From a virus (taxonomy: Duplodnaviria; Heunggongvirae; Uroviricota; Caudoviricetes): DNA of 10,785 nucleotides. The number at the start of each line of letters is the position of its first letter. The first letter of the stretch is position 1. The DNA is taken from the IMG/VR virus record IMGVR_UViG_3300029647_000054, positions 1 to 10,785 of that record. The stretch is one strand, 5' to 3'. Both the position numbers and the translations under genes were made by a program. The notes below the pieces were generated by a model. The model searched no databases, had not been told where the DNA came from, and saw only the letters and a list, made by a program, of their open reading frames with translations. This document shows positions 1 through 10,785 of this stretch, piece by piece.

Positions 1-42
1 CAGTTGTTCAGGCTGGCGTGCGAATTGTAAACCAGAATGCCA

Positions 43-71
43 GGAAAAAACAAAACCCGCCGAAGCGGGTT
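43..71 (-). terminator. Rho-independent terminator at the 3' end of the hok transcript
   Basis: Inverted repeat 54-60 / 65-71 (AACCCGC / GCGGGTT) with 4-nt loop; on the minus strand the hairpin is followed by TTGTTTTTT (53-43); lies about 70 nt 3' of the hok stop. Confidence 0.55.
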
Positions 72-139
72 AAGTGCGGGTGCGTTGAGGATGCCTGACT
101 CATCAGAGGTGGCGAGGGATTTCTCCCTCGCCAGGTCTC

Positions 140-295
140 TTACTCCTCAGGTTCGTAAGCTGTGAAGACAGTGACCTCCGTCTGGCCGGTTCGGATTCGT
201 ACCTCGCAGAGGTCTTTCCTCGTTACCAGTGCCGTCACAATGACGGTAATACAGATGACGATCAGGGCGACTAACATCGCCTTTTGCTGCTTCAT
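140..295 (-). CDS. hok: Hok/Gef family type I toxin (51 aa, HokD/HokC-like small membrane toxin)
   Basis: In-frame internal ATG at 295 of the 70-aa track ORF; product MKQQKAMLVALIVICITVIVTALVTRKDLCEVRIRTGQTEVTVFTAYEPEE closely matches my recollection of HokD/HokC; SD AGGAG about 7 nt upstream; single TM helix. Confidence 0.85.
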   Translation of the reverse strand: MKQQKAMLVALIVICITVIVTALVTRKDLCEVRIRTGQTEVTVFTAYEPEE

Positions 296-352
296 AGCCT
301 GCTTCTCCTTGCCTTTCGGCGTGTAAGAGGCTAACCTACATGTGACTAGCAT
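140..352 (-). CDS. mok: Mok-like in-frame upstream reading frame that couples hok translation (70 aa)
   Basis: ATG at 352 in the same frame as hok, as recalled for chromosomal mokC/hokC pairs; existence as a separate regulatory frame is inferred from the hok/sok paradigm. Confidence 0.5.
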   Translation of the reverse strand: MLVTCRLASYTPKGKEKQAMKQQKAMLVALIVICITVIVTALVTRKDLCEVRIRTGQTEVTVFTAYEPEE

Positions 353-410
353 GAAATTGGCCTCAGATTAATGTTAAGCGTCCTGCAAGACGCATAATGT
401 TAACTGGGGC
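340..410 (+). ncRNA. sok: Putative Sok-like antisense RNA overlapping the mok start region (approximate)
   Basis: Inferred from hok/sok architecture only; candidate promoter TTGCCT (309-314) - 17 nt - TAACCT (332-337) on the plus strand; no clean terminator seen, ends not determined. Confidence 0.25.
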
Positions 411-510
411 TTTTCTCTGTCTGCCTTACGGTGGCATGCCCGAGGCAGACAGCCTCAAGCACCCGCAGCAATTCTACTTAACTCTCGCTTTACCGCAAAC
501 CGTTTTTACC

Positions 511-532
511 CGATATGGGAATTCCCATATCG
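511..532. repeat. Perfect 22-bp palindrome CGATATGGGAATTCCCATATCG
   Basis: Read directly: 11-nt arms exactly reverse-complementary with no spacer; not followed by a U-run on either strand. Confidence 0.8.
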
Positions 533-540
533 TAATGAAT

Positions 541-645
541 TCAGTTCCCTAGTCGATCCATCAAAAACACAACCAGGCAGTAAACACCCACAACAGCAAT
601 AACAGCCAGCGCACCTTCCATTGCCAGTGAGATATCATCCGACAC
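541..645 (-). CDS. Small hydrophobic peptide (34 aa, GTG start), single predicted TM helix
   Basis: Not in ORF track (too short). SD AAGGAGG 4 nt upstream of GTG at 645; product VSDDISLAMEGALAVIAVVGVYCLVVFLMDRLGN; start codon uncertain (alternative ATG at 621). Confidence 0.3.
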   Translation of the reverse strand: MSDDISLAMEGALAVIAVVGVYCLVVFLMDRLGN

Positions 646-680
646 ATTCCCTCCTTTGGTGTTAATCCCGGCGAACGCTT

Positions 681-764
681 TTACCCACACCGACAAATAA
701 CATATACTAAAAAAGCGATAGCCATAGCAACGCCTGTAATTGCAAATGCTTCAGGCCAGATCAT
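681..764 (-). CDS. Small hydrophobic peptide (27 aa), single predicted TM helix
   Basis: Not in ORF track. ATG at 764 overlaps the TGA of the upstream DUF551 gene (ATGA); strong SD GGAGG with 7-nt spacing; product MIWPEAFAITAVAMAIAFLVYVICRCG. Confidence 0.4.
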   Translation of the reverse strand: MIWPEAFAITGVAMAIAFLVYVICRCG

Positions 765-1438
765 TGGCGCACCTCCTGCGGCGGTTCTGGTAGCGGCATC
801 CAGTGGGTTACTTTCGATGCCGGTTCTTCCCCATCGTCAGTAACTGCCCACCATTTGTTTCTCGACCAATCGTAATACCCTTCGAAGGTATCGCACTCAG
901 TCCAGCCGTAAGACTTACCCCAACACCAAACATACTGTTTATCGTCCGGAATTCGCTCACTACAGCTTATCCAACCATCCGGAGTTACCGGAGAGCTGGT
1001 TGACGCTTCCGGGATTTTCCGAAAATTATTGGTTGACGAATCTTTATTTTCCCGAAAGTTTCCGGACTGAAGCATGGCTTCGCGGCAATCGTTCCAGCCT
1101 GTAGCGTATGCAGCCGCTTTGCTGCTGCCTTCAACTGGCGCATCCTGCCAATACATTTCTTCCGGCACTACCGGCGCTGGAGGGGCGGCGTAAATGCCCT
1201 CTATCACTAAATGTTTGCGCTCAAAATCATCTGGCTCTCGATGATATACGTAACTCCAATCACCAAGGTTATCATTGCGCCTGCAACGGAAACCTATCGG
1301 CTCTGCTTCCAGCGATGCCAGAGCAATTCGTGCCAGTTCTTCCGCTTCTTCTGCTGGCAGTACAACGTTGCTACCCGGTCCGTATGTTTCGCGCCACTGC
1401 TTGATTGTCAGCAGTCGCTCTTTGGTAATAGTGGTCAT
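761..1438 (-). CDS. DUF551 domain-containing phage protein (225 aa)
   Basis: C-terminal Trp-rich segment (DGWISCSERIPDDKQYVWCWGKSYGWTE...VTHWMPLPEPP) matches the DUF551 pattern I recall from E. coli prophage proteins; ATG start verified. Confidence 0.7.
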   Translation of the reverse strand: MTTITKERLLTIKQWRETYGPGSNVVLPAEEAEELARIALASLEAEPIGFRCRRNDNLGDWSYVYHREPDDFERKHLVIEGIYAAPPAPVVPEEMYWQDAPVEGSSKAAAYATGWNDCREAMLQSGNFRENKDSSTNNFRKIPEASTSSPVTPDGWISCSERIPDDKQYVWCWGKSYGWTECDTFEGYYDWSRNKWWAVTDDGEEPASKVTHWMPLPEPPQEVRQ

Positions 1439-1440
1439 AG

Positions 1441-1629
1441 CTATTTCACCTTAATCTCAACATTTCGCAGCTTTAGCTCTACTGGCAGGTCTGACTTTCC
1501 GGTTAATGCTAATGCGAGATTTTCTGGAGTAATGAGAGCAGTTATTGTTCTACCCATCGCAAGGCGGATAATCAGCCTTATCTCTTCGTCACAAGCGCCA
1601 GGGCGAATAATTGATATTTGTCCGTTCAC
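1441..1629 (-). CDS. Hypothetical small protein (62 aa, GTG start)
   Basis: GTG at 1629 one nt after the upstream TGA, preceded by SD AAAGGAGAG at 5-nt spacing; same geometry as the ATG at 2484. The track's ATG at 1671 would overlap the upstream gene by 41 nt and lacks an SD. Confidence 0.5.
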   Translation of the reverse strand: MNGQISIIRPGACDEEIRLIIRLAMGRTITALITPENLALALTGKSDLPVELKLRNVEIKVK

Positions 1630-1630
1630 C

Positions 1631-1663
1631 TCACTCTCCTTTAATGCGAATGCCAGCGGCGCG
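1631..1663. repeat. Module-junction repeat, copy 1 (about 33 bp, 31/33 identical to copy at 2486-2518)
   Basis: TCACTCTCCTTTAATGCGAATGCCAGCGGCGCG; encodes the shared C-terminal AGIRIKGE tail plus stop and the SD for the next gene. Confidence 0.8.
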
Positions 1664-2164
1664 GGAATCATTCCATCGCTTTACTTCTTCACGAATTACG
1701 TCAATGCATTCTTTCGAATCCATTAGGTAATCTTCATCAAAAAGACGTTCCTGTTCGTTTTCTATCGCAACAATGATTGCTTCAACTAACTTTTGTGCCT
1801 GAGAACCACTTTCTAACTCTGCAATGCGCTGTTTTACGGTATCAAGTTCAATCGATAATTTTTCCAACTGCTCTTTATGCTTCTTGTATTCCTGATATGC
1901 GTGCCAGGACTGACCTTTGCGCACACTATCAGTAATATCAGTAATCTGTTCTGGTGTTAGCGTAGTCAGTGGCTGTGCTGGGAAAATCAGCACTTTCCCG
2001 GAATCCCAATCAAAACCAGCGTGAATTGACTGAACCTCAACTGATGGTGTTGAACCGATGCGACCAGGCGAATGAACAACGATCGTTACATCCATATCTC
2101 GACGATGGCTGTGGTTGCTGGACAAAATACGATTCACCAACTCAGAAAATTTGGAAAATTTCAT
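1631..2164 (-). CDS. Hypothetical protein (177 aa) with coiled-coil C-terminus ending AGIRIKGE
   Basis: ATG at 2164 overlaps the upstream TGA (ATGA), SD AGAGGG at 7 nt; the track ORF's extra 43 N-terminal residues would overlap the upstream gene; last 8 residues identical to the Ea22-like protein. Confidence 0.6.
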
Positions 2165-2484
2165 GTTGATCCCTCTTTCTCTCCCCGGATAATTCTGTTG
2201 CACACATCCACACACTCGTCGCAGATGAAAACGGCGTCCCCAGCAATTAACTTTTTGACGGCGTACTGGGATTTGTTGCAGAAGCTGCAACAAAGTGTTC
2301 GCCTGACTGATAAGGATGGAGCGCCAGATGTCAGCCGCTCCATATCGTTCTTGCGACGCAATATCACACGGCTGAACTCAACCAGTTTCTCCGGGGATAT
2401 CTCCTCCTCCGTAGCGAGCGTCTCTAGTCGTTCGAGTATGTTGAAGGCTTTTTCCTGGGTAATAGCAGAATGCGATGTGGTCAT
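2161..2484 (-). CDS. Small protein with ClpX N-terminal zinc-binding-domain-like C4 zinc finger (107 aa)
   Basis: [38 protein letters not shown] aligns with ClpX N-terminus ([37 protein letters not shown], from memory) with identical CxxC-x18-CxxC spacing; ATG at 2484 with SD AAAGGAGAG. Confidence 0.75.
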
Positions 2485-2485
2485 C

Positions 2486-2518
2486 TCACTCTCCTTTGAT
2501 GCGAATGCCAGCGACGCG
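2486..2518. repeat. Module-junction repeat, copy 2
   Basis: TCACTCTCCTTTGATGCGAATGCCAGCGACGCG; same coding/SD content as copy 1. Confidence 0.8.
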
Positions 2519-3181
2519 TGGCACATTAACTTCCACGATGCGCACATTTGGTTTGTACATCTCAATCGCTGTCAGCCAGTCAGCGCCAGTCATGCGCTTT
2601 TCTGCATCGCCATTAGTCCACTTAACCGGTACACCAATAGCCTTCATCGCGATTTCTATTTCCCCGGCAATGGTGCTTTTTCCGCAACCAGTAAAACCAG
2701 ATACAACGACCAGAACTTCACCTTTGGCTGGTTTTATTTCCCGCGCTTCCAGTTCTGCTATGCGCTTACTTCCATCCGAGATAACACCTTCGTAATACTC
2801 ACGCTGCTCGTTGAGTTTTGATTTTGTCTCCTCAAGCTCAACGCGCAGCTTCCCTACCGTTAACGCAATATCCTCGTTCTCCTGGTCGCGGCGTTTGATG
2901 TATTGCTGGTTTCTTTCCCGTTCATCCAGCAGTGCCAAGACAGCAGTCGGATTGGCCTCTGCTATGAACTCAGCGTTTGCATAAGCCTGAGCATCTGTTT
3001 CAACCAGGCAGTTAACATGACATTCTGCAATCACGCCACCGGGTTCTCCTTTCCATTTTTGACAAACAAAAACTCCTGTTAAATTGCCGTGCTGGTTAAC
3101 AGATGTATGCCCTACGATGTAGCTTCCTTTAGTTGCTTTCTCTGCCTTTTCACGCAGTGCCTGATAGTTAATCTCGCTCAC
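2486..3181 (-). CDS. Ead/Ea22-like protein with C-terminal Walker A (P-loop) motif (231 aa, GTG start)
   Basis: N-terminal region with [20 protein letters not shown] motif typical of Ea22-like proteins as I recall them; central coiled coil; [10 protein letters not shown]-loop; GTG overlaps upstream TGA (GTGA) with SD GGAGGA at 6 nt. Confidence 0.7.
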
Positions 3182-3402
3182 TCTTCATCCTCCAAGTCGG
3201 CAACGGCGTCCATCACATCAGAACCGCGAATAACCTCAAAAGCACGGCAGGCCATTTGAAATACCAGTTGCTCTTGCGGGTGAGGAGACTCCCAATATTT
3301 GAAGCCTGGGCGATGCGTGTACCCCATCATTGAATAAAAATCACCAGCAAGCTTAATCGCGGCATCGACAAGCTCTCTGTTAGTCATTCTTTTTCCGCTC
3401 AC
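3178..3402 (-). CDS. Hypothetical small protein (74 aa, GTG start)
   Basis: GTG at 3402 overlaps the upstream TGA; SD AAGGAGG at 6 nt; no family recognised. Confidence 0.5.
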   Translation of the reverse strand: MSGKRMTNRELVDAAIKLAGDFYSMMGYTHRPGFKYWESPHPQEQLVFQMACRAFEVIRGSDVMDAVADLEDEE

Positions 3403-3749
3403 TGGTTGCCTCCTTTGCGAAGCTGGGCGGCTAACTCATCACATATGTGCGTCAAAGAACAAAGTTTGATTGATGGATGTTCGCGCATCATCTCTACCCC
3501 CTGCGCCCGCACTTCAGACAGGAAAGCATCGGTGGCTGGCATATTTCCTGTTGCCTTCATTGCCTCCAAAATAACCAGAACGCCATCTCGCCCAATCTCC
3601 TCGCAGATAACCTCGGTGCTGTCGCCAACAACATCGCAAAATGCCTGAACTGCTTTACGAGCCAGCGCATCTTCCGCCCTGTGAAACGCCTCGCGGTTGA
3701 AATTTTCATATCCCGTCATTGGACCGGCAATATAAACTCTGACCCTCAC
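3399..3749 (-). CDS. DUF4406-like (nucleoside 2-deoxyribosyltransferase-like fold) phage protein (116 aa, GTG start)
   Basis: N-terminal VYIAGPMTG motif characteristic of DUF4406 as I recall it; rest of protein did not match my memory of the family; GTG overlaps upstream TGA with SD AGGAGG at 7 nt. Confidence 0.55.
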   Translation of the reverse strand: MRVRVYIAGPMTGYENFNREAFHRAEDALARKAVQAFCDVVGDSTEVICEEIGRDGVLVILEAMKATGNMPATDAFLSEVRAQGVEMMREHPSIKLCSLTHICDELAAQLRKGGNQ

Positions 3750-4138
3750 TCCATCACCTCCTGAAAGTTTCCCCGATAGAACGCCAGCACACGCTGCATA
3801 ACTTCGCTCCTCCTGCTCTCACGACAAATTATGTTCTGCCGTCTGTTGTAACGACGTATTTCTCCGTCAGGTAACTTTCGAATCAGTGTCGGGTCAGCAG
3901 CCTTCTCCGGTGTCTTACGCCATACGCGATACGCCTGCTCTGATGGAAATACCCCGCAACCAGAGAGCCAGACATCACCACTGGCCGCAAGCGCACCAGA
4001 TAAACGACGAATAGCGGTCTTACTGACACCCGTTTTATCTGCCAGTTGTCGAAAAGTTTCTCGTCCGCTCAGGCGCACGAATTCCACAATGCGCGCCTTC
4101 ACTTCTTCCCGCTCTTCTGGTGTAAATACTTTTGCCAT
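3746..4138 (-). CDS. Putative HTH DNA-binding protein (130 aa)
   Basis: ATG at 4138 with SD GGAGG at 5 nt (track start at 4153 is TTG); helix-turn-helix-like segment FRQLADKTGVSKTAIRRLSG. Confidence 0.6.
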   Translation of the reverse strand: MAKVFTPEEREEVKARIVEFVRLSGRETFRQLADKTGVSKTAIRRLSGALAASGDVWLSGCGVFPSEQAYRVWRKTPEKAADPTLIRKLPDGEIRRYNRRQNIICRESRRSEVMQRVLAFYRGNFQEVME

Positions 4139-4153
4139 AAGCGCCTCCGGCAA

Positions 4154-4879
4154 TCACTTTTCCGATACAACACGGCGGGAAGAATCAGTAATCTGTCGAA
4201 CAATATCCCGGTGCTTGTTCAGCTCCCGCAGCGCGGCGCAGACTCGCTCCCACTTCTGAACCTGACCTTTTGCCCGGCGCAGCTCGCGGTTAGCCACATG
4301 CAGCGATGGTAAAATCAGACCATCCGGATGTTTTCTGGTGAACGACGGCTGTGACTGCACTGTGACCGCCACACTTTCCGTTTTTATTTCTTCCTGTGTT
4401 TCTGCTTCCCGGACAGGTAACGCAACACCTGCTGGCTGAGGAAAGGCTTTACCGTCGGTTTCCGCTACGGATGCAGCTTCCGGCTCTGCCGGTAAATCAG
4501 CGCCCGGTATGCAGTAACGAAATTTACCGCCCTGATTCACGCGAATCAGACGCCCTTTGCTGATTGCCATGGCCAGCGATGAATTCGCCCGGCGGGAGGT
4601 AATCCCGAACATCAGTGCCAGCTCATCCGCCGTTTGTGGGCCATGTTGTTCAATCGCCTCAGTCAGCATTTGCGCTGTCACTTTCGGTACCGGTGACACC
4701 GGTTCACTTTCACCAGCCTGAATCAGCCGCCACATCGAACCCTTGTTATCCGCTTCACCGCGGCGCTTCAGTTTCCACAGTTCGTTGACCGCATCTTCAC
4801 GGCTGATTCCAAGGCGGGACGCCACTACCTGTGAAGAGGCTCTTTTCAGTGCTTTCAGTGCGTCAAATACGGTTTCCAT
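4154..4879 (-). CDS. Hypothetical phage protein with two winged-helix-like segments (241 aa)
   Basis: ATG at 4879 with SD GGAGG at 8-nt spacing (track start at 4897 is TTG and contains that SD); two internal segments resembling winged-helix DNA-binding folds. Confidence 0.65.
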
Positions 4880-4912
4880 TAAAATTTCCTCCGACAAAAT
4901 CGTTTCTCAGAT

Positions 4913-5575
4913 TCAAATAAAACCAGCTGCCTTCCGGCGTTCGTATTCCTGTTTCAGCCGTTCAATTGGCGTTGGCCCTTGCGGGTGTTTCGCCCCTTCC
5001 AGTTGTCGTCGCACTGGCGGAACACTCATCCCGTTACCAACATGCTTTGCCCATTTCGTCAGTTGCCGTTCCGCAAGTCGTTTTAACTCACCCTGCGTCA
5101 TCTGGCGCTCAATCCCTCTGGTACGCATTTCGAGGCAGATGTGGTACAGCACAGGCTGTGGCCACGGGTATTTATCACTCCCGTCGTATCGCCAGGATTC
5201 ATTGCGCCAGCGCCGGTACTCTTCCATCACGGCATCCACCGTAAGACCAAATGGATTTGCCCCACTCTCCGAAATCAGCGCAACAAACTCAGCCAGGTCC
5301 GGGGGCCACGTTTCACCCGCCCGGCAGCGGTCCATGCACTGACGGCAGACCAGCCGGATTTGCTGTTCAGTCATCGTGCCAATCTGGGCAATCCAGAGCT
5401 TCGAAGGTGCGGCCCCGTTCTTCTGAGTCCAGCGGTTCGAATACACCTCCCCCATAAGCTCCCACAGCTTCCAGGCCATTTCCGTTGCTGATAAATCCGT
5501 TGTCTCGTTCCCACTGTTCGCGTGCTGCCCGGATTTCCTGAACTGCCCGTGATGCCGTGCCACCTGATGCTGCAT
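4913..5575 (-). CDS. Replication protein P-like (lambda P family helicase loader), up to 220 aa
   Basis: Similarity to lambda P as recalled (W-x-A...TMxEQ, FxP-P--F-A, YPW motifs); ATG at 5575 has SD AAGGGGG at 6 nt; start uncertain (alternatives 5479, 5455); overlaps O-like frame. Confidence 0.7.
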   Translation of the reverse strand: MQHQVARHHGQFRKSGQHANSGNETTDLSATEMAWKLWELMGEVYSNRWTQKNGAAPSKLWIAQIGTMTEQQIRLVCRQCMDRCRAGETWPPDLAEFVALISESGANPFGLTVDAVMEEYRRWRNESWRYDGSDKYPWPQPVLYHICLEMRTRGIERQMTQGELKRLAERQLTKWAKHVGNGMSVPPVRRQLEGAKHPQGPTPIERLKQEYERRKAAGFI

Positions 5576-6404
5576 GGCTTACCCCCTTGCTGACTGGTTT
5601 TACCTGTGTCCTGACGTGCTGCACGTGGCGGGCAAATTTCTGCTCCCACTGAACCTGTGTGAAAACCTTCCCCTCCGCCATCCAGTAATCCCGGAATGCG
5701 GCAAGCTCTGCAGGTGTAAATTCCGGCTCAGGCAGAGCCATACCCCACACTGCTGCCCGTTGTCGAAAATCCGACGACGGCTGCCAGACAGTAGTCATCG
5801 AAAATTTCCCGATCGGTTCGCTCAGGCCGTCCAGGTATTCAGGTTCGGCTGTCTGCAACGGCGCACCATGCGACTCACCGGTTGGAGCACTCTCGCGCAT
5901 GCGCGCGTTATGTGTGGGGTTTAATTCTGTATCTGTATCTTTATCTGTCGTGACTTGTCGTGACAGATGCGTGACACGTCGTGACTCATCGTGACAATCA
6001 GCATCATATTTCCGCAGCTTTTCGCGCTCCCGCTGCGCTCTCTTGCGCTCTGCCGGGGATTTTGCCGTTTGCGAAACGTTACCATTGTCCTCTTTCAGCA
6101 CCTGACGTTTTTCCCATCCGGAAATAAGGTCACCATCCAGAACCCGCCCCTGCATTGCATGCAAAATTGAATCAATTACGTCTTCCGTCACATCAAGCGC
6201 ACTTGCTAAATCTTCCGTCGTGACATCAATGTGACCACGTAGTGACACGCCGTGACATGTCGTGACATTTCGTGACGCACTCACCAGAAGGTGGATATAC
6301 ACCGCCATCACTGTTGCGATTGGCTGTCCTGAGACCCTGGCAATGGTTCGCCATTTGGGATCATTTGGCATGTCATGCCACAATCTGAGCCAGGCATTAG
6401 CCAT
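5367..6404 (-). CDS. Replication initiator / replisome organizer (lambda O-like) with internal iterons (345 aa)
   Basis: N-terminus MANAWLRLWHDMPNDPKWR resembles phage replisome-organizer N-domains; iteron clusters inside the coding region; ATG at 6404 with SD GAGG at 5 nt (track start 6410 is GTG). Confidence 0.75.
   Translation of the reverse strand: MANAWLRLWHDMPNDPKWRTIARVSGQPIATVMAVYIHLLVSASRNVTTCHGVSLRGHIDVTTEDLASALDVTEDVIDSILHAMQGRVLDGDLISGWEKRQVLKEDNGNVSQTAKSPAERKRAQREREKLRKYDADCHDESRRVTHLSRQVTTDKDTDTELNPTHNARMRESAPTGESHGAPLQTAEPEYLDGLSEPIGKFSMTTVWQPSSDFRQRAAVWGMALPEPEFTPAELAAFRDYWMAEGKVFTQVQWEQKFARHVQHVRTQVKPVSKGVSHAASGGTASRAVQEIRAAREQWERDNGFISNGNGLEAVGAYGGGVFEPLDSEERGRTFEALDCPDWHDD
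5948..5995. repeat. Iteron cluster 1: five direct repeats of (T/G)CGTGAC at 10-11 bp spacing, preceded by a 6-bp periodic (TATCTG-like) tract
   Basis: CGTGAC at 5949, 5959, 5970, 5980, 5990; adjacent tract 5924-5947; read directly. Confidence 0.7.
6220..6276. repeat. Iteron cluster 2: six direct repeats of GTGAC at 10-11 bp spacing
   Basis: GTGAC at 6220, 6231, 6242, 6252, 6262, 6272; read directly; about 270 bp from cluster 1, both inside the O-like gene. Confidence 0.7.
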
Positions 6405-6472
6405 ACTCACCTCATCTGATACCGAACTTTACCCTCGAACATCCGGAAGAAATCCGGCATGAATATTGTTGG

Positions 6473-6898
6473 TCAATGCACGACAACAGCATTACCAGGC
6501 TGACCACCACTGTTAGTCAGGGTGCCCCAGGCGATCGCCGCTGCGACAAAATCATCCACATCTTTCACCAGCCGATCCCTCCGTTCGACGATCTCACGGT
6601 AATATTCAGAGCTGTGACTGCGCATACGGGCCACCAGCAAAGGCGGCATCGCCTTTTCGATCGCCGGTAACAGAGCCTGCATTTTTTCAACAGCATCAGG
6701 GGTGTCTTTATCCAGCCAACGGAAAATTTTCTGGGTATTACGGGCCAGGGCTTCCGGATGGCTGTCGTCATACAGTTCCGGGAACGTCATTCCCAGCTCG
6801 AAATACGCTTTGGTAATTTTCGCAGCCGGTACTTTTTCGCCGTCCGGATGCGCCCAGACATTCATCGCCATGCGGATGTGTTCATGCTTGATTTTCAT
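6473..6898 (-). CDS. YdaT-like protein in the cII position (141 aa)
   Basis: Starts MKIKHEHI and ends VVVH as I recall for Rac YdaT; ATG overlaps the Cro-like gene's TGA (ATGA); family assignment from memory only. Confidence 0.55.
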   Translation of the reverse strand: MKIKHEHIRMAMNVWAHPDGEKVPAAKITKAYFELGMTFPELYDDSHPEALARNTQKIFRWLDKDTPDAVEKMQALLPAIEKAMPPLLVARMRSHSSEYYREIVERRDRLVKDVDDFVAAAIAWGTLTNSGGQPGNAVVVH

Positions 6899-7158
6899 GA
6901 ATCAACTCCCAGCGCGGGTTGTGTGTTAGCCTGATAGTCAACAGGTATGCCATCGGTTGGGTTGGGGTAAGTACTGCTATCAATCTCGTGCGGGGTCACT
7001 ACCCACCCTGTTGCTTCACACCAGCGTAAAACTTTCCCCCCCGTAAGTTTCGCCCGTCCAGTAATAACATGGCTTACCATCCCTTGGGTTACCCCAACAA
7101 TTTCAGCAAAATCTTTCTGGGTTATACGGGAATGATGCAAATATTCTCCAAGATTCAT
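6895..7158 (-). CDS. Cro-like HTH transcriptional regulator (YdaS/Cro family, 87 aa)
   Basis: HTH segment QKDFAEIVGVTQGMVSHVITG; divergent from the CI-like repressor across an operator-containing intergenic region; SD GAGGTG 4 nt before ATG. Confidence 0.75.
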   Translation of the reverse strand: MNLGEYLHHSRITQKDFAEIVGVTQGMVSHVITGRAKLTGGKVLRWCEATGWVVTPHEIDSSTYPNPTDGIPVDYQANTQPALGVDS

Positions 7159-7188
7159 TGTTCACCTCATGTTATGTGACCATGAATA

Positions 7189-7230
7189 TTAATAGCATTG
7201 TTATTTTTAAAAGTAAATAGCACTGCTATT
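7189..7230. promoter_or_regulatory. OR-like region: two 15-bp palindromic operators plus a PR-like promoter for the Cro-like gene
   Basis: Operators AATAGCATTGTTATT (7191-7205) and AATAGCACTGCTATT (7216-7230); on the minus strand TTTACT (-35, 7217-7212), 17-nt spacer, TATTAA (-10, 7194-7189). Confidence 0.65.
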
Positions 7231-7265
7231 TCAAAGAGATTAATAATCTTATTAGAATTGAAGGT

Positions 7266-7766
7266 ATGAAAAGAAAACCCCTGTCAGAGATCGACCTGCA
7301 AGCCGCCCAGAGACTGAAAGAAATCTGGACGACGAAAAAAACTCAACTTGGGTTAACCCAAGAGCGTGCGGCAGAAATTCTGGGTTTTTCGACACAAGGG
7401 GCAGTAAGCCATTATCTAAATGGTCAGACACCTTTAAATCTAGAGGCTGTTATCAAGTTCGCTGGGTTGCTACAAGTTCCGCCTGAGTCAATTAGACCAG
7501 ATATGGCAGACTTGTTACGAATTGTAAGGATGTACCCCCAAGAACTGCAGCAGGATAATGTTGTCGCTTTACCCGCAGAGATGGAACAATCGGAAAACGA
7601 ACTTCCGTTTAATATAGAACCTATAGAGCGAGATTTGATCCAGACGTTCAGGGCTTTCCCAAAAGAAGACAAAGAGAAAATGCTTAAGGAAATGAAGGAG
7701 AAAAAAGAATCAATTGAAGAAACCGTTGCGCGGTGGCTAGAGGCGCAAAAAGGTCTTCGCGCCTAA
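7266..7766 (+). CDS. paaR: CI-like HTH repressor, regulator of the three-component TA module (PaaR-like, 166 aa); no S24 peptidase domain
   Basis: N-terminal HTH (LGLTQERAAEILGFSTQGAVSHYLNG); divergent from Cro-like gene; directly upstream of antitoxin-toxin pair; C-terminus too short and lacks a LexA-like autocleavage domain. Confidence 0.75.
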   Translation: MKRKPLSEIDLQAAQRLKEIWTTKKTQLGLTQERAAEILGFSTQGAVSHYLNGQTPLNLEAVIKFAGLLQVPPESIRPDMADLLRIVRMYPQELQQDNVVALPAEMEQSENELPFNIEPIERDLIQTFRAFPKEDKEKMLKEMKEKKESIEETVARWLEAQKGLRA

Positions 7767-7783
7767 TCTGAGGAGGTTAGAAC

Positions 7784-7975
7784 ATGAGTACAGTCCTTTC
7801 CCCGATAATTTCAGAATTTGAAACAATCGAACAAGAAAACAGCTATAACGAATGGTTACGCACCAAAGTGGCAGCAAGCCTCGCAGACCCCCGTCCTGCA
7901 ATTCCGCATGACGAAGTAATGGCTGAAATGGAAAACCTTATTGCGCAAATAGCTTCGACGAACAGGAGTGAGTAA
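7784..7975 (+). CDS. paaA: PaaA-like antitoxin (63 aa)
   Basis: 63-aa acidic protein immediately upstream of and overlapping (TAATG) the ParE toxin gene; matches my recollection of the PaaA2 antitoxin from E. coli O157 paaR2-paaA2-parE2; SD GAGGAGG at 8 nt. Confidence 0.7.
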   Translation: MSTVLSPIISEFETIEQENSYNEWLRTKVAASLADPRPAIPHDEVMAEMENLIAQIASTNRSE

Positions 7976-8265
7976 TGCTGCCCATTTTATGGCTACCTTC
8001 TGCGCGTGATGATTTGCGTCAGATCGTAGCCTATATTGCCAAGGAAAACCCTCCCGCTGCACGTAGACTAAAAATACGCATTGAAACATCAGTTTTGTCA
8101 CTTACTGAACACCCTTACCTGTATCCACCAAGCGAAAGAGCCCTAGGCCTTCGTGAGATAGTGACCCATCCTAACTACATAATACTTTACCGAGTAACAG
8201 CATCTAACATCGAGATCGTAAATGTAGTTCACTCACGAAGGCAGTATCCAAACAAAAGCTGTTAA
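7975..8265 (+). CDS. parE: ParE/RelE-superfamily toxin (ParE-like, 96 aa)
   Basis: Typical ParE sequence features (LPILWLPSARDDLRQIVAYI...EHPYLYPPSE...REIV); start overlaps antitoxin stop by 1 nt. Confidence 0.8.
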   Translation: MLPILWLPSARDDLRQIVAYIAKENPPAARRLKIRIETSVLSLTEHPYLYPPSERALGLREIVTHPNYIILYRVTASNIEIVNVVHSRRQYPNKSC

Positions 8266-8280
8266 TCATTCCTACCAACA

Positions 8281-8304
8281 ACCACCTTCGGGTGGTTTTT
8301 TTTT
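8281..8304 (+). terminator. Rho-independent terminator after parE
   Basis: ACCACC-TTCG-GGTGGT hairpin followed by a run of nine T. Confidence 0.8.
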
Positions 8305-8320
8305 CTTACCTCCAAAAAAC

Positions 8321-8362
8321 AATAGCATTACTATTTACAGAATAAAATAGCAGTGCTATTGT
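8321..8362 (+). promoter_or_regulatory. OL-like region: two 15-bp palindromic operators plus a PL-like promoter driving the dicB-type operon
   Basis: Operators AATAGCATTACTATT (8321-8335) and AATAGCAGTGCTATT (8346-8360); TTTACA (-35, 8334-8339), 17-nt spacer, TATTGT (-10, 8357-8362); mirrors the OR architecture. Confidence 0.65.
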
Positions 8363-8538
8363 TTATTCATCACCCACCCTCCCCACAGAATGCAGGGCAA
8401 TACTTCGAGTTACCCGGCAGTGGTCAGGGGTTAAGTAGCCAGCCCGAGGCGTATGAACATGACGGCGGGAACACTTTGTATAACAGCGCAGCAGGTTTTT
8501 GTTCCGCTACCCCGGCGTTAAGGGGAAATGAGGTCAGC

Positions 8539-8691
8539 ATGGATACTATCGAGCTTGGCAACAGCGAATCTCTGGTATGCGGCGTGTTTCCCAACCAGGA
8601 CGGCACGTTTACCGCGATGACGTATACCAGAAGCAAAACGTTTAAAACGGAAGCTGGCGCGCGTCGCTGGTTAGCAAGAAGCTCTGACTGA
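8539..8691 (+). CDS. Small protein (50 aa), first gene of the PL-type operon; possibly YdfA/YdaF (DUF1391)-like
   Basis: ATG with SD GAGG at 5 nt; in frame with the track ORF whose GTG start lies inside the operator; family assignment is positional only. Confidence 0.4.
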   Translation: MDTIELGNSESLVCGVFPNQDGTFTAMTYTRSKTFKTEAGARRWLARSSD

Positions 8692-8789
8692 TGAAGGTTA
8701 GTAATTAAAGAGTTCTCCACAGGCGAAGTGGAATACGTTCGCAGGACACGGGTAAGCATTCGGCATGCTCTTTAACAATCTGGGTATTC

Positions 8790-9236
8790 CTAACCACAAA
8801 GGAATCGCATCAATTTGGATTTTGCAGACAGTTTCTCTTGTTGTTCTACGGAGATTCCTATTTTGATCTGGGTTTTTAAGATTGCGATATCTTTAAGCGA
8901 CGACCAAATATTATCATCTGTTTTTTCCAGGAGCTTTAACTGCATTTTCAATTCCGAATCGGAATATTTTTCTGCATCATCATAAAGCTGCAGATATTCT
9001 GCGGATTTTCTCATTGCGTTACCTGACTTTTGTCCGAATCCGTAAATCGTTTGAACGGTTGCTATCACAACAATGAGAACTCCAGAAACTTCAGGAATAA
9101 ATCCACCAATGACAGATGAACCGAGGATAATACTCACCACTGAGAAAAGTTTATCGAGACGACCAGTCGCTACAGAGAATAGTTGTTCAAGAAAATAACC
9201 ATATAAAACCCTGTCAAGAATATCATCCCGGTCCAT
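8790..9236 (-). CDS. AT-rich two-TM membrane protein with coiled-coil-like C-terminus (148 aa); candidate superinfection-exclusion (sieB-position) protein
   Basis: Opposite strand to the surrounding operon; SD AGGTG at 8 nt; hydrophobic segments LFSVVSIILGSSVIGGFI and VLIVVIATVQTIYGF; clearly lower GC than neighbours; function inferred from position. Confidence 0.55.
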   Translation of the reverse strand: MDRDDILDRVLYGYFLEQLFSVATGRLDKLFSVVSIILGSSVIGGFIPEVSGVLIVVIATVQTIYGFGQKSGNAMRKSAEYLQLYDDAEKYSDSELKMQLKLLEKTDDNIWSSLKDIAILKTQIKIGISVEQQEKLSAKSKLMRFLCG

Positions 9237-9295
9237 ATATCATCACCTGCTTGTTTGATTGTTGCTGTTCCCCCTCTCCTCTGAAGGAGCTGGAG

Positions 9296-9484
9296 ATGGT
9301 TTTGGTCGAATGTTTTTCTCAGGTATATGTTTCCTGGTATTCGGAATGTCCGCCCTGTCCGCAGGCTTACCAGTACCTGAACAATTCTTTTGAACCACCA
9401 TATAAAACACCTTCCTGTTGTTGGGGATATCCAGATTATACAGATTTCCTGTTATTGGGGAATGACGGAAACCACCTCGCCTGA
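9296..9484 (+). CDS. Small Cys-rich protein (62 aa), hypothetical
   Basis: ATG with SD GAAGGAG at 6 nt; six Cys including CPPCP and SCCW; preferred over the overlapping low-complexity minus-strand ORF. Confidence 0.4.
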   Translation: MVLVECFSQVYVSWYSECPPCPQAYQYLNNSFEPPYKTPSCCWGYPDYTDFLLLGNDGNHLA

Positions 9485-9699
9485 CGTGGTTAAAAGCAGG
9501 CACACAACACGAAAGCGCACGGCGAGATTCCTTTGCATATAAGGCTTGTCGTTAAATTTCTTCGACCGTGCACTTCCGGTTGTGGCAGTCCGCGAAATGG
9601 CGCGGCGGTAAGTATGGCTGGGGCTTCCTCCATTGCTCCAGAAAATGCACCGGGTCGTCAGGTTGACCATACGCTTAAGTGACAGCCCCGCCACAATAC

Positions 9700-9757
9700 C
9701 CATGTGTAGTATTTGGTGGCATCAGTTCTACTCCGTGACTGCTCTGCCACCCTTTTT
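9700..9757 (+). ncRNA. dicF: DicF-like small RNA (ftsZ-targeting sRNA family) with intrinsic terminator
   Basis: TTTGGTGGCATCAGTTCTACTCCGTGACTGCTCTGCCACCCTTTTT closely matches my recollection of K-12 DicF, with compensatory stem changes; sits directly upstream of dicB as in Qin. Confidence 0.7.
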
Positions 9758-9761
9758 AAAG

Positions 9762-9922
9762 TGAATTTTGTGATGCGGTGAATGCGGCTATGCGCACGCG
9801 GAACAGTTAAAACCGTAAAGTGGTCTTTTACGGGGCGTAACGGGCATCCTTCTGTATTCCGGCGTTAATTGTTAACTGGTTAACGTCACCTGGAGGCACC
9901 AGGCACCGCATCACAAAATTCA
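9762..9922 (+). repeat. Long-range 19-nt perfect inverted repeat (TGAATTTTGTGATGCGGTG at 9762-9780 and its reverse complement at 9904-9922) bracketing 123 nt between dicF and dicB
   Basis: Read directly; would form a 19-bp RNA duplex in the operon transcript. Confidence 0.7.
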
Positions 9923-9939
9923 TTGTTGAGGACGCGATA

Positions 9940-10128
9940 ATGGAAACGTTATTACCAAACGTTAATACGTCTGAAGGTTGTTTTGATATTGGTGTTCTGC
10001 TCAGTAACCGGGAGTTTACGGAAGATGCCATTAAGATGAGAAAATATGAACCTTATCTTCTCAATGATAATTCCATACTTTCCAGAATTGCCCTTCTTGA
10101 ACTTGGTATTATCGGAGAACAGCAGTGA
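9940..10128 (+). CDS. dicB: Cell division inhibitor DicB (62 aa)
   Basis: N-terminal 35 residues (METLLPNVNTSEGCFDIGV...FTEDAI) closely match K-12 DicB as recalled; C-terminus diverges; SD GAGGA at 7 nt. Confidence 0.85.
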   Translation: METLLPNVNTSEGCFDIGVLLSNREFTEDAIKMRKYEPYLLNDNSILSRIALLELGIIGEQQ

Positions 10129-10313
10129 CTTCAGCATTTGCACTGGTGATGACCGTTTTTCTTATAACGGGTGAGCCACAAAATGTGATTACCGGAATTT
10201 ATGACAGTAAGTCATCCTGCATTCAGGTAAGGGACGAACAAAAAATCCCCGGTGAATGCCTCCCGTTAAAAAAAGTATCGCTGAACCTGAATAACGAAAT
10301 ACCGGCTGGATAA
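10125..10313 (+). CDS. ydfD: YdfD-like small membrane/lysis protein (62 aa, GTG start)
   Basis: GTG overlaps the dicB stop (GTGA), SD GGAGAA at 5 nt; N-terminal hydrophobic helix; assignment by position in the dicB operon and size. Confidence 0.5.
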   Translation: MTSAFALVMTVFLITGEPQNVITGIYDSKSSCIQVRDEQKIPGECLPLKKVSLNLNNEIPAG

Positions 10314-10408
10314 CCCGCCAGCCATATTAACACCATACCAACGGATTAAAAATGCCAGCAATGGCAGGGATTCGTTCACCCTGAAATCTGTAATGAGGTT
10401 AAAACAAA

Positions 10409-10785
10409 ATGAGTAAAGTCTTTATTTGCGCCGCTATTCCTGACGAACTGGCAACAAGGGAAGAAGGCGCTGTGGCTGTAGCCACAGCCATTGAAGCTGG
10501 CGACGAACGCCGTGCTCGAGCAAAATTTCACTGGCAATTCCTGGAACATTATCCGGCTGCTCAGGACTGCGCTTATAAATTTATTGTCTGCGAGGATAAA
10601 CCCGGCATACCCCGCCCTGCCCTCGATTCATGGGATGCTGAATATATGCAGGAAAACCGCTGGGATGAGGAGTCTGCTTCCTTTGCCCCGGTTGAGACTG
10701 AATCAGATCCGATGAACGTCACTTTTGACAAGCTGGCCCCTGAAGTACAGAACGCTGTCATGGTTAAGTTCGACACATGTGAAAA
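10409..10785 (+). CDS. Partial CDS (runs off the window end, at least 125 aa), YdfE-position hypothetical protein
   Basis: ATG at 10409 with SD GAGG; open frame to the window end; not in the track because no stop is reached. Confidence 0.55.
   Translation, partial: MSKVFICAAIPDELATREEGAVAVATAIEAGDERRARAKFHWQFLEHYPAAQDCAYKFIVCEDKPGIPRPALDSWDAEYMQENRWDEESASFAPVETESDPMNVTFDKLAPEVQNAVMVKFDTCE

Follow-up and report, generated by a model that had tools for sequence, protein, structure and literature searches.

The hok/mok/sok (parB) system of R1 and the IncF plasmids is plasmid-borne, and its role there is post-segregational killing. Closed and open conformations of the R1 hok mRNA have been described. 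For R1 (PMC9841398), and partly for hokW-sokW (PMC8621323), it is known that 3' trimming slowly yields a truncated mRNA that can be translated, that RNase III cuts the duplex of Sok and mRNA, and that Hok is toxic. The latter system resides in a lambdoid prophage (Sakai prophage 5 and 933W-type Stx2 phages); experiments on the Sakai prophage 5 copy have covered the activity of the toxin, the RNA antitoxin (by Northern) and a sok mutant described as 'promoter-less' (PMC8621323, Takada et al. 2021). E. coli K-12 has hokC (gef)/mokC/sokC, which lies outside any prophage with IS186 adjoining it, and hokD (relF) in the cryptic prophage Qin. According to a passage of PMC12214031 that cites Pedersen & Gerdes 1999, the K-12 hok genes except hokB have been inactivated, either by IS elements, as for hokA, hokC and hokE, or through rearrangement of the genome.

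Here we describe a hok locus on the minus strand of a 10,785-nucleotide stretch of phage DNA, referred to as the window. In all probability the locus (498..45) belongs to the hokD/hokW subtype of type I toxin-antitoxin modules and is a complete hok/mok/sok copy, apparently functional and most likely R1-like in its working. The module type is already known, and the window contains an ordinary copy of it in a lambda-like E. coli prophage. The original prediction was of a complete hok/mok locus whose leader is structured and which has 3' hairpins. It finds support in the Pfam and Rfam matches, in folding, in the conservation seen over 24 loci and in the RefSeq annotation as hokD. All features named there are present, but the stated end of 460 falls slightly short: the predicted mRNA starts at G464 and the putative promoter extends to 498. 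The features are as follows, in the order of the minus strand and then of the plus strand.

471..498, minus strand: putative hok promoter (-35 TTGCGG at 498..493, 16-nt spacer, -10 TAGAAT at 476..471, 6 nt before G464)
45..464, minus strand: predicted full-length hok mRNA of about 420 nt (BLAST homology from nt 1, G464, to the terminator, 29 loci)
453..464, minus strand: tac GGGUGCUUGAGG, mRNA 5' end (nt 1-12), predicted partner of fbi in the full-length mRNA and of ucb in the 3'-shortened mRNA
417..452, minus strand: leader hairpin (stem 417-425/444-452, with GGCATGCC in its apical part), matching the first hairpin of RF01794
404..412, minus strand: ucb AAGCCCCAG (anti-Shine-Dalgarno), predicted partner of the mok Shine-Dalgarno (SD) in the full-length mRNA and of tac in the shortened mRNA
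361..364, minus strand: mok SD GAGG, 8 nt before the mok AUG, invariant in 24 loci
140..352, minus strand: mok ORF of 70 codons, in frame with hok and with a common stop codon
327..331, minus strand: dcb GCCUC, predicted partner of the mok SD region once the mRNA is shortened
about 310..305, minus strand: hok SD AAGGAG
140..295, minus strand: hok toxin gene (295..140 in the ORF listing, 51 aa plus stop; Pfam PF01848; RefSeq HokD)
105..138, minus strand: 3' UTR hairpin (core 111-118/125-132) with conserved pairing
78..90, minus strand: fbi CCUCAACGCACCC, complementary to tac with one bulged C
45..71, minus strand: intrinsic terminator (7-bp stem, UUCG loop and U-tract; hairpin 71..54)
309..337, plus strand: putative sok promoter (-35 TTGCCT at 309-314, 17-nt spacer, -10 TAACCT at 332-337)
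344-420, plus strand: inferred Sok antisense RNA of about 77 nt, with ends from alignment to the annotated K-12 sokC

The Hok protein and the mok reading frame

The Hok protein matches Pfam HOK_GEF from end to end (E=2.7e-22, 78.5 bits); its matches to the NCBIfam Hok models fall below the model cut-offs. The gene had been called nearly identical to HokD/HokC, which agrees with identities of 94% to K-12 HokD (48/51 residues) and 84% to HokC. An identical protein, WP_052977210.1, is annotated as HokD in RefSeq. HokW of the Stx2 phage shares 86% of the residues and differs at the C-terminus, where it reads ...FVDYESEK against ...FTAYEPEE in the window. The Hok of an IncFII plasmid, which we take to be the R1 type as it matches the 52-aa R1 Hok sequence, is 41% identical.

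The in-frame Mok-like extension was found as described: the last 51 codons of the 70-aa ORF are Hok itself. The ORF has its own SD (GAGG) and is so placed that its translation could be coupled to that of hok. In hokW-sokW mok is likewise in frame at 70 aa, K-12 mokC is annotated in frame and with a common stop codon with hokC, and the R1/IncF system also has an in-frame mok, with the antisense RNA running across its start. An out-of-frame arrangement of mok and hok in R1 was also considered, but was dropped given the in-frame mok of the IncFII plasmid copy. Among the 24 aligned loci the mok start codon is kept in 23, whereas the frame varies: mok is in frame 0, or lies in the +1 frame as an ORF of 55-69 aa that overlaps hok, or has 19 codons and stops where hok starts. 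Because of this variation and of the in-frame IncFII copy, the in-frame mok is not a distinguishing trait of the window locus. Single-base indels in the mok-hok spacer are evidently tolerated, and the variation fits a Mok that would serve as a coupling device rather than as a protein with its own function. The frame differs even between close relatives (loci L013-L015, L029, L032 and L028; L018, L019, L052 and L054).

A separate observation concerns RNA editing. A-to-I editing that recodes position 46 to Cys has been reported for HokC, HokD and HokE, with hokD edited at 6% (PMC12214031). In the window the Tyr47 codon of Hok (UAC, 157..155, minus strand) is followed by G (UACG, 157..154), and TACGAA at this place is invariant in 24/24 aligned loci. 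Editing would change Tyr47 into Cys, in a protein that also has Cys15 and Cys30. A UACGAA at mRNA nt 264 was rejected as the editing motif, given that it is not a Tyr codon; the relevant site is the Tyr47 codon.

Elements of the hok mRNA and the predicted sok gene

G464 is taken as the 5' end of the mRNA because homology to 29 independent loci starts exactly there and all of them have a T-A-n-n-n-T hexamer 6 nt upstream. Among divergent loci, homology begins at this hexamer, at the position of the -10 box. In Stx2 phage I, the DNA preceding hokW has a near-identical promoter stretch. In a sigma-70 consensus scan both the hok and the sok promoter scored below the threshold and were not detected, in the case of hok because its -35 is weak; both are putative, with positions taken from homology and conservation. 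Folding of the full-length mRNA gives a minimum free energy (MFE) of -176.7 kcal/mol (z=-7.35 against shuffles).

Comparison with the Rfam hok/sok models and a search by folding for complementarity of the tac/fbi type between the 5' and 3' ends had both been proposed, and both turned out positive. The sole hok/sok model in Rfam, RF01794, matches at 464..290 on the minus strand over model positions 1-157, with 117.6 bits against a gathering score of 59. This model of 157 nt is named 'sok antitoxin', but its match lies on the hok-sense strand and spans the mRNA from the 5' end as far as the AUG of hok; it therefore in practice describes the hok leader and not the short antisense RNA. Strand calls taken from it would put Sok on the wrong strand; K-12 sokC is a 59-nt RNA on the opposite strand. 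In the RefSeq records examined, only the hok CDS is annotated: the leader at 296-464 of the window is without features, and mok and sok are unannotated for this subtype, as opposed to mokC and sokC in K-12.

Both hairpins that had been pointed out are present and larger than described. The leader stem 417-425/444-452 is a perfect 9-bp inverted repeat within a longer one (406-426/443-463); across 24 loci the hairpin is 89.5% paired, with compensatory changes at three pairs. The GGCATGCC palindrome at 433-440 does exist; as it recurs in just one of the other 23 aligned loci, it is rejected as a functional palindrome and looks incidental. The 3' stem 111-118/125-132 extends to 105-119/124-138 and is 87% paired across the 24 loci, with three compensatory pairs. 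It likely forms the 3' end of the processed, active mRNA; the analogous R1 hairpin shields the truncated mRNA (PMC9841398). The predicted terminator was also recovered, since the hairpin 71..54 with its U-tract is the sole terminator-like site in 1-900.

The conservation set comprised 24 non-identical loci from Escherichia species, Shigella, Kluyvera, Erwinia and two phages. Folding of the full-length mRNA predicts tac paired with fbi (12 bp with one bulge, in both MFE and centroid structures) and the mok SD region sequestered by ucb. When the mRNA is shortened back to the 3' hairpin (464..104), the MFE structure switches to tac-ucb and mok SD-dcb pairing. In silico, the two folds thus reproduce both conformations of the R1 model, and the predicted pairing register beats every slid control across the 24 loci. 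Tac itself is invariant or nearly so. Of the alignment cells, 97.9% are paired for tac-fbi, where the only changes are from G-C to G-U, and 99.4% for tac-ucb, in both cases with no compensatory pairs. The helix of ucb with the SD plus the Sok-target hairpin is 88.6% paired with five compensatory pairs, and all five SD-dcb pairs are invariant. Since the tac columns are almost invariant, covariation within the hokD/hokC set was discarded as proof of tac-fbi or tac-ucb pairing. The R1-type locus has a tac and an fbi that are unlike those of the window and yet complementary to each other; a change on both sides of the tac helix is visible only in this comparison.

The position of Sok, originally a surmise, was set by alignment to sokC and sokW, and for the window copy the transcript is a prediction. 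The RNA would begin with a 15-nt 5' tail, followed by a long hairpin (359-411) and then a U-rich tail; the hairpin is terminator-like, with a predicted fold of -30.3 kcal/mol (z=-4.7). The 5' tail and the loop at the mok start codon of the shortened, open mRNA are complementary. Compared with hokC and the Rfam consensus, the window subtype has about 18 extra nucleotides which extend the Sok/target hairpin; the hairpin of the 59-nt sokC is shorter. The putative sok promoter differs from the sokW probe YO-597 at 2 of 30 nt and has the same -10 (TAACCT) as hokW-sokW; comparison of primers YO-421/422 with the native phage sequence indicates that the 'promoter-less' sokW mutant was altered at this very TAACCTA.

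Overall, hokW-sokW closely resembles the window locus: the mRNAs are 89% identical from nt 1, whereas the sequence after fbi differs and hokW-sokW lacks the GC-hairpin terminator of the window. With the R1/IncF system the window shares the common architecture and the predicted folding pathway (tac/fbi, tac/ucb, SD/ucb and SD/dcb), although the leader hairpins differ in length.

For the window copy we infer every step of the mechanism, with transcripts, processing and toxicity included. A weak promoter would produce a stable mRNA of about 420 nt, in which tac-fbi pairing would free ucb to sequester the mok SD, and both ribosomes and Sok would be blocked. Slow 3' trimming to the 3' hairpin would remove fbi; tac would then pair with ucb, and the mok start region would refold into a hairpin with dcb. 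This open mRNA would be bound by the short-lived antisense Sok and destroyed or, once Sok is gone, be translated through mok, coupled to the membrane toxin Hok.

K-12 hokD and the relBE linkage

K-12 hokD is 96% identical at the DNA level from the hok SD through the coding sequence, 3' hairpin, fbi and terminator, but its alignment does not begin until mRNA nt 156 (the hok SD). It lacks nt 1-155, and with them tac, the leader hairpin, ucb, the SD and start of mok, dcb and the entire sok gene with its promoter. As a result fbi is kept as an orphan with no 5' partner, whereas the window copy has a complete leader. The relE stop codon lies 71 nt upstream of the K-12 gene, and the window is without K-12-type relBE. 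The relBE-hokD (relBEF) layout is therefore a derived, truncated state, and the rearrangement case in PMC12214031 corresponds to hokD. Among 57 species-representative loci, seven show relBE adjoining a hok whose homology begins at nt 156; the complete leader is found in 29.

The original prediction stated that, unlike in K-12, no relBE genes precede hok. This holds for the K-12 type: tblastn found no match to its RelB or RelE anywhere in the window, so that with a full leader present and relB-relE absent upstream, the relBEF layout is not found here. The contrast is real and has its explanation in K-12 hokD, a 5'-truncated remnant fused to relBE; the window copy is nothing special. In the strong form of 'no relBE at all' the statement fails. 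The window carries at 7266-8265 (plus strand), adjoining the immunity region, a type II module of the RelE/ParE superfamily, composed of an HTH_3 regulator (166 aa), a PaaA2 antitoxin (63 aa; PF21217; PDB 3ZBE/5CW7, E=1.7e-22) and a ParE2 toxin (96 aa; PDB 5CW7, E=5.7e-35). It is of the paaR2-paaA2-parE2 type known from O157:H7 prophages, and RefSeq labels relatives as RelB and RelE/ParE. What the window displays is an intact locus of the hokD type, and the textbook K-12 linkage of relBE and hokD is a truncation product.

Prophage context and possible roles

The window covers the early region of a lambdoid prophage, with DicF, divergent HTH regulators, YdaT, replication O/P-like and nin-type genes, the last three groups all on the minus strand. 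The hok locus lies at the end of the nin region. DicF sRNA (9701-9752, plus strand) matches Rfam RF00039 over its full length with 62 bits and is followed by a 62-aa ORF (9940-10128, plus strand) where related prophages annotate dicB; from these two the prophage can be classed as E. coli Qin/DicF-type. The DicF/dicB region is common to the window prophage and K-12 Qin, and relatives with the same 700 bp around hok have DUF968-family and antiterminator-like genes downstream, just as Qin has ydfU and ydfT. These 700 bp are 100% identical in at least five complete E. coli genomes, where the gene is annotated hokD. Of 5426 complete E. coli genomes, 2350 carry this leader type, and its location is almost always chromosomal. 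That hok terminates a long phage operon, as had been proposed, proved incorrect: in two genomes with the identical 700 bp further genes follow on the same strand (hypothetical, DUF968, RusA and DUF1133), and the operon appears to end only because the window does.

Two small features lie upstream of hok. A perfect 22-bp palindrome, CGATATGGGAATTCCCATATCG, is located at 511-532, 13 nt upstream of the hok -35; it has a U-tract on neither side and no counterpart at the equivalent position of Stx2 phage I. A protein might bind there, the RNA might form a hairpin that limits read-through, or the palindrome might mark a joint where mosaic segments recombined. Just upstream of hok there is also a small ORF (645..541, minus strand) with an AGGAGG SD, encoding 34 strongly hydrophobic residues (VSDDISLAMEGALAVIAVVGVYCLVVFLMDRLGN); RefSeq lists it as hypothetical protein WP_001278450.1 and it has no match in Pfam.

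Chromosomal hok loci tested earlier did not show post-segregational killing (bioRxiv 10.1101/2025.08.07.668861), and the biological role is uncertain for that reason; prophage retention, assistance of lysis after induction (as for hokW) and defence against other phages could all be candidates. The same tests, the K-12 genes hokA, hokC, hokD and hokE being regarded as inactivated (PMC12214031) and the weakness of both promoters by consensus would agree with a decayed, silent chromosomal remnant like the K-12 copies, in which killing or regulation was lost and the elements persist through recent descent. We consider this very improbable, given that every element lost by K-12 hokD is intact in the window copy, that neither an IS element nor a frameshift is seen at the locus, that the elements are conserved across genera with compensatory changes, and that the close homologue hokW-sokW is active (PMC8621323). 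An R1-like module in working order remains our preferred reading.

If the locus is functional, phage transcription might still be its main control instead of an R1-type decay race, with Hok as an auxiliary factor in lysis. Upon induction, transcripts of the early-right operon would then read through the locus, raise hok mRNA and silence the convergent sok promoter. This is conceivable since no terminator precedes hok and sok is convergent: in the scan of 1-900, the interval from the end of the upstream DUF551 gene (761) to hok was free of terminator-like sites. The locus also has the orientation of the early-right gene string in which it sits and which in relatives goes on downstream, and for hokW-sokW mitomycin C causes a RecA-dependent loss of sokW RNA, HokW production and a twofold greater phage release by an unexplained route (PMC8621323). 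On the other hand, a gene expressed purely by read-through would not need its own conserved promoter and the full R1-type set of switch elements, and the palindrome at 511-532 might impede read-through. On balance we see phage transcription as main control as a tentative alternative. Somewhat more doubtful is the specific proposal that the prophage position acts as functional wiring, in which antiterminated early-right read-through across the unterminated gap 760..465 would meet the convergent sok promoter, and so remove the antitoxin and add hok mRNA. A selected role in which abortive infection would protect the lysogen from other phages seems unlikely. R1 hok/sok lowers the plating of T4, as cited in PMC8621323, hok genes are about fourfold enriched in prophages, and this prophage carries PaaA2/ParE2 as a second toxin-antitoxin module; the survey that reported the enrichment, however, saw none for hok near defence systems (bioRxiv 10.1101/2025.08.07.668861).

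The value of the R1-like module described here is mainly for annotation: its mok and sok coordinates could be transferred to about 2350 complete E. coli genomes with the same leader type. Were the wiring true, it would explain the RecA-dependent trigger of hokW-sokW, and hok/sok would be an induction-timed helper of lysis and not an addiction module. More generally, a link to prophage induction, if shown, would explain the triggering of prophage hok/sok modules.

Follow-up and report, generated by a model that had tools for sequence, protein, structure and literature searches.

The palindrome CGATATGGGAATTCCCATATCG at positions 511-532 is very probably an orphan remnant of a KilA-N/BstA-like gene. 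An intact gene of this kind occupies the same slot in related prophages and carries the same 22-mer within its coding sequence. The window, that is, the whole stretch of viral DNA analysed here, comprises 10,785 nt and retains the palindrome and a few adjoining nucleotides of the gene. A protein-binding or decoy site recognised by KilA-N proteins is the candidate function, to which we give nearly an even chance. In a full-text search of the literature, neither this sequence nor a palindrome within KilA-N or BstA genes came up. The conserved element, as found in the window, is previously undescribed, while the BstA family and the concept of DNA-based self-immunity were already known.

The minus-strand operon of the window is of the lambdoid replication-region type. 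It encodes an HTH regulator, YdaT, DnaT-like O, P, DUF1627, DUF977, DUF4406, Ead/Ea22, ClpX-zf, DUF551 and a small hydrophobic ORF, and is followed by hok/sok. On the plus strand, the right end of the window holds an HTH repressor, a ParE/RelE toxin, DUF1391 and DicF. The DicF sRNA was matched by Rfam at 9701-9752 of the plus strand (62 bits, E 6e-12), which assigns the window to a lambdoid prophage of the Qin/dicB type. E. coli S19-651 shared 99.7% identity with positions 1-995, beyond which the window was mosaic relative to that strain. To the right of the joint, the module consists of the small hydrophobic ORF that ends the operon (541-696, minus strand), which had no Pfam match; RefSeq calls it as 541-645 in the 99.7%-identical genome. 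Positions 761-1438 of the minus strand form a single ORF of 225 aa with DUF551 at its C-terminus. RefSeq splits its counterpart in S19-651 into two partial DUF551 pseudogene pieces, and the ORF of the window appears to be a fusion of fragments from two DUF551 genes. To the left of the joint lies the hok/sok type I toxin-antitoxin module (140-510, minus strand) with the hok coding sequence at 140-295 and the sok/leader region, matched by Rfam sok, at 290-464. A putative hok promoter lies at about 475-502 of the minus strand; its hexamers were read by eye and were not called by a promoter scan. The KilA-N domain was absent from all ORFs of the window.

The palindrome has two 11-nt arms with 100% complementarity and a spacer of 0, so that the perfect, spacer-less 22-bp palindrome described in the earlier note was confirmed with all 11 pairs. 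It lies just beyond the last minus-strand ORF and upstream of hok, as that note had placed it, with a gap of 8 nt to the stop codon at 541-543 and not the 9 nt given there. It is the longest perfect palindrome of the window. The second longest, CTTGGGTTAACCCAAG (7347-7362, 16 bp), is located within the plus-strand HTH repressor ORF at 7266-7766. An inverted repeat with 23-nt arms, 87% complementary and 8 nt apart (AAAAAACAATAGCATTACTATTT / AAATAGCAGTGCTATTGTTTATT), is found at 8314-8367, with the ParE/RelE toxin ORF on one side and the DUF1391 region on the other. Perfect palindromes with arms of at least 11 nt appeared in 0.2% of 2000 first-order Markov simulations of the window, corresponding to about 0.002 per window. 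The exact 22-mer was detected in 63 species-representative genomes of many phyla, compared with about 0.03 expected by our own arithmetic for 596 Gb, and in more than 120 viral contigs. A chance origin was rejected on the basis of the simulations and the species matches.

No T or U run follows the palindrome on either strand; the flanks are GGTAAAAACGG on the minus strand and TAATGAATTC on the plus strand. A terminator pattern scan of positions 1-1000 called the hok 3' terminator at 54-71 as the sole terminator-like site. An intrinsic, Rho-independent terminator was rejected, since a T tract is missing after the stem, and this agrees with the earlier description of the site as not a typical intrinsic terminator. 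As a single strand, the palindrome would fold into a 9-bp stem with a 4-nt loop, with -14.5 kcal/mol for RNA (z -3.7) and -8.2 kcal/mol for DNA. At the gathering threshold, Rfam assigned no family to the palindrome, either in the window or in five palindrome-array loci, and a known RNA family was rejected.

The boundary of the hok locus was analysed by megablast of window positions 380-700 against 5,426 complete E. coli genomes and 50,697 phage records. Many matches stopped at window positions 507-522, and homology among hok loci therefore ends at the palindrome. The hokW locus of phage 933W, which has no palindrome, diverges from the window right after 'accgttttta', at about position 508. E. 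coli UTAK-3 has half of the palindrome only, fused to an ORF6N-domain gene. About 109-120 hok loci were sampled by their leader sequence, which leaves the sample unbiased for the presence of the palindrome. The exact 22-mer was present in about 28% of them and a degenerate copy in about 11%, while about 60% had none. A deletion of 1 nt affected seven loci with near-identical flanks. Other degenerate copies had an end mismatch, an AATC or GATT centre or truncations, and the hok-adjacent variant CGATGTGGGAAGTCCCGCATCG showed one compensated pair and one wobble. The modules abutting the palindrome comprised at least four different types on the right-hand side and three subtypes on the left-hand side, and its distance to the hok leader and promoter differed by 19 nt between flank types. 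As most sampled loci are without the palindrome and its spacing varies, it is not a hok/sok component; it also lies outside the Rfam sok model (290-464), and an integral hok/sok element was rejected. Its place beside hok is incidental. The earlier note had listed a module boundary as one option, and the end of hok homology and the different right-hand modules bear this out. It had also held that absence or degeneration of the palindrome in close relatives with the same flanks would speak against its proposal. This was found in part, namely as the copies with a 1-nt deletion and as truncated or half copies. Among unique hok-adjacent variants, 3 of 22 palindrome positions vary compared with 3 of 12 in the neighbouring remnant, and extra constraint is not demonstrable beside hok. 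The right ends of the hok-adjacent remnants lie at +24 nt (ORF6N type), +12, 0, -3 and -8 nt.

The earlier note missed the origin of the element, which is a conserved intragenic palindrome of a KilA-N/BstA-like gene found in this slot in sister prophages. In E. coli A17 (L433), hokD (2423-2578, minus strand) is followed by a KilA-N gene (3101-3874, plus strand) and then by the operon. The A17-type gene (protein WP_201476912.1 in A17) encodes 257 aa on the opposite strand and fills the slot between hok and the last ORF of the operon. The same arrangement of hokD, KilA-N gene and operon was present in about 100 other genomes, and 104 genomes matched a locus comprising the gene and its flanks (L187) over at least 80% of its length. 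Codons 59-65 of the A17 gene carry the 22-mer, encoding DMGIPIS. In blastn searches, window-type loci (L001, L069, L073 and others) matched nt 774-806 of a KilA-N gene locus (L313) over 33 nt with 93.9% identity. Type-2 hok loci matched the KilA-N gene with 97% identity, and ORF6N-type hok loci over 39-44 nt with 88-92% identity. Traces of the gene in the window consist of the palindrome and about 11 nt only. These are taatgaattca at 533-543 on the plus strand, where the gene has gaattaattca (E-L-I-Q), and they overlap the stop codon (541-543) of the minus-strand ORF. Both homology beyond the palindrome and an intact gene in the same slot of related prophages were thus found for the assignment as a remnant.

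The KilA-N/BstA-like protein matched the Pfam KilA-N domain (E 4e-27), PHROG 6287 'BstA abortive infection system' over its full length (E 3e-89) and, with its C-terminal domain, the PADLOC BstA model (E 3e-21). Alignment with the C-domain of BstA from Salmonella phage BTP1 by hhalign gave a probability of 97.8%. The gene in A17 (L433, 2423-3903) forms a self-contained cassette, with AT-rich DNA upstream and a terminator-like hairpin (agccagccccataagggctggtt) of its own. The cassette is oriented divergently from hok and convergently with the phage operon. Hok only, hok with KilA-N and hok with the orphan palindrome are alternative states of one slot.

Constraint on the 22-mer was evident inside the gene family. 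In roughly half of the genome matches, the 22-mer belonged to a conserved ORF of about 250-270 aa and encoded D-M-G-I-P-I-S. The DNA of family members was collected via degenerate peptide patterns, giving a sample unbiased in codon choice. At the homologous site of 58 unique family genes, 22 were self-complementary in 11 of 11 pairs and 15 more in 10 of 11. In the background control, 42,263 other 22-nt segments of the same genes, 11 of 11 pairs occurred in none and 10 of 11 in one. Double changes were observed in nine of the 11 pairs, as measured on the gene-borne sites rather than on the orphan copies. The covariation score was 0.309, compared with 0.130 ± 0.013 for shuffles, of which 0 of 500 reached 0.309, and with at most 0.095 for slid partners. 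Compensatory pairing beyond controls, as expected of a structured element under selection, was thus found in the gene family. Examples of compensated variants are CGAAACGGGAATTCCCGTTTCG, CGATGCGGGAATTCCCGCATCG, GTCTGCGGGAATTCCCGCAGAC and CGATATCGGTATACCGATATCG, and the core of the palindrome also changes symmetrically, from GGAATTCC to GGTATACC. Across lineages, the encoded amino acids change at mirror positions, giving ETGIPVS, DTGIPVS, DIGIPIS, DAGIPAS, DVGIPTS, VTGIPVT, SMGIPID and SAGIPAD. The covariation would equally fit an RNA or single-stranded DNA hairpin. Template-switch correction of a quasi-palindrome could contribute to the perfect symmetry without any function.

In 29 species from many phyla with the exact 22-mer in the gene, the flanks were 53% identical and third codon positions 40%. 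The six synonymous sites within the 22-mer, including a rare ATA codon, are therefore held by selection or continual correction and not by recent ancestry; recent horizontal transfer as the cause of the cross-phylum identity was rejected on the same values. At the homologous position, the identical 22-mer was also present in KilA-N genes of Saprospiraceae and other Bacteroidota, whose proteins differ in their C-terminal domain; there, another frame is used, encoding RYGNSHI. Since the palindrome is enriched in the family, covaries and is read in another frame in Bacteroidota, the conserved object is DNA or RNA and not the peptide. Compared with the solved APSES/Mbp1 domain, the DMGIPIS stretch is an 11-residue insertion. 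The identical 22-mer is shared by family members with only about 52-54% protein identity to the E. coli protein. The family sub-branch QTGLPE...QLIH is without the palindrome. Among other KilA-N subfamilies, no palindrome was present in the genes of HK544, PaV-LD, Klebsiella phage 2 and Moraxella Mcat20, and the LoVEphage KilA-N gene had a degenerate one. Orf11 of Pseudomonas phage D3 (L453), a distant KilA-N gene, carries a different palindrome with 9 of 11 pairs, AATACCTCGGATTCGAGGGATT at 512-533, homologous to the DMGIPIS site. Among those compared, it alone had such a different palindrome at the homologous place, and generality across other KilA-N subfamilies was rejected. The D3 gene suggests that a palindrome in this KilA-N loop may be more general than the one sequence studied.

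A search for the palindrome elsewhere, proposed in the earlier note, revealed copies in E. coli genomes, in other phages and in KilA-N genes across phyla. A 30-nt query centred on the palindrome matched 978 of 5,426 E. coli genomes, nearly always in unannotated intergenic DNA. The median was two orphan sites per genome, with about four in O157:H7, each site being reported on both strands. The KilA-N/BstA-like gene itself was present in 137 of the 5,426 genomes. More than 25 virulent Dhillonvirus genomes contained the exact 22-mer in an intergenic position after the helicase-primase gene, among them those of welsh, rolling, PNS1 and Teewinot. Related Dhillonviruses had no 22-mer or had a 22-mer with a duplicated unit of about 31 nt. 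Escherichia phage Teewinot (L435, OK499993.1) held a 53-bp tandem repeat in 5.1 copies (37661-37930 and 38006-38053); other Dhillonviruses held one 53-bp unit or none. Each unit of the Teewinot repeat carries GGGAATTCCCATATCG, and one unit has the perfect 22-mer. The array begins 13 nt past the end of the helicase-primase gene (37648) and is followed downstream by a 12-bp repeat of the GCGGGACA type and several ATTGGTTGC motifs; the region looks like an origin or iteron region. No KilA-N domain was found among ten Teewinot proteins, including those flanking the array. Casjensviridae phages were represented by a Providencia phage with the imperfect variant CGCTATGGGAATTCCCATGTCG about 100 nt from cos and by a Klebsiella phage with the variant CGATATGTGGATCCCCATATCG, in which the centre pair A-T is changed to G-C in a compensated manner.

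Short arrays were also present outside enteric hosts (L017/L061, L042, L053 and L120), with 22-nt palindromes that differ in their arms and have the GGAATTCC core in common. They originate from Alcaligenaceae, an uncultured proteobacterium and Tolypothrix, and L120 is a viral contig. The arrays are located at 2528-2704 in L017, 7879-7973 in L042, 4420-4496 in L053 and 13856-13913 in L120, with palindromes about 20-78 nt apart. Two tandem palindromes of L120 are translated in-frame as DMGIPIS...VTGIPVS inside a 413-aa ORF. A Calothrix MAG (L007) had two variant palindromes just upstream of a palindrome-bearing BstA-like KilA-N gene (locus 2005-4148). This gene is preceded by a ParA-like gene and a small ORF, which suggests that the context may be a plasmid. 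The gene beside a palindrome pair in phage contig L068 was rejected as KilA-N, with no Pfam match and an hhalign probability of 0.4%.

A site for a dimeric DNA-binding protein, an option already raised in the earlier note, is plausible and the leading functional idea. As the KilA-N domain is a DNA-binding fold, the palindrome would most likely be a duplex site for a KilA-N dimer. Recognition as a duplex is also suggested by the dominance of one sequence across phyla, by the central AATT, which is mostly self-complementary, and by Watson-Crick pairs outnumbering wobble pairs. The KilA-N/BstA-like gene is gone from the window, where the 22-mer and about 11 nt survive at a mosaic joint. Under the proposal, a dimer of the KilA-N protein would bind the palindromic duplex DNA carried in its own gene. 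A phage with a stand-alone copy, such as the window prophage, Dhillonvirus or Casjensviridae, might then titrate or placate a resident KilA-N/BstA-like defence protein. The decoy copy would allow the phage to escape replication arrest in cells expressing this protein. The palindrome is possibly an anti-BstA decoy similar to aba of phage BTP1. According to Owen et al. 2021 (PMC8585504), aba overlaps bstA, confers self-immunity as DNA rather than as RNA or peptide by suppressing BstA, differs between protein variants and acts better at high copy. This reported dependence on copy number would be in line with the amplified array of Teewinot. Sharing of the 22-mer by proteins of only about 52-54% identity to the E. 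coli protein argues against strict cognate specificity.

A broader version of this proposal is rather unlikely as a whole. Here, the 22-bp palindrome with its GGGAATTCCC core would be a portable DNA 'password' for KilA-N proteins, the window copy included as a phage anti-defence decoy. With the site embedded in a permissive loop of the KilA-N coding region, protein and site would be inseparable. It would be conserved from Proteobacteria to Cyanobacteria and Bacteroidota in any reading frame, and temperate and virulent enterobacterial phages would carry single or amplified decoys against KilA-N/BstA-like abortive infection.

Against a decoy, the copies beside hok erode: seven loci have a 1-nt deletion, others are truncated to -3 or -8 nt, and about 60% have no copy at all. 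The aba element of BTP1, which is no palindrome and has a different place in its gene, also speaks against it. A functionless scar is therefore a strong and serious rival for the window copy, with a considerable chance that nevertheless stays well below even. The copy would be an inert remnant of the deleted KilA-N/BstA-like gene and would persist through recent deletion and spread of the prophage lineage. The right boundaries of the remnants, from +24 to -8 nt, form an erosion series of the kind a scar would leave, and the 1-nt deletions between near-identical flanks and the many hok loci without the element are consistent with it. The gene able to exert selection is present in only 137 of the 5,426 E. 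coli genomes. A two-sided removal of the gene with both end points hugging the palindrome is, however, unlikely without selection or palindrome-directed breakage. The 22-mer is also the most conserved island between variable flanks of at least four types. Exact or mostly paired orphan copies occur in unrelated virulent phages without any other trace of the gene, and one of these copies was amplified five-fold.

An RNA hairpin is improbable. The 9-bp stem-loop, at the 3' end of the operon or in KilA-N mRNAs, would block 3' exonucleases, be cut by an RNase or insulate the hok leader from read-through. It is stable on both strands (-14.5 and -14.3 kcal/mol, z about -3.8), and this equality makes orientation uninformative for an RNA role. 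The covariation supports pairing, and G-T combinations occur as two GU and two UG at pair 1 and six GU at the centre pair. A hand count of mismatches in family variants, about nine G-T compared with four A-C, clearly favours neither RNA nor DNA. Several orphan copies lie right after stop codons or near terminators (L058, L177 and L185). Yet the element has no U tract and no Rfam family, and Watson-Crick pairs outnumber wobble pairs. The central 4 nt, the would-be loop, are mostly self-complementary (AATT, TATA and, in the Klebsiella phage, GATC), and the prevalence of a single sequence across phyla suggests sequence-specific recognition of a duplex.

Even less probable is a recombination or breakage hotspot, in which the palindrome would drive double-strand breaks or short-homology exchange and mark joints for this reason, with no product-related function. 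Homology breaks at the palindrome edges in many loci, deletions end within or beside it, and duplication and amplification have occurred around it in Dhillonvirus. Long palindromes are recombinogenic, for example through SbcCD cleavage, but arms of 11 bp are short for instability of this type, and a hotspot leaves the compensatory preservation inside an intact gene across phyla unexplained. An operator of the hok promoter or a host transcription-factor site, with a protein at about -43 to -65 tuning hok transcription, would fit the position of the palindrome about 9 nt upstream of the putative -35 read by eye, but was rejected as the least probable reading, since the element is missing from most hok loci including hokW of 933W, varies by 19 nt in its spacing to the leader and recurs in contexts without hok, and we know of no E. 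coli factor with this palindrome as its site.

If the binding-site reading is true, the short and sharply defined palindrome provides a concrete candidate for the recognition target of KilA-N defence proteins, and one that can be put to the test. A large branch of the KilA-N/BstA-like genes has conserved it, and phages that are otherwise similar differ naturally in whether they carry it. If phages use it as a decoy, it would be a simple marker of phage counter-defence. Inside the genes, a nucleic-acid signal dictates protein-coding sequence across phyla: rare codons are fixed, mirror amino acids co-vary and the frame is shifted in one lineage. For annotation, the finding accounts for a palindrome that recurs without annotation in about 18% of complete E. 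coli genomes.

Compared with known systems, the palindrome resembles Rho-independent terminators and REP-type hairpins as an intergenic stem-loop right after the last ORF of an operon. It differs from them in having neither a T tract nor an Rfam match, in being identical across phyla rather than species-specific and in occurring in-frame inside genes. The hok/sok elements (tac, fbi, ucb/dcb and the sok promoter) are comparable in that the palindrome adjoins the hok leader, but it is outside the model of sok and hok leader at 290-464 and missing from most hok loci. Like the mosaic boundaries of lambdoid phages, it sits where the homology of related prophages switches between alternative right-hand modules. 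Ordinary joints, in contrast, are not conserved palindromes and are not common to genes of other phyla or to unrelated virulent phages.

The closest published relative in concept is aba. In BTP1, it comprises 63 bp at the 5' end of bstA, namely 29 bp upstream and the first 34 bp of the gene, with CCCGCC direct repeats and no palindrome (PMC8585504). Owen et al. 2021 (PMC8585504) describe as unknown how aba interacts with BstA and what makes a phage sensitive. The gene-borne palindrome is similarly short and overlaps the coding sequence of a gene with KilA-N and BstA C-domain. Unlike aba, it is a perfect palindrome of 22 bp at codons 59-65 in a distant branch of the family, its decoy role is proposed from comparison, and some of the KilA-N genes that carry it have another C-terminal domain. 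The BTP1 protein aligned with the palindrome-bearing family over the C-domain only (31.7% identity, tblastn), and the corresponding site of BTP1 bstA had no comparable palindrome. Identity with the published aba was rejected, as the sequence is unrelated and the architecture of 63 bp with CCCGCC repeats at the 5' end was not found. A location within a bstA-family locus applies to the gene-borne copies; the window, none of whose ORFs is KilA-N, has an orphan copy. The window palindrome is thus outside the aba family as defined and at most a new variant of the aba-type idea.

Binding sites inside the gene of their own binder are known from the lambda ori iterons within gene O and from parS within parB/spo0J. 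In these systems as in KilA-N genes, a palindromic or near-palindromic site in the coding sequence constrains the codons and extra copies exist elsewhere. Binding has been demonstrated for the iterons and parS; for the KilA-N palindrome, it is suggested by the comparison of sequences.

Follow-up and report, generated by a model that had tools for sequence, protein, structure and literature searches.

Genes and repeat elements upstream of hok

The window, i.e. the whole stretch of 10,785 nt analysed here (IMG/VR record IMGVR_UViG_3300029647_000054), has the appearance of a rightward early operon from a lambdoid prophage of the Qin/Sp6 type. DicF is encoded on the plus strand at positions 9701–9752, and DUF1627, DUF977, DUF4406 and Ead/Ea22 genes sit upstream in the operon. 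The minus strand carries a DUF551-domain gene of 225 aa (761–1438; identified from the ORF list and Pfam PF04448, E = 2.2e-16), two small open reading frames, here termed sORF-A and sORF-B, and a hok locus. In relatives of the window, the sORF genes are found after Ea22/DUF551 accessory genes and upstream of hok-rem-DUF968-Q. No solved structure of a homologue of the DUF551 protein is found in the PDB, and this neighbour therefore gave no functional clue.

sORF-A is a gene for a predicted single-pass membrane peptide of 27 aa (681–764, minus strand, read from 764 to 681; MIWPEAFAITGVAMAIAFLVYVICRCG). Its ATG (764–762) shares bases with the TGA stop of the DUF551 gene (763–761), forming ATGA. 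A Shine-Dalgarno sequence, GGAGG, is read at 772–776 on the minus strand; it is separated from the ATG by the 7 nt spacer TGCGCCA and is located within the DUF551 coding sequence, in the codons for PQEV. The initial annotation had described this overlap and the Shine-Dalgarno inside the upstream gene, together with a 34-aa frame some 35 nt downstream that has AAGGAGG and a GTG start, and both descriptions are confirmed from the sequence. The linker GGAGGTG(AATC/CGCC)AATGA, before and at the start of sORF-A, is kept in most lineages.

The family consensus is M-x-W-P-E-A-F-x3-G-x9-Y-x-I-C-R-W-G, in which M1, W3, P4, E/D5, A6, G11, Y/F21, R25 and W26 are invariant or nearly so. The window's copy has W26C relative to the consensus ending ...ICRWG, and its exact peptide was not found in a collection of 15 billion proteins. 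The peptide essentially amounts to a single hydrophobic helix (2.48 in the best 17-residue Kyte-Doolittle window) followed by a C-terminal tail of 3 aa, RCG or RWG. Some gene callers give a 45-aa form that extends into an alternative frame of the DUF551 C-terminus. This form was judged a gene-caller extension and rejected; it is lost where sORF-A comes after other upstream genes, and hence the 27-aa form is the common core.

sORF-B (type B1) encodes a predicted single-pass membrane peptide of 34 aa, (V/M)SDDISLAMEGALAVIAVVGVYCLVVFLMDRLGN, and is located at 541–645 on the minus strand. Its Shine-Dalgarno AAGGAGG (650–656, minus strand) lies 4 nt before the GTG start, and a 35 nt spacer (646–680) separates the sORF-A stop from this start. 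AAGGAGG is kept in all B1 haplotypes, two of which (L004 and L005) have one A to G change. The start codon is ATG in 12 of the 13 B1 haplotypes, the window's lineage having GTG, and this fixes the frame. sORF-B is also essentially one hydrophobic helix (best 17-residue Kyte-Doolittle window, 2.95), with the 5-aa tail DRLGN; the two hydropathy values bear out the early description of each ORF as little more than one transmembrane helix.

Two other forms of sORF-B were considered and rejected. An alternative-frame ORF of 28 aa (561–647) begins with an ATG that is lost in relatives, where the sORF-B GTG is ATG. A 51/54-aa form was also judged a gene-caller extension: the internal ATG/GTG has the Shine-Dalgarno 4 nt in front of it, and the 34-aa form agrees with RefSeq as well as with the 29-aa relative B2, described below.

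The order after sORF-B is a 22 nt palindrome, the hok promoter, the hok leader/sok region, mok/hok and a terminator. The promoter (471–498, minus strand) consists of TTGCGG, a 16 nt spacer and TAGAAT, with the -35 at 493–498, and is conserved in all aligned loci. The hok +1 is at about G464, which is also where the Rfam model begins. That the small ORFs adjoin a hok locus had been noted at the outset, and is substantiated by a match of the hok mRNA leader/sok antisense region (290–464, minus strand) to Rfam RF01794 (117.6 bits, E = 6.8e-27) and by the mok/hok reading frame at 140–352 on the minus strand, taken from the ORF list, within which Hok (51 aa) occupies 140–295. Hok matches the NCBIfam Hok model at E = 1.9e-12, below the curated cut-off, and its relatives are annotated as hokD. 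The terminator after mok/hok is at 54–71.

An imperfect 19 nt direct repeat flanks sORF-B. The left copy (GGGTAAAAGCGTTCGCCGG; 668–686, minus strand) covers the last codon and the stop of sORF-A, and the right copy (GGGTAAAAACGGTTTGCGG; 493–511, minus strand) includes the hok -35 TTGCGG. The distance from left to right copy, 175 nt, equals the indel between loci with and without sORF-B1. The B1 cassette of the window is thus a 175 nt block, made up of the Shine-Dalgarno, sORF-B and the palindrome and flanked by the direct repeats; in loci that are devoid of it, sORF-A directly adjoins the hok promoter. The perfect palindrome (CGATATGGGAATTCCCATATCG; 511–532) lies between the sORF-B stop and the hok -35. 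It forms a hairpin in the RNA minimum-free-energy structure, but has no U-run and therefore is not a canonical terminator. It is present in B1 loci, with a 1 nt deletion or a single mismatch in L004, L005, L030 and L079, and absent from B2 loci. Both the palindrome and the gapped direct repeats were read directly from the sequence; an automated repeat search reported neither.

Conservation and distribution of sORF-A

sORF-A and sORF-B are both very probably real coding genes. The sORF-A collection comprises 14 DNA haplotypes that encode at least 10 protein variants, and the gene is 27 codons long in all sampled lineages but one, where an in-frame deletion of two codons gives 25 aa. Clades differ at 21–31 of 81 nt. 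Between clades, dS is saturated and dN is 0.17–0.33, and dN/dS, which for sORF-A and sORF-B is based on only 27–34 codons, is 0.12–0.57 for sORF-A. Variable columns number 12, 9 and 22 at the first, second and third codon positions, i.e. they are skewed to the third, and both other frames across sORF-A contain stops. Judged from these alignments, sORF-A shows clear purifying selection.

Both ORFs are very short, and sORF-A is absent from most automated annotations, such that they might be looked at as chance open frames in a non-coding spacer. This is highly improbable. When the region was resampled 5000 times with a first-order Markov model, 0.08% of the resamplings gave one or more qualifying ORFs, i.e. 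ORFs of 25 codons or more that have a Shine-Dalgarno, a start codon and a hydrophobic stretch. In addition, the frames are conserved across diverged clades, and the ORFs and their Shine-Dalgarno sequences are kept in related prophages, which is the conservation check that had been called for. Roughly 3,500 copies were found in E. coli genomes. Ribosome occupancy of sORF-B has been published, and for this ORF the chance reading is effectively refuted (PMC5597208). The same ribosome profiling, carried out with E. coli O157:H7 Sakai, left out ORFs of fewer than 30 aa, and sORF-A hence fell below the cut-off (PMC5597208).

A tblastn search finds sORF-A in 92 phage records, including 933W, VT2-Sakai, Min27 and BP-4795, and in 181 plasmids, most of which are IncY P1-like phage-plasmids of ~95 kb. 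The plasmid hosts are E. coli and Salmonella, plus one Klebsiella. There are 565 relatives in IMG/VR. In a scan of one genome per species, the sORF-A pattern is found in E. coli and Shigella, with two exceptions elsewhere: a 431-bp contig of a Xanthomonas assembly, which is probably contamination, and a weak match (48% identity) in an uncultured metagenome-assembled genome. The CPS-53 prophage of K-12 (yfdS region) has no sORF-A. The gene is without annotation in the phage and RefSeq records inspected; a few GenBank submitters have called it, e.g. as a 'putative prophage protein' in E. coli 042.

The genes on either side of sORF-A vary. Four different C-termini precede it (DUF551, 933W L0139, ...SVEDVLR and ...TQGENQ), and in P1-like plasmids it comes after 'eaa'. 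The 3′ neighbour can be hok, sORF-B, DUF4222-xis-int (as in BP-4795 and Stx2a_WGPS2), an intrinsic terminator or a convergent gene. One E. coli lineage has a strong intrinsic terminator directly 3′ of sORF-A, and in the IncY plasmids the next gene begins 4 nt after it. With upstream and downstream genes as varied as these, sORF-A is a small portable cistron, joined by a stop/start overlap to the ends of accessory-gene strings in enterobacterial temperate phages.

Two narrower assignments of sORF-A do not hold. It is not part of the hok module, since it is often found without hok (BP-4795, WGPS2 and the IncY phage-plasmids). It is also not an obligate partner of DUF551, since other genes precede it as well and only five of 116 DUF551 3′ ends, sampled at random from IMG/VR, are followed by a member of the sORF-A family; a longer coupled gene follows in 73 and other short hydrophobic ORFs in seven.

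sORF-A is always the last or near-last cistron and is ATGA-coupled, and its translation alone might serve to hold ribosomes on the 3′ part of the operon and so to counter Rho-dependent polarity; the strong terminator that directly follows it in one lineage would fit this role. Alternatively, it might be a recombination linker, as its junction is common to unrelated upstream genes, in the manner of the linkers that join modules in mosaic lambdoid phages. In either case the peptide would be functionless, and we consider this unlikely. The conservation extends from the open frame to the amino acids, with WPEAF, G11 and (C/F)RW(G) retained despite saturation at synonymous sites, and the length is fixed at 27 codons. 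Furthermore, sORF-A persists in the IncY plasmids, where the next gene comes only 4 nt later, which argues that it is more than an end-of-operon spacer.

sORF-B, its relative B2 and the link to hok

The initial annotation described both small ORFs as missed. This is correct for the ORF track used at that time; beyond that track, however, RefSeq annotates the 34-aa frame of sORF-B as a hypothetical protein (WP_001278450, WP_001278459 and WP_001278460). In E. coli O157:H7 Sakai it is ECs_5710 of prophage Sp6; in that genome (NC_002695.2) the sORF-B ATG is at 1550962 and the ATG of the sORF-A copy at 1550843. WP_001278450/ECs_5710 and the sORF-B of the window agree at 34 of 34 aa, and the start codon alone differs, ATG there and GTG in the window. 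The exact protein is present on ~1000 contigs, and a phmmer search of 1.84 billion representative proteins returned seven matches, all at least 79% identical. sORF-B is thus a real but already annotated gene, with published evidence of translation.

This evidence comes from Hücker et al. (2017), who list sORF-B of Sakai as XECs145, in a longer frame of 54 codons as compared with the 34 aa given here (PMC5597208). In LB, XECs145 has 79 RPKM in the transcriptome and 346 RPKM in the translatome, with a ribosome coverage value (RCV, i.e. translatome/transcriptome reads) of 4.35 and an ORF coverage of 0.99; the corresponding values for the BHI control are 121 RPKM, 150 RPKM, 1.14 and 0.84 (PMC5597208 S2 Table). 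The cultures were uninduced (PMC5597208). These data answer, for sORF-B, the call for ribosome profiling that accompanied its first description. By the authors' own prediction, XECs145 belongs to the inner membrane and has a single transmembrane helix (PMC5597208 S8 Table). The EDL933 translatome supplements and the supplement of the Pro-SMP finder list neither the sORF-A nor the sORF-B peptide. A promoter search combined with manual inspection gave no convincing sigma-70 promoter upstream of the window's B1 copy.

A diverged relative of 29 aa, B2 (MLVLKCALAITAVMAIYCLAIVLMDRLSD), was found by tblastn. It is 52% identical to sORF-B, is located in the same position upstream of hok, and has a GTG start and an AGGAGG Shine-Dalgarno. 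B2 occurs in mEp460-like phages and has 374 relatives in IMG/VR. It keeps ALA.I.AV...YCL...LMDRL, and the dN/dS between B1 and B2 is ~0.42, again a value from few codons; polymorphism within B1 and within B2 is mostly at third codon positions.

The hok leader follows B2 in 79 of 80 loci, and the B2 stop is fixed 42 nt before the hok +1; the B1 stop is ~74 nt upstream of it. Sampled B1 loci carry hok, apart from a few with no hok motif within the 400 nt examined. B2 and hok share a block that has a sharp left edge ~220 nt upstream of B2. In this block a diverged 17 nt spacer separates two conserved hexamers, TTGAA(T/G) and CATATT, the pattern expected of a functional promoter.

A survey of 114 sampled prophage hok loci, sorted into strict pattern classes, places these observations in context. 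sORF-A together with B1 is found in 12 loci, B2 only in 12, sORF-A together with B2 in two and sORF-A only in 23. The remaining 65 have neither sORF-A nor B by the strict pattern, although ~12 of these are variant or internally deleted B copies, such that any form of B is present in ~26–38 of the 114. A different ORF, of 60 aa and with two helices, occupies the sORF-B position in 16 hok loci. sORF-B is internally deleted in seven of the 114 with hok intact, and is therefore dispensable. The link is one-way, i.e. sORF-B is almost never found without hok, whereas hok is often found without sORF-B. It should be pointed out that sORF-A and sORF-B, first taken to be a tandem pair, show no sequence relationship (hhalign probability 2%) and belong to different mobile modules, since sORF-B travels with hok, and sORF-A with the 3′ end of the accessory-gene operon.

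sORF-B might nevertheless serve the prophage hok/sok module as a third, functional component. Its peptide could modulate or buffer Hok at the membrane; alternatively, transcription from upstream could read through P-hok, collide with sok and thereby tune the hok:sok ratio. The presence of hok after sORF-B in the loci checked, bar the few mentioned above, is consistent with such a role, as are the single module with a sharp left boundary formed by B2 and hok, the finding of no terminator between B and P-hok, and the different small hydrophobic ORFs that other prophage hok loci have in the same position. However, the identical Hok protein and leader occur in loci that have B1, B2, sORF-A alone or neither sORF, any B form is limited to about a quarter to a third of the hok loci surveyed, and hok is intact where B is internally deleted. 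The hokW-sokW locus of Sp5/933W, which is without B, works as a toxin-antitoxin pair (PMC8621323). On this evidence a third component is an unlikely explanation.

We place equally little weight on a scheme in which hok/sok has three parts, sORF-B being a working part, and sORF-A is an overlooked early gene with its own host membrane target. If true, sORF-B would be an upstream and separately promoted membrane 'buffer' of Hok or a setter of the hok:sok balance, and sORF-A would be an early gene that is widespread among Stx phages and P1-like phage-plasmids.

Possible roles of the two predicted membrane peptides

Neither peptide has an above-threshold match in Pfam, PHROGs, NCBIfam or PADLOC, and the matches below threshold are compositional only, e.g. 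that of a sORF-A variant to NCBIfam KdpF (E = 0.024). The Hok/Gef profile (PF01848/NCBIfam Hok) gave no Pfam or NCBIfam match for either sORF, and no Rfam family was found over 541–764 at E ≤ 1.

In the initial annotation, the location at the end of a phage operon and next to Hok suggested toxin-like or holin-like peptides. On this view, one or both would be membrane toxins resembling those of type I systems, or lysis factors of a holin- or antiholin-like kind. TisB, DinQ, ShoB, Zor and Ldr are peptides of similar size and hydrophobicity; like these, and like Hok/Gef and ZorO, the products of the two sORFs are small hydrophobic membrane peptides (27 and 34 aa; Kyte-Doolittle 2.48 and 2.95). 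They also adjoin Hok, and their Kyte-Doolittle profiles are comparable to that of the Hok transmembrane segment. Yet several properties argue against this explanation, which we regard as improbable. The Shine-Dalgarno sequences of both sORFs are strong, and translation of sORF-B is not off in growing cells as with type I toxins; a potent toxin would hardly be expected to show its RCV of 4.35 in Sakai cells that are healthy and growing. The search for a cognate antitoxin RNA, antisense or divergent, was negative: there is no Rfam antitoxin RNA, the one promoter-like site on the opposite strand (680–708, plus strand) is not conserved in other sORF-A clades, and no plus-strand terminator was found. 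The two sORFs also have no fold-back-inhibited mRNA. Hok has a periplasmic domain that contains Cys, whereas sORF-A and sORF-B have none and show no homology to Hok.

A lysis function fits no better. The genes are in the early nin/ea region upstream of Q, and not in a lysis cassette next to endolysin/spanin genes downstream of Q. In place of the charged hydrophilic C-terminal domain of holins, the peptides have tails of 3 and 5 aa, and there is no dual-start motif.

The explanation we favour, and consider somewhat probable, is that sORF-A and sORF-B are two independent, real small genes, each encoding a minimal single-pass inner-membrane peptide that acts as a membrane modulator; the modulator mode of action, taken by itself, is proposed more tentatively. 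Small membrane-protein modulators (AcrZ/MgtS/KdpF-like) are a functional class and not a homology family. AcrZ, MgtS/YneM, MgtR, KdpF, PmrR and CydX resemble the sORF products in being peptides of 20–50 aa with one helix and tiny tails. AcrZ-type modulators also have an ordinary Shine-Dalgarno and are often missed by annotation, as are the sORFs. They differ in that the sORFs show no sequence relationship to them and are found in prophage accessory regions, and sORF-A additionally has putative stop/start-coupled expression at the end of a phage operon. Small membrane proteins of this kind have one helix, at most 50 aa, and are translated. RIBOseq places sORF-B among them; the support for sORF-A is evolutionary.

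sORF-A is the last cistron of a phage early accessory-gene operon. Its peptide is most likely made by ribosomes that end on the upstream gene and restart at ATGA, a restart that the Shine-Dalgarno embedded in the upstream gene would aid. At its N-terminus the predicted peptide is acidic over a short stretch (conserved WPEAF); a hydrophobic span of ~18 residues and an Arg-containing C-terminal tip (CRWG) follow. Trp3 and Trp26 (Cys26 in the window) bracket the hydrophobic span; at 23 residues apart, they fit two membrane interfaces. Both peptides are acidic at the N-terminus and have an Arg close to the C-terminus, which predicts an N-out/C-in orientation.

sORF-B stands at the far left of an extension that prophage hok/sok cassettes may or may not have, and its B2 variant has its own conserved promoter-like element. 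Since B1 is transcribed and efficiently translated in uninduced Sakai cells, sORF-B behaves like a 'moron', i.e. a prophage accessory gene that is expressed independently. Morons and small membrane proteins expressed in lysogens include HK97 gp15 and lambda Bor/Lom. sORF-B resembles morons as an accessory gene of a prophage that is expressed in the lysogen (Sakai) and, in B2, has a promoter-like element; however, it is much smaller than HK97 gp15 and lambda Bor/Lom. Both peptides would enter the inner membrane and bind a larger host or phage membrane protein there; action as pore-forming toxins or holins is not part of the proposal. Most likely, then, these are single-pass small membrane proteins with putative membrane-protein targets. 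The observation that led to this study was correct, and its interpretation, which had included membrane regulators, is partly supported.

sORF-A is the more novel part, as a conserved and nearly unannotated member of the class of small single-pass membrane proteins. It occurs in medically important Shiga-toxin phages (933W, VT2-Sakai, BP-4795 and O104:H4-type relatives) as well as in IncY phage-plasmids, yet hardly any annotation includes it, and none of the protein family libraries searched contains it. With sORF-A added and the 34-aa form of sORF-B confirmed, phage gene catalogues are corrected, and small-membrane-protein studies gain two defined candidates. The one-way link of sORF-B to hok leads to a testable question, namely whether the type I toxin-antitoxin cassettes of prophages include accessory components. 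The findings represent a sound annotation result of modest novelty, which does not overturn current understanding or add a new kind of system. As to the window itself, the W26C change in sORF-A and the GTG start of sORF-B may indicate relaxed selection in this lineage.

The sORF-B1 cassette and its B2-type relative

The 34-aa type of sORF-B (B1; 541–645, minus strand) and an adjacent palindrome form a cassette that is flanked on both sides by an imperfect 19-nt direct repeat. The two copies, GGGTAAAAGCGTTCGCCGG at window positions 668–686 and GGGTAAAAACGGTTTGCGG at 493–511 (minus strand), are spaced exactly 175 nt apart, and the hok −35 falls within the right copy (493–511). As the repeats bracket the cassette, their arrangement in the sequence suggests that it was gained or lost through recombination at this short repeat.

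The palindrome, CGATATGGGAATTCCCATATCG (511–532), is a perfect 22-nt sequence situated after the stop of sORF-B and ahead of the hok −35, and has an EcoRI site within it. It is present in B1-type loci but absent from B2-type loci, i.e. those with the 29-aa relative found in mEp460-like phages. As it is not followed by a U-run in the window sequence, it does not qualify as a canonical terminator; a protein could bind there, or the sequence could form a hairpin at an RNA 3′ end.

The B2-type cassette has a sharp left edge at TCGCTCAAAGCGGACTAGA, approximately 220 nt upstream. A promoter-like sequence, TTGAA(T/G)-N17-CATATT, is found ~37–66 nt before the start codon of B2 (related loci L094 and L100–L179), and both hexamers are kept across these cassettes while the N17 between them is divergent.

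sORF-A, its neighbours and other ORFs upstream of hok

Two minority states characterize the lineage of the window: a W26C change in sORF-A (TGG to TGT at 686–684; seven of the sampled loci), and a GTG rather than ATG start in sORF-B (645–643; eight loci). In phage 933W (L009, AF125520; 1034–1504), sORF-A follows L0139 and is not annotated. The L0139 start as annotated there sits in an alternative frame of the C-terminus of the DUF551 gene (L0140); the real start is probably a different one, namely the ATG that is coupled to the stop of L0140. On the plus strand, a promoter-like TTTACC-17-TATACT (680–708) lies antisense to sORF-A, over its 5′ half; conservation of this site does not extend to other sORF-A clades, and for this reason it is probably a chance sequence match.

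A different hydrophobic ORF, of 60 aa with two helices (MKNALQFLFVAFWLF...CIEYWR), is present in 16 of the 114 prophage hok loci surveyed from IMG/VR (L184, L214 and relatives), where it ends ~90 nt before the hok +1. Small membrane ORFs are found repeatedly in this position upstream of hok, and they belong to several unrelated types.

Matches to RNA families elsewhere in the window

The small RNA DicF is found at 9701–9752 (plus strand), where its 62 bits exceed the gathering score. After it, at 9750–9972 (plus strand), comes an STnc100-like match that is below threshold (36.8 bits vs a gathering score of 47). Together these mark the prophage as Qin/Sp6-like. A sub-threshold isrK-like match (50–131, minus strand; 27.8 bits vs a gathering score of 50) lies immediately downstream of hok and overlaps the intrinsic terminator at 54–71.

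Follow-up and report, generated by a model that had tools for sequence, protein, structure and literature searches.

The DNA analyzed here, referred to throughout as the window, is a stretch of 10,785 nt (positions 1 to 10,785 of IMG/VR virus record IMGVR_UViG_3300029647_000054). It is a piece of an E. coli-type lambdoid prophage, and its nearest relative among complete genomes is that of E. coli SW070917 (98.4% identity over 83% of the window). In right-to-left order, the genes of the minus strand are a cro-like gene, a YdaT-like gene, DnaT-like and P-like replication genes, a DUF1627 gene, a DUF977 gene, and then the genes that we call g3 to g9 (Table 1). Since no promoter- or terminator-like signals above background were found within this minus-strand gene string or at its junctions, the string looks like one operon. 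The ClpX zinc-finger annotation of g6 is also the one given by PGAP to genes of this type in the relatives of the window. A longer reading of g8, starting from an ATG at 1671 (76 aa, running in another frame through the block described below), was set aside, since both phrog_1222 and homologous proteins of 63 aa begin 1 nt past the preceding stop codon: the alignment of phrog_1222 (63 aa) begins at residue 16 of the 76-aa ORF, in support of the GTG start. Plus-strand ORFs at 2072-2821, 1211-1726 and 2475-2795, which overlie the blocks, were discarded as spurious, as they have no PHROG matches and are antisense to well-supported genes.

Table 1. Genes, protein-level joints and junction blocks of the window, with their coordinates
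Feature	Position	Strand	Description
g3		minus	DUF4406 chimera; C-terminal tail AAQLRKGGNQ
g3/g4 linker	3395-3437	minus	...GCCGCCCAGCTTCGCAAAGGAGGCAACCAGTGAGCG; tail AAQLRKGGNQ; ribosome-binding site AAGGAGG; TGA stop overlaps GTG start
g4		minus	74-aa gene, between g3 and g5
g5	2486-3181	minus	231-aa Ead/Ea22-family protein (Pfam PF13935, E=3e-41)
RIAELE joint of g5	2747-2764	minus	Joint between coiled coil and small C-terminal domain
J1	2482-2518	minus	CGCGTC GCTGGCATTCGCATCAAAGGAGAG TGA G ATG
J1, AGIRIKGE codons	2489-2512	minus	Last codons of g5
J1, stop	2486-2488	minus	Stop codon of g5
J1, spacer	2485	minus	
J1, start	2482-2484	minus	Start codon of g6
g6	2161-2484	minus	107-aa ClpX C4-type zinc-finger protein (Pfam PF06689, E=1e-15); module downstream of J1
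g7	1631-2164	minus	177-aa chimera
RIAELE joint of g7	1811-1828	minus	Joint between non-Ea22 head and Ea22-type cassette
J2	1627-1663	minus	CGCGCC GCTGGCATTCGCATTAAAGGAGAG TGA G GTG
J2, AGIRIKGE codons	1634-1657	minus	Last codons of g7
J2, stop	1631-1633	minus	Stop codon of g7
J2, spacer	1630	minus	
J2, start	1627-1629	minus	GTG start codon of g8
g8	1441-1629	minus	62 aa, GTG start, protein without assigned function; module downstream of J2
g9	761-1438	minus	DUF551 protein

Two short blocks of nearly the same sequence, J1 at the end of g5 and J2 at the end of g7, are the features of interest; both of them, and all the genes involved, lie on the minus strand. The consensus of the block is (CGCGYC) GCT GGC ATT CGC ATY AAA GGA GAG TGA N RTG. 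An AAGGAG ribosome-binding site is contained inside the codons for K-G-E, 6 nt ahead of the next start, and the gap between stop and start is 1 nt at both junctions; this layout, with the ribosome-binding site in the upstream ORF and the stop and start adjacent, is the one typical of translational coupling. J1 and J2 are identical at 34 of 37 nt, and a repeat search aligns 1626-1672 with 2481-2527 at 40/47 identities; between the 60-nt flanks of the two blocks the identity is 17/60, which is the chance level. When the 28-mer GCTGGCATTCGCATYAAAGGAGAGTGAG is sought with up to 3 mismatches permitted, exactly 2 copies are found in the window, as compared with 0 expected (200 shuffles). A preliminary description of this DNA had pointed out that the 231-aa and the 177-aa proteins both end in AGIRIKGE, and that the sequence around the two stops is 31/33 identical with unrelated sequence on either side. 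The translations of g5 and g7 bear out the shared ending, and a hand count of the 33-mers at 2481-2513 and 1626-1658 gives the same 31/33. A BLASTP comparison of g5 and g7 yields an alignment limited to the last 13 residues, of which 10 are identical.

The two proteins that carry the tail are both composite. The match of g5 to PF13935 (Ead_Ea22) has a score of 141.5 bits, where the cutoff is 27; the protein consists of an Ead_Ea22 head and coiled coil (residues 2-145), the RIAELE joint, a small C-terminal domain containing the Walker A motif GFTGCGKST, and the tail AGIRIKGE. Its PHROG matches fall apart into N-terminal, middle and C-terminal modules, and a sequence search of the PDB with g5 returned only marginal P-loop similarities. 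The 177-aa g7 opens with a non-Ea22 head (residues 1 to ~112, phrog_6026) and goes on with the RIAELE joint, an Ea22-type cassette and the tail, and these last three elements are all that it shares with members of the PF13935 family. The two RIAELE motifs of the window differ at 5 of 18 bases. The preliminary description had taken g5 and g7 to be different proteins, which holds insofar as Pfam finds no PF13935 match in g7, but not for the last ~65 residues of g7, which are an Ea22-type C-terminal cassette; by the domain criterion, g7 is a chimera and not a member of the Ead_Ea22 family. This cassette, from RIAELE onward (~65 residues, ...RWNDSR), is also found on canonical Ead_Ea22 heads in other phages, and in the related locus L158 the segment SGSQAQ...RWNDSR, together with the tail, is joined to a different head than in the window. 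Conversely, the g7-type head is found with at least 4 other C-terminal cassettes, and many proteins with this head end in ...QLRKGG(K/N)Q, which is the type of tail present in g3. Heads and C-terminal cassettes of Ea22-like proteins combine freely. For the purpose of annotation, proteins ending in AGIRIKGE are not to be presumed homologous past the tail, and the PGAP name 'ead/Ea22-like' covers heads and C-terminal domains in shuffled combinations.

The distribution of the block was studied in several collections. An IMG/VR scan with a pattern left free at every wobble position recovered at least 120 contigs with the block, and the 27-mer of J1 is present exactly in 95 of the 122 matches listed. 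Among complete E. coli genomes, of which 5426 were searched, 1486 contain a 40-mer of the block, at up to 6 places per genome and about 2,000 places in total, 150 of them on plasmids. The same 40-mer is found in 180 phage records and in 148 plasmid records, 140 of them non-mobilizable, with the listed examples being mostly 80-115 kb in size. Phages carrying it include lambda, Stx1a and Stx2a phages, phiV10, a P22-like Salmonella phage, and the plasmid-prophage SJ46. In lambda (J02459, 29844-29874) the block is the 3' end of ea22, and AGIRIKGE is thus the own C-terminus of lambda Ea22. With respect to genomic context, the block is located in a post-replication DUF1627/DUF977 setting like that of the window in 31 loci, and in an exo-xis-int setting like that of lambda in 29. 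The particular 1.9-kb arrangement of the window is present at ≥80% coverage in none of the 5426 E. coli genomes, and its pieces are present in 2874. A scan of species-representative genomes for taxonomic range was uninformative, as 29 of its 37 matches were lambda DNA contaminating the assemblies of unrelated organisms.

The genes on the two sides of the block vary extensively. For 119 junctions from viral contigs among the matches listed, anchored clustering of the left and right flanks (120 nt each) gave 15 left and 27 right types occurring in 63 combinations; the loci sampled were picked for having the block and are mostly E. coli prophages, and they represent neither an independent nor an unbiased sample of gene boundaries. 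Clustered by BLAST, the encoded proteins form 40 upstream and 31 downstream clusters among the matches listed. Among the proteins on the upstream side are Ead_Ea22 proteins and an HNH endonuclease, along with several families that match no Pfam entry; on the downstream side there are DUF551 and ClpX zinc-finger proteins and many without a known family. The commonest right-hand neighbor of the block is the g8-type gene, which forms the largest downstream cluster (18 of 76 unique proteins among the matches listed). A start codon is present 1 nt past the stop in 102 of the 122 junctions among the matches listed, consistent with the expectation, expressed in the preliminary description, that the coupling signal would be preserved when modules are exchanged. 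Columns with nearly 100% conservation extend from about -6 to +31 relative to the start of the block, and conservation outside this range is at background level.

The edges of the block coincide with the points at which homology between loci is gained or lost. We collected pairs of unique junction contexts in which one flank was shared and the other was unrelated. In pairs with the same left (≥95% identity) and unrelated right flanks, homology is lost at +27 to +39 in 230 of 234 cases (at +72 in the remaining 4), a zone that extends from the stop codon to the first few codons of the next gene; in pairs with the same right and unrelated left flanks, homology is gained at -7 to +3 in 155 of 155 cases. 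The window itself provides examples of these breaks. Its closest relative, the E. coli SW070917 locus (L160), matches it at 98.5% identity over 7.9 kb, from 10367 down to the edge of J1 at 2482, and carries different genes from there to the g9 start codon at 1438. In the comparison with L158, the edges of the HSPs fall at 1626 and 2518, which are edges of the blocks, and at 1830, at the RIAELE joint. What this pattern shows is the place at which homology stops; it does not tell how the joints arose. Taken together, the 63 combinations and the position of the breakpoints indicate that the flanking modules can be swapped. The junction is thus not unique to this genome and its flanks are not a fixed unit, these being the two outcomes that the preliminary description had named as contrary to its reading. 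Other boundaries of the region, for example that between g8 and g9, also swap modules in the absence of the block; since g9 follows g8 in the window but follows the block elsewhere, the block is not necessary for exchange.

A separate question is whether the block is conserved as a peptide or as DNA. The amino acids of the tail are almost invariant, and the tail is in frame in about 90% of the junctions. Among 94 unique upstream genes, the pairwise diversity at third codon positions is 0.04-0.05 in the AGIRIKGE tail, as compared with 0.11-0.38 in six other motifs of the same genes (RIAELE 0.38, ALLDE 0.27, IALTVGKL 0.18, AELEARE 0.18, a sixth motif 0.13, QENEDIAL 0.11). The silent positions of the tail are therefore 3-9 times more conserved than those of other conserved motifs in the same genes; the corresponding diversity in the conserved tail of DUF551 is 0.19. 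There are also loci in which the block is not a protein tail at all: in 12 of them it is located 30 nt past the stop codon of DUF977, preceded by just 8 open codons, and persists as a non-coding remnant with a coupled DUF551 gene still following. In one locus an HNH_3+AP2 endonuclease that fills the slot usually occupied by an Ea22-like gene ends in the block, and sits between a linker of the ...RKGGKQ type and the AGIRIKGE linker. Finally, lambda has an identical block with no start codon after it. The scarcity of silent variation could result from repeated exchange, which homogenizes the block, from selection on the DNA, or from both.

These observations allow us to weigh other explanations for the block. 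It might be thought that AGIRIKGE is a functional C-terminal peptide (a partner-binding, oligomerization or degradation tag), and that the identical DNA and the breakpoints are no more than the sign of a domain boundary. Such a role would agree with the essentially invariant peptide sequence, which continues the frame of a long ORF at 105 of the 119 junctions among the matches listed, with the existence of near-variants that keep the character of the peptide (TGIRIKGE, AGVRIKGE), and with the retention of the tail on very different C-terminal domains. It would not account for the 3-9 fold lower variation of the silent positions, for the persistence of the block in 12 loci where it is not translated as a tail, or for its presence at the end of an HNH endonuclease that is unrelated. 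AlphaFold modeling of g7, of low confidence (mean pLDDT 54), places the tail in coil with the lowest pLDDT (34). The NMR study of lambda Ea22 judged the extension of helix α2 'beyond the domain' in an AlphaFold model to be implausible (PMC10834534), from which the extreme C-terminus would seem to lie outside the fold. These two points hint weakly that the tail is an unstructured appendage. We consider a function of the peptide very unlikely, and infer that the tail peptide itself is functionally unimportant. Slightly more credible, although still quite unlikely, is the proposition that the block is a translational-coupling cassette only, and that modules are joined at random by illegitimate recombination, with selection keeping the joints at a working signal. 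The position of AAGGAG 6 nt ahead of a start that lies 1 nt past the stop in 102 of the 122 junctions among the matches listed speaks for this proposition, as do the lack of promoters and terminators in the gene string and the tails of several further genes of the region, which are of the ...KGE or ...KGG type and likewise have a ribosome-binding site in their codons. However, the 12-18 nt that precede the ribosome-binding site (CGCGCC GCT GGC ATT CGC) vary just as little and play no part in initiation, other boundaries of the same operon have different ribosome-binding contexts, and independent illegitimate events would not remake the same 27-37 nt in 63 combinations. Since the block is intact in lambda with no coupled start behind it, coupling alone fails to explain its conservation.

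We also considered the block as the recognition site of a dedicated enzyme, such as a site-specific recombinase, or a homing/HNH endonuclease that promotes exchange by cutting there. One locus with an HNH_3+AP2 gene in the Ea22 slot and the block at the end of that gene, and a partial HNH gene just upstream of the Ea22-like gene in L158, are in line with this idea. Against it, HNH genes are present in a tiny minority of loci (this endonuclease was seen in a single one of those inspected for HNH), no recombinase or HNH gene is near the blocks in the window, and neither inverted repeats, dyads nor a core-site architecture are recognizable in or around the block. For these reasons the block was rejected as a site-specific recombination site or homing-endonuclease target, and we regard recognition by a dedicated enzyme as extremely improbable. 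A structured RNA element was likewise rejected, as there is no Rfam match at the blocks and a single strand has no significant fold (z-scores of +0.58 and -0.11 versus shuffles). The Chi octamer is GCTGGTGG; the block begins GCTGGCAT, and its likeness to Chi is limited to the first five bases, GCTGG, so that a Chi hotspot was also dismissed.

The interpretation that we find probable is that the block is a short homology linker for the exchange of modules, which carries a translational-coupling signal as well; the crossover mechanism is the conjectural part of this interpretation. The block is the 3' end of lambda ea22, and it bundles the final 8-10 codons of the gene ahead of it, a strong ribosome-binding site serving the gene that follows, and a stop and a start 1 nt apart. 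When phage or prophage genomes meet in one cell, the presence of the same 27-40 bases between many unrelated gene bodies would permit a crossover inside the block, for which annealases of the Red-beta/RecT/Erf type or RecA are candidate enzymes. Everything on one side of the crossover would be swapped, and an in-frame stop with a coupled start would be restored automatically: because stop, ribosome-binding site and start are all in the block, every recombinant would be immediately expressible. Within ea22-like genes, the coiled-coil motif RIAELE would act as a second joint, at the level of the protein, and together with the tail block would bracket an exchangeable C-terminal domain. The ribosome-binding site in the block probably drives coupled translation; the AAAGGAGAGTGAnATG part of the block would stay conserved for translation alone. 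The shared block length of 27-39 bp matches the minimal efficient pairing segment of Red-beta (23-27 bp) and approaches that of RecA (31-34 bp) (PMC3945230), in agreement with homologous recombination in the block as the presumed mechanism of exchange. Lengths of 27-31 bp are marginal for RecA. Overall, the analysis supports the suggestion of the preliminary description that the junction is a recombination linker; that homologous recombination inside the block brings about the exchange, and that the block owes its maintenance to this role, is what we infer from its sequence and distribution.

The block is not the only linker of this kind in the region. The g3/g4 linker is of the same design as the AGIRIKGE block, with a ribosome-binding site in the codons of the tail. 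In the loci fetched, the AAQLRKGGNQ linker has a third-position diversity of 0.03, and joins 9 left with 10 right clusters in 17 contexts; it usually precedes the Ea22 start MSEINYQ, and as AAQLRKGGNQ / AGTGAGCG it would bracket the 5' side of the ea22-like gene. RIAELE and the tail block would thus bracket the C-terminal domains of Ea22-like proteins, and the two linkers whole genes. One may go further and imagine a 'cassette grammar' comprised of the AGIRIKGE block, the AAQLRKGGNQ/AGTGAGCG 5' linker and the RIAELE joint, kept by second-order selection for exchangeability or by the linkers being self-propagating, with which an accessory gene could be inserted in frame into phage-plasmids, and into either of the early operons in phages of the lambdoid, Stx, P22-like and phiV10 types; exchange would perhaps be stimulated by a nuclease, such as the HNH enzyme in the slot. 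This broader scheme is unlikely as a whole, and we mention it as a speculation.

These results can be compared with what is known of related systems. Translationally coupled gene pairs in which the ribosome-binding site is inside the upstream coding sequence are a general feature of bacterial and phage operons. The junctions described here resemble such pairs in having AAGGAG 6 nt before the start and the stop and start 1 nt apart; however, the signal of an ordinary coupled pair is specific to its own two genes, whereas the AGIRIKGE cassette serves dozens of unrelated gene pairs.

The mosaicism of ea22 has already been described at the protein level, and the C-terminal sequences of Ea22 proteins are said to 'bear no similarity' save for a 16-residue segment in two variants (PMC10834534; PMC8614690). 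The proteins of the window have in common with the published ones a variable head, a coiled coil and an exchangeable C-terminal domain. They differ in location, as the published genes are in the exo-xis region and those of the window come after the replication genes, and the published accounts of this mosaicism (PMC10834534; PMC8614690) describe neither a tail or junction conserved at the DNA level nor neighbors that reassort. The block explains why ea22 borders conserved versus variable gene sets in Stx phages.

With regard to mechanism, Rad52-like phage annealases (Red-beta, RecT, Erf) are reported to be the main drivers of exchange based on short or diverged homology (PMC3945230), and about a third of natural mosaics show flanking traces of homology (PMC2327257; PMC3945230). 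The enzymology of these proteins would fit an identical segment of 27-39 bp, but the studies cited dealt with diverged 'shoulders' of hundreds of bases, whereas the homology described here is a single very short, near-perfect block, beyond which identity falls sharply to the chance level on either side.

There is a long-standing argument as to whether mosaicism arises from random illegitimate joining followed by selection, or from homologous exchange at short conserved linkers. The junction described here is an unusually clean and abundant example on the side of linkers: a fixed block of 27-37 nt, dozens of modules, sharp breakpoints and conservation at the level of nucleotides, in lambda itself. 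This combination of a fixed block, varied modules and sharp breakpoints, and its presence in lambda, make it a ready and easily engineered site at which the effect of a linker on exchange rates can be measured, and the question of linkers versus illegitimate recombination could become directly testable at this junction.

The modular theory of lambdoid phages is reportedly due to Susskind and Botstein (1978), and Clark et al. (2001) are said to have dealt with boundary sequences in genomes of the HK620/P22 type. Passages of two further papers cite earlier work on linker or boundary sequences between functional modules of lambdoid phages (PMC3233612; PMC2327257). No description of the AGIRIKGE block, and no mention of 'IRIKGE', was found in the literature searched. 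Like the lambdoid boundary sequences, the block is a short DNA segment shared by related phages at a gene boundary, and the role proposed for both is that of a crossover point for homologous recombination; we find in it the conservation at a gene boundary, the reassorting non-homologous flanks and the coincident homology breakpoints that characterize such sequences. It differs from them in being partly coding, since it comprises the final 8-10 codons of the gene before it, and in bundling a ribosome-binding site with a stop and a start. The concept is thus already familiar for lambdoid phages, and the block is a clear new example of it, not a new kind of element.

The boundary between g3 and the 74-aa gene g4 carries a second conserved tail and junction, AAQLRKGGNQ-stop, of the same design as the AGIRIKGE block (the gene-end linker encoding that tail), and here the stop codon and a GTG start overlap. 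The junction is followed directly by the Ea22 start MSEINYQ in other phages, and its flanks reassort too. An 8-nt direct repeat, AGTGAGCG, is present at both stop/start overlaps of g4, one on each side of the gene; g4 resembles a cassette that was inserted at the QLRKGGNQ-Ea22 junction. In locus L068 the Ea22 slot between both linker types is filled by an HNH_3+AP2 endonuclease gene, to which the AGIRIKGE tail has become joined in frame.

Mosaic joints also occur inside genes. The RIAELE coiled-coil motif is an intragenic joint common to g5, the 231-aa Ead_Ea22 protein, and g7, the 177-aa chimera: it is conserved at the protein level, yet the two copies differ at 5 of 18 bases, and it coincides with HSP edges in comparisons with relatives. 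The small C-terminal domain of g5 has only marginal matches to the P-loops of SRP54 and APS kinase, and its length falls below that of a normal NTPase. In g3 the first ~31 residues are matched by DUF4406 (nucleoside 2-deoxyribosyltransferase-like), the remainder by unrelated PHROG families.

Outside the window, a scan of the contigs of species-representative genomes gave 37 matches to the AGIRIKGE block (L121-L157), 29 of which are phage lambda DNA, including ~48.5-kb contigs and ~1-kb low-coverage contigs. The assemblies that carry it belong to unrelated taxa (for example Streptomyces, Bacillus, Prevotella and an archaeon), and this lambda DNA is contamination.

Elsewhere in the window, the RelB/RelE-type pair lies immediately downstream of a repressor-like HTH gene (7266-7766), and operator-like repeats bracket this repressor/relBE block on both sides. 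The site of the iteron-like copies is probably the origin of replication.

Features of the window and of locus L068
Feature	Position	Strand	Remarks
hok/sok type I toxin-antitoxin	140-464	-	Rfam sok match 290-464; Hok-like ORF 140-352
RIAELE motif, g7	1811-1828	-	
g5 C-terminal domain	2489-2740	-	~80 residues; Walker A motif GFTGCGKST
RIAELE motif, g5	2747-2764	-	
g4	3178-3402	-	
AAQLRKGGNQ-stop junction	3395-3437	-	GCCGCCCAGCTTCGCAAAGGAGGCAACCAGTGAGCG
g3	3399-3749	-	chimera
Iteron-like repeats TGTCGTGAC	5946-6276		n=4; within DnaT-like/O-like replication gene
Operator-like repeats AATAGCAnTGCTATT	7191-7230 and 8321-8360		direct and inverted copies
RelB/RelE-type toxin-antitoxin pair	7784-8265	+	so annotated in near-identical relative L160
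DicF small RNA	9701-9752	+	Rfam, 62 bits
DicB-like cell-division inhibitor ORF	9940-10128	+	after DicF
HNH_3+AP2 endonuclease gene	L068 1099-1608	oriented strand

Follow-up and report, generated by a model that had tools for sequence, protein, structure and literature searches.

The window, a 10,785-nucleotide stretch of a Caudoviricetes virus (IMG/VR record IMGVR_UViG_3300029647_000054), encodes a 107-aa protein in which an N-terminal helical hairpin is joined through a linker to a C-terminal ClpX-type zinc-binding domain (ZBD), with no AAA+ module behind it. We propose that this gene product may act as a small soluble mimic of the N-terminal docking domain of ClpX and would thereby spare N-domain-dependent clients from ClpXP, a reading that is plausible, even if we place its probability somewhat below even. 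ClpXP controls sigma-S, components of the SOS response, cell-division proteins, several antitoxins, and replication proteins of phages and plasmids, and its ZBD is the hub that selects adaptors and a subset of the substrates.

A ClpX-type zinc-binding domain without an AAA+ module

The first-pass annotation, made from the sequence of the window, had read the C-terminus as a free-standing homologue of the ClpX ZBD and had named alignment to ClpX ZBD profiles as a check. When this alignment was run, Pfam family PF06689 (zf-C4_ClpX) matched residues 65-100 with 57.5 bits (E=1.2e-15), well above its gathering cut-off of 27 bits, and relatives of the protein scored 49-66 bits against the same profile. 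Among PDB sequences searched with phmmer, matches were obtained to ZBD entries of E. coli ClpX (2DS5 and 1OVX, E=1e-14), residues 62-102 aligning with ClpX residues 10-50. The four cysteines follow the ClpX spacing CxxC-x18-CxxC, just as had been annotated; C66, C69, C88, and C91 correspond to ClpX C15, C18, C37, and C40, and all four are invariant in the family alignment (25/25 members). Most of the intervening residues are indeed conserved, with 28 of the 40 residues of the ZBD core being the same as in E. coli ClpX. In an AlphaFold model of the whole protein (mean pLDDT 76), residues 63-103 are predicted to adopt the treble-clef fold of a ClpX-type ZBD, which Foldseek places within 0.7-1.0 Å of 2DS5, 2DS6, 2DS7, and 2DS8 over 38 residues (68-71% identity, probability 1.00). 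The statement that no AAA+ module follows also held: the protein stops 16 residues past its last cysteine, no AAA Pfam model matches it, and the ClpX equivalogs of NCBIfam reach 41.9 and 39.1 bits where 359 and 371 are required.

The retained residues include most of those that experiments have linked to the ligand groove of ClpX (PMC8808172; PMC7804408): ClpX L13, F17, K27, I29, A30, and I47 correspond to L64, F68, K78, I80, A81, and I98. F68 never varies among the 25 aligned members, and the other five are near-invariant or conservatively substituted (K78, for example, is Lys in 18/25 members). Elsewhere the domain departs from ClpX. The equivalent of H23 is His in 16/25 members and Tyr in the window copy, that of L12 is Thr in most members (in ClpX, the L12S mutation weakens MqsA binding), and that of P32 is Asp or Glu without exception in family A. 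One sub-group bears the equivalents of K27L, A30T, and Y35C (ClpX numbering), and one allele group has Asp at position 94, which corresponds to ClpX L43. Overall, the phage domain resembles the E. coli ClpX ZBD in Pfam family, Cys4 spacing, sequence (67-71% identity), predicted fold (within 1 Å), and most groove residues. It differs in having no linker to the AAA+ motor, in lying C-terminally rather than N-terminally, after an unrelated hairpin, in the replacements of L12, P32, and H23, and in surface alleles that vary among phages.

The gene is packed into a mosaic array

Features of the gene and its surroundings are collected in Table 1. The stop codon of the upstream gene (2488-2486) is one base ahead of the ATG of the ZBD gene, and the stop codon of the ZBD gene shares an ATGA with the ATG of the next gene (2164-2162). 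Tight coupling of the ZBD gene on both sides is thus evident from the sequence itself; the Shine-Dalgarno sequence inside the upstream gene likewise fits the annotated translational coupling to an Ea22-like P-loop protein, which appears sound. The Ea22-like protein (2486-3181) has a C-terminal GFTGCGKS segment that is Walker-A-like, and P-loop kinase models match it weakly. The ZBD gene and its neighbors share a strand and form an array without gaps on the downstream side of the replication genes, and no terminator signal above chance was detected in that array. The gene had also been assigned to the same operon as an O-like initiator. The shared strand and the uninterrupted array past the replication genes favor this assignment, but only its position makes the initiator an analogue of O, as it has a DnaT domain and no lambda O family domain.

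Table 1. Features of the ZBD gene, its product, and the adjoining sequence in the window
Feature	Position	Strand	Details	Basis
Gene for 107-aa ZBD protein	2161..2484	minus	ATG 2484-2482, TGA 2163-2161	ORF and sequence
Helical hairpin	2329..2463	minus	residues 8-52 (helices 10-25, 31-52)	AlphaFold block-mean pLDDT 72-87
Flexible linker	2299..2328	minus	residues 53-62	pLDDT <50 at residues 57-60
ClpX-type ZBD	2176..2298	minus	residues 63-103	PF06689, PDB matches, Foldseek, residue mapping
Cys ligand codons	2287-2289, 2278-2280, 2221-2223, 2212-2214	minus	C66, C69, C88, C91, respectively	
Shine-Dalgarno sequence AAAGGAGAG	2489..2497	minus	4 nt 5′ of the ZBD-gene ATG, within the 3′ end of the upstream gene	read from sequence
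Ead/Ea22-like gene	2486..3181	minus	upstream context	PF13935, E=3.4e-41
Gene for 177-aa protein	1631..2164	minus	downstream context	PHROG 6026
47-nt gene-junction element, first copy	2481..2527	minus	end of upstream gene and start codon	direct repeat D1
47-nt gene-junction element, second copy	1626..1672	minus	end of downstream 177-aa gene	direct repeat D1

The two copies of the 47-nt junction element are 85% identical. A near-identical element is found 5′ of the ZBD gene in a related locus (L001), and phage D6 has a related one at the end of another Ea22-like gene. In contig L008, the module found downstream of the window's ZBD gene is instead located upstream of the gene, a swap that demonstrates mosaic exchange. 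Two plus-strand ORFs (2072-2821 and 1969-2169) were discarded as spurious shadows of minus-strand genes, having no family matches. There were no Rfam families at the ZBD locus, and PADLOC models matched neither the ZBD protein nor four of its neighbors.

The N-terminal hairpin and the protein family

The protein had been treated as a 40-residue ZBD. The domain identity stood, whereas a conserved N-terminal hairpin of 60 residues had been overlooked. No homologue of the hairpin outside the family was found in Pfam, PHROG, NCBIfam, a PDB profile search, Foldseek searches of PDB and BFVD, or a HMMER search of 1.8 billion representatives; the last, carried out with residues 1-61, returned 8 matches, all of which belong to the same family and, where complete, carry a ZBD. 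The N-terminal domain is not derived from ClpX. Even very distant members, L084 and P88 among them, have kept its helix-2 motif, K/E-L-V-E-C-S-R-V-x-L-R-R, and the length and sequence of the linker differ across the family. The C-terminus varies as well, and an LRVVK-like tail, the XB-type peptide of ClpX adaptors, is absent from the 107-aa protein. It is the hairpin that defines the family, and it is constrained at least as much as the ZBD.

The family is already catalogued in databases, without a function. It corresponds over its full length to PHROG 6797, a function-less phage family (E=6.5e-58, with residues 1-105 aligned to positions 1-105 of the 107 in the profile), and RefSeq names it "ClpX C4-type zinc finger protein"; a search of the full-text literature for a function of the family found no paper.

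The protein is held by purifying selection. An identical 107-aa protein occurs on 302 contigs, the two-domain architecture is kept across three phage types and in Salmonella, and dN/dS between the window gene and its P88 homologue is ~0.2. Within family A, dN/dS is 0.29 for the hairpin, 0.86 for the linker (residues 53-63), and 0.65 for the ZBD, in which replacements cluster at surface positions 65, 74, 75, 84, 93, 94, and 97.

Recent capture from E. coli clpX was rejected, given that the window gene and clpX share 62% of nucleotides and 45% of third codon positions at an amino-acid identity of 67%, and use the same codon for 13 of the 28 identical residues. By these figures the capture of the ClpX domain is old, with the protein sequence held nevertheless. 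Because certain ClpX ZBDs from metagenomes match the window ZBD as well as that of E. coli does, or better (30/40 residues, versus 28/40 for E. coli), enterobacterial ClpX is not resolvable as its specific source. The ZBDs of Cr30, L081, P88, and the Salmonella type each favor one ClpX variant, by weak margins of 1-3 residues in 40; the lineages of these variants are presumed.

Distribution and gene neighborhoods

The family is confined to temperate elements of Enterobacteriaceae, namely P1-like and ~106-110 kb phage-plasmids, P2-like prophages of the P88 type, and a few lambdoid prophages. It is frequent on P1-like and related phage-plasmids of clinical relevance, one of which also bears CTX-M-15, and on P2-like prophages. 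Together these cover about 4% (some 2% plus a further 2%) of complete E. coli genomes, or about 220 of 5426, in which 103 of the 109 places occupied by family A are on plasmids.

Of 31 family-A viral loci, 23 have an Ea22-like gene as the upstream neighbor, while in 30 of 32 P88-type loci this neighbor lies in the partition-gene region. The downstream neighbor varies within phage types (read for family A from annotated records, overlapping starts making ORF detection imperfect there), and the 177-aa gene of the window is not kept in relatives. A conserved phage partner gene was accordingly rejected, since the upstream neighbor changes with phage type and the downstream one is variable; the lack of such a partner suggests a host target. 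The first-pass annotation had proposed that a free ZBD encoded beside the O-like initiator could pair with host ClpX or titrate substrates and adaptors, stabilizing phage proteins or antitoxins; stabilization of the initiator, however, fails as a rationale for the family as a whole. The phage-plasmid and P2-like relatives adjoin quite different replication modules, and, with a DnaT domain in the window, a link to lambda O family initiators was rejected as a family feature. Obligatory pairing with a ClpXP-degraded type II antitoxin is also unsupported: the window and L001 carry paaA2-parE2, but the P88 record has no annotated type II toxin-antitoxin system and only a hok-like gene.

PF06689 is found without AAA+ in other architectures as well (proteins P0031, P0035, P0037, P0067, and P0110, and a ParB-like fusion, L079), and small proteins made of a helix and a ZBD, or of a ZBD alone, are encoded by unrelated phages too (Caulobacter phage Cr30, Pseudomonas phage PP9W2, PHROG 12435, and the viral contigs L081, L085, and L087). 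Like the window protein, many of these proteins, including the 65-aa "Clp protease" of PHROG 12435/PP9W2, the Cr30 ORF (L006:2522-2761), L081, L085, L087, and the bacterial "ClpX C4-type zinc finger proteins" P0031, P0035, and P0110, combine PF06689 with the absence of AAA+ and often have a short helix ahead of it. They differ in being without the family-specific hairpin, only L084 having the helix-2 motif.

A proposed decoy of the ClpX docking domain

Since the ZBD gene follows the replication genes in the rightward operon, we suggest that it would be expressed with early lytic genes. The C-terminal ZBD would then fold round zinc, dimerize like the ClpX ZBD, and offer the hydrophobic groove of ClpX to the tails of adaptors (SspB, RssB). 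The same groove could also take N-domain-dependent substrates, such as initiators of the lambda O type, MuA, UmuD′, and unfolded antitoxins like MqsA. Ligands bound in this way would be held off the ClpX motor, and N-domain-dependent clients would be selectively spared, while substrates recognized by the pore, for example through ssrA-type tags, would be unaffected. The hairpin might either multimerize ZBD dimers, providing the avidity needed to rival the three ZBD dimers that each ClpX hexamer carries, or add a second conserved contact.

Supplied in trans, the ZBD is reported to inhibit degradation of lambda O and MuA. Purified ClpX ZBD added in trans competitively blocks RssB-dependent degradation of sigma-S in vitro, at 5-20 µM ZBD versus 0.6 µM ClpXP (PMC7226468 Fig. 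1d), and ClpX from which the ZBD has been deleted still degrades ssrA substrates (PMC7226468; PMC8808172). Degradation of lambda O requires the ZBD (PMC7804408), as does the targeting of MqsA, an antitoxin (PMC8808172). Also in favor of a decoy are the antitoxin PaaA2, which the window encodes and which is degraded by ClpXP and ClpAP, the recurrence of small ZBD proteins in unrelated phages, the lack of a conserved phage partner, and the precedent of phage proteins that blunt host ATP-dependent proteases (lambda RexB, T4 PinA, T7 Gp4.5, SPO1 Gp53). Against it, PaaA2 is open to ClpAP as well, P88 carries the gene with no annotated type II toxin-antitoxin system, and the defense-related ClpXP clients that were encountered (CmdTAC) have a C-terminal Ala-Ala degron that bypasses the ZBD.

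Because ZBD-ligand affinities are weak and inhibition in vitro takes a ~10-30-fold excess of ZBD, a decoy needs high expression or avidity. Moreover, the higher dN/dS of the family-A ZBD relative to the hairpin, its surface replacements, and the K27L/A30T/Y35C sub-group look unlike what would be expected of a strict mimic of an invariant host surface, and a pure decoy model gives the strongly conserved hairpin no role.

This uneven constraint could instead reflect an adaptor-like tether, in which the hairpin binds one partner (from the host, from the phage, or ClpX/ClpP itself) and the ZBD a degron-like peptide, either joining the two or capping a phage degron. The hairpin is the more constrained half (dN/dS of 0.29 versus 0.65), its helix-2 motif persists in the distant L084 and P88, the surface alleles of the ZBD vary as if tracking different peptide clients, and SPO1 Gp53 provides a precedent for adaptor-like phage modulators of Clp unfoldases. 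We nonetheless consider such bifunctionality improbable, as there is no conserved phage-encoded neighbor to serve as client, no homology between the hairpin and a binding domain could be detected, and known ClpX adaptors dock onto the ZBD and do not contain one. Another possibility is that ClpXP is blocked, slowed, or re-targeted not by titration of ligands but by poisoning or re-wiring of its subunits, the phage ZBD forming mixed dimers with the ClpX ZBD or docking on the ring and placing the hairpin on the hexamer. The hydrophobic core and C-terminal helix of the domain are almost as in ClpX (I87, V92, I99, and others), ZBD dimerization is well documented (PMC7226468; PMC8808172), and a conserved extra domain fits as a payload brought to ClpX. 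The Asp at position 94 in one allele group argues against this scenario. In addition, Wojtyra et al. in 2003 are said to have found ZBD dimers very stable, in which case the homodimers of each partner should dominate; we regard poisoning as quite improbable.

The function may also have nothing to do with ClpX, if the treble-clef finger was co-opted as a dimerizing, peptide-binding, or nucleic-acid-binding module of an early regulator acting in replication, partition, or the lysis-lysogeny switch. The occurrence of PF06689 in other AAA+-free architectures, including the ParB-like fusion, is consistent with such a role, as are the partition or replication genes adjoining the P88-type gene, the predominance of plasmids among family-A places (103/109), and the diversification of surface residues. 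However, it is exactly the ligand-groove residues of ClpX that have been kept, the identity to ClpX of 67-78% is far beyond what the fold alone needs, and Cr30, L081, P88, and the Salmonella type are each nearer to one ClpX variant, if only by the weak margins given above. We therefore view a role unrelated to ClpX as unlikely, though still a serious contender. That the gene is merely a decaying, functionless fragment of a captured clpX might be suspected from its shortness and its highly mosaic accessory region, but this explanation is effectively refuted by the conservation data and retains almost no probability: an intact ORF, the Shine-Dalgarno sequence, and the two-domain architecture are shared by three phage types and Salmonella, dN/dS stays far under 1, the gene is found in about 220 of 5426 complete E. 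coli genomes, and its N-terminal domain did not come from ClpX.

Comparison with known modulators of host proteolysis

RexB of lambda is a membrane protein of the immunity region. Like T4 PinA and T7 Gp4.5, it is a small phage protein for which blunting of the host's ATP-dependent proteolysis by ClpP-family proteases or Lon has been proposed or shown, cases that include protection of lambda O and of antitoxins (PMC10286901). The ZBD protein would resemble them as a small phage protein directed against host proteolysis, its inhibitory activity being putative; unlike it, none of the three is a captured receptor domain of a protease, and no sequence relationship to them was seen. In the manner of an adaptor, SPO1 Gp53 binds to ClpC and raises its ATPase activity (PMC6873191). 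It is thus a phage protein that engages and re-tunes a Clp unfoldase for the benefit of the phage, as the ZBD protein putatively does, but it does not mimic a ClpC domain and acts in another host on another protease. The anti-adaptors IraD, IraM, and IraP spare sigma-S by disturbing its RssB-ZBD delivery (PMC7226468) and are likewise small proteins that selectively spare one ClpXP client. In contrast to the phage protein, which would compete as a copy of the receptor, they bind RssB through unrelated folds.

Implications for temperate phages and their hosts

Beyond this family, we conjecture that temperate phages of several bacterial lineages may repeatedly have taken up the docking domain of ClpX and joined it to short helical multimerization or targeting modules, producing receptor-decoys that selectively turn off the adaptor- and N-domain-dependent branch of ClpXP. 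We put this generalization forward only tentatively and consider it possible but doubtful. If it is true, antitoxins, replication initiators, or stress regulators would be kept alive with bulk quality-control degradation left intact, and this would be the first case of a phage disarming an AAA+ protease by means of a copy of the protease's own substrate-receptor domain. A viral copy of the ZBD hub would also be a natural, genetically encoded tool for splitting N-domain-dependent from pore-dependent ClpXP proteolysis in vivo. Given the spread of the gene, it would be of epidemiological relevance if plasmid addiction, stress tolerance, or prophage induction were affected in any way.

A ClpX-type zinc-binding domain behind a conserved N-terminal region

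The C-terminal part of the protein is a ClpX-type zinc-binding domain (ZBD). Residues 65-100 match the Pfam profile PF06689 (zf-C4_ClpX; 57.5 bits, cut-off 27, E=1.2e-15), and in a phmmer search of all PDB sequences ClpX is the only match, the best being the E. coli ZBD entries 2DS5 and 1OVX (E=1e-14; residues 62-102 on ClpX 10-50). Cysteines C66, C69, C88 and C91 form a CxxC-x18-CxxC pattern with the spacing of ClpX C15, C18, C37 and C40. In an AlphaFold2 model built from 25 family members (mean pLDDT 76; ZBD blocks 79-85), the ZBD agrees with 2DS5, 2DS6, 2DS7 and 2DS8 to 0.7-1.0 A over 38 residues, with 68-71% identity. Because only 16 residues separate the last cysteine from the end of the protein, and because ClpX equivalog models, whose cut-offs are near 360 bits, give scores of about 40, we conclude that the AAA+ motor is absent. 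The first-pass annotation had proposed a standalone ClpX ZBD homologue and an alignment to ClpX ZBD profiles as a check; the PF06689 score, the PDB matches, the cysteine spacing and the lack of an AAA+ module bear it out in every particular.

The same annotation had pictured a bare 40-residue domain. Its identification of the ZBD stands, but it missed residues 1-60, which are not a leader but a conserved region with a predicted helical hairpin. AlphaFold2 predicts helices at 10-25 and 31-52 (block-mean pLDDT 72-87) and a floppy linker to the ZBD (pLDDT <50 at residues 57-60); with a pTM of 0.35, the mutual packing of hairpin and ZBD is not confidently placed. Many of the invariant positions in the 25-member alignment fall in the hairpin, including T9, E11, R19, L20, E21, L23, T25, E26, E27, I29, L34, R44, K45, D47, R50 and L51. 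Residues 1-61 alone, searched with HMMER against 1.84 billion representative proteins, matched 8 proteins, of which the complete ones are hairpin-linker-ZBD throughout and the remainder are truncated or frameshifted copies. The gp19 type of P2-like phage P88 and a branch from Salmonella (P0121, 113 aa) are among these matches, at 40-50% identity; in L084, a viral member that is more remote still, the helix-2 motif ELVRCSRIVRRSNREMKGL persists. No relatives of the hairpin were found in Pfam, PDB sequences or Foldseek searches. The hairpin is conserved, and every complete match to it also has the ZBD; selection therefore acts on the two-domain protein as a unit and not on a bare ZBD.

Comparison of the ligand groove with ClpX

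In ClpX, residues L12, L13 and H23 are required for binding the MqsA degron, H23 also for the SspB tail (Met-inclusive numbering), and the strongest NMR chemical-shift perturbations are at D3, K4, L13, K27, I29 and A30 (PMC8808172). F16 and I46 (Met-less; F17 and I47 Met-inclusive) form a hydrophobic side pocket for trigger factor, which overlaps the sites used by lambda O, SspB and RssB (PMC7804408). The pocket residues correspond to phage F68 (F in all 25 family members) and I98 (I or V in 22/25). L13, K27, I29 and A30 correspond to L64, K78, I80 and A81, with the same residue in 22, 18, 23 and 19 of the 25 members, respectively. L12 is replaced by T63 (T in 18/25), and H23 corresponds to Y74 (H in 16 and Y in 5 of 25). 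The P32 equivalent is D or E without exception in family A, the allele group of the window's own gene, and the groove is further diverged in a sub-group of homologues (P0020, P0022-P0026). On this residue-by-residue mapping, the groove is largely, but not wholly, kept.

Gene context

Features of the window
Feature	Position	Strand	Details
hok/gef-family toxin gene	140-352	minus	PF01848, E=2.7e-22
sok antisense RNA of the hok/gef gene	290-464		Rfam RF01794, 117.6 bits
ORF listed from ATG 1671	1441-1671	minus	
47-nt junction element, second copy	1626-1672		minus-strand genes
ZBD gene	2161-2484	minus	ATG at 2484, TGA 2163-2161; 107 aa
47-nt junction element, first copy	2481-2527		minus-strand genes
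Shine-Dalgarno AAAGGAGAG	2497-2489	minus	ahead of ZBD-gene ATG
Ead/Ea22-like protein	2486-3181	minus	
Unannotated ORF	3178-3402		74 aa
Lambda P homologue	4913-5575	minus	PF06992; follows O-position gene
Lambda-O-position protein	5367-6410	minus	only DnaT DNA-binding domain, PF17948, E=7.5e-17, residues 203-268
YdaT, analogue of CII	6473-6898	minus	
YdaS, analogue of Cro	6895-7158	minus	
HTH repressor (paaR2)	7266-7766	plus	
PaaA2	7784-7975	plus	PF21217, E=2.9e-22
ParE toxin (parE2)	7975-8265	plus	E=4e-18
DicF small RNA, prophage-borne cell-division inhibitor RNA	9701-9752	plus	Rfam RF00039, 62 bits vs gathering score 48

The ZBD gene belongs to the rightward early array of a lambdoid element that resembles CP-933P. 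Read along the minus strand, YdaS and YdaT are followed by the O-position protein and the lambda P homologue (their ORFs share about 200 nt), then by DUF1627, DUF977 and DUF4406 proteins and the 74-aa ORF, and then by the Ea22-like and ZBD proteins, two proteins without known function and a DUF551 protein. The O-position protein has no match to the lambda O family domain. The paaR2-paaA2-parE2 module, a three-component toxin-antitoxin and immunity module, is complete, and its layout together with YdaS/YdaT matches that of CP-933P of E. coli O157:H7.

The upstream gene stops 1 base ahead of the ZBD-gene ATG, and the ZBD-gene stop shares bases with the next gene's ATG (2164) as ATGA; the gene is therefore packed in an uninterrupted minus-strand array. 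Between the replication genes and the ZBD gene, terminator- and promoter-like signals do not exceed chance (terminator-like sites, 7 vs 6.8 expected). Across the locus, two plus-strand ORFs (2072-2821 and 1969-2169) have no family match, and Rfam has no match there.

The upstream Ead/Ea22-like protein carries a Walker-A-like segment at its C-terminus, which P-loop models, that of adenylyl-sulfate kinase among them, match weakly (E about 2e-3). The two copies of the junction element, 85% identical to each other, cover the final codons of an Ea22-type gene (tail ..AGIRIKGE and stop), the Shine-Dalgarno AAAGGAGAG and the following start codon; related loci also have the element where other Ea22-like genes end. 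The module found downstream of the ZBD gene in the window occupies the upstream side in viral contig L008. The element resembles a recombination linker through which lambdoid phages and phage-plasmids would exchange cassettes of accessory genes. For the ORF listed from ATG 1671, the probable start codon is GTG 1629, just after the junction Shine-Dalgarno, which gives 62 aa; PHROG 1222 covers only residues 16-76 of the longer form.

Distribution and evolution

In RefSeq the protein appears as "ClpX C4-type zinc finger protein", with the misnomer "carboxylate--amine ligase" on older records, and PHROGs places it in family 6797, without assigned function. Public annotation thus already carries the domain call, and the observation itself is not new; a full-text literature search found no study of the family's function.

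By megablast, the window's gene type is present in 108 of 5426 complete E. coli genomes at 109 places, 103 on plasmids and 6 chromosomal. Plasmids among the matches listed are mostly about 90-110 kb, and the phage-database matches are P1-like phage D6, CMS-2020a and PhiR41_1. On the 111-kb plasmid pR9-658-1 (NZ_CP107165.1), ISEcp1-blaCTX-M-15 lies about 4 kb from the ZBD gene in the same accessory region. The P88-type gene, found in P2-like prophages, occurs in a further 112 complete E. coli genomes at 121 chromosomal places, its locus order being replication gene A, ParM, partition protein, ZBD gene and portal gene.

At least 440 viral stretches in IMG/VR encode ZBD relatives. Among the best 80 of these, the upstream neighbour is Ea22-like at 23 of 31 family-A loci and lies in the partition-protein region at 30 of 32 P88-type loci, and downstream genes vary (in annotated records, a 173-aa hypothetical, a 210-aa hypothetical or DUF4752). 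Across these loci, a universal phage partner gene is rejected, the upstream neighbour differing by phage type and the downstream one varying. That no phage gene travels universally with the ZBD gene points to a host factor as the target. Stabilisation of an O-like initiator, the first-pass rationale, does not hold generally, because the adjoining replication module differs between elements.

ZBD-coding DNA is 62% identical to E. coli clpX (45% at third codon positions), with a codon in common at 13 of 28 conserved ZBD residues; on these figures, the capture is old and the amino-acid likeness upheld by selection. Between the window and P88 versions, dN/dS is about 0.2 for the ZBD and for the whole gene, with dS saturated in the hairpin. 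Within family A (20 distinct alleles), crude pooled pairwise dN/dS is lowest in the hairpin (0.29), higher in the ZBD (0.65) and highest in the linker (0.86), a descriptive pattern only, allele pairs being non-independent and recombination among few allele types probably contributing. Family-A ZBD replacements cluster at positions 65, 74, 75, 84, 93, 94, 97 and 101; synonymous changes are absent at seven of these, with some at position 94.

Free-standing ZBDs are also encoded by unrelated phages, namely Pseudomonas phage PP9W2 (65-aa "Clp protease"; also PHROG 12435), Bacillus phage G (gp258) and Caulobacter phage Cr30, whose ORF of about 72-79 aa (L006:2522-2761; NC_025422 81470-81709; PF06689, E=2.3e-16) is annotated in RefSeq only as a 41-aa C-terminal fragment (2636-2761). 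In three viral-contig proteins (L081, L085 and L087), a single N-terminal helix leads directly into a C-terminal ZBD. A 303-aa viral protein of non-ClpX architecture (L079, IMG/VR contig 3300047160_015042) carries its ClpX-type ZBD close to the C-terminus, after a stretch of about 237 residues that look ParB-like by eye. By margins of 1-3 residues in 40, the Cr30 and L081 ZBDs are slightly closer to one ClpX panel variant, which we take to be alphaproteobacterial, and the P88 and Salmonella types to E. coli ClpX. Independent, host-matched captures in different phages are suggested.

Possible function

The simplest reading, held tentatively, is that the protein is a receptor decoy. Supplied in trans, purified ZBD is a competitive inhibitor of sigma-S degradation mediated by RssB (5-20 uM ZBD vs 0.6 uM ClpXP; PMC7226468), and ClpX without its ZBD does not degrade lambda O while still degrading ssrA substrates (PMC7804408, PMC7226468, PMC8808172). 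The ZBD serves the host as a docking platform of low affinity; a phage-made ZBD would compete for the same ligands and, given these two behaviours, should selectively spare N-domain-dependent ClpXP clients. In work by Wojtyra and colleagues from 2003, free ZBD reportedly also inhibits lambda O and MuA degradation. Because the ClpX hexamer presents three ZBD dimers, an effective competitor would need avidity; speculatively, the hairpin could join ZBD dimers into multimers, perhaps through a four-helix bundle, or supply a second contact. Candidate clients in the window's element would be the O-position initiator and the PaaA2 antitoxin, which is degraded by ClpXP and ClpAP (PMC8630535); on P1-type plasmids, the candidate would be Phd, cited as a ClpXP substrate (PMC10286901). 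Phage interference with host AAA+ proteases is known from lambda RexB, T4 PinA and T7 Gp4.5 (PMC10286901) and from SPO1 Gp53 (PMC6873191).

Our caution about a decoy stems from several observations. The equivalents of ClpX L12 and P32 are systematically replaced. The ZBD surface varies more among alleles than would be expected if it strictly mimicked an invariant host surface, and the hairpin is better conserved. The obvious pay-offs of a decoy are also limited: ClpAP redundancy restricts the gain for PaaA2, and ZBD-independent degrons such as the Ala-Ala tail of CmdTAC would escape it. P88 carries the ZBD gene with no annotated type II toxin-antitoxin system. Among the alternatives, use of the zinc finger independently of ClpX is rather unlikely; a bifunctional tether whose specificity resides in the hairpin is improbable, as, still more, are mixed dimers of the phage ZBD with ClpX itself. 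A dead gene fragment is effectively excluded.

The decoy model can be tested directly with standard ClpXP assays, and clinically relevant phage-plasmids frequently carry the gene. If the model is true, the protein would join the phage modulators of host ATP-dependent proteases, and its mechanism, use of a captured copy of the receptor domain of the protease itself, would be unprecedented.

Follow-up and report, generated by a model that had tools for sequence, protein, structure and literature searches.

The Ea22 proteins of lambda and the Stx phages (PF13935) have been described as early, pro-lysogenic tetramers which carry a coiled coil and interchangeable C-terminal domains (PMC10834534, PMC7093339); the coiled coil occupies the central region, the full-length proteins are tetrameric, and the C-terminal domains differ between variants (PMC10834534). 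Neither the lambda C-terminal domain, which has been solved by NMR, nor any of the three Stx variants in the literature has been described as having a P-loop or Walker motif, and the two Ea22 papers (PMC10834534, PMC7093339) make no mention of a P-loop, a Walker motif or an ATPase. One study reports that the ea/recombination region serves as a store of anti-immunity proteins (doi 10.64898/2026.07.10.737580). No earlier description came up in literature searches, either of an Ea22 protein linked to Walker A, a P-loop or ATP or of a natural minimal (~70-aa) P-loop protein.

To our knowledge, the natural P-loop NTPase domains that have been characterised are ~150 residues or longer, and designed polypeptides have until now been the only means of asking whether a much shorter beta-(P-loop)-alpha unit can function. 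The engineered “P-loop prototypes” (6c2u/6c2v) are designed or ancestral-reconstruction constructs and not natural genes; they are functional as oligomers only, and they bind ssDNA, RNA and polyphosphate (doi 10.1101/2020.07.30.228619). APS kinase (PF01583/CysC) and the SIMIBI-class P-loop NTPases (dethiobiotin synthetase, 3fgn; SRP54, 5l3v) are also counted among the closest known systems. The mosaic Ea22 proteins bias the choice between lysis and lysogeny in lambda and the Stx phages; the locus described here carries a cargo domain of these proteins that had not been described before, and this domain is a natural counterpart to the engineered minimal P-loop polypeptides.

The window (the whole stretch of viral DNA that was analysed, 10,785 nt) is a prophage immunity and replication region which encodes a PaaA2-ParE pair, cI-like and Cro-like repressors, YdaT, a DnaT-domain initiator, a lambda-P-like protein, DUF1627 and DUF977; a row of small accessory genes comes after them. 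One of these small genes, at 2486-3181 on the minus strand (stop codon 2486-2488 included), is a complete Ead/Ea22-like gene whose GTG start overlaps the stop of an upstream 74-aa ORF (GTGA) and whose product is 231 aa long. Its position differs from that of the published Ea22 genes, in that it lies downstream of O/P-like replication genes and not between exo and xis. The gene has been deposited and generically annotated, an identical protein being present in NCBI as “ead/Ea22-like family protein [Escherichia coli]” (EGM8144547.1 and others, 18 contigs), so the sequence itself is not new; phiV10 gp48 has 95% DNA identity to it.

The original prediction gave this protein an Ea22-type N-terminal domain, a coiled coil and a short C-terminal module, and that architecture is borne out. 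The PF13935 Ead_Ea22 profile matches aa 2-145 (E 3.4e-41; 141.5 bits against a cut-off of 27), which places the protein in the family through its N-terminal two-thirds only, and a crude scan for heptads peaks at aa ~97-136, which fits the coiled coil of the published proteins (PMC10834534, PMC7093339). With the Ea22 proteins of lambda and the Stx phages the protein shares the scaffold of N-terminal region and coiled coil, C-terminal domains exchanged in mosaic fashion, a K/R-G-E terminus and the status of an early-expressed accessory gene; homology to the lambda C-terminal domain is not apparent, no Ea22 chain in the PDB matching at E <= 10. The C-terminal module (aa 150-225, 2507-2734, minus strand; conserved core aa 154-221) can be read directly to contain the Walker A sequence GFTGCGKST at aa 162-170 (2672-2698), 61-62 residues before the C-terminus. 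The canonical GxxxxGK[ST] motif that had been reported is therefore where it was said to be, and its distance of “about 70 residues” from the end was roughly right (S169 is 62 residues from it).

A Walker A motif by itself is within chance expectation: the pattern G-x4-GK[ST] was seen once in the six-frame translation of the 10.8-kb window, and 200 shuffles contained it 0.44 times on average and at least once in 34% of cases. Because the motif alone is not unusual, conservation is needed as support, and this support is extensive. Walker A is intact in 119 of 120, 144 of 147 and 117 of 117 proteins in three sets of homologues, or 380 of the 384 retrieved, and the full family signature is found in 375 of them; the motif is genuine and conserved, and the loss among homologues that would have told against the original prediction is not observed. 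It is retained in relatives at 45-56% identity and at 38% identity. In an alignment of 82 sequences (A4) the invariant positions are G162, G165, G167, K168, S169, G173, E174, I175, A181, G183, E194, Y209, P211 and E217. Two motifs in the module are family-specific, GEIE and EKxMTxADW, the second of which (aa 194-202, 2576-2602, minus strand) is invariant or nearly so in the same alignment, and a putative Walker B element, VRIVE (aa 213-217, 2531-2545, minus strand), ends in the invariant E217.

In the jumbo Burkholderia and Ralstonia phages the module occurs inside a 534-aa protein at 38% identity, and this copy, seen for example in the Burkholderia phage FLC8 relative, keeps Walker A and VRIVE, including E217, and has lost GEIE and EKxMTxADW, so that Walker A and VRIVE are the deepest-conserved features of the family. 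The jumbo phages concerned (FLC8, locus L103, 769-2373, and relatives) have genomes of ~225 kb, and their 534-aa protein is without a Pfam domain.

The limits of the module are fixed. With the last 88 aa as query, 266 clusters were retrieved at 90% identity, and the best 120 of these are at least 91% identical to the query, most of them with different and shorter N-terminal parts. A HMMER scan that covered 1.84 billion representatives exhaustively gave 434 clusters at E <= 1e-3 (counted at 50% identity), 330 of them at E <= 1e-10. Among its best 150 matches were 147 new proteins, in all of which the match spans the same ~72 residues; most end 6-7 aa after it, some carry the module at aa ~22-96 of proteins of 260-465 aa, and a few carry it internally. 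Unrelated proteins have it at their C-terminus, at their N-terminus or in between. When one genome per species was scanned, members turned up in Escherichia, Serratia, Mangrovibacter, Chania, Methyloversatilis, Pandoraea, Sulfuriferula, Methylobacterium, Mesorhizobium and an Acetobacteraceae MAG, and these members, at 45-56% identity, keep GxxGxGKSA..GEIE ... EKxMTHADW ... PxVxhxE. A profile of distant members extended the search to 649 clusters, and 82 of the 117 new proteins among the matches listed are free-standing (95 aa or less). Many stand-alone proteins are 71-72 aa long, begin M-S-E-I-T-V-T-V-S-G-P-V-G-C-G-K-S and end three residues past VVIVE; in alpha- and beta-proteobacterial phages and prophages the domain is usually a stand-alone protein of 71-90 aa. 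Of 5,426 complete E. coli genomes, 365 contain the module (at 314 sites on chromosomes and 81 on plasmids), and it was also seen in 23 sequenced phages, which include phiV10 (gp48), D6, JL22, Yersinia fHe-Yen8-01 and Burkholderia BcepC6B (gp37).

The last ~75 residues of the protein are thus a strongly conserved, self-contained, discrete domain of ~70 aa (aa ~154-221). The suggestion that it is a “truncated” P-loop domain does not agree with a unit which is complete in itself, has fixed boundaries and occurs alone in forms of 71-90 aa. The stronger version of that suggestion, a decaying and functionless remnant of a gene for a full-size NTPase, could appeal to a length far below that of typical P-loop NTPase domains and to an alignment that covers positions 3-41 of the 152 in the APS kinase profile, but the conservation data refute it: pairwise dN/dS values of 0.02-0.14 were obtained for the module (synonymous sites being nearly saturated in comparisons between genera), 14 columns are invariant over 82 diverse sequences, the boundaries do not shift, and independent stand-alone genes number in the hundreds. 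Purifying selection, motif conservation and stand-alone forms leave the remnant hypothesis with almost no probability. A natural and abundant ~70-residue family under strong purifying selection, which keeps Walker A and Walker-B-like motifs and can exist as a free protein, makes the question of the minimal P-loop directly testable.

Comparison with known families relates one half of the module to P-loop kinases. No model in Pfam, NCBIfam or PADLOC reaches threshold for the module, and the PHROGs that match (11761, 31825, 3787, 11809 and 33234) are all annotated as of unknown function. In PADLOC, which covers known anti-phage defence and anti-defence families, the 231-aa protein has no match and two stand-alone homologues gave chance-level P-loop matches only. 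All sub-threshold Pfam matches are to P-loop families, within the first ~40 positions at the N-terminus of the models; the commonest among them is APS_kinase (36 of 40 members, best E 3.6e-5), although for the module of the window the scores of 18.0-18.2 bits lie below the 21.1 required for PF01583 and cover profile positions 3-41 of 152 only. When the family profile was aligned with E. coli CysC, residues 29-65 were matched with an hhalign probability of 95.8% (E 7.8e-9, 41% identity), as against 6% for MinD and 9% for Adk as controls, which indicates that the first half of the module is specifically APS-kinase-like (beta1-P-loop-alpha1-beta2). The correspondence extends to ~37 of the ~150 residues of the APS kinase domain; the phage module is without the APS-binding region, the lid and strands 4-5, its second half (EKxMTxADW ... 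PxVxhxE) has no counterpart in APS kinase, and no relative of that half was detected. Searching the PDB with the family profile gave nothing significant, the top match being the designed “phosphate-loop protein” 6c2u (E 0.019) and the next the de novo ATPase 9jix (E 0.032, also non-significant); no significant match was found to a solved or predicted structure with an assigned function. The likeness to the engineered prototypes is confined to the consensus P-loop segment, and the phage family differs from them in its extra invariant motifs and in being under natural purifying selection.

The module could instead be a mimic, or a dominant-negative form, of the N-terminal half of a host P-loop kinase or ATPase (APS-kinase-like), which would dock on an oligomeric host partner and keep Walker A for its shape. 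The 41% identity to CysC residues 29-65 and the end of the domain after three predicted strands would suit such a mimic, as would the richness of phage early regions in small inhibitors of host proteins, of which Oad2, related to P22 EaE and sometimes fused to an EaD/Ea22 protein, is an example (doi 10.64898/2026.07.10.737580). Against it, phages of alpha-, beta- and gamma-proteobacteria share the same invariant Walker A and Glu, the most deeply conserved residues are the catalytic-type K, S and E, a pattern that typifies ligand chemistry more than binding surfaces, and yeast two-hybrid surveys of lambda Ea22 gave no host partner (PMC10834534). We consider mimicry quite improbable.

The matches to designed proteins raise a different possibility, namely that the oligomerised mini-P-loop is a general binder of polyanions (ssDNA, RNA, polyphosphate), and not of one specific nucleotide, which would act in nucleic-acid transactions, for instance on recombination or replication intermediates. 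Its best PDB matches, non-significant as they are, are 6c2u and 9jix, the engineered prototypes bind just these ligands (doi 10.1101/2020.07.30.228619), and the genes often adjoin RecT, exonuclease or replication genes. The module, however, carries little or no net charge (+2 here), beyond Walker A most of its invariant positions are acidic (E174, E176, E194, D201 and E217), which is unfavourable for nucleic-acid binding, and the published Ea22 C-terminal domains are acidic as well (PMC10834534). General polyanion binding accordingly appears rather unlikely.

Structure prediction places the Walker A element as expected for a P-loop, in that GFTGCGKS (aa 162-169) follows the hydrophobic segment EVLVVVS and precedes a helix at aa 168-181 in the AlphaFold2 (AF2) models, which starts right after GKS. 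Two AF2 runs gave moderate confidence overall (pLDDT 80.5 and 80.7, pTM 0.68) and high confidence (88-90) at aa 150-189, with two more helices, at aa 192-195 and 202-209. In these models, at VRIVE as elsewhere, no strand is called by DSSP, and the five models range from 54 to 81 in mean pLDDT, so the fold is not established; the models show no canonical P-loop sheet, that is, no three-layer alpha/beta/alpha fold with a parallel sheet of at least five strands. A monomer model may be inadequate if the strands pair across subunits.

In megablast comparisons with phages, similarity to other genomes stops at window position ~2937 (aa 81/82), where the matches to JL22, phiv142-3 and APC_JM3.2 end, and further breaks lie at ~2738 (aa 148/149) and at 2482-2485, the end of the gene; the CP-1639 match ends at 2738, the upstream boundary of the P-loop module. 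These breaks divide the gene into three cassettes: the Ea22-type N-terminal domain (aa 1-81, 2939-3181, minus strand; phrog_6389 at aa 1-70), the helical/coiled-coil linker within the PF13935 match (aa 82-149, 2735-2938, minus strand) and the mini-P-loop module, which recombines as a cassette onto different Ea22 scaffolds. A hybrid protein of 152 aa (P0193) has only the second half of the module, joined to unrelated N-terminal sequence, and so records a recombination junction inside the module. In homologues from high-GC proteobacteria (P0208, P0215 and P0201), which are 150-465 aa long and without Pfam domains, the module is one of several segments joined by “AAQPSPGGQD”-type linkers, and the recurrence of these linkers suggests a linker-mediated shuffling of domains analogous to the enterobacterial Ea22 mosaics.

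The downstream end of the cassette coincides with a conserved junction (2477-2519, minus strand; GCTGGCATTCGCATCAAAGGAGAGTGAGATG) which takes in the tail and stop of the gene, together with the start of the cistron that follows and its ribosome-binding site. The junction recurs after a second Ea22-like gene of the window, and this segment of ~40 nt is the only one common to more than 100 Stx phages. The two gene ends (2477-2519 and 1624-1660, minus strand) both read ...GCTGGCATTCGCAT[C/T]AAAGGAGAGTGAG[A/G]TG; in each the next cistron begins 1 nt past the stop, and the K-G-E-stop codons contain the Shine-Dalgarno sequence AAGGAG, 6 nt upstream of that cistron's start. The significance of the “+GE” C-terminal motif of Ea22 proteins has been called unknown (PMC7093339), and the K-G-E codons offer an explanation for it at the nucleotide level, as a ribosome-binding site and recombination linker.

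The cistron which follows the module gene at this junction encodes a protein with a ClpX-type C4 zinc finger (2161-2484, minus strand; PF06689, E 1.8e-15). Its likely start, as placed by phrog_6797, is M28 of the listed ORF (ATG at 2484-2482), which gives a protein of 107 aa, and it is translationally coupled to the Ea22-like gene (TGA-G-ATG), with AAGGAG inside the last codons of the latter. The original prediction saw in this pair a possible working unit; on such a reading a partial nucleotide-binding module would be completed by, or cooperate with, the zinc-finger protein. The single nucleotide between stop and start, the Shine-Dalgarno sequence in the last codons and a 114-kb plasmid which also carries the pair speak for such a unit, but co-occurrence largely refutes it: module and zinc-finger gene are contiguous in 0 of 151 matching phage records and in 1 of 1,036 matching complete E. 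coli genomes, phiV10 has an unrelated gene downstream of gp48, and the stand-alone homologues have no conserved neighbour. The zinc-finger gene is mostly found on phage-plasmids of ~100 kb, usually behind other Ea22-like genes which share with the present one only the ~40-nt junction. It is a neighbour and not a conserved partner, and a functional partnership is very improbable. The zinc-finger protein could itself be a decoy of the ClpX N-domain, which recognises adaptors and substrates.

Other loci likewise offered no partner. An all-against-all BLAST of the neighbours in 96 loci turned up no conserved gene among the stand-alone loci that would supply the missing half of a fold, and the neighbours that are conserved in enterobacterial loci reflect close relatedness only. 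The few Pfam matches of 22 longer fusion proteins are uninformative and all below the gathering cut-offs. Stand-alone homologues sit in arrays of genes for 65-112 aa beside integrases or RecT/exonuclease modules.

The reading which we prefer, at a probability of roughly 0.55, is that the module is an autonomous minimal phosphate/nucleotide-binding domain which works as an oligomer and is displayed here on an Ea22 scaffold; from its sequence, “minimal nucleotide-binding module” is the best current reading of its putative function. The predicted unit would consist of beta1, the Walker A loop, alpha1 and beta2 of P-loop-kinase (APS-kinase-like) type, after which would come a helix peculiar to the family and a third hydrophobic strand with the invariant Glu at its end. 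K168 and S169 would bind a phosphate-bearing ligand, most likely a Mg-nucleotide, with help from E217 in a Walker B role. Since the domain is without the strands and the lid which hold the base in full-size NTPases, it probably acts as an oligomer; in enterobacterial prophages it is a swappable cargo cassette on the oligomerising scaffold of Ea22 N-domain and coiled coil, and elsewhere the same domain is a free early phage protein of 71-90 aa. It is likely to be a ligand-binding module (a sensor or sequestering protein) and not an efficient enzyme, and to belong to the early accessory and host-interaction repertoire of the phage.

A bolder and tentative extension, which we hold to be possible and do not favour, would make these the smallest natural P-loop proteins: they would bind a nucleotide or nucleotide-derived signal, and might turn it over, only in the form of homo-oligomers whose active sites are completed across subunits; temperate phages would deploy them early in infection so that a host nucleotide or immune signal is sensed or sequestered; and they would parallel in nature the “P-loop prototypes” from which all P-loop NTPases have been proposed to descend. 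K168, S169 and E217 provide mutational handles on the function of the Ea22 cargo domain, and the family sits in early accessory regions, which are emerging as reservoirs of anti-immunity proteins.

Several further observations concern the surroundings of the module. In two loci on unrelated viral contigs (L098, 3507-3722; L016, 1445-1777) a Tad2-like gene (PF11195, the anti-Thoeris sponge family) lies less than ~1 kb from a stand-alone mini-P-loop gene. In the window, the second Ea22-related gene (1631-2164, minus strand; phrog_6026/phrog_368) belongs to the same operon, its likely start (ATG at 2164) overlapping the stop of the zinc-finger gene (ATGA), and it combines a different body with the same AAGIRIKGE tail. 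An ORF at 3399-3749 (minus strand) is chimeric: its first ~30 aa resemble the N-terminus of DUF4406/nucleoside 2-deoxyribosyltransferase-like proteins, and the remainder corresponds to the C-terminal portion of phrog_492. At the equivalent position phiV10 has a gene annotated “eae-like”, and relatives of EaE include the anti-OLD protein Oad2 (doi 10.64898/2026.07.10.737580). Directly downstream of the cI-like repressor gene, at 7784-8265 on the plus strand, lies the pair of PaaA2-type antitoxin (PF21217) and ParE toxin (PF05016).

Follow-up and report, generated by a model that had tools for sequence, protein, structure and literature searches.

The replication module of a Rac-like prophage appears to contain an ancient, genuine pair of overlapping genes on the same strand, in which the end of an initiator gene and the beginning of a helicase-loader gene are both translated from positions 5367–5575 and the work is split between the two reading frames. 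We put the probability of this reading at roughly 80%. The DNA analyzed here, called the window throughout, is a stretch of 10,785 nucleotides from a virus record of the Caudoviricetes (IMGVR_UViG_3300029647_000054). It represents a lambdoid, Rac-like E. coli prophage and is 99.8% identical over positions 4800–6500 to a prophage of strain JNEC-KY177. According to the ORF listing, the genes of the replication module are all located on the minus strand. The relevant features are:

6895–7158, minus strand: Cro-like gene.
6473–6898, minus strand: YdaT-family gene.
5367–6410, minus strand: O-like initiator (replisome organizer), open from GTG 6410, with the RefSeq start at ATG 6404 (345 aa); assigned from the ORF, Pfam, the RefSeq CDS in the 99.8% identical genome and an AF2 model.
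4913–5575, minus strand: P-like helicase-loader gene, 220 aa from the proposed ATG 5575; assigned from Pfam, homologues, the conserved ATG and SD sequence, and an AF2 model.
4154–4897, minus strand: DUF1627 gene.
5371–5649, minus strand: open frame of 92 aa in the third frame.
5588–5581, minus strand: putative SD sequence of P, AAGGGGGT, five bases upstream of ATG 5575 and within codons of the O frame, in which it forms part of K-G-V.
5367–5575, minus strand: out-of-frame overlap of initiator and loader, 209 nt.

The initiator is composed of an N-terminal helical domain, a long disordered linker, a DnaT-like domain and a C-terminal tail. Its only Pfam match was DnaT (PF17948; residues 203–268, E 7.5e-17, 61.3 bits with a cut-off of 25). 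As the Phage_rep_O domain (PF04492) was absent, the term "O-like" describes a role and not a family. The protein scored 93 bits against the NCBIfam DnaT equivalog, below the cut-off of 201, and is therefore not DnaT itself. The loader matched Phage_lambda_P (PF06992) with residues 58–187 (58.3 bits, cut-off 26, E 1e-15); it belongs to this family by its Pfam match, and binding and loading of DnaB are predicted functions.

A preceding sequence-only reading of the window had described an O-like frame open to 5367, an SD-preceded ATG at 5575 and a third open frame at 5371–5649, and all of these coordinates were confirmed on the minus strand. The initiator frame ends with the TGA at 5369–5367. The P frame contains an ATG at 5575–5573, with an in-frame TAA located two codons upstream. 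Relative to P, the O frame is shifted by +2, so that O position 1 corresponds to P position 3 and O position 3 to P position 2. Relatives carry GGAGGT at the P SD site, where the O frame reads a conserved T-G-G.

Public records for the P family use three different starts, which result in proteins of about 154, 180 and 220 aa. Besides the far ATG at 5575, two candidate start sites come from these records:

5455–5453, minus strand: ATG of M41, the PGAP start in 180–181-aa homologues of Citrobacter, Klebsiella and Salmonella.
5374–5372, minus strand: P start ATG of RefSeq/PGAP and of the phage Rac-SA53 record, giving a product of 154 aa and an overlap of 8 nt (ATGACTGA) at the O stop; this ATG is regarded as an internal methionine (M68).

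The RefSeq protein is WP_000139447.1 (154 aa), and some other phage records place the start even further downstream than 5374. A further ATG at 5479 (M33) is a rare variant of the window; nearly all close relatives have Thr at this position. Comparison of the anti-SD pairing energies (duplex energies in kcal/mol; background −3.1) revealed the strongest pairing among the three candidates at the far ATG, with a mean of −8.9 and −11.8 in the window. Both the mean and the window value were −6.5 at the M41 equivalent, and the RefSeq start reached a mean of −4.3 and −3.1 in the window.

Many of the 172 database homologues of P are 216–223 aa long, are spread over many genera and span the entire 220-aa ORF, and others comprise 177–181 aa from the M41 equivalent. 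In an alignment of 21 homologues, M41, W49, K52, N53, G54, P57 and W61 were near-invariant. Across Enterobacterales, near-invariance applied to P residues 34–67, and homology within the close family began at about residue 34; an A-W-x-L-W motif upstream of M41 was also common to the homologues. The earlier suggestion of homologous P sequence upstream of 5374 thus holds for the Pfam model, which starts at residue 58, and for the closer family, but not for the alignment to lambda P itself, which starts only at residue 85 (nt 5323). A P that begins at 5374 or later in homologues and is preceded by no conserved residues would have argued for a short gene, and the alignment displayed the opposite. 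Because the near-invariant residues M41 to W61 lie upstream of 5374, it is, as judged from the sequence comparison, essentially certain that 89 nt or more are coding in both frames.

These data bear directly on the RefSeq gene model, in which P begins at ATG 5374, the two genes meet in a lambda-like ATGA-type junction and the similarity further upstream is a side effect of O-tail conservation. Use of this start by PGAP and in the Rac-SA53 record, together with the resemblance of ATGACTGA to the ATGA coupling of lambda, is in line with such a model. However, sequence variation upstream of 5374 sits on the wobble position of the P frame and not on that of the O frame, M68 is replaced by Leu in several homologues, and the SD pairing is at background (−3.1 kcal/mol). 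Moreover, three confident P helices would be lost, and in other genera PGAP itself annotates forms of 180 aa. The RefSeq start can hardly be correct. The RefSeq protein is a shortened call, from which 66 residues, and with them three predicted helices, are apparently missing at the N-terminus.

A set of 38 genomic loci was fetched, one per species, and 26 non-redundant ones, representing about 18 genera, served for analysis of the overlap. In all 26, an ATG was found 42–53 codons ahead of the KNG motif, almost always preceded by a GGAGG-type SD sequence. The initiator ORF comprised 300–390 aa, was always in frame +2 with respect to P and terminated 20–71 nt beyond the KNG motif (at 56 nt for the window); two loci had an O stop 33–36 nt earlier. 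Overlap lengths varied between 149 and 227 nt. The arrangement extends to the Vibrio phages D77, 1.214.O and 219E41.1, which exhibit an upstream ATG, two of them with a recognizable SD sequence, an overlap of 191–212 nt and an initiator tail that is recognizably homologous in all three. Their annotated loader CDS starts at or after the O stop and is thus again shortened. Two Erwinia loci without an overlap had been considered as evidence for an upstream P start even in the absence of constraint from O. Their P genes are orphans next to genes of the chromosome, one TtcA-like and the other for a PTS transporter, and are therefore prophage remnants, and the argument was dropped.

Within the overlap of the 26 loci, neither the P frame nor the O frame contained a single stop codon. 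In contrast, 95 stops (3.7 per locus) were counted in the third frame and 43–52 in each reverse frame. The third-frame ORF at 5371–5649, which has no Pfam match, was consequently rejected as a gene and attributed to chance. The possibility raised by the sequence-only reading that the open frames are a high-GC artefact was discarded as well, since GC is 0.57 in the window and 0.52–0.62 across the 26 loci, and relatives have stops in the third frame. For a null expectation of openness, synonymous codons were resampled with one protein held fixed and the other frame was scored for stops. Given the P protein, the O frame was expected to be open in 4% of cases, corresponding to 1.2 of 26 loci; given the O protein, the P frame was expected to be open in 23%, corresponding to 6.9 of 26. 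Both frames were open in 26/26 loci. Diverged relatives thus keep both frames open beyond chance.

A start of P at M41 would shorten the overlap to 89 nt and leave the P frame between 5575 and 5456 open and untranslated. Several observations are compatible with it: M41 is near-invariant among homologues and follows a moderate, SD-like GGGAG located 3 nt upstream (mean duplex energy −6.5 kcal/mol), P residues 1–23 are poorly conserved and predicted to be disordered, and synonymous sites of O in the corresponding first part of the overlap are no more constrained than those upstream. In contrast, Leu replaces M41 in two Buttiauxella/Dryocola loci (L021, L022) and in a Vibrio phage (L043), and both the conserved A-W-x-L-W motif and a predicted helix of residues 24–45 begin upstream of it. 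Furthermore, the far ATG with its stronger SD sequence is kept in all 26 loci, the P frame is open in many more loci than the 6.9 expected, and amino acid identity of P in the first part of the overlap exceeds the null expectation (see below). We consider an exclusive start at M41 unlikely, and M41 may rather be a secondary internal start. Start site conservation and SD pairing indicate that P probably begins at ATG 5575 and is synthesized as a full-length protein of 220 aa. The overlap length best supported is accordingly 209 nt, the upper end of the 90–209 nt of dual coding proposed by the sequence-only reading; this proposal is supported by the near-invariant residues upstream of 5374, by the far ATG and SD sequence in 26/26 loci and by the strongest anti-SD pairing.

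Analysis of the variation showed that the overlap is split into two parts. The first is dominated by the O frame and the second by the P frame, with residual constraint on the other frame in each case:

5486–5575, minus strand: R1, the first ~90 nt, P codons 1–30; variation follows the O frame.
5367–5485, minus strand: R2, the last ~119 nt, P codons 31–68 and reaching into codon 70; here it is the P frame (AWKLWELMGEVYSNRWTQKNGAAPSKLWIAQIG) that variation follows.

In R1, the O frame encodes a conserved helix motif (TASRAVQEIRAAREQWER; O residues 285–303, nt 5502–5558). The most variable site of this region was P position 2, which is the wobble position of the initiator, and amino acid identity was 0.44 for the initiator motif vs 0.2–0.3 for P. 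From about P codon 31, the P wobble position became variable and amino acid identity of the initiator dropped. The O frame of R2 encodes a Gly- and acid-rich C-terminal tail. The switch in codon position near P codon 30 recurred among 45 haplotypes of E. coli-type prophages. Nucleotide diversity (pi) of these haplotypes in R1 was 0.031, 0.0015 and 0.093 at O positions 1, 2 and 3, respectively. The corresponding values in R2 were 0.005, 0.016 and 0.080 at P positions 1, 2 and 3. Within E. coli, P-wobble diversity in R2 (0.080) was no lower than in P-only sequence (0.073), and sequence-specific constraint on the last ~38 residues of O is therefore modest.

The sequence-only reading had proposed a search for constrained synonymous sites in the overlap, and the outcome depended on the method. 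Simple tests did not reach significance. The fraction of identical codons was 0.448 for P codons 31–68 vs 0.416 outside (p = 0.10), and for O residues 279–309 it was 0.455 vs 0.483 upstream, giving no excess constraint. Resampling, in contrast, revealed an excess in the weaker frame of both parts when compared with controls. In R2, O-frame identity reached 0.323, with 0.261 expected under the null (z = 10), while three P control regions reached z = 2.4–4.6; these z-scores are inflated by kinship among the loci, the controls themselves giving z of 2–7, so that the argument is the contrast with the controls. The O frame of R2 furthermore contained 7.8 Asp and Glu residues per locus vs 5.3 in the null and 0.08 stops per locus vs 1.31, and the controls matched their own nulls in both respects. 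In R1, P-frame identity was 0.292 against a null of 0.172 (z = 16, controls 5–7), and no stops were present where 0.35 were expected. Purifying selection is thus detectable in each frame, and the subordinate frame exceeds its null more than the controls do.

The structural predictions follow the same division. In an AF2 model of P, built on the homologue alignment, residues 1–23 were disordered (pLDDT below 50), and confident helices were formed by residues 24–45, 47–53, 59–66 and 70–85. The first three of them are encoded upstream of the RefSeq start and are the ones missing from the 154-aa form. The AF2 model of O displayed a lone helix of low confidence at residues 285–303 (pLDDT about 46–59) and a disordered tail at residues 308–347 (pLDDT below 50). 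In these predictions, the O helix lies opposite the disordered leader of P, and the disordered tail of O lies opposite the folded helices of P.

It is possible, if somewhat doubtful, that the 209 nt are translated in both frames and serve no dual function. The first ~30 residues of P and the last ~38 residues of O would then be passengers, a spacer and a read-on tail, and the overlap a tolerated by-product. Such a situation is compatible with a genuine overlapping gene pair and touches only the functional half of our interpretation. The single-frame substitution pattern in each half, the predicted disorder of both passenger segments and the non-significant synonymous-site tests would fit, as would the O stop 33–36 nt earlier in two loci and the radical R/W, H/R/C and S/P/T changes of the O tail at P wobble sites. 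Mere tolerance is harder to reconcile with an O frame that extends to +56 or beyond in 24 of the 26 loci (expectation about 6.4), with the acidic enrichment (7.8 vs 5.3) and with an O-frame identity above controls. It also leaves unexplained a layout that persists from Enterobacterales to Vibrio phages and a tail that is kept on unrelated initiator families.

We propose that both frames contribute, one in each part. Over the first ~90 nt, the initiator frame would be the informative one, specifying a helix that is conserved, looks amphipathic and lies close to the initiator C-terminus, and a disordered leader would come from the loader frame. Over the last ~119 nt, the loader frame would be informative, encoding helices one to three of the loader N-terminal domain, and a disordered, acidic and Gly-rich tail would be added by the initiator frame. 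The loader would be translated from its own strong ribosome binding site (5588–5573), at which about 70 codons of the initiator gene are still to come. With a P start 209 nt upstream of the O stop, termination–reinitiation coupling as in lambda could not operate; P would need to initiate de novo on an mRNA that is being crossed by ribosomes translating the initiator. No RNA structure sequestering the P ribosome binding site was detected beyond that of shuffled sequences (z = 0.10), and nothing resembling an internal promoter was detected on the coding strand.

A programmed +1 frameshift in the overlap, producing an O–P fusion protein, would be another way to read both frames. Public assemblies do contain rare fusions, 496 and 481 aa in length, and one of them changes frame within the GGGGG run at 5448–5452. 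However, these fusions form clusters of one or two members from read assemblies, and their junctions differ (a homopolymer shift in one case and a deletion between TGGGA repeats in the other), as is typical of errors or mutants. Neither a conserved slippery motif nor significant local RNA structure (z = 0.10) was present in the overlap, and the independent SD sequence and ATG are conserved. Programmed frameshifting is very improbable, and separate initiation of the loader remains our preferred reading.

In gene order, the module resembles the O–P region of lambda, with a cro-like gene followed by an initiator with candidate internal iterons and a helicase loader. Loader residues 85–194 aligned to residues 94–204 of lambda P with an hhalign probability of 92%, within the helicase-bound part that has been solved with DnaB, and the structures of the DnaB complex were matched with E-values of 2.7e-6 (PDB 8v9t) and 7.1e-6 (8v9s). 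Upstream of loader residue 85, BLASTP, hhalign and hmmsearch gave no alignment to an N-terminus of the type formed by lambda P residues 1–93; the P proteins of phi80 and HK225 likewise aligned only from residue 92. In lambda, O and P overlap by 4 nt (ATGA), in agreement with the few nucleotides stated by the sequence-only reading. In contrast, the overlap described here comprises 209 nt, is out of frame and contains an internal SD sequence. The initiator also differs from that of lambda in being DnaT-like and devoid of a Phage_rep_O domain.

The Rac prophage, with its order ydaS-ydaT-ydaU-ydaV, shares the cro-like gene, a gene of the YdaT family and an initiator of the YdaU type with a DnaT domain. 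Over the 3′ end of O and over P, phage Rac-SA53 shows 87% identity. In Rac of E. coli K-12, the place of the P-type loader is presumably taken by the DnaC-like YdaV. Vibrio phage proteins matching P residues 34–131 are located directly downstream of lambda-O-like genes, a setting that likens them to VdhL of Vibrionaceae. VdhL has been described as weakly similar to PF06992 proteins and adjacent to O-like genes (PMC11087808).

The C-terminal tail is not restricted to one type of initiator. It was found on DnaT-domain initiators (the window, L009, L026 and L033), on a true Phage_rep_O initiator (L020; PF04492, E 7e-27), on DUF1376 initiators (L021 and L023) and on initiators without a Pfam domain (L024, L028 and L029), all of which finish in the same tail of ~70 residues. 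Moreover, the half consisting of DnaT domain and tail was found in E. coli joined to DUF1376 or T5orf172/MUG113 N-termini. With the 77-aa O tail as sole query, a word-indexed search retrieved 8 partial matches, exclusively from E. coli, and a full HMMER scan gave 22 matches, mostly C-termini of 317–360-aa proteins, with no news at the level of loci. This distribution suggests that tail and loader may be inherited together as a cassette on differing initiator families.

In lambda, the C-terminal part of O contacts P, and an O-binding region may have been mapped on P; both go back to classical lambda/phi80 hybrid and O-fragment studies. By analogy, the initiator tail might act as a docking element for the domain at the loader's N-terminus. 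The N-terminal domain of lambda P is not detectably homologous to that of this loader, which counts against the analogy. If the analogy holds, the overlap would keep the matched tail and loader physically joined during recombination that swaps the origin-binding parts of the initiator. A more far-reaching version can be offered tentatively: the shared 209 nt might encode both sides of the initiator–loader interface, namely the docking helix and acidic tail of O and the N-terminal domain of P, so that recombination never parts a matched pair. The result would be a portable cassette on at least four unrelated families of origin-binding initiators across Enterobacterales and Vibrio phages, possibly including the chromosomal VdhL loaders of Vibrionaceae. 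An older report, mentioned in one paper, describes a read-through product of lambda O ending inside the region that encodes the N-terminus of P; we regard it as a curious parallel and not as evidence.

Long out-of-frame overlaps are familiar in phage genomes, and the long form of P is already emitted by gene callers. Overlapping phage genes such as A/B, D/E and K of phiX174 and Rz/Rz1 of lambda likewise use two frames of one strand over more than 100 nt and place order opposite disordered or low-complexity sequence. They differ from the present case, in which two replication partners overlap partially, tail to head, and no gene is embedded in another. A prior description of the initiator/loader overlap was not found in the searchable literature, although subscription journals may hold one; the word "overlap" is absent from a paper of 2024 that deals with related loaders of Vibrio phages (PMC11087808).

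For annotation, our results mean that a very common E. coli prophage gene is recorded too short, with a start placed 66 codons late that hides the overlap. The short form of P would mislead studies of homology, structure and interaction. With regard to phage replication, the overlap singles out a candidate docking element, a conserved helix with an acidic tail that occurs on unrelated initiators and is paired with a non-lambda N-terminal domain of the loader, and it provides a testable hypothesis of how non-lambda initiators recruit a P-type loader. In evolutionary terms, it represents a clean and deeply conserved partitioned overlap, with order opposite disorder, between two partners, and it offers a mechanism by which co-adapted interfaces would be kept linked in highly mosaic genomes.

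The loader-like ORFs of three Vibrio phages code for proteins of approximately 210–220 aa, which have an N-terminal domain in common with the P protein of the window. Each ORF shares 191–212 nt with the O-like gene upstream of it:

L043, 1699-2358: loader-like ORF of Vibrio phage D77
L044, 1690-2322: loader-like ORF of Vibrio phage 1.214.O
L045, 1693-2334: loader-like ORF of Vibrio phage 219E41.1

In the deposited annotations, these ORFs start at or after the O stop codon or are labelled hypothetical. Virus-derived helicase loaders of Vibrionaceae (VdhL) have been described together with phage relatives (PMC11087808), among which the three proteins may belong.

An in-frame ATG at 5479-5477 of the window corresponds to M33 of P. 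Thr is encoded at this position (SATETAWKLW) in the great majority of 45 close haplotypes and M33 in only a handful, so that the ATG represents a variant of this window and is not a conserved start candidate.

Rare proteins in which initiator and loader are fused were found in public read assemblies (P0171, 496 aa; P0216, 481 aa), at a region equivalent to approximately 5448-5520 of the window. One of them displays a frame change within a GGGGG run (5448-5452), and in the other a deletion between TGGGA repeats joins both frames. Both fusions are probably sequencing errors or derive from defective prophages.

P-type genes were also found at two loci of Erwinia spp., where the initiator is absent upstream:

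L031, 2992-3618: orphan P-type gene
L037, 2974-3543: orphan P-type gene

Chromosomal genes (a TtcA-like gene, a PTS transporter) directly adjoin these P-type genes, whose appearance is that of domesticated loaders or of remnants of a prophage.

The immunity region of the window may differ from that of the near-identical genome L003 or be disrupted. At 7361-8077 of L003, a 238-aa LexA-family repressor is annotated opposite the cro-like gene, whereas the ORF listing of the window contains only shorter plus-strand ORFs (7266-7766 and 7784-7975) between 7160 and 7980.

Two clusters of a periodic repeat of about 10 nt that includes TCGTGAC (coding strand: GTCACGA; seven copies in total) are located within the initiator gene:

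5936-5995: repeat cluster 1, within the predicted disordered linker of the initiator (structure prediction)
6238-6276: repeat cluster 2

The clusters look like iterons. If they are, they would constitute a candidate replication origin of the prophage embedded in the initiator gene, just as ori-lambda lies inside lambda O.

Follow-up and report, generated by a model that had tools for sequence, protein, structure and literature searches.

In this prophage, short direct repeats stand in two separate clusters inside the gene of the replication initiator, which raises the question whether they constitute the replication origin and what the second cluster contributes. The window, i.e. the whole stretch of 10,785 nucleotides that was analysed, is an E. 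coli lambdoid prophage. A first-pass annotation had described the clusters as iterons of a probable origin within a gene that it named O-like, had regarded the presence of two clusters as unusual, and had offered either a bipartite origin or a duplicated array as explanation. A description of the origin of this initiator family was not found in the searched literature, a coverage that left out most subscription journals; one paper on the replication region of Stx phages (PMC8044961) mentions neither DnaT nor iterons.

The initiator and its genetic surroundings

The replication initiator gene is located on the minus strand at 5367..6404 and encodes 345 aa. It lies within an open reading frame of 5367-6410; the start at the ATG at 6404 is the one set by PGAP in a 99.9% identical E. 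coli chromosome locus. Near-identical E. coli genomes carry the annotation 'DnaT-like ssDNA-binding domain-containing protein' or 'phage replisome organizer' for the product, which also matches PHROG 1408/3729 'replication initiation protein'. A Pfam scan of the full initiator at E <= 0.01 yielded a sole match, the DnaT-like ssDNA-binding domain PF17948 in the C-terminal half (5607..5804, minus strand; E 7.5e-17, 61 bits vs a cut-off of 25). Foldseek aligned this C-domain with the DnaT structures 4ou6 and 6aeq at a TM score of about 0.9 and 56-58% identity. An equivalent of full-length DnaT was considered and rejected: the profile NCBIfam NF002770 gave 93.4 bits vs a cut-off of 201, and the match covered profile positions 82-155 only. 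The AlphaFold2 model (36 homologues) was confident for aa 1-100, the N-terminal winged-helix domain (coding region 6105..6404, minus strand), and continued with a basic helix (117-142), a disordered Asp/Lys-rich linker (142-186) and a C-terminal three-helix domain. Searches with the N-domain against Pfam and NCBIfam returned no significant or usable family. The similarity to Phage_rep_org_N (PF09681), the type of SPP1 G38P, was marginal, and the members of the N-domain family had no match to Phage_rep_O (PF04492) even at E <= 10. The designation O-like, understood as homology to lambda O, has to be given up for a protein that joins a winged-helix N-domain to a DnaT-like C-domain. Judged by its sequence, the initiator is an analogue of lambda O and not a homologue, because Pfam finds only the DnaT domain, in the C-terminal half.

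The stop of the initiator gene is overlapped by 8 nt by the start of a lambda-P-like gene (4913..5374, minus strand; Pfam PF06992 Phage_lambda_P, E 1e-15), a helicase-loader analogue that PGAP names 'replication protein P' in one of the loci (L001). On the other side a YdaT-like gene (6473-6898) and a cro-like HTH gene (6895-7158) are encoded on the minus strand, and a cI/DicA-like repressor (7266-7766) on the plus strand. Further genes and elements of the window are DUF1627, DUF977 and Ead/Ea22 genes, a hok/sok module and dicF-dicB. Scans with Rfam and for tRNAs gave no match in the initiator region, and a promoter and terminator scan of 5300-7400 stayed at chance level. The sole promoter-like match in the arrays was weak, with 9/12 positions, and was built from the repeat itself. 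DnaA boxes (TTATCCACA with at most one mismatch), frequent but optional components of iteron origins, occurred four times in the window vs 2.5 expected, and none was located in 5900-6300.

Repeat arrays, A/T-rich tract and their conservation

All eleven GTGAC repeats announced by the first-pass annotation, five plus six at distances of 10-11 bp, were located. On the plus strand, the cores of cluster 1 start at 5950, 5960, 5971, 5981 and 5991 (spacings 10, 11, 10, 10); a C precedes all five and TC four of them. The cores of cluster 2 start at 6220, 6231, 6242, 6252, 6262 and 6272 (spacings 11, 11, 10, 10, 10). The cores, GTCACG on the coding strand, have a single orientation and form two head-to-tail arrays with a mean core spacing of about 10.3-10.4 bp. 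Array A (6215..6276, minus strand) consists of the six coding-strand units GTCACGAAAT, GTCACGACAT, GTCACGGCGT, GTCACTACGTG, GTCACATTGAT and GTCACGACGG, and array B (5945..5995, minus strand) of the five units GTCACGATGA, GTCACGACGT, GTCACGCATCT, GTCACGACAA and GTCACGACAG; the units are thus 10-11-bp direct repeats with a 6-8-bp core. From the start of array A to the start of array B the distance is 281 nt on the coding strand, and the gap between the last A core and the first B core measures 229 nt. In the window up to 6 cores per 60 bp and ten spacings of 10-11 bp were observed, and none of 2000 dinucleotide-preserving shuffles of the window came close (maxima of 3 cores per 60 bp and one spacing of 10-11 bp).

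Both clusters lie within the initiator coding sequence, as had been stated before, i.e. inside the minus-strand frame described above. Because the unit is 10-11 nt long, each of the three codon frames occurs among the cores, which are read as V-T, x-H or S. Of the VT(T/H) motif that had been noted in the translation, V-T is correct for one frame, while the other frames give x-H or S; the repeats have to be seen as DNA-level elements rather than as a VT peptide repeat. The protein segments encoded by the arrays are structurally permissive and of low confidence in AlphaFold2. Array A is translated into aa 43-64, a loop between two helices of the winged-helix domain with low pLDDT in both AlphaFold2 models, and array B into aa 137-154, where the basic helix ends and the disordered linker begins.

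An A/T- and purine-rich tract (5920..5944, minus strand; coding strand ATAAAGATACAGATACAGAATTAAA) follows directly after the last unit of array B and encodes Asp/Lys/Thr repeats. The 6-bp periodic TATCTG-like tract reported earlier is present as TATCTG/TATCTT on the plus strand at 5926-5948, inside the GC minimum of the region 5300-6600 (32.5%, at 5920-5959). The tract 5920..5944 is short, 25 bp with about one-third G+C. It is a probable DNA unwinding element, and the locus exhibits the generic features of an iteron origin, at least three direct repeats in helical phase adjoining an A/T-rich tract.

Matches to the N-terminal part of the initiator were collected from phage records and from one genome per species; the latter set provided 79 usable loci. 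Both arrays with the same 5-mer were present in 44 genes, array B only in 23, array A only in 7, and none was detected in 5; the same classifier assigned both arrays to 0 of 1580 codon-shuffled controls. Two clusters are not the peculiarity they had been taken for, but the norm in this initiator family. An array at the B position was found in 67/79 relatives. The remaining 12/79 were without a detectable array B, thus either the detection or the architecture is not universal. The comparison with related phages, recommended by the first-pass annotation, revealed both arrays at the same gene positions (approximately nt 129-160 and 388-430) in phages of distant hosts: GTCAC arrays in the Escherichia phages Evi and 204576, in the Pseudomonas phage 5399 and in the Aeromonas phage pAEv1818, and GCAACG arrays in the Ralstonia phage Hennie. 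At least five motif classes were distinguished (GTCACG, CGAACG(C), GTAACG, GCAACG, GGAACG, GTGACG), with NNN-ACG as common core. The class is always identical in both arrays of one gene and switches between lineages in both together. The two clusters are not the result of a recent duplication, to which the idea of a duplicated array would have led. Arrays are kept from Enterobacterales to Burkholderiales and Xanthomonadales.

For a codon alignment, 15 diverged genes of the GTCACG class were used, ranging from Enterobacterales to Bordetella, Acidovorax, Chromobacterium and Gilvimarinus. The cores were invariant, and the spacers and flanking synonymous sites varied. The entropy at third codon positions was 0.16 bit inside the cores vs 1.32 outside (Mann-Whitney p = 8e-7; 15 genes). 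Since the cores are frozen at synonymous sites and start in all three frames, the constraint acts on the DNA and not on the protein. The copy number of the arrays varies in 21-bp steps, equal to two units or seven codons, and the reading frame is kept; the window has one extra 21-bp block per array compared with most relatives, and unit counts (A,B) of (6,5), (6,4) and (6,6) were observed among close relatives. Such expansions and contractions, together with the location of the arrays in loops and linkers that tolerate variation, would suit an origin of the repeats as a mere by-product, either of protein-level selection for a VT/H/S peptide or of a neutral, slippage-prone tandem repeat. This is extremely improbable and effectively already refuted by the conservation data: a unit of 10-11 nt is no multiple of 3 and yields different amino acids in the three frames, the core bases are invariant at synonymous sites while spacers and peptide vary, and the motif switches jointly in arrays that persist across the bacterial orders named above.

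The tract is conserved as well. All aligned GTCACG-class genes have an unchanged core AGATAAAGATA, and the purine-rich A/T stretch runs on beyond it. In every motif class the last B unit passes into purine- and A/T-rich sequence of the type (GATAAA)n, (GATACA)n or (GAGAA)n. In 67 loci, the first 30 nt beyond array B had on average 79% purine and 66% A+T, vs 57% and 42% in the gene background. Array A is without such a tract.

The position of array A is less fixed. In the Xanthomonadales-type loci L149, L154 and L151 it resides in another winged-helix loop, at codons of about 30-40 rather than 43-55, and its orientation is opposite to that of array B in L151 and L148. The first-to-first distance between the arrays ranges among relatives from 190 to 350 nt; as a measure of helical phasing between A and B this range is confounded by coding constraint and common ancestry. 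We argue that array A is probably not a leftover of a duplication, because its motif class always matches that of array B, it occupies another loop in some lineages and is inverted in others. Its upkeep despite the shifting place and orientation fits a site that would communicate with array B through space. The same variability also suits an auxiliary site, and the origin may be formed by array B and the A/T tract alone, with array A as a separate control element for the same initiator, e.g. an autoregulatory roadblock inside its own gene or a titration/handcuffing site comparable to incA of P1 or incC of F. Array B without a detectable array A in 23/79 relatives and the restriction of the A/T- and purine-rich tract to array B point in this direction, and in lambda two iterons beside the A/T-rich region are enough for unwinding and in vitro replication (PMC7466680). 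However, array A with a matching motif is kept in 44/79 relatives, in several bacterial classes and even in another loop, and a phage origin of the lytic phase has no obvious need for copy-number restraint. We consider a purely separate control element rather unlikely, although a core origin of array B and tract with array A in an auxiliary or regulatory role overlaps with the main explanation and has to be taken seriously as a variant of it, not as a true alternative.

The A/T tract coincides with a boundary in the alignments. Megablast similarity changes at approximately 5923-5946. In E. coli relatives with a DUF1376 N-domain (YdaU type) the C-terminal half is 96% identical up to about 5945; this variant retains the A/T tract and has its own repeats TGTTCAAACA (two direct, one inverted) just upstream. 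As read from these alignments, the A/T tract is a recombination joint between a module of N-domain and origin and a C-terminal module. In lambdoid O genes, N-domain and iterons are swapped as one unit and the C-domain stays with its helicase-loading partner, a pattern that the DUF1376 variant matches. A GC-rich palindrome CGCGCATGCGCGCG at 5894..5907, on the far side of the A/T-rich tract, is a doubtful member of the origin. It was rejected as a conserved origin element, being absent from the DUF1376 variant despite the common segment.

The best reading of the locus is a bipartite iteron origin embedded in its own initiator gene. The two arrays are predicted iterons for the N-terminal part of the initiator and would form, together with the A/T tract, the replication origin of the prophage, to which we assign a probability of roughly 0.8; binding and origin activity are what we infer from the pattern. 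The earlier proposal of iterons of a bipartite origin is strongly supported by the conserved positions, the joint motif switching, the frozen synonymous sites, the tract after array B and the module boundary, which falls exactly at this tract. Points that weigh against it are the shortness of the A/T tract, DnaA boxes at no more than chance frequency, the N-domain without a significant Pfam match and with an acidic third helix, and the relatives without a detectable array B.

The basic helix and the motif class

In winged-helix domains the third helix is the usual recognition helix. In the initiator this helix is acidic according to the sequence and the AlphaFold2 helix map, therefore the reading element is uncertain. 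A candidate DNA-reading element is the basic helix, aa 114-142 (5979..6065, minus strand; AlphaFold2 helix 117-142). Its residues 120-125, R-K-R-A-Q-R (6030-6047), include two positions that track the motif class. R120 is invariant in all assigned motif classes. Genes of the GTCACG class have K at 121 and Q at 124 (26/27 genes at each position), those of the GTAACG class V at 121 and Y, F, H or W at 124 (8/8 genes), and those of the CGAACG class A, S or G at 121 and W, Y, H or F at 124 (18/18 genes). The association between residues 121/124 and the motif is present across different winged-helix subfamilies. An artefact at the DNA level, created by an overlapping iteron, was considered for the class-specific residues and rejected: the codons of residues 121 and 124 vary synonymously, and therefore selection acts on the protein and not on an overlapping iteron. 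The repeat sequence co-varies with the cognate initiator, a correlation of helix and motif that could partly result from physical linkage because the basic helix is encoded 10-60 nt upstream of array B.

The acidic third helix would also be compatible with binding of the arrays by another protein, such as the YdaT-like or cro-like neighbour, a host factor or a centromere-binding protein of the partition type, with a function in regulation or segregation. The R1 centromere parC, bound by ParR, has two clusters of head-to-tail 10-12-bp repeats, and two-cluster arrangements of this kind also fit other plasmid centromeres, e.g. tubC/TubR. Against this, the arrays accompany the N-terminal module of the initiator in phages that differ in the neighbouring genes, and the motif class tracks the initiator's own residues. 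The window is without partition genes, and the arrays are situated at the domain boundary of the initiator beside an A/T-rich tract, as in lambda and SPP1. Another binding protein is thus improbable, and the initiator remains the predicted ligand of the arrays. Consistent with the exchange of N-domain and iterons as one unit, the gene downstream of the initiator differs among relatives: it is P-like in the window, codes for a DnaB-like helicase in the phages of Pseudomonas and Ralstonia, and is short and annotated 'replicative helicase' in the Aeromonas phage.

Relation to known origins and a model of initiation

By analogy, the functional type would be that of lambda ori and SPP1 oriL, with iterons and an unwinding element inside the initiator gene, and the architecture differs from both. 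As in lambda, the predicted origin is placed in the initiator gene where a DNA-binding N-domain meets a C-domain responsible for recruiting the helicase loader; an A/T-rich tract comes after the direct repeats, a P-like gene is located downstream, and N-domain and origin are exchanged as one module. The lambda iteron is about 19 bp long and has an internal dyad symmetry. In contrast to the larger and more widely spaced iterons of lambda, the prophage has short cores every 10-11 bp, and two arrays approximately 260 bp apart instead of one; its initiator is without a PF04492 match, and the C-domain is DnaT-like. The absence of homology and the differences in unit size, spacing and cluster number place the system outside the lambda O family. 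Lambda and Stx phages, which have 4 and 6 iterons, respectively, carry iterons and unwinding element inside the initiator gene (PMC7466680). The oriL of SPP1 in gene 38 comprises iterons, the 'AB boxes', and an adjoining A/T-rich unwinding element, and G38P binds two separate repeat regions (PMC5737612, PMC6316719). Repeats and unwinding element in the initiator's own gene and two separate repeat regions are shared with the prophage, and the NCBI name of the protein family of this initiator, 'phage replisome organizer', is also that of SPP1 G38P. Unlike here, where both arrays lie within 350 bp inside the gene, the oriR of SPP1 is about 13 kb away and outside the gene. A third, distant array like SPP1 oriR was ruled out in the whole genome of phage Evi, the 40 kb of which contain no GTCAC clusters outside the arrays of the initiator gene.

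Plasmid replicons are more distant. The RepA_N plasmids pSK41 and pTZ2162 (PDB 4pta) are Gram-positive staphylococcal replicons with a single central repeat region; RepA_N has no detectable sequence similarity to the initiator, and the structural likeness is at the generic winged-helix level. Plasmids that use the module as replicon were looked for, and the matches turned out to be large plasmids bearing prophages, misfiled chromosomes or circularised phage genomes. Two separated sets of repeats have their nearest precedents in ori/crr of P4 and in the second iteron arrays of the plasmids P1 and F. The satellite phage P4 has a bipartite origin with the same short repeat at two cis-acting sites, ori and crr, both bound by the initiator; the two, separated by about 4.5 kb, lie on either side of the gene of alpha, a primase-helicase. 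The work on ori and crr is reportedly that of Flensburg and Calendar in 1987 and of Ziegelin et al. in 1993. P4 shares with the prophage the one short repeat at two separate sites, but its alpha protein is unrelated to the initiator described here. In the plasmids P1 (incC/incA) and F (incB/incC) one array is placed at the origin beside the unwinding element and a second at a distance, with looping or handcuffing between them. These arrays flank the rep gene and restrain the copy number; the iterons are about 19 bp long and the initiators belong to Rep_3. Two arrays of one initiator-binding repeat are common to these plasmids and the prophage, but here both are inside the initiator gene and consist of 10-11-bp units.

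The following course of initiation may be envisaged. After induction, rightward-type transcription would proceed from the cro-like gene through ydaT and the initiator gene into the P-like gene. The initiator could bind with one molecule per 10-11-bp unit on one face of the helix, so that each array would carry a short row of protein. The row on array B would end at the A/T-rich tract and may help to melt it, after which the DnaT-like C-domain and the P-like protein would recruit the host helicase DnaB. Array A, about 230-260 bp upstream, would be bound by the same protein and probably loops to array B, thereby stabilising or tuning the initiation complex. We infer binding, melting, looping and helicase recruitment from the architecture and from the precedents of lambda and SPP1. 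A stricter version is tentative, with somewhat less than even odds: both arrays, about 25 helical turns apart, would be obligatory and looped together by the initiator to melt the polypurine element, and specificity would reside in a two-residue code at positions 121/124 of the basic helix rather than in the winged helix. If this version is true, origin specificity would be predictable and could be re-engineered from the sequence alone.

The series of motif classes with matching residue changes presents a natural system for the evolution of initiator-origin specificity, and the classes offer orthogonal initiator/origin pairs for engineering. The two-array architecture is conserved, widespread and experimentally tractable, and the arrays show how a dense DNA signal, read in three frames, is fitted into coding sequence. 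The probable origin located here belongs to a replication module that is present in 1262 of 5426 complete E. coli genomes, about a quarter. Prophages of one iteron class in one cell could cross-activate each other or compete for the initiator, a point of relevance for how virulence prophages are induced and spread. The module occupies up to 6 places per E. coli genome, prophages of O157:H7 included, and was also found in phages of Pseudomonas, Aeromonas, Ralstonia and many other Proteobacteria.

Repeat layouts in related initiator genes

In the window, the rows of GTCACG-core repeats that are candidate iterons, arrays A (6215-6276) and B (5945-5995), lie inside the initiator gene (5367-6404, minus strand). 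Among the relatives, the homologues of a Serratia MAG (L132) and of Pantoea (L142) carried CTACG(TA) repeats at positions other than those of arrays A and B (CDS nt 327-370 and 650-690, counted within the gene), the second of the two clusters being about 320 nt farther downstream. Their proteins are longer, with 396-434 aa, and the arrangement may represent another layout of the same idea. Array A was inverted or moved in other loci. In a Lysobacter sp. (L151), with arrays at CDS nt 75-126 and 393-430, and in L148, with array A at CDS nt 74-90, the sequence of array A (TGCGTCAC) is reverse-complementary to that of array B (GTGACGCA); the Lysobacter array A comprises six units at a spacing of 9-10 bp. 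Two further loci (L149 and L154) have array A in another protein loop than the E. coli type.

A DUF1376 (YdaU-type) version of the initiator in E. coli TW08637 (L168) has the C-terminal half and the A/T tract, the probable DNA unwinding element adjoining array B (window 5920-5944), in common with the window. It possesses its own repeats, TGTTCAAACA, two direct and one inverted, just upstream of the A/T tract (on the locus minus strand, at L168 2100-2180). This version seems to represent a second type of origin, with one cluster, fused to the same predicted P-interaction module. Just past the A/T tract, the window contains a perfect GC-rich palindrome, CGCGCATGCGCGCG (5894-5907); the DUF1376 variant, which has this segment in common with the window, lacks it.

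The initiator in databases and assemblies

Among the protein matches (P0001-P0050), the initiator entries from E. coli were mostly labeled 'partial'. Assemblies evidently tend to break within the gene, probably because several co-resident prophages have parts of it in common; the gene or parts of it were found in up to 6 places per genome. Two circular 50.9-kb 'plasmids' of Pseudomonas aeruginosa in PLSDB, CP137943.1 and CP124671.1 (L170), each represent the entire genome of a temperate phage, including integrase, terminase and tail genes. In both, the initiator adjoins a DnaB-like helicase gene; the PLSDB gene table lists no initiator CDS for them.

Other elements of the window

Two extra GTCAC cores were located inside the DUF1627 gene (4351-4366; GTGAC on the plus strand at 4351 and 4362). 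They are 11 bp apart and oriented as in arrays A and B, with the sequence GTCACA, not GTCACG. The pair may be due to chance or be a candidate weak extra initiator site.

A complete sok antisense RNA (290-464, minus strand; Rfam RF01794, 117.6 bits) occurs together with a small hok-type toxin ORF (140-352, minus strand), annotated as hokD in a near-identical E. coli chromosome. On the plus strand, dicB (9940-10128) lies downstream of the DicF small RNA (9701-9752; Rfam RF00039, 62 bits), and the two constitute a cell-division-inhibition module of the Qin/Kim type in the prophage leftward operon.

Follow-up and report, generated by a model that had tools for sequence, protein, structure and literature searches.

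Introduction

The closest described counterpart of the locus discussed here is the immunity region of CP-933P (Sp12), a prophage of Escherichia coli O157:H7 in which paaR2-paaA2-parE2 stands divergent from ydaS-ydaT (Jurenas 2021, PMC8630535; Prolic-Kalinsek 2023, PMC9986795, PDB 8bt1), and whose YdaT, described there as an analogue of lambda CII, has been shown to tetramerise, to bind an operator, to activate transcription and to be non-toxic (PMC8630535, PMC9986795). The promoter that it activates, which is of the PRE type and points to the repressor operon, is PRE933P (PMC8630535), and the protein was reported to have no toxic effect and to be 'not a bona fide TA' (Jurenas 2021, PMC8630535). 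A Cro-like gene and a YdaT-family gene are also found divergent from the repressor gene in Rac of K-12 (racR-ydaS-ydaT; PMC5700377, PMC5700373, PMC11879457), with the difference that Rac YdaT, a toxic protein, binds to the racR-ydaS spacer and switches on the host rcsA promoter, to which its toxicity has been linked, while none of this holds for the CP-933P type, which is unable to activate rcsA (Wons et al. 2025, PMC11879457); the Rac and CP-933P proteins do, nevertheless, cross-activate via the YdaT-box (PMC11879457). Two further systems invite comparison, namely the Cro-CII/PRE arrangement of lambda and the dicA-dicC-ydfX/dicF-dicB-ydfD region of the K-12 prophage Qin.

In this article, I consider a Cro-like gene and a ydaT gene in a stretch of 10,785 nucleotides (the window, by which I mean the whole of the DNA analysed), and I put at roughly 85% the probability that the two encode the Cro-type and CII-type immunity-switch regulators of a defective lambdoid E. 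coli prophage lying next to potC. The chief value of the analysis is a correction, in that the database name 'toxin YdaT' invites the gene to be miscounted as a poison, when the nearest characterised relative of its product is a non-toxic transcription activator of a lysis-lysogeny switch. The features on which the argument draws are collected in Table 1.

Table 1. Features of the immunity region, in window coordinates (., no strand assigned)
Feature	Position	Strand	Remarks
P-like replication gene	4913-5575	minus	downstream of ydaT, beyond the O-like gene
O-like replication gene	5367-6410	minus	DnaT-domain; downstream of ydaT
ydaT gene	6473..6898	minus	141 aa; lambda CII analogue, POU-like HTH domain and C-terminal tetramerisation helix
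YdaT operator (OM / 'YdaT-box'), TTGATTttcatgAATCAA	6888..6905	.	centred on the ATGA junction, contains the ydaT ATG
ATGA stop/start overlap, cro-like/ydaT	6895..6898	minus	direct sequence reading; translational coupling
Cro-like HTH gene	6895..7158	minus	87 aa, ATG start; from the open reading frame list
Candidate extended -10 (TGtTAGCCT) of a YdaT-dependent PRE-type promoter	6924..6932	+	predicted; conserved spacing to the box
Candidate PR	7189..7217	minus	-35 TTTACT (7217-7212), 17-nt spacer, TGcTATTAA (-10 at 7194-7189); consensus match only
Candidate OR-type operator pair, AATAGCAtTGtTATT and AATAGCAcTGCTATT	7191..7230	.	7191-7205 and 7216-7230; 25 bp apart
Candidate PRM	7230..7258	+	TTCAAA-17-TAGAAT; predicted
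Immunity repressor gene	7266..7766	+	166 aa; lambda-CI-like N-terminal HTH, PaaR2/DicA-like C-terminal region
PaaA2-like antitoxin gene	7784-7975	+	PF21217, E=2.9e-22
ParE2-like toxin gene	7975-8265	+	PF05016, E=4e-18
Candidate OL-type operator pair, AATAGCAtTaCTATT and AATAGCAgTGCTATT	8321..8360	.	25 bp apart; upstream of the DUF1391-...-dicF-dicB-ydfD-like genes

A gene pair in the Cro-CII position

The first-pass annotation of this DNA had described a Cro-like HTH gene joined by an ATGA overlap to a gene for a 141-residue protein, the two occupying the Cro-cII position, and this description holds: both reading frames and the overlap are present, and the pair is flanked by the divergent repressor gene on one side and on the other by the O-like and P-like genes, which are recognised by PF17948 (E=7.5e-17) and PF06992 (E=1e-15) and by matches to phrog_1408 and phrog_109. 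From the positions of the reading frames the Cro-like gene is the first of a rightward (PR-type) operon divergent from the repressor, and on a 100% identical chromosome (NZ_CM129862.1) RefSeq likewise annotates both genes. By direct reading of the sequence, GAGGTG precedes the ATG of the Cro-like gene, and GGGAG (6910-6906) stands 7 nt upstream of the ydaT ATG.

With CP-933P the locus shares its gene order (repressor-antitoxin-toxin divergent from cro-ydaT-O-P), a PaaA/ParE-type toxin-antitoxin operon after the repressor followed by an operator pair past that operon (PL/OL-like), and the 4-nt ATGA overlap, which a comparison of junctions also found in four other loci; in four comparison loci the cro and ydaT genes overlap by 17 nt, in a different frame. 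Unrelated cro genes run through the box sequence at this junction, some in one frame and some in another. The replication genes differ, those of CP-933P encoding an HTH protein and an ATPase, and Rac differs in that K-12 ydaS and ydaT do not overlap but lie 22 nt apart and in that racR has no toxin-antitoxin genes behind it. The position between repressor and O is also that of Cro and CII in lambda, and the wider order (hokD ... ydaT-like, cro-like, divergent repressor, DUF1391, dicF, dicB, ydfD) is that of Qin, to whose YdfD the window YdfD-like protein is 48% identical; in Qin, however, the ydaT position is held by YdfX, a truncated 96-aa YdaT relative (36% identity over 95 residues) without the oligomerisation helix that the full-length window YdaT possesses.

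A probable lambda CII analogue close to CP-933P YdaT

The first-pass annotation had also likened the 141-aa protein to Rac YdaT, and while the family is right (PF06254 YdaT_toxin with a score of 41.1 bits, the cut-off being 21, and E=2.6e-10 over positions 1-53 of the 92 in the profile), the particular relative is less well chosen, identity to Rac YdaT being only 32% and that to CP-933P YdaT (PDB 8bt1) 91.5%, or 129 of 141 residues. Searches with phmmer give E=1.9e-83 against PDB 8bt1 and E=5.2e-76 against PDB 3c4r, the protein matches phrog_163 'CII-like transcriptional activator' (E=4.8e-47), and phage homologues carry cII activator annotation. Residues 1-119, which take in the DNA-binding domain and the greater part of the tetramerisation helix, are exactly those of CP-933P YdaT, and the 12 differences all fall in residues 120-139, where helix alpha6 makes its final turns and is followed by a tail disordered in the crystal; since the published structure was built for residues 2-124, identity over 2-119 covers all ordered residues but five. 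The recognition helix alpha3 (A50-D63) of the POU-like HTH domain lies within the identical part, and R60-W61 align with R57-W58 of Rac YdaT, in which H56A R57A abolishes binding and the tryptophan after R57 keeps the fold of the domain (PMC11879457). The seven residues described as the core of the tetramer (I103, L110, V111, V114, F117, V118, A121; PMC9986795) are all found as well, so that the window protein would be expected to form a tetramer through its C-terminal helix alpha6.

Neither Phage_CII nor the lambda Cro family is among the Pfam matches of the pair (for YdaT, at E<=0.01), and published work reports no detectable sequence similarity between YdaT and lambda CII. YdaT is a functional analogue of lambda CII and not a member of its family, as its Pfam matches do not include that family. 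It differs from CII in its POU-like HTH fold and in its site, an inverted repeat (TTGATT-N6-AATCAA) overlapping the ydaT start codon and the cro stop, where lambda CII recognises the direct repeat TTGC-N6-TTGC.

The Cro-like partner, the repressor and their operators

The 87-aa partner passes Pfam HTH_3 (26.9 bits, cut-off 23) and matches phrog_35 'transcriptional repressor' (E=3.7e-16), but with the PF15943 YdaS model it has no match even at E<=1, whereas K-12 YdaS (107.7 bits), CP-933P YdaS (46.5) and the proteins of two comparison loci, L098 (37.8) and L099 (30.9), all exceed the cut-off of 30. Because it is 47% identical (E=5e-27) to the RefSeq 'YdaS family' protein of L099, it is, on sequence identity, a divergent YdaS relative that the model misses; to CP-933P YdaS it is 28% identical (E=1e-5, local). 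An HTH_3 domain, a place as first gene divergent from the repressor and candidate operators in the spacer all mark it as a putative switch regulator of the Cro/CI type (XRE, HTH_3). The idea of a HigA/HipB-type antitoxin was rejected because the NCBIfam scores lie far under the cut-offs (HipB-like 25.1 against 71.65 bits, HigA 21.3 against 47.7), and with these models the partner falls in no recognised antitoxin family.

The repressor combines an HTH_3 domain (E=1.7e-9) whose N-terminus is homologous to that of lambda CI (E=1.6e-9 to the lambda repressor N-terminal domain, 1lmb) with a C-terminal region that matches the C-terminus of Qin DicA and whose last 44 residues are 48% identical to PaaR2 (E=2e-13); no peptidase domain was detected in its 166 residues. 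PaaR2 itself, of 123 aa, was considered and rejected as its identity, because the relation is limited to those 44 residues and the N-terminal domain is lambda-CI-like. Directly downstream and in the same orientation follow paaA-parE, whose products match PDB 3zbe and 5cw7 and are 63.5% and 64% identical to PaaA2 and ParE2 of CP-933P.

Palindromic operators AATAGCAnTGCTATT, which differ from the CP-933P consensus GTTTAGTAA, occur four times in the window, two in the 107-bp spacer between repressor and Cro-like gene and two past the toxin-antitoxin operon, the second pair with the same spacing as the first, and four matches to the pattern were reached in 0 of 200 shuffles. By eye, no convincing third operator is seen 25 bp to either side of the OR-type pair. 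Both OR-type operators overlap the candidate PR, and the Cro-like protein and the repressor presumably bind these operators in common. The candidate PRM would begin transcription on the repressor ATG at 7266 and so give a leaderless mRNA, for which leaderless paaR2 and lambda cI are precedents (PMC8630535).

The YdaT-box and a candidate promoter beside it

TTGATT-N6-AATCAA has a single zero-mismatch match in the 10.8-kb window, which has the same sequence and place as the site that CP-933P YdaT protects in footprints (PMC9986795), the DNA of the two prophages being identical from ydaT through the box to window position 6909; it is one base off the Rac YdaT-box ATGATTCATGAAAATCAA, which also lies on the ydaT ATG (PMC11879457). 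YdaT would be expected, from this identity of protein and site, to bind here. A hexamer TAnnnT begins 20-21 nt past the box in the window (21 nt) and in 14 comparison loci belonging to 10 unrelated flank families, among them Klebsiella, Actinobacillus and Stenotrophomonas phages, against a background rate of 1.1% per position, the 20/21-nt rule having been derived post hoc. In Rac the hexamer is TATGAT, at 20 nt. In the window the hexamer, TAGCCT, matches three of six consensus positions and is accompanied by no -35 element, and the box centre falls near -42; the predicted start at about 6939 would send a transcript through cro, antisense to it, in the direction of the repressor operon, and no terminator-like site was found on the + strand between 6300 and 7400. 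The conserved spacing of box and -10 suggests an activator-dependent promoter firing antisense through cro and may indicate where the YdaT-dependent promoter sits, a matter on which publications differ, with 6924-6932 as the best guess for its exact position.

The published reporter fragment for PRE933P, judging by its primers, begins no more than 18 bp ahead of the box and ends about 85 bp past it, the YdaT-dependent start has been placed within the operator ('OM contains the alternative transcription start', PMC9986795), and the Rac promoter PracR4 has been placed about 190 bp from the box (PMC11879457). These placements conflict with one another and in part with the present candidate. As for further YdaT-activated promoters in the window (analogues of PI or PaQ), there is just one more box-like site, at 4532-4549, and neither of its flanks has a -10-like hexamer at the appropriate spacing. 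A search for the exact 18-mer TTGATTCATGAAAATCAA in one genome per species returned 91 stretches and was uninformative about the taxonomic range of the box: nearly all the matches listed came from unrelated phyla (Bacteroidota, Verrucomicrobia, archaea and others) and were taken as chance occurrences of an AT-rich 18-mer in 596 Gb, and among the matches listed only Shigella flexneri appeared relevant; loci from E. coli and from phages served for comparison in place of this set.

A proposed lysis-lysogeny switch

Now considering the pair as the Cro-type and CII-type regulators of this prophage, the switch would operate as follows. With the repressor absent or inactive, the PR-type promoter in the spacer would transcribe cro-like, ydaT and the O/P-like genes, the Cro-like protein presumably acting on the same AATAGCAnTGCTATT operators as the repressor and ydaT being translated in coupling with cro-like; a YdaT tetramer would then bind the box on its own start codon and turn on an otherwise silent leftward promoter, and the resulting transcript, antisense through cro, would enter the repressor-paaA-parE operon and so favour repression (lysogeny), just as CII acts at PRE in lambda. 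The logic proposed is that of lambda, with a tetrameric activator on a repeat over a promoter without a good -35 and a transcript antisense to cro running into the repressor gene, and it has a parallel in Rac, where YdaT activates a leftward promoter toward the repressor. I infer from the shared residues that the properties shown for CP-933P YdaT hold for the window allele.

It could be argued instead that the genes are intact but silent relics, left without a role in a defective prophage whose operon is permanently repressed, and the frameshifted or truncated prophage genes adjacent, the IS4 inserted nearby and the barely detectable Rac ydaST transcripts in normal growth (PMC11879457) would fit such a view. 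It is nonetheless unlikely, given that both reading frames, the YdaT operator, the spacer operators and the toxin-antitoxin operon are all intact, that ydaT of the same type with the junction preserved occurs in 3292 of 5426 complete E. coli genomes, and that the CP-933P immunity region is, by the account given in PMC8630535, demonstrably bistable and active. Another reading makes YdaT mainly a repressor or roadblock that occupies, in the DNA, the ribosome-binding site and start codon of its own gene and limits read-through from PR into ydaT and the replication genes; the operator does span the Shine-Dalgarno-ATG region, and YdaT has been termed a 'CII repressor' that protects up to about 95 nt at high protein concentration (PMC9986795). 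I regard this as very unlikely to be its main role, since reporters show activation by YdaT in both CP-933P (PMC8630535) and Rac (PMC11879457), Rac ydaT expression is unchanged with or without the box (PMC11879457), and the conservation of a -10-like hexamer at constant spacing is to be expected of an activator site. The roadblock and activator roles of YdaT are mutually compatible.

Growth inhibition and its control

The first-pass annotation was correct that Rac YdaT has been reported as toxic (PMC5700377, PMC11879457), and it went on to count the window gene among at least five growth-inhibitory modules under one repressor. Least probable of all, however, is that ydaT is a toxin-like growth-inhibitory module kept under control by the repressor, its Cro-like partner or both in the manner of Rac YdaS/YdaT: the Pfam and RefSeq names say 'YdaT toxin', expression of the Rac protein kills and filaments cells (PMC5700377, PMC11879457) and the C-terminal tail is unlike that of the CP-933P YdaT tested, but the identity to Rac YdaT is low, CP-933P YdaT with the same residues 1-119 is non-toxic and leaves rcsA inactive, the partner resembles neither HipB nor HigA at their cut-offs, and a toxin-antitoxin hypothesis had earlier failed in O157:H7 (Christensen-Dalsgaard 2010, as cited in later work). 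The growth-inhibitory label is not supported, the nearest experimental evidence running counter to a toxic reading, and because YdaT is near-identical to a characterised non-toxic DNA-binding activator, the cro-ydaT pair is probably an ordinary one and not a poison module, with the lack of toxicity expected, from sequence, to carry over to an allele that has a different tail. By analogy, the window YdaT may still be toxic at high dose, because toxicity is reported for Rac YdaT and described for overproduced lambda CII (reference 48 as cited in PMC8630535).

The remaining modules of that count are present, the window carrying hok/sok, PaaA-ParE, DicF, DicB and a YdfD-like gene, but the claim of common repressor control does not extend beyond one group of them. 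Hok, in the hok/sok family, is under the control of Sok antisense RNA. The parE gene is co-transcribed with the repressor and is not repressed by it, and among the growth inhibitors the OL-like operator pair is followed by dicF-dicB-ydfD only, the group to which repressor control is plausibly limited. Hok, ParE, DicF, DicB and the YdfD-like protein are under at least three kinds of control and not one repressor.

Mosaicism and a possible portable cassette

With a Cro-like gene, a 166-aa repressor and AATAGCAnTGCTATT operators all unlike those of CP-933P, the locus is, as read from its sequence, a mosaic immunity variant, in which a CII analogue and operator of the CP-933P type travel as a unit and recombination right at the operator joins this unit to different sets of Cro, repressor and operators and to different PaaA-ParE alleles. 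The possibilities may not end there, as I would give even odds to the proposal that the 18-bp YdaT-box with a -10 hexamer 20-21 nt beyond it is a portable, self-contained PRE cassette in all prophages and phages that carry YdaT, from E. coli to Klebsiella, Actinobacillus and Stenotrophomonas. If so, the box itself would be the place of the YdaT-dependent promoter (class-II-like, with the box centre near -42), also in Rac, where activation is now ascribed to a promoter about 190 bp away, and the junction of cro stop and ydaT start would double as a recombination joint pairing one CII-type activator with any immunity module; the window would then be a recombinant of this kind whose breakpoint lies at 6909/6910. 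The immunity variant of the window is carried by 69 of 5426 complete E. coli genomes.

The cro/ydaT pair and its prophage

The locus assembles immunity parts in a new way around a CII-type cassette that is already known, and its Cro-like/YdaT-like pair is a new allele combination of a well-described prophage switch; the published picture is extended slightly, by the strict spacing between the YdaT operator (the box) and a -10 hexamer and by the role of this box as a mosaic joint. The chromosome of Escherichia coli SW070917 contains the window at 100% identity; there it belongs to a lambdoid prophage adjoining potC, and the pair is annotated as 'helix-turn-helix domain-containing protein' and 'toxin YdaT family protein'. 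The first-pass annotation described the pair and its position correctly: both open reading frames are present with an ATGA stop/start overlap (6895-6898, minus strand) and, since they lie between a divergent repressor gene on one side and O-like/P-like replication genes on the other, they occupy the Cro-CII position. The proposed YdaT family membership was borne out by a profile search, in which the 141-aa protein passed Pfam PF06254 'YdaT_toxin' at 41.1 bits (cut-off 21), and the protein also matched phrog_163 'CII-like transcriptional activator' (E=4.8e-47). In the 87-aa protein Pfam recognises an HTH_3 domain at 26.9 bits (cut-off 23), and among PHROGs the protein matches phrog_35 'transcriptional repressor'; it fails the Pfam YdaS model, which the YdaS proteins of CP-933P and K-12 pass, yet shares 47% identity with a protein of another prophage that RefSeq names 'YdaS family'. 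In the RefSeq annotation several nearby prophage genes carry frameshift or truncation marks (DUF551, a hypothetical protein and ead/Ea22-like; L001 4054-5882, about window 1353-3181), and past dicB lies an IS4 insertion (L001); the prophage is therefore defective.

Features of the window bearing on the cro/ydaT pair and its control
Feature	Position	Strand	Basis or remark
hok	140-352	-	HOK_GEF, E=2.7e-22
Sok RNA	290-464	-	Rfam, 117.6 bits, above gathering score
DUF1627 gene	4154-4897	-	
Second box-like site	4532-4549		CTGATTCACGCGAATCAG, perfect palindrome
YdaT gene, 141 aa	6473..6898	-	ORF, GGGAG 7 nt before ATG
YdaT operator (box)	6888-6905		TTGATTttcatgAATCAA
Cro-like gene, 87 aa	6895..7158	-	ORF, GAGGTG upstream
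Spacer palindromes	7191 and 7216		AATAGCAtTGtTATT and AATAGCAcTGCTATT
Candidate PR		-	TTTACT-17-TGcTATTAA, both operators overlap; consensus match only
Candidate PRM	7230-7266 region	+	TTCAAA-17-TAGAAT; consensus match only
Repressor gene, 166 aa	7266-7766	+	
PaaA-like and ParE-like genes	7784..8265	+	Pfam matches
OL-like operator pair	8321-8360 (starts 8321, 8346)		AATAGCAnTGCTATT
148-aa ORF	8790-9236	-	phrog_6315 (unknown function)
DicF sRNA	9701-9752	+	Rfam, 62 bits, above gathering score
DicB	9940-10128		ORF and annotation
DUF1482 protein (YdfD-like)			48% identical to K-12 YdfD 'lysis protein'

Activator or toxin

A PDB sequence search with the 141-aa protein returned 8bt1 'YdaT_toxin domain-containing protein' (E=1.9e-83) and 3c4r (E=5.2e-76), the former being the YdaT protein that E. 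coli O157:H7 carries on its cryptic prophage CP-933P (PMC9986795). When the CP-933P locus (L005, found via a published primer) and K-12 Rac (L004) were taken as references, the likeness to Rac YdaT noted earlier held at the family level but not as the choice of reference protein, since only 32% of residues are identical to Rac YdaT as against 129 of 141 shared with CP-933P YdaT. Residues 1-119 are identical in the latter comparison, a stretch that includes the whole POU-like HTH domain with its recognition helix A50-D63, and all differences fall within 120-139; of the seven positions described as forming the tetramer core (I103, L110, V111, V114, F117, V118 and A121) none is changed, A121 lying just past the identical stretch.

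The structure of CP-933P YdaT has been solved, the protein was shown to be a tetramer, and footprinting gave its high-affinity site as 5'-TTGATTN6AATCAA-3' (Prolic-Kalinsek et al., 2023, PMC9986795), and this protein leaves PR, PRM and PL unaffected while switching on PRE933P, an otherwise silent promoter at the ydaS/ydaT border (Jurenas et al., 2021, PMC8630535). For Rac YdaT, toxicity has been reported, together with activation of the host promoter of rcsA and binding to a 'YdaT-box' that differs little from this site and lies on the start codon of ydaT (Wons et al., 2025, PMC11879457). The earlier suggestion that the window protein is toxic too was based on this 32%-identical paralogue and is contradicted by the data on CP-933P YdaT, which has the same DNA-binding and oligomerisation parts as the window protein. 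A toxic role is not supported, and present evidence gives no ground for listing YdaT with the growth inhibitors of the window.

An operator that may double as a joint

The box TTGATTttcatgAATCAA is the sole zero-mismatch occurrence in the window, and it takes in the start codon of ydaT (ATG) and the stop codon of cro (TGA). I compared the junction in eleven E. coli loci (the window, CP-933P, K-12 Rac and eight others) with unrelated Cro-like genes, whose products share 15-47% identity with that of the window. The box core TGATTCATGAAAATCA is kept in 10 of the 11, the exception (L002, one of the eight) having GGATT instead of TGATT in the variable half-site, and the outer base of each half-site is variable. 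The cro genes end either as ...GVDS* with a 4-nt overlap (...GDS* and ...NDS* in the pair of loci whose left half-site diverges) or as ...LIHENQA* with a 17-nt overlap (...MIHENQT* in one variant), and as the same 18-bp element is thus read in two different frames by unrelated genes, its conservation is that of DNA and not of protein.

The window and CP-933P are identical in DNA from ydaT across the box and part ways at 6909/6910, immediately past it. By megablast, this ydaT type is found in 3292 of 5426 complete E. coli genomes, the match usually ending between window 6903 and 6924 in the rows sampled, and the whole cro+ydaT combination in only 69 of the 5426. With matches ending here, and 69 genomes against 3292, the junction behaves as a mosaic joint, and these alignments identify the cro stop/ydaT start (window 6903-6924; CP-933P, L005; and the other E. 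coli loci L002, L003 and L097-L102) as a presumptive site of recombination.

Where the YdaT-dependent promoter may sit

In 11 of 11 E. coli loci a TAnnnT hexamer starts 20 or 21 nt past the box in the repressor direction: TAGCCT in the window, with TGt before it as an extended -10, TACAAT in CP-933P, TATGAT in K-12 Rac, and TATCCT, TAGTTT, TAACCT or TAACGT in the others. A tblastn search added four phage loci that are more distant and follow the same rule, namely Klebsiella phages ST405-OXA48phi1.2 (53% identical) and Kp4882-1 (32%), Actinobacillus phage pPE4, and Stenotrophomonas phage vB_SmeS_BUCT708 (L108, with a YdaT-like protein 31% identical). In this last phage the box CTGATTacgcttAATCAA occupies the intergenic cro-cII spacer (848-865) with TAAGCT 20 nt beyond it, so that the operator half-sites and the spacing rule reach well outside Enterobacterales. 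The 15 loci form 10 flank families that are mutually unrelated in sequence (ungapped identity 18-43%), all 10 with the hexamer; given a TAnnnT background of 1.1% per position at other offsets, the nominal joint probability is near 3e-17, a value to be discounted because motif and offsets were picked post hoc.

No usable -35 was found at the right distance from the candidate -10 and the box centre falls near -42, which together read as the geometry of an activator-dependent promoter, resembling lambda PRE. Published accounts of the promoter position disagree, one stating that 'OM contains the alternative transcription start' (PMC9986795) and another ascribing Rac activation to PracR4, about 190 bp from the box (PMC11879457). 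The PRE933P reporter fragment, from published primers mapped here on the CP-933P locus, extends from 18 bp before the box to about 85 bp after it, so the measured YdaT-dependent promoter must fall within that stretch. The most economical reading would place this promoter at the box-proximal -10.

In K-12 Rac the near-consensus hexamer lies 20 nt past the YdaT-box toward racR, and the lacZ fusion of PMC11879457 would pick up transcripts that begin at this closer site as well. A second box-like site, inside the DUF1627 gene, combines two half-site variants that are both found in genuine YdaT-boxes of other loci, and the relaxed box pattern is seen 2 times in the window where 0.06 are expected. 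L002 has retained this site in its homologous gene (CTGATTTACGCGAATCAG), as has K-12 Rac in ydaW, there reverse-complemented, and the partial copy of the gene in CP-933P (L005) appears to lack it; neither flank has a -10-like hexamer at a distance of 20-21 nt. [quoted passage not shown]

Repressor control and the growth inhibitors

The 107-bp spacer between cro and the repressor gene contains two palindromes 25 bp apart, and the same 25-bp spacing recurs in the OL-like pair just past parE and before the DUF1391, dicF, dicB and ydfD-like genes, which is likely a repressor-controlled leftward promoter region. The window has these four palindrome matches, a number reached in none of 200 shuffles, and they differ from the CP-933P operators (consensus GTTTAGTAA; PMC8630535). 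The candidate PRM is the sole promoter-like site that the consensus scan returned, and transcription from it is predicted to begin on the ATG of the repressor gene (7266), which suggests a leaderless repressor mRNA, as known for lambda cI and CP-933P paaR2 (PMC8630535). The repressor is a chimera whose N-terminal HTH domain is lambda-CI-like (1lmb, E=1.6e-9) and whose C-terminal segment of 44 residues is PaaR2/DicA-like; a Pfam search detected no S24 peptidase domain, so the protein is unlikely to cleave itself with the help of RecA and must be induced in another way.

The idea of five growth-inhibitory modules under one repressor survives in part, in that Hok/Sok, PaaA/ParE, DicF, DicB and the YdfD-like protein are present; their control is heterogeneous. 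Hok is controlled by the Sok antisense RNA. The PaaA-like and ParE-like genes (about 64% identical to PaaA2 and ParE2) follow the repressor gene directly and in the same orientation, and parE would therefore be expressed with the repressor rather than repressed by it. Among the inhibitor genes, only dicF-dicB-ydfD-like lies downstream of the OL-like pair. Antisense between this pair and dicF is the 148-aa ORF, whose only match is to a PHROG, with none in Pfam or NCBIfam, and which a PL-type transcript toward dicF/dicB must cross.

Follow-up and report, generated by a model that had tools for sequence, protein, structure and literature searches.

The stretch of 10,785 nucleotides analysed in our study (the window) very probably contains the immunity (lysis-lysogeny) region of a Qin / CP-933P-type lambdoid prophage from E. 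coli, in which a PaaA-ParE pair follows the repressor gene as cargo. The region has the order ydaT-like gene, Cro-like gene, OR, repressor gene, paaA, parE, terminator, OL/PL and ydfA (Table 1). The idea itself is not new, as it has been published that PaaA-ParE is co-transcribed with an immunity repressor and that the cro and dicB operons are controlled from OR and OL. The same architecture was shown experimentally for paaR2-paaA2-parE2/ydaS-ydaT of CP-933P (Jurenas 2021, PMC8630535; PMC9986795), where EMSA, DNase footprints and gfp fusions to PR, PRM, PL and PRE were used and bistability was described (PMC8630535). The window represents a different immunity type from that of CP-933P and is a further version of the published design.

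This immunity type is present in 72 of 5426 complete E. coli genomes, O104:H4 and O145:H28 strains among them, and the entire module including the toxin-antitoxin (TA) pair was also found in 72. It was not found in isolated phage genomes, where the best CI reached 54% identity in the N-terminal domain (NTD) only and the C-terminal domain (CTD) was covered by no phage record. A PADLOC search returned no anti-phage defence match for the TA, the repressor or the neighbouring 148-aa ORF. The expectation that no separate CI-like repressor exists outside the window agrees with the prophage L001 (98.5-99.5% identical to the window), in which no other repressor is annotated between int and the capsid gene.

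In L001 some genes are frameshifted or partial, and the dicB region is separated from exo by an IS4. Therefore, the switch may no longer decide between lysis and lysogeny, which speaks against our main reading. It is quite possible, although we would not put it first, that the region is a domesticated remnant in a defective prophage, in which the switch is kept only to silence the toxic early genes dicB, dicF, ydaT and cro and the TA makes this silencing cassette hard to lose. The relatives CP-933P and Qin are both cryptic, yet their bistable switches still work (PMC8630535; PMC10448788). However, genes for integrase, excisionase, replication, lysis, terminase and capsid have been retained in L001, and there is no IS4 in the window itself. 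Domestication would refine the immunity-region explanation and does not contradict it.

Table 1. Genes, predicted promoters, predicted operators and other elements of the immunity region (positions in the window; operator scores from the PWM scan).
Feature	Position	Strand	Details
ydaT-like gene (CII analogue, 141 aa)	6473..6898	-	PF06254, 2.6e-10
YdaT box TTGATTTTCATGAATCAA	6888..6905		cro/ydaT junction; marks putative PRE analogue
Cro-like HTH repressor gene, 87 aa, first gene of PR operon	6895..7158	-	HTH_3 4.9e-6; phrog_35 3.7e-16
PR-like promoter	7189..7217	-	-35 TTTACT (7217-7212), 17-nt spacer, extended -10 TGC-TATTAA (7194-7189); read from sequence
OR1-like predicted operator AATAGCATTGTTATT	7191..7205		covers PR spacer and -10; 24.1 bits
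OR2-like predicted operator AATAGCACTGCTATT	7216..7230		overlaps PR -35, abuts PRM -35; 25.0 bits
PRM-like promoter	7230..7258	+	TTCAAA-17-TAGAAT; consensus scan
Tentative weak OR3-like candidate ATTAATAATCTTATT	7239..7253		in PRM spacer and -10; 7.6 bits
Immunity repressor gene, 166 aa	7266..7766	+	HTH_3 only
paaA antitoxin gene, 63 aa	7784..7975	+	PF21217, 2.9e-22
parE toxin gene, 96 aa	7975..8265	+	PF05016, 4e-18
Intrinsic terminator, t_imm analogue	8280..8306	+	7-bp stem at 8280-8297, UUCG loop, then 9 T
OL distal predicted operator AATAGCATTACTATT	8321..8335		overlaps PL -35; 23.0 bits
PL / dicBp-like promoter	8334..8362	+	TTTACA-17-TGC-TATTGT, extended -10; consensus scan
OL proximal predicted operator AATAGCAGTGCTATT	8346..8360		covers PL spacer and -10; 25.0 bits
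ydfA (DUF1391), first gene of PL operon	8539..8691	+	PF07151, 3.6e-27
DicF sRNA, PL operon	9701..9752	+	Rfam RF00039, 62 bits
dicB, cell-division inhibitor, PL operon	9940..10128	+	annotated in locus L001; phrog_1251 2e-40

Repressor protein, operators and promoters

The first-pass annotation had described the repressor as PaaR-like. This applies to the C-terminal ~45-64 aa, whereas the NTD turned out to be a genuine homologue of the lambda CI NTD. The protein comprises a lambda-CI-type NTD of the five-helix HTH fold (~1-89), a disordered linker (90-118) and a two-helix CTD of the PaaR/DicA type (119-165). In a phmmer search residues 2-82 matched the lambda cI NTD at 1.6e-9, with 37-38% identity, and the top 11 Foldseek matches were all lambda cI, with TM values of 0.84-0.94 for NTD-only chains. 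The NTD also resembles that of lambda in that its N-terminal arm is basic and that acidic residues align with E34 and D38, which form the positive-control patch of lambda. After the disordered linker the AF2 model contains two helices only, and no S24/PF00717 (LexA-type cleavage) domain was matched in the repressor, as had been claimed. Therefore, the protein belongs only in part to the CI/LexA family, though it should act like a member on DNA. Its CTD (44-64 aa) is 48-56% identical to the PaaR proteins of the paaR2-type locus L004 and of L002 and resembles the CTD of DicA (E 1e-4, 25% identity). No relation between its NTD and that of PaaR2 was detectable, and PDB 7nkv was retrieved with PaaR2 alone. 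For placing the CTD fold, neither a full-length PaaR2 nor a CTD structure was found among the PaaR2 entries, which cover the NTD only (7nkv, 8c3k, 8c3l).

Four sites of the 15-bp consensus AATAGCA-N-TGCTATT in two pairs had been proposed as operators. A search with AATAGCANTGCTATT allowing <=2 mismatches recovered exactly these four in the window, each with <=1 mismatch, and the spacing within both pairs is exactly 25 bp. By chance 0.05 such palindromes were expected, and none of 200 shuffles gave four (0/200). Moreover, with a PWM trained on 15 sites from four loci the four predicted operators scored 23-25 bits, and no other site in the window exceeded 9.5 bits. The chance expectation, the shuffles and the PWM scores led us to reject that the palindromes arose by chance or as an artefact. 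The first pair is located between the Cro-like gene and the repressor gene and the second just past the terminator of the repressor-paaA-parE operon. Both overlap outward promoters of identical geometry, which bears out the same-design promoters suggested earlier: in PR as well as in PL the distal operator and the -35 share 2 nt, while the proximal operator occupies the spacer and extends 4 nt into the -10. PR was missing from the consensus promoter scan because its -10 (TATTAA) is without the usually conserved T at -7; this deviation and the failed scan count against our main reading. The PR design is conserved in the related loci L003 and L012. PL occupies the same place as dicBp in Qin and precedes the conserved ydfA leader, and from Qin it is known that an immunity repressor represses the dicB promoter (PMC10448788).

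The -10 of the predicted PRM ends only 7 nt upstream of the repressor ATG, which predicts a leaderless repressor mRNA. A -10-to-ATG spacing of 6-7 nt is also seen in L002, L003, L004, L010 and L012, L009 being ambiguous, and for paaR2 the leaderless mRNA was established by experiment (PMC8630535). The centre of the OR2-like site lies at -43 relative to the predicted PRM start, compared to -42 in lambda, whose cI mRNA is leaderless as well. At the +23 offset of the OR3-like candidate, weak sites were also seen in L003 (12.4 bits), L006 (7.6) and L012 (9.9). Since the candidate in the window is weak (7.6 bits), negative autoregulation is uncertain. The PWM scan gave no third OL operator above background. 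Hence, there are two strong operators per side, with a weak third candidate at OR only, and the lambda-type tripartite arrangement at both OR and OL is not found in the window, which is a further point against our main reading.

The terminator had been called strong, which its folding energy supports (-10.4 kcal/mol, z = -3.3); it ends the repressor-TA operon and insulates PL from read-through. In the consensus scan no internal promoter for paaA-parE was found on the + strand within the repressor gene. On the opposite side of the region, the YdaT box is the only perfect match in the window to the published TTGATT-N6-AATCAA, and the YdaT site footprinted in CP-933P occupies the same place (PMC9986795). 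The YdaT box with the PRE analogue, the leaderless PRM, the possible weak OR3 and DicF were absent from the first-pass annotation.

Comparison across immunity types

Each immunity type has its own repeats common to OR and OL. The cro HTH, OR, repressor NTD and OL are type-specific, whereas the CTD, paaA and parE are shared, and the latter three form one conserved block in at least 5 immunity types. This mosaic profile suggests that the repressor gene recombines at its domain boundary. The Cro-like protein has an immunity-type-specific N-terminal HTH and a C-terminus common to other types. In L003 the repressor is 80% identical to that of the window and in the metagenomic loci L012-L014 the NTD is 77% identical; all keep the same motif in a 2+2 arrangement, one pair at OR and one before the leftward promoter, with a spacing of 25-26 bp within each pair. 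The outer operator positions AATA/TATT are invariant in 15/15 sites. In L012 the TA is replaced by HipA_2/DUF3037, and the OR-OL distance is 3 kb. As the operators are kept while the TA is exchanged, the operators would track the repressor's DNA-binding domain, and the TA would be cargo in the rexAB slot. This supports the earlier assignment of the two operator pairs to the promoters of the Cro/replication and dicB operons, where they would act as OR and OL, since the motif and the 2+2 geometry recur also with other cargo. For CP-933P it has been said outright that paaA2-parE2 replaces rexA/rexB (Prolic-Kalinsek 2023, PMC9986795), and the first-pass annotation had placed the TA in the same slot.

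It was also considered that the Cro-like protein alone, or a host factor, binds the palindromes and that the repressor has a different target. Cro-type proteins normally use the same operators as the repressor. Nevertheless, the motif follows the repressor NTD at 77-100% NTD identity, other repeats occur where NTD and Cro HTH differ, and exclusive binding by Cro would leave a lambda-CI-type NTD without an operator. This makes such an explanation highly improbable, although NTD and Cro HTH vary together, so that binding by the repressor and binding by Cro cannot be told apart from the comparison alone.

The toxin-antitoxin pair

Behind the repressor gene a 63-aa antitoxin and a ParE toxin had been predicted, and both assignments held. 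PaaA matches PaaA2 (PDB 3zbe, 1.7e-22) and ParE matches ParE2 (PDB 5cw7_B, 5.7e-35). paaA is preceded by a strong SD (GAGGAGG), and its stop overlaps the parE start (TAATG), so parE is translationally coupled to paaA. No DNA-binding domain was found in PaaA, in which only the 33-residue PaaA2 toxin-binding motif was matched; the DNA-binding antitoxin of canonical type II autoregulation is thus not present. That the TA would instead be regulated by the immunity repressor, as proposed in the first-pass annotation, is supported by the comparison of diverged loci and by the CP-933P experiments (PMC8630535).

paaR-paaA-parE was originally described as a tripartite TA (Hallez 2010, as reviewed in PMC4803016), and the counts of 72 genomes with the immunity type and 72 with the whole module would also suit an autonomous three-component system. 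The 166-aa protein would then chiefly regulate paaA-parE, its position in a prophage would be incidental and the second operator pair would be TA-related and not OL. We regard this as very unlikely, because the same NTD and operator set occurs in L012-L014 with cargo that is not homologous to a TA, the second pair overlaps the ydfA-dicF-dicB promoter at the Qin dicBp position, and the NTD is a lambda CI homologue whose gene is divergent from cro-ydaT. The published reassessment of PaaR2 also concludes against it (PMC8630535).

A direct role of the TA in the switch has to be weighed as well. Here the PaaA-ParE complex would be a co-repressor at OR/OL or a modulator of the repressor, and proteolysis of PaaA under stress would derepress the prophage, replacing the missing route of RecA cleavage. 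According to the same review (PMC4803016), PaaA2-ParE2 partly represses the paaR2 promoter and full repression needs PaaR2 (Hallez 2010); besides, the CTD, paaA and parE travel as the conserved block described above. However, no ternary complex was detected in the work covered there, PaaA is without a DNA-binding domain and no activity of ParE2 was detected in either state of the CP-933P switch (PMC8630535). The same CTD also occurs without any TA in DicA and L012-L014. The TA as the reason for the conserved CTD is likewise weakened, as this CTD is found with other cargo or none. We therefore consider a co-repressor role improbable. The broader proposal that the TA is wired into the switch is equally doubtful; it includes modulation of OR/OL by the TA complex, or by free ParE via gyrase and supercoiling, with PaaA proteolysis in place of RecA cleavage, or a TA that blocks immunity swapping by recombination through its position between NTD/OR and OL. 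Within the immunity-region reading, PaaA most likely forms with ParE an addiction module that would stabilise the immunity region or the prophage, analogous to the proposal made for paaA2-parE2. The undetected activity of ParE2 in the CP-933P system makes this role of the TA less certain.

Proposed switch and related systems

Gene order, operators, promoter geometry, terminator, repressor domains, YdaT box and mosaic structure were taken directly from the sequence and the comparison. The steps of the mechanism were derived by analogy with lambda, CP-933P and Qin, the homologues that have been characterised. The 166-aa repressor would bind as a dimer to each of the four 15-bp palindromes, with cooperativity between the two sites of a 25-bp pair. 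As the proximal half-site TGCTATT doubles as the TGn and the start of the -10 of PR or PL, bound repressor would exclude RNA polymerase at both promoters. The rightward cro-ydaT-replication operon and the leftward ydfA-dicF-dicB-exo-xis-int operon would be silenced. From OR2 (-43 of PRM) the repressor would stimulate its own leaderless transcript, which would also carry paaA and parE and stop at the terminator just before OL/PL. Since it is on the repressor transcript, the TA would be expressed in the lysogenic state, as rexAB in lambda. Two dimers at OR and two at OL, 1.13 kb apart, could form an octamer and a DNA loop via the helical CTD, as extrapolated from PaaR2 and lambda CI. Cro would compete for the sites of the repressor, and YdaT at its box (6888-6905) would drive a PRE-like transcript toward the repressor gene. 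Because the repressor is without a cleavage domain, switching should be SOS-independent, either stochastic/bistable or antirepressor-driven. A Rem-type antirepressor is known for DicA; a search of the window and of 42 kb of the near-identical prophage revealed no homologue.

The comparison with published paaR2-paaA2-parE2 sequences, which had been suggested for verification, revealed the same architecture with a different NTD, Cro HTH and operators. The gene order is that of CP-933P in E. coli O157:H7 (ydaT, cro/ydaS, OR, repressor, paaA, parE, terminator, OL/PL, ydfA). The antitoxin is 71% and the toxin 64% identical at the amino acid level, the repressor CTD 48% and YdaT 91% (to the copy beside L004). 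Both share the YdaT box, the leaderless-PRM geometry and a non-cleavable repressor, and in both the operators and promoter elements of PL match those of PR. In contrast, the repressor NTD, Cro HTH and operators of CP-933P are unrelated to those of the window: 18-bp GTTTAGTAA-type inverted repeats overlap pseudo-symmetric operators there, with 3-4 per side, whereas the window has four clean 15-bp palindromes (2+2), and its repressor has 166 aa compared to 123 aa in L004. The closest TA proteins (PaaA 86%, ParE 88%) belong to a second paaR-paaA-parE system of EDL933 (L002 type), which is presumably the CP-933M paralogue referred to in PMC8630535. It has the same flanking genes and a repressor CTD with 56% identity, but a 133-aa repressor with another HTH and ACAATAAAAAACTGT-type operators at OR and OL.

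In Qin, for which Bejar and Bouche reportedly described the order dicC-dicA-dicBp-ydfABC-dicF-dicB in 1988, the repressor is also short and non-cleavable, with a helical CTD and a divergent Cro-like gene. The combination of an HTH NTD with a helical CTD and a predicted dicBp-type promoter upstream of ydfA-dicF-dicB assigns the repressor of the window to the DicA type on sequence grounds. In both, operators occupy the two intergenic regions, a PL-like promoter immediately precedes the conserved ydfA leader, and dicF and dicB come after it; for Qin a bistable switch was described (PMC10448788). However, Qin has no cargo between dicA and dicBp, NTD and operators differ, and ydaT and the right-side replication genes were lost. 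Rac racR-ydaS-ydaT shows the same arrangement, with analogues of CI, Cro and CII, and its YdaT box activates a reverse promoter toward the repressor gene (PMC11879457), but there is no TA behind racR and the specificity of repressor and operators is different. In lambda, too, accessory genes are transcribed together with the repressor gene, and termination follows just before OL/PL. The differences are that the window repressor has a two-helix CTD instead of the S24 autocleavage and oligomerisation domain, that there are two strong operators of 15 bp per side instead of three of 17 bp, that the cargo is a ParE-type TA instead of RexAB and that CII is replaced by the unrelated YdaT.

In published work PaaR2 was called a CI analogue 'despite lacking sequence similarity'. 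As the repressor of the window is demonstrably homologous to lambda CI, unlike the published PaaR2, it links the short non-cleavable class of PaaR and DicA to the CI family. The operator layout is unusually clean and minimal, with a half-site that is at the same time the extended -10, and would offer a convenient model for cooperativity and looping. Moreover, comparative evidence indicates that cargo is carried in the slot between repressor gene and OL, namely PaaA-ParE in some loci and HipA_2/DUF3037 in others.

Organization of the immunity region and its operators

The window is a segment of an Escherichia coli lambdoid prophage and is 98.5-99.5% identical to the SW070917 prophage adjoining potC. 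The match to the near-identical comparison prophage L001 ends at 10367, the point of an IS4 insertion in L001, and 10368-10785 of the window differs. On the far side of the ydaT-like gene lie a replication gene with a DnaT domain, placed like lambda O, and a gene resembling lambda P. The Cro-like and repressor genes are separated by a spacer of 107 bp, and the parE ATG overlaps the paaA stop codon.

Features of the immunity region and the adjoining operons
Feature	Position	Strand	Description or basis
ydaT-like gene	6473-6898	-	PF06254
Cro-like HTH gene, 87 aa	6895-7158	-	ORF and domain search
PR promoter	7217-7189	-	TTTACT-17-(TGC)TATTAA; read from sequence; design as PL
PRM-like promoter	7230-7258		TTCAAA-17-TAGAAT; promoter scan
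Repressor, HTH_3 protein, 166 aa	7266-7766	+	ORF and domain search
PaaA antitoxin, 63 aa	7784-7975		PF21217
ParE toxin, 96 aa	7975-8265		PF05016
Terminator	8280-8306		Hairpin, UUCG loop and T9
PL promoter	8334-8362		TTTACA-17-TATTGT, TG before -10; promoter scan
ydfA	8539-8691		
DicF sRNA	9701-9752		
dicB	9940-10128		

Across the whole window the motif AATAGCANTGCTATT matched four times, each with at most one mismatch, and nowhere else at two or fewer mismatches; 0.05 matches were expected and four were reached in none of 200 shuffles. The sites start at 7191 and 7216 in the cro-repressor spacer (OR) and at 8321 and 8346 beyond the terminator (OL), with a spacing of exactly 25 bp within each pair. 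A position weight matrix trained on 15 sites from four loci gave 23-25 bits for these operators and 9.5 bits for the next position in the window. This fifth-best match, AATGGAAACGTTATT at 9939-9953, overlaps the dicB start codon and is probably due to chance. PR and PL are built alike: the distal operator shares 2 nt with the -35 element and the proximal operator spans the spacer plus 4 nt of the -10 element, so that the half-site TGCTATT is also the extended -10 element. PR was missing from the promoter-scan list because its -10 element lacks the T at -7. The first-pass annotation was accurate in describing four sites in two pairs with matched outward promoters.

A hok/sok type I toxin-antitoxin (TA) system lies at 140-464 on the minus strand, with a sok RNA (RF01794, 117.6 bits, 290-464) and a hok-like ORF (140-352) annotated as hokD in L001; the prophage therefore has a second, unrelated TA. 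In the interval from ydfA to dicF, an ORF of 148 aa (8790-9236, minus strand), convergent to the PL operon and with a hydrophobic central stretch, occupies the ydfB/ydfC position of Qin and of the comparison loci L002 and L003. It matches phrog_6315, a family of unassigned function, and gave no match in Pfam or PADLOC; it may be a moron or serve in exclusion.

The chimeric repressor and its probable cargo slot

Residues 2-82 of the repressor align with the N-terminal domain (NTD) of lambda cI (E 1.6e-9). The AlphaFold model (mean pLDDT 76) comprises five helices (8-89), a disordered linker (90-118) and two further helices (119-165), and its best Foldseek matches were all lambda cI, with target-normalised TM-scores of 0.84-0.94 against NTD-only chains and 37-38% identity in close alignments of about 81-90 columns. 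Over its C-terminal 44-64 residues the repressor shares 48-56% identity with the PaaR C-termini of two other E. coli loci, and this part also resembles the Qin DicA C-terminus (E 1e-4). The repressor therefore joins a DNA-binding domain of the CI type to a helical domain of the PaaR/DicA type and is not PaaR-like along its whole length; the earlier label holds for the C-terminal domain (CTD) but not for the NTD. As previously noted, a LexA-type cleavage domain is lacking, since the domain search found no S24/LexA domain in the repressor.

Among eleven paaA-parE loci, at least five types of immunity can be told apart; their repressors measure 123, 132 (two types), 133 and 166 aa, and every type has its own repeats common to the cro-repressor spacer and the post-terminator region. 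Nucleotide identity between the window and four other types revealed a mosaic. Shared segments are ydaT (76-92%), the repressor CTD with paaA and parE (57-84%) and the PL leader with ydfA (85-92%); the cro gene, OR and the repressor NTD and linker (32-58%) as well as the terminator and OL (32-46%) are type-specific. Divergence in cro is limited to the HTH part, and the junction in the repressor gene at about nt 7620 coincides with the predicted domain boundary. The PL leader (about 170 nt, 8366-8538), conserved at this level in all immunity types, closely matches at its 3' end the sequence immediately 5' of Qin ydfA. Since the adjacent promoter and operator are far less conserved, a functional leader is suggested, possibly with a role in processing, as an antitermination site or as an RNA structure.

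Two loci with repressors 80% and 89% identical (L003 and L006) keep the four operators, with changes at inner positions only. In three metagenomic relatives (L012-L014) the first repressor domain is 77% identical to the NTD of the window, and the TA is absent, the cargo being HipA_2 (PF20613) and DUF3037. The operator motif occurs there as two pairs with 25-26 bp spacing: the first lies in the cro-repressor spacer, and the second, 3 kb from it, overlaps a TTGACC-17-TATTGT promoter. Taken over all loci, none of the 15 sites varies at the outer AATA/TATT positions. As the operators are kept with the CI-type domain despite other cargo, they track the DNA-binding domain and not the TA. At the sequence level, this co-occurrence offers the strongest in silico support for the earlier proposal that the TA regulator would be the prophage immunity repressor itself, with the TA as cargo. 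At 4001-6360 of L012, and also in L013 and L014, the repressor has 244 aa, with two dissimilar HTHs in tandem (a CI NTD of the window type and one of the L009 type) and a PaaR/DicA-type CTD, and the HipA_2 and DUF3037 genes follow it. The locus of E. coli RM10466 (L011, 981-1832) carries two tandem repressor genes ahead of paaA, a 123-aa PaaR2-like gene followed by an HTH gene with a PaaR-type CTD overlapping the paaA start, an arrangement that points to the conserved CTD segment as a place of duplication or recombination.

The OR and NTD segment was present in 72 of 5426 complete E. coli genomes; in this set the whole 6400-8700 module including the TA also occurred in 72 genomes, and a paaA-parE-like pair of any type in 841. 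The immunity type of the window was not found among sequenced phage isolates. In the EDL933 assembly GCF_029962285.1 the second paaR-paaA-parE prophage region (L002) is placed on the 286-kb NZ_CP124741.1, labelled 'plasmid unnamed2', probably through an assembly or labelling artefact.

Sister systems and the proposed switch

Using EMSA, footprinting, 5' RACE and gfp fusions, Jurenas et al. 2021 described PaaR2, YdaS and YdaT of the CP-933P type as analogues of CI, Cro and CII; PaaR2 and YdaS bind to the operators in the intergenic region and repress PR and PRM, and beyond the TA a PL with similar operators, whose -35 and -10 elements are the same as in PR, is repressed by both proteins (PMC8630535). 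This locus is bistable and its TA addictive (PMC8630535). Among our loci L004 (ST131) carries the published system, with a repressor starting MQKKE, a 97-bp intergenic region with GTTTAGT repeats, and an antitoxin and toxin that match the PaaA2 and ParE2 chains in the PDB along the parts that align. The comparison with paaR2-paaA2-parE2 thus finds the same architecture already demonstrated by experiment (PMC8630535). The placement of the TA in the slot of lambda rexAB has likewise been stated for the sister pair, where paaA2-parE2 replaces rexA/rexB and PaaR2 replaces CI (PMC9986795). In Qin, dicBp, 5' of ydfA-dicF-dicB, is the PL analogue; the non-cleavable DicA represses it, and DicC takes the part of Cro (PMC10448788); the Qin sequence has the layout of the window but without cargo. 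Therefore, all elements of the earlier interpretation are already published, for sister alleles.

The first-pass annotation did not include the PRM-like promoter, a candidate third OR site or a YdaT box. The -10 end of the PRM-like promoter lies 7 nt 5' of the repressor ATG and a usable Shine-Dalgarno sequence is absent, so that a leaderless repressor mRNA is predicted. A gap of 6-7 nt was also found in L002, L003, L004, L010 and L012 (L009 is ambiguous), and leaderless translation of the paaR2 mRNA has been demonstrated experimentally (PMC8630535). The OR2-like site (7216) is centred at -43 relative to this promoter. The weak site ATTAATAATCTTATT (7239-7253, 7.6 bits by the matrix), within the PRM spacer and -10 element, recurs at an identical +23 offset in three diverged loci (7.6-12.4 bits) and may tentatively be regarded as an OR3 candidate. 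Only one place in the window, 6888-6905 at the cro/ydaT junction, agrees perfectly with the published YdaT recognition sequence TTGATT-N6-AATCAA; in CP-933P the YdaT footprint is at this junction (PMC9986795).

For the window allele, we infer that repressor dimers would bind cooperatively to the two sites of each pair, 25 bp apart, and occlude both PR and PL, and that OR2-bound repressor probably contacts sigma-70 at PRM. In lambda, E34 and D38 have a positive-control role, and glutamates of the repressor line up with these residues in the cI NTD alignment. The PRM transcript would give repressor, PaaA and ParE and stop at the terminator, which, like lambda t_imm, would block read-through into the co-directional PL operon. 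Cro would compete for the sites of the repressor, and YdaT at 6888-6905 would activate a PRE-like promoter. Since four dimers on four sites fit the octamer that PaaR2 and lambda CI are reported to form (PMC8630535), a 1.13-kb loop between OR and OL appears plausible by analogy. As the repressor lacks a cleavage domain and no Rem-type antirepressor was found in the window or in 42 kb of the near-identical prophage, SOS-independent, stochastic switching would be expected, in line with reports on CP-933P and Qin. Most likely the TA would stabilise the immunity region or the prophage; a defence role is possible, although PADLOC gave no hit for the TA.

The observation of a TA within an immunity operon bracketed by operator pairs is confirmed and its interpretation supported, but the architecture has been characterised before, and the system adds a heteroimmune member to it. 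Its points of interest, of value to specialists and unsurprising, are a repressor in the PaaR position whose homology to lambda CI can be demonstrated, operators in a very clean 2+2 layout and the evidence of a variable cargo slot reaching from the repressor gene to OL.

Follow-up and report, generated by a model that had tools for sequence, protein, structure and literature searches.

A two-gene cassette with a SLATT-like membrane protein in the sieB slot of lambdoid prophages: a candidate abortive-infection or exclusion unit

Three described systems come closest to the locus analyzed here. In lambda, RexA, a protein of 279 aa, and RexB, with its four transmembrane (TM) helices, are encoded together as a two-gene unit of the immunity region that combines a soluble partner with a membrane channel-type protein. 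This unit has been proposed to depolarize the membrane upon superinfection (PMC6379469), the same outcome that we propose below for a different pair of gene products. SieB, known from P22, lambda and the Rac prophage, is a membrane protein of 162-192 aa with a cytoplasmic tail; it abortively excludes superinfecting heteroimmune phages and has an in-frame internal product, Esc, involved in self-immunity. Its gene is traversed in antisense by the early-left transcript, which is the basis of the sas-type self-immunity of P22 (PMC12197685): the sas antisense RNA controls sieB translation and lets P22 escape its own SieB (PMC12197685; PMC7067206). The SLATT proteins, finally, are small proteins with 2-3 TM helices, predicted to act as pore-forming effectors, that shift between defense systems (PMC9226505; PMC7159879) and are toxic once unleashed (PMC9226505). 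One type I CBASS uses a SLATT_4 protein as its effector (PMC11381338), and DRT10 defense needs a SLATT protein, the activation of which is still unexplained; even for bona fide SLATT proteins, pore formation is a prediction (bioRxiv 10.64898/2026.04.29.721553).

The window, that is, the whole stretch of 10,785 nt that was analyzed (positions 1 to 10,785 of IMG/VR record IMGVR_UViG_3300029647_000054), covers the immunity region of a lambdoid prophage, with O/P replication genes, ydaT, a cro-like gene, a cI-like gene and relB/parE, followed by a terminator, a promoter-like site, the DUF1391 gene, an opposite-strand ORF for a protein with two predicted TM helices (hereafter 2TM), DicF and dicB (Table 1). 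The 2TM gene is antisense to the DUF1391 gene, DicF and dicB, and an early-left transcript that reaches dicF must traverse, in antisense, the entire cassette described below. Toxin-antitoxin genes are found elsewhere in the window as well: a hok/sok type I locus occupies its left end (140-464; Rfam sok at 117.6 bits, 290-464), and relB/parE, a type II pair (7784-8265), lies directly downstream of the cI-like repressor, the position that lambda uses for rexAB. The right end of the window (~10377-10785) probably extends into an IS4 element whose insertion point follows the DUF1482 gene, by analogy with a nearly identical genome (L001) in which an IS4 transposase is located at 11079-12425 of the locus.

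Table 1. Features of the 2TM locus and its surroundings (window coordinates)
Feature	Position	Strand	Remarks
Strong terminator	8280-8297		predicted
Sigma-70-like site	8334-8362	plus	predicted; after terminator 8280-8297
DUF1391 (ydfA/ydaF-type) gene	8539..8691	plus	first gene of dicB-type early-left operon; convergent with cassette
148-aa SLATT-like 2TM inner-membrane protein gene	8790..9236	minus	ATG start; membrane location predicted
Shine-Dalgarno AGGTGAT of 2TM gene	9242..9248	minus	5 nt before ATG
52-aa basic proline-rich micro-ORF (MVVQKNCSGTGKPADRADIPNTRKHIPEKNIRPKPSPAPSEERGNSNNQTSR)	9243..9401	minus	C-terminal 28 codons conserved
Micro-ORF Shine-Dalgarno AGGAAGGTG	9408..9416	minus	read from sequence
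Promoter-proximal direct repeat copy TCCCCAACAACAGGAA	9412..9427	minus	repeat analysis
-10 region: perfect TATAAT 9440-9435, overlapping TAATCT (9438-9433)	9433..9440	minus	P22 alignment
Distal direct repeat copy TCCCCAATAACAGGAA	9446..9461	minus	over -35; 34 nt upstream of proximal copy
Nearly invariant block GTGCCTGCTTTTAACCACGTCAGGCGAGGTGGTT	9470..9503	unassigned	inverted repeats GCCTG/CAGGC and AACCAC/GTGGTT overlap
DicF sRNA	9701..9752	plus	Rfam 62 bits
dicB	9940-10128	plus	early-left operon gene

In the Rac prophage of K-12, racR, ydaG and ydaF (DUF1391) are followed by sieB on the opposite strand, so that sieB, like the 2TM gene, comes just past the DUF1391 gene, and in lambda the SieB ORF abuts N, again on the opposite strand. 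Because the gene orders of Rac and lambda match that of the window, the analogy with the sieB slot is exact, and the earlier note on this DNA was correct in placing the ORF, antisense, in a Rac-type sieB slot. An opposite-strand slot in the early-left operon, beside the immunity region and behind the sieB promoter, is common to the 2TM gene and to the Rac, lambda and P22 layouts compared.

The 2TM ORF also has the other properties that had been ascribed to it at first reading, namely, a good ribosome-binding site (Table 1), an AT-rich composition and two hydrophobic helices. Its GC content is 38.3% (GC3 = 0.34), compared with 48.9% for the whole window and with 52.3% and 50.9% for the left (DUF1391 gene) and right (9441-9939) flanks, respectively, and the hydropathy profile of the protein contains two hydrophobic segments, 30-46 (TM1) and 50-67 (TM2), separated by the 3-residue loop IPE. 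Residues 1-29 form a charged, amphipathic N-terminal helix. The tail (68-148; 81 residues, with 14 K/R and 12 D/E), predicted to be cytoplasmic, folds into four helices in the AF2 model, so that, of the coiled-coil-like charged domain originally suggested, the charge and the helicity are supported, and the coiled coil is not. Across the 2TM family, R26, G39, S40, D107, A118 and G148 are near-invariant, and Q62, within TM2, is conserved in the family consensus.

An exhaustive profile search among 1.84 billion representatives recovered 145 clusters (50% identity) of the 2TM family, nearly all of them stand-alone proteins of 150-180 aa, and the pN/pS of the gene is 0.07-0.12 between E. coli alleles and 0.32 relative to the Salmonella homologue. 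Given the 145 clusters and the low pN/pS among the E. coli alleles, this is a genuine gene under selection, not a chance ORF. Relatives are encoded in Enterobacter, Salmonella, Yersinia, Klebsiella, Edwardsiella, a Polynucleobacter/Limnobacter-type contig and a Providencia phage, and, wherever the repressor region is visible, they always lie alone, on the opposite strand, beside it.

The earlier note had pictured a single gene. This picture is incomplete, in that a micro-ORF immediately upstream and a shared promoter module were overlooked. The micro-ORF, which is absent from the PGAP annotation, ends 6 nt upstream of the 2TM start codon, with its stop codon TGA (9245-9243) overlapping the Shine-Dalgarno sequence of the 2TM gene. 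Gene callers almost never pick up its equivalents, and inspection of 10 loci revealed, in 10/10, a small hydrophilic, proline-rich ORF of 26-53 aa that stops 4-16 nt short of the 2TM gene (E. coli, Salmonella, Enterobacter, Yersinia, Klebsiella, Edwardsiella, the Polynucleobacter/Limnobacter-type contig, a P2-like element, the Providencia phage PSTNGR2lys and phage EKP1). Identity to the window protein is only 20-58% for the 2TM proteins at these loci; the small ORFs have in common the loose motif [VIM]P-x(1-9)-[RK]P-x(0-3)-P-x-P, and the peptides match no family in Pfam or PADLOC.

Comparison of two E. coli alleles indicates which frame is coding. The N-terminal half of the micro-ORF has been swapped for unrelated sequence, with the start position and the frame kept, and the C-terminal 28 codons differ by 4 synonymous and 0 non-synonymous changes (chance ~0.002, estimated from the site counts). 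All four changes are silent when read in the minus frame, and in the plus-strand ORF that overlaps it they occupy second codon positions, which marks the minus frame as coding; by the same substitution pattern, the plus-strand ORF (9251-9484) is rejected as a real gene. With a conserved micro-ORF directly upstream of the 2TM gene, the unit reads, at the level of sequence, as a two-gene cassette.

As to what the peptide does, one natural allele is informative. In E. coli 08-00022 (L022, 1977-2040), a deletion between CAGGTGNTG repeats removed the proline-rich part, whereas the Shine-Dalgarno sequence of the 2TM gene was kept and the 2TM gene itself is intact, with 2 non-synonymous and 8 synonymous changes relative to the L021 allele. 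This allele shows that the peptide is not indispensable as an antitoxin, and the essential-antitoxin interpretation of the micro-ORF is unlikely. A leader that stalls ribosomes at polyproline in an EF-P-dependent manner is, as a general explanation, unlikely as well, given that the peptides of the window, L017 and L018 contain no consecutive prolines. A regulatory, sensing or gating role of the micro-peptide appears more likely.

The cassette is found in 89 of the 5,426 complete E. coli genomes. Over 8300-9800, the window matches an E. coli chromosome at 99.4% identity; there, the prophage adjoins potC and the 2TM ORF is annotated as 'hypothetical protein'. The backbones that carry the cassette are distinct, with relBE/cI-like genes in some cases and racR/ydfB/ydfC in others; AT-rich and present on different prophage backbones, the cassette is probably a mobile unit. 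It also decays in some lineages: O145 strains (matches H115-H122) retain no more than the promoter, the micro-ORF and a 5' half of the 2TM gene. Phage EKP1 (L003 4847-5441) carries the same two-ORF cassette, at 31% identity, outside the sieB slot; it lies there on the opposite strand, with the late antiterminator gene on one side and the holin/lysozyme/Rz lysis genes on the other, a placement implying that the cassette can occupy other moron sites.

The ~110 nt upstream of the micro-ORF are much better conserved than the proteins encoded downstream. This module aligns with the P22 sequence (BK000583) annotated as 'sieB: promoter' and then 'sieB RNA start site', and also with the DNA that immediately precedes lambda sieB; in K-12, comparison of the Rac locus with window 9230-9760, a segment containing the promoter module, detected no similarity. 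The TAATCT hexamer aligns with TAAACT, the -10 element of P22 sieB, and the first base of the proximal direct repeat (~9427) is the predicted transcription start, because it is homologous to the annotated P22 sieB RNA start. At the K-12 Rac locus, the RefSeq annotation includes KilS (L014 4406-4503), a small RNA encoded on the early-left strand directly upstream of sieB; our literature search found no paper on KilS.

Two further elements characterize the module. A direct repeat brackets the promoter, one copy lying over the -35 and the other extending from +1, always with a spacing of 33-34 nt (elsewhere at L015 1544-1560/1578-1594, L004 1438-1447/1472-1481, L002 4808-4824/4842-4858 and L016 2851-2859/2885-2893). 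The two copies evolve in concert, such that CCCCAAYAAC, CCCCTACAG, CACCACAACG or CCCCAACAG each occurs twice, and the presence of the repeat together with different immunity repressors excludes it as the immunity operator. A ~34-nt block with the pattern GTGCCTG.CTTTTAACCAC.TCAGGC..GGTGG, which lies just upstream of the sieB-type promoter, hardly varies among E. coli prophages, P22 and lambda (also at L015 1503-1536, L004 ~1395-1430, L005 and L008-L011); its Salmonella version contains a compensatory ACTAC/GGTAG change. A stable RNA structure of this block is unsupported on either strand (z-scores of -0.2 to -1.8), and Rfam has no family besides DicF at the cassette and promoter region.

The promoter module is far from confined to the cassette, being present in 2,734 of the 5,426 complete E. 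coli genomes, that is, in about half. In other E. coli prophages, unrelated opposite-strand cargo is encoded directly behind it, either a coiled-coil protein of 151-171 aa with CxxC...CxxC motifs, found, among others, in O157:H7, or a 66-aa protein (L010 1970-2485, L011 1970-2485, L009 2035-2490 and L012 2302-2502, all minus); none of these belongs to a Pfam or PADLOC family. In distant genera, the cassette is present without this promoter module. Together, these arrangements suggest a fixed promoter 'socket' with exchangeable cargo, where the two-ORF cargo appears to move as one piece. A literature search, itself incomplete, turned up no paper describing the cassette or the slot as a site of cargo exchange.

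With slot and strand identical, the promoter homologous and the gross plan of the protein similar, namely, N-terminal hydrophobic helices and a (here predicted) cytoplasmic tail, the 2TM protein might be taken for a diverged SieB, a member of the same family with homology eroded past detection that acts exactly like SieB of P22 and lambda. The comparisons of the proteins themselves speak against this. The Pfam SieB model (PF14163), the search that the earlier note had called for, retrieves lambda SieB at 1e-29 as the positive control, but matches neither the window protein nor six relatives at E<=10, nor any member of the 2TM family (0/76) at E<=0.1; BLASTP of the window protein against lambda SieB yields E = 6.2, and hhalign of the 2TM family profile against an alignment of lambda, P22 and Rac SieB gives a probability of 0.4%. 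With all three comparisons negative in the face of a strong lambda control, SieB identity is rejected, and the caution, already voiced at first reading, that the protein may not be SieB proved to be justified.

The organization of the genes differs, too. The 2TM protein, at 148 aa, is shorter than SieB, and P22 sieB has no small upstream ORF, its RNA start at 1578 being followed by the ATG at 1609. Neither an Esc-like product nor a sas promoter is predicted in the cassette: M75 of the 2TM protein, the candidate internal start, is not conserved, and no plus-strand (antisense) promoter or terminator is predicted inside the cassette. The early-left transcript is necessarily antisense to the cassette, as it is to sieB, which is no proof of a sas-like RNA. 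The reading of the 2TM protein as a diverged SieB is largely refuted and, at the very low probability that we assign to it, essentially excluded.

A different kinship emerges from comparison with defense-related profiles. Against NCBIfam SLATT_4 (NF033632), the window protein scores 15.2 bits (E = 0.014), the cut-off being 55, and sub-threshold NCBIfam matches recur in the 2TM family, to SLATT_4 in 30/76 members (best 1.2e-5), to SLATT_1 in 11/76 (best 4.5e-5) and to SLATT_fungal in 2/76. When all 76 sequences were reversed, with composition and the lengths of the hydrophobic segments preserved, SLATT_4 matched 0/76 and SLATT_1 matched 1/76; a compositional artefact behind the SLATT matches is rejected, as the signal vanishes in the reversed sequences. 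The models considered were NCBIfam NF033632/NF033634 and Pfam PF18186 and its relatives; the Pfam SLATT models leave the window protein unmatched, with SLATT_4 found in just 1/76 members (E = 0.041). In PADLOC, the sole recurring matches, all weak, are to 'Effector 2TM' and 'RTasSLATT'. The defense-profile comparison that the earlier note had recommended thus has a split outcome, with no curated threshold passed, on the one hand, and weak, recurring matches to SLATT and 2TM effectors, on the other hand.

The structural prediction leans in the same direction. An initial model, built from a 6-sequence alignment that was too poor (pLDDT 60), was discarded; the AF2 model from a 45-sequence alignment has a pLDDT of 82.4 and a pTM of 0.71. 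Its best viral Foldseek matches, in BFVD, are mostly proteins named SLATT (probability 0.97-1.0, TMq 0.46-0.73), with E-values of just 0.01-0.1 and the caveat that helical membrane proteins of small size readily find structural matches; a search of PDB structures produced nothing specific or comparable to the model. Hydropathy, charge distribution and the AF2 model all fit the SLATT plan (PMC9226505), in which a small protein carries 2-3 TM helices between cytoplasmic ones. In UniRef, 'SLATT domain-containing protein' is the name given to this exact protein sequence, to the 91% allele and to the Salmonella relative, whereas NCBI labels them hypothetical, so that the possibility, raised before, of an uncharacterized exclusion protein holds in part: the protein is not wholly uncharacterized. 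On the strength of these profile and fold similarities, the 2TM protein is probably a distant relative within the SLATT superfamily; because every curated cut-off failed, it belongs to no curated SLATT family.

The likeness to the SLATT proteins of described systems, SLATT_4 of the type I CBASS and SLATT_5 of DRT10/UG17, extends to a length of ~150-190 aa, a 2TM hairpin with flanking cytoplasmic helices, and residence on mobile elements in conflict contexts; the sequence similarity, to SLATT_4 and SLATT_1, is weak, recurrent and validated by controls, and the best fold matches are SLATT. The differences are, however, substantial. The 2TM protein scores far under all curated cut-offs, and its gene lies in the lambdoid sieB slot behind a sieB-type promoter. 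The described SLATT systems include an enzyme partner, whereas no CD-NTase/SMODS, SLOG or RT partner was found in the window or in any neighborhood examined, the sole partner being the 26-53-aa proline-rich peptide.

In the light of these observations, we propose, with a probability of about 0.5, that the gene pair is a mobile cassette expressed in lysogens that acts in abortive infection or exclusion in place of sieB, conceivably through a pore-type mechanism. The sieB-type promoter (-10 at 9440-9433, start ~9427, minus strand) would direct synthesis of a bicistronic mRNA, from which the 52-aa basic proline-rich peptide and the 148-aa 2TM protein would be translated, the latter inserting in the inner membrane as a hairpin whose two ends face the cytoplasm. 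The membrane protein would be held in a closed state in the lysogen. A superinfecting phage, possibly sensed jointly by the cytoplasmic helices of this protein and the small peptide, would trigger formation or opening of a pore, the membrane would depolarize, and the infection would abort, an outcome functionally similar to that of SieB or RexAB but brought about by a different protein. Upon derepression of the own prophage, early-left transcription would run antisense across the cassette and should silence it, in a manner for which P22 sas provides the precedent.

The original suggestion of an exclusion or abortive-infection candidate is strengthened by the SLATT-like signal, by the homology of the promoter to that of P22 sieB and by the invariable immunity-region context, from which we infer the function. 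The failed curated SLATT thresholds, the weak Foldseek E-values, the lack of a nucleotide-signal or RT partner, the peptide-less L022 allele, the failure to predict a terminator or antisense promoter inside the cassette and its decay in some lineages count against this interpretation.

Some of these same observations could be accommodated by a true superinfection-exclusion protein that blocks DNA entry or the injection channel without killing the cell, with the peptide as an accessory, comparable to HK97 gp15, P22 SieA and T4 Imm. A small, predicted inner-membrane protein encoded behind a lysogenic-type promoter in the immunity region, with no sensor enzyme nearby, would suit such a blocker, and a natural allele without the peptide is tolerated, as expected of a non-toxic protein. 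However, the recurrent signal in both sequence and fold points to SLATT pore-forming effectors, not to known injection blockers, and no similarity to Sie families was detected in Pfam, PHROGs or PADLOC, so that we regard entry blocking as rather unlikely.

Alternatively, the cassette could be a membrane toxin or addiction-type module, or a host-physiology moron, of the cryptic prophage, with no role in phage defense; the peptide or the antisense early-left transcript would then hold the toxin in check, with Hok, KilR, DicB and YdfD for comparison among the neighbors. The region is indeed rich in toxins (hok/sok, relB/parE, ydaT, dicB), the cassette is convergent with the early-left transcription unit and fully overlapped by it, and the toxicity of SLATT-type proteins once unleashed (PMC9226505) would be in line with such a function. 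Nevertheless, the promoter is homologous to that of an exclusion gene, the slot otherwise holds sieB or other single cargo genes, which is the pattern of morons for competitive phage exclusion, and the allele without the peptide is viable with the 2TM gene intact. A toxin or moron without a defense role accordingly seems to us quite unlikely.

The abortive-infection or exclusion cassette that we favor resembles RexAB in being a two-gene unit of the immunity region that pairs a membrane channel-type protein with what would be, if expressed as we expect, a soluble partner. No homology between the two was detected, and the partner here is a peptide of 26-53 aa that at least one natural allele can do without. 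A more far-reaching version of the same proposal, which we put forward tentatively and consider possible but not probable, is that the pair constitutes a minimal, self-contained SLATT-type Abi system that dispenses with a nucleotide second messenger, the micro-protein serving as the sensor or gate, and that the promoter, with its invariant block and direct repeats, is a universal lambdoid 'socket' for exclusion cargos, including SieB, the cassette, the coiled-coil/zinc-ribbon protein and others.

The protein class itself is already known, as its automatic label in UniRef attests, and a membrane-located exclusion candidate is not categorically new. What is new, compared with the described SLATT systems, is the lack of an enzyme partner, the conserved micro-ORF, the location in the sieB slot and the shared promoter module. 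How SLATT proteins are switched on is an acknowledged open question, and a SLATT-like protein accompanied only by a 26-53-aa peptide, behind a promoter of the type mapped in P22, would offer a very small and tractable model for it. The micro-ORF, absent from the annotation, illustrates that automatic annotation under-describes the locus. Moreover, the same module precedes sieB in P22 and lambda and unrelated cargos elsewhere, and is present in about half of the complete E. coli genomes, which makes the slot worth mining for exclusion genes.

Follow-up and report, generated by a model that had tools for sequence, protein, structure and literature searches.

DicF is a textbook prophage sRNA that connects induction of the prophage with division and sugar metabolism of the host and, in EHEC, with virulence. 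To our knowledge, all mechanistic work on DicF has been carried out with the K-12-type sequence. In K-12 the RNA is excised from an operon transcript; RNase III generates a precursor of 190 nt, the 53-nt form is made by RNase E (bioRxiv 10.1101/2023.04.14.536235), and the 3' end of DicF is formed either by termination or by RNase III, which gives a 72-nt form (PMC5069750). In published genetic work, ftsZ and pykA were found to be targets of the 3' part of the RNA and xylR a target of its 5' end (PMC5069750); manX has been assigned to the 3' end (PMC5861419). As summarized in PMC7873438, four dicF copies are present in the EHEC O157:H7 strains Sakai and 86-24 (Melson and Kendall 2019), and dicF travels with different prophages and has been co-opted for other targets, for example pchA. 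These copies share with the locus described below that they are prophage-borne paralogues in lambdoid prophages other than Qin. Modular Hfq sRNAs of the OmrA/OmrB type (PMC3318445) are similar in that they combine a conserved module with a divergent one able to change the target set; OmrA and OmrB are core-genome tandem duplicates, whereas the alleles of DicF are carried by different prophages, and the likeness is one of analogy only.

The stretch of DNA analyzed here (the window) comprises 10,785 nucleotides of the IMG/VR virus record IMGVR_UViG_3300029647_000054. A scan of the whole window with Rfam matched RF00039 (DicF) at 9701-9752 on the plus strand, with 62.0 bits (gathering score, 48; E value, 5.7e-12), and the match spans model positions 1-52 of 52 with zero non-canonical pairs flagged. 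The likeness to DicF pointed out in an initial annotation of this DNA is in this way extended to the full family model, and the covariance-model score together with the position just upstream of dicB identifies the locus as a bona fide DicF family RNA gene. For comparison, K-12 dicF scores 76.7 bits. The window's form is called type B in the following and the K-12-type sequence type A; 61 bits were obtained for other type B copies and 51 for the aberrant locus L131. Two matches in the scan exceeded the curated thresholds, the other being an unrelated hok/sok type I toxin-antitoxin RNA at 290-464 on the minus strand (Rfam sok RF01794, 117.6 bits versus a cut-off of 59), with the hok reading frame presumably just downstream of the sok element on the same strand.

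The full sequence of 9700-9757 (plus strand) is CCATGTGTAGTATTTGGTGGCATCAGTTCTACTCCGTGACTGCTCTGCCACCCTTTTT, that is the DicF sequence CCATGTGTAGTATTTGGTGGCATCAGTTCTACTCCGTGACTGCTCTGCCACCC followed by TTTTT, where 9700 is taken as the start by right-anchored analogy with K-12 alone. The U5 tail is the end for Rho-independent termination and likely also the Hfq-binding 3' end, by analogy with the K-12 literature (PMC5069750). The locus belongs to the DicF family, is syntenic with dicB, has an intact hairpin and U tail between a conserved leader and a conserved downstream stem, and recurs in other genomes. We consider it likely that it represents a variant dicF allele which has kept the core regulation and in which the 5' module and the processing site have been replaced. 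The features discussed are collected in Table 1.

Table 1 Features of the type B dicF locus and its surroundings in the window.
Feature	Position	Strand	Evidence or remark
ydfA-like DUF1391 gene	8539..8691	+	Pfam PF07151, E 3.6e-27; 90% identical to K-12 ydfA
148-aa ORF in insertion	8790-9236	-	phrog_6315, function unassigned; no Pfam or PADLOC match
86-aa ORF in insertion	9243-9503		no matches
Leader homologous to K-12 DicF precursor region	9494..9699	+	76% identity; blastn; folds
Long imperfect hairpin in conserved leader	about 9503-9584	+	folds
DicF type B allele	9700..9757	+	53 nt right-anchored on K-12 DicF, plus 5-U tail
Divergent 5' region CCATGTGTAGTA	9700..9711	+	in place of K-12 5' seed UUUCUGGUGACG; pairwise alignment
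Terminator-type hairpin	9715..9751	+	9715-9721 pairs with 9745-9751, 9723-9726 with 9738-9741; folds
Hairpin loop, 11 nt	9727-9737	+	contains anti-Shine-Dalgarno-like UACUCCG
C followed by U5 tail	9752..9757	+	sequence; same in K-12
Long-range stem, 5' arm, 21 bp, just downstream of DicF	9760..9780	+	folds
Long-range stem, 3' arm	9904..9924	+	ends just before dicB ribosome-binding site
dicB, 62 aa	9940..10128	+	Pfam PF05358 DicB, E 3.7e-38; annotated dicB in near-identical genomes

As reference we used the 53-nt ncRNA dicF of the Qin cryptic prophage (RF00039; b1574) from the curated MG1655 record, TTTCTGGTGACGTTTGGCGGTATCAGTTTTACTCCGTGACTGCTCTGCCGCCC. Both RNAs lie upstream of dicB, share hairpin architecture and energy, and agree over positions 13-53 apart from four substitutions; the precursor leader, a downstream stem of the RNase III type and the predicted pairing with ftsZ, pykA and manX are also common to them. 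The window differs in its unrelated 12-nt 5' seed, in 14 nt including the RNase E site that are gone, in the loss of the predicted xylR pairing, in a C-G pair of the stem that has become U-A, a U.G pair that has become C-G and a U>C change in the loop, and in an insertion that takes the place of ydfB and ydfC.

The core at 9712-9752 is identical to K-12 at 37 of 41 positions. The initial annotation had stated that GGCGG/CCGCC is changed to GGTGG/CCACC with pairing kept, which is correct, as 9717 C>T is paired with 9749 G>A, so that a C-G pair becomes U-A by a two-sided compensatory change. It had also described the loop and the 3' portion as nearly identical to K-12; this holds for the core as a whole, but two further changes were missing from its list, namely 9720 T>C, which turns the U.G pair with 9746 into C-G (wobble to Watson-Crick), and 9728 T>C in the loop.

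That the first 12 nt or so differ was equally well seen, since 9700-9711 are unrelated to K-12, the 5' region having 15% identity and the core 90%. In related loci the 5' region reads CCATGTGTAGTC, CCATGCGTAGTC or CCATGTGTTGTC, and type B copies differ from one another at 3 of its 12 positions. In the pairwise alignment the change is a local replacement of K-12 CCCTCTGTTATCAATTTTCTGGTGACGTTTGG by CCCATGTGTAGTATTTGG, the window being 14 nt shorter, and the shortening falls exactly across the K-12 5' end. The RNase E site of K-12, AAU↓UUUCUGG (arrow, cut), which gives the 53-nt RNA with a 15-nt single-stranded 5' seed, is thereby absent from the window, a feature which belongs to the maturation of the K-12 allele and not to the Rfam family definition. 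Because this site is replaced, the mature 5' end of the window allele must differ from that of K-12. A mosaic recombination boundary within dicF was ruled out: blastn homology to the K-12 Qin dicBF locus covers 9492 to 10785, including both flanks of dicF, and resumes immediately upstream of the replaced segment, back to 9492. Since K-12 homology continues on both sides, the divergence is not a lambdoid mosaic junction. Non-K-12 alleles from prophage contigs in which the 5' end is still of the K-12 type have only one to three substitutions, for example ATTCTGGTGACATTT.

The window RNA folds with -15.8 kcal/mol (z -2.34, 3 of 200 shuffles as good), against -15.9 for K-12, and its minimum free energy and centroid structures are both identical to the Rfam consensus structure, with 11 of 11 pairs standard, an internal bulge, an 11-nt loop and the U tail. 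Across 22 distinct alleles 98.8% of the cells in the Rfam structure are standard pairs, compared to 24-72% when the 3' partners are slid by one to three columns as a register control. The pair 9717/9749 is C-G in 16 of these alleles, U-A in four and U.G in one, with one mismatch, and the pair 9720/9746 is U.G in 15, C-G in six and U-A in one. The U.G intermediate at 9717/9749 is found in the related allele L131, and an independent change from U.G to C-G has occurred in a type A background (L128), both of which are consistent with a maintained helix. All four U-A rows sit in the type B clade, and the two-sided change is therefore most simply explained as one event, which it probably was. Furthermore, intrinsic terminator function alone could explain selection for the compensatory change, with or without action of the RNA in trans. 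The reading of the paired changes as a covariation signature of a functional structured RNA is supported by a real, pairing-preserving change with an intermediate in L131, with the qualification that this was probably a single event for which terminator function could suffice.

This brings up an alternative which we regard as unlikely, namely that the locus is a cis-only element which, as an intrinsic terminator or attenuator and together with the RNase III stems flanking it, keeps transcripts from reading through into the toxic gene dicB, and that no trans-acting sRNA accumulates as the maturation site is gone. Hairpin and U5 tail together make up a textbook Rho-independent terminator, situated 190 nt upstream of dicB, the compensatory change requires stem function alone, the K-12 RNase E site is deleted, and the 21-bp stem downstream extends to the dicB ribosome-binding region. 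A pure terminator, however, has no need of a conserved 11-nt loop, and the heptamer ACUCCGU in it is invariant in 22 of 22 alleles and is exactly the part complementary to the Shine-Dalgarno regions of ftsZ and pykA. Moreover, the AU-rich stretch 9697-9714, single-stranded in the fold, still has sites resembling the RNase E motif, and in K-12 the same hairpin has both roles (PMC5069750).

A better argument for a trans-acting RNA than covariation is found in the degree of conservation. Identity to K-12 is 90% in the DicF core, where the loop (10 of 11 positions) is as conserved as the stem, compared to 69% in dicB and 57% in the DUF1482 gene, in lineages of type A and type B that have diverged by about 20% overall. 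The two arms flanking the dicF-dicB spacer are 97% identical to K-12 each.

If type B acts as a trans-encoded RNA, it would, as in K-12, be excised from the transcript of the operon. Termination at the RNA's own hairpin, or RNase III cutting within the stem downstream, would define the 3' end, and the 5' end would come from processing of a precursor generated by RNase III. The hairpin in the conserved leader is probably the RNase III substrate for the 190-nt precursor, judging from its fold and from the precursor described in K-12. Likewise, the stem beginning at 9760 is a probable RNase III site giving the 72-nt DicF form, a position that fits the published cut (PMC5069750). This stem encloses the dicF-dicB spacer, the segment 9753-9935 folding with -71.7 kcal/mol (z -5.65), and 12 combinations of its arms across the loci preserve the pairing, pair 9776/9908 occurring as C-G, U.G and U-A. 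The base of the element pairs the U tail of DicF with the region just before the dicB start, and according to the fold the long-range stem could also gate dicB translation. Within the spacer, a perfect hairpin GGCGTTAATTGTTAACTGGTTAACGTC is located at 9861-9887; the block 9866-9895 around it is 100% identical to K-12, compared to only 70% in the surrounding spacer, and the hairpin could be a candidate protein-binding site or processing signal.

When the K-12 precursor is folded, the 5' seed CUGGUGACG forms a helix with UGUUAUCA upstream of it, and the site cut by RNase E is in the intervening loop; type B is without exactly that upstream arm and loop. The single-stranded 9697-9714 of the window contains GU↓AUU at 9710/9711, which matches the RNase E preference RN↓WUU. 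The mature 5' end of type B would be elsewhere than in K-12, with 9710/9711 as one candidate, and a cut at this position would leave a DicF of roughly 42 nt with almost no 5' seed. Without the K-12 RNase E site, a short stable RNA may also fail to form or may have a different length. In a separate consideration of the region upstream, GCCAC (9689-9693) was examined as an antiterminator partner co-varying with the 5' arm of the hairpin and was dropped as unsupported: the pairing amounts to only 5 bp, 12 type A loci have GCTAC and yet an unchanged GGCGG arm, and the same variation fits equally well to pairing with GUUGUGGC further upstream.

Target pairing was calculated as duplex energies with the K-12 target regions in restricted windows, because duplexes with whole transcripts gave unrealistic long-range pairing. 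In these energies, which ignore accessibility and Hfq, the core of the window allele performs much as that of K-12: -17.5 against -18.8 kcal/mol for ftsZ (nt 23-47 with ftsZ -24..+1), -29.6 against -28.6 for pykA and -28.6 against -32.7 for manX. The loop change at 9728 results in a mismatch or a register shift in the ftsZ duplex. The 5' seed of K-12 pairs with xylR at -16.7 kcal/mol with 13 contiguous pairs, a value reached by 7 of 1000 shuffled seeds, whereas the best xylR pairing of the window seed is -7.6 kcal/mol at an unrelated site and is equalled by 850 of 1000 shuffles. Pairing with ftsZ, pykA and manX via the core is hence predicted to be kept, and the validated seed pairing of K-12 with xylR is predicted to be lost.

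The invariant loop and 3' part (CAGUUCUACUCCGUGACUGCUCUGCC) would accordingly in this model, together with Hfq, pair with the ribosome-binding site of ftsZ and with pykA and manX and bring about their repression. As the xylR-pairing seed of K-12 is replaced by unrelated sequence, type B is therefore predicted no longer to regulate xylR. With its 5' region, type B forms no new pairing to ftsZ, pykA, manX or xylR that beats shuffled seeds; the best were found for ftsZ (57 of 1000 shuffles as good), for manX at +22..+33 (-13.0 kcal/mol, 91 of 1000) and for the pykA ribosome-binding site (-11.0 kcal/mol, 252 of 1000). The expectation in the initial annotation that the variant 5' region could alter target specificity is thus followed in silico by the loss of the xylR pairing, but there is no convincing new pairing among the four targets. 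Altered target specificity of type B is plausible on the basis of these predictions.

The locus is part of an early operon of the dicBF type in a lambdoid or Rac-like prophage. The ydfA-like DUF1391 gene is the first gene of such an operon, a ydfD-like DUF1482 gene is found downstream of dicB, and the order of the DicB, DUF1482 and DUF1391 genes is the same as in K-12 Qin; near-identical genomes continue with an exonuclease, an excisionase and an integrase beside ompW. Between the ydfA-like gene and the dicF leader, an insertion of 0.7 kb (about 8764-9491) replaces ydfB and ydfC. Its minus-strand gene is antisense to the operon and terminator-like hairpins are present on the plus strand at 8951-9004; because of these, transcription from the operon promoter may stop short of dicF and might not reach it across the insertion. 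A search for a promoter belonging to dicF itself found no sigma-70-like site next to the gene. Upstream of the operon, 7290-8297 encodes an HTH regulator (annotated racR in related genomes) followed by a PaaA2 antitoxin (7784-7975) and a ParE toxin (7975-8265), resembling a three-gene toxin-antitoxin module of the PaaR2-PaaA2-ParE2 type, with a strong terminator-like hairpin at 8280-8297 after the ParE gene. The module is missing from the otherwise near-identical genome G1/2.

The type B allele is not confined to the window. A scan of IMG/VR for the conserved core gave 120 prophage or viral contigs, most of them type A or point variants thereof, and type B (CCATGYGTAGTMTTTGGTGGC...GCCACCC) was found in five, one of which (L074) is identical to the window. 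A DicF-like sequence is present in 4,030 of 5,426 complete E. coli genomes, and the type B junction (9676-9726, 51 nt) in 208 of the 5,426, or about 4%, at 216 places; 23 genomes carry it without mismatch and a further 184 with one or two mismatches, and it is always chromosomal. Strains with the exact allele include RM10466, G1/2, NCTC9112 and the O113:H21 strain FWSEC0010. No O157:H7 strain occurs among the 60 of the 208 type B genomes that were listed. The allele is absent from the 50,697 INPHARED records of named phages. In the GTDB scan, with one genome per species, the DicF core was found only in Escherichia and Shigella, apart from evidently misbinned MAG contigs, and these cores were all type A, plus one chance match (L125).

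The surroundings of type B differ between loci. One locus (L136) has ydfC upstream, two (L131 and L121) lie beside an exonuclease gene, and in L135 a truncated dicB is followed by a Rha gene. The last of these, from strain AR_0067 (NZ_CP032261.1), has in 626-1100 the type B dicF, the truncated dicB, the Rfam elements isrK and C4 antisense RNA and a Rha-family gene; here the type B allele has recombined into a P1/P7-like immunity-region context.

No annotated feature lies under the type B junction in the 208 RefSeq genomes, and four allele-specific sequence strings gave no match in the searchable literature. As to identity with a known allele, a question raised at the outset, the exact sequence does exist in 23 complete genomes and one IMG/VR contig, but it is unannotated and undescribed there. 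We conclude that type B is a recurrent, unannotated and apparently undescribed allele of the otherwise well-known DicF family. The RefSeq/PGAP record of the K-12 strain DH1Ec169 (L122) leaves dicF unannotated as well, and the curated MG1655 record alone annotates it. Since RefSeq/PGAP records show no feature under dicF, annotation-based surveys undercount the gene. A published dicF survey required >99% identity to K-12 (PMC5069750, Fig. 9), and high-identity surveys of this kind will miss type B, which is unannotated in its 208 carriers.

The distribution also bears on the possibility that type B is a decaying relic, a DicF pseudogene in a cryptic prophage that has lost its 5' end by deletion and drifts without function. 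The gene is located in prophage DNA, its 5' part is replaced with the loss of 14 nt, the Rfam score falls from 77 bits in K-12 to 62 (and to 51 in L131, a related locus), three of the 12 positions of the 5' region differ between type B copies, and one type B locus has a truncated dicB. Drift would nevertheless be hard to reconcile with a core that is better conserved than the neighbouring protein genes, with stem changes that are compensatory and not disruptive, with flanking processing stems that are intact, and with an allele that occurs in 208 genomes, in several prophage contexts, and shows no more than two mismatches in the 51-nt junction. We hold this explanation to be very improbable.

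Within our preferred reading of type B as a variant allele with a kept core, a more far-reaching and tentative idea, which we put forward as possible but doubtful, is that DicF is a two-module regulator, with a fixed core for ftsZ, pykA and manX and a 5' module that is exchangeable between prophage lineages. Type B would then be a natural seed swap lacking the xylR arm, and would have either its own lineage-specific targets or, if cut at 9710/9711, be a shorter DicF without a seed. If the two-module idea is true, strains with both type A and type B would have two DicF regulons that share their output on cell division. Type B is a potential natural separation-of-function variant, in which the ftsZ-pairing core is intact and the 5' seed and the processing site are replaced. 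As such it could reveal which of the DicF phenotypes need the 5' seed and how RNase E picks the 5' end, and whether prophage lineages diversify the target sets of their sRNAs.
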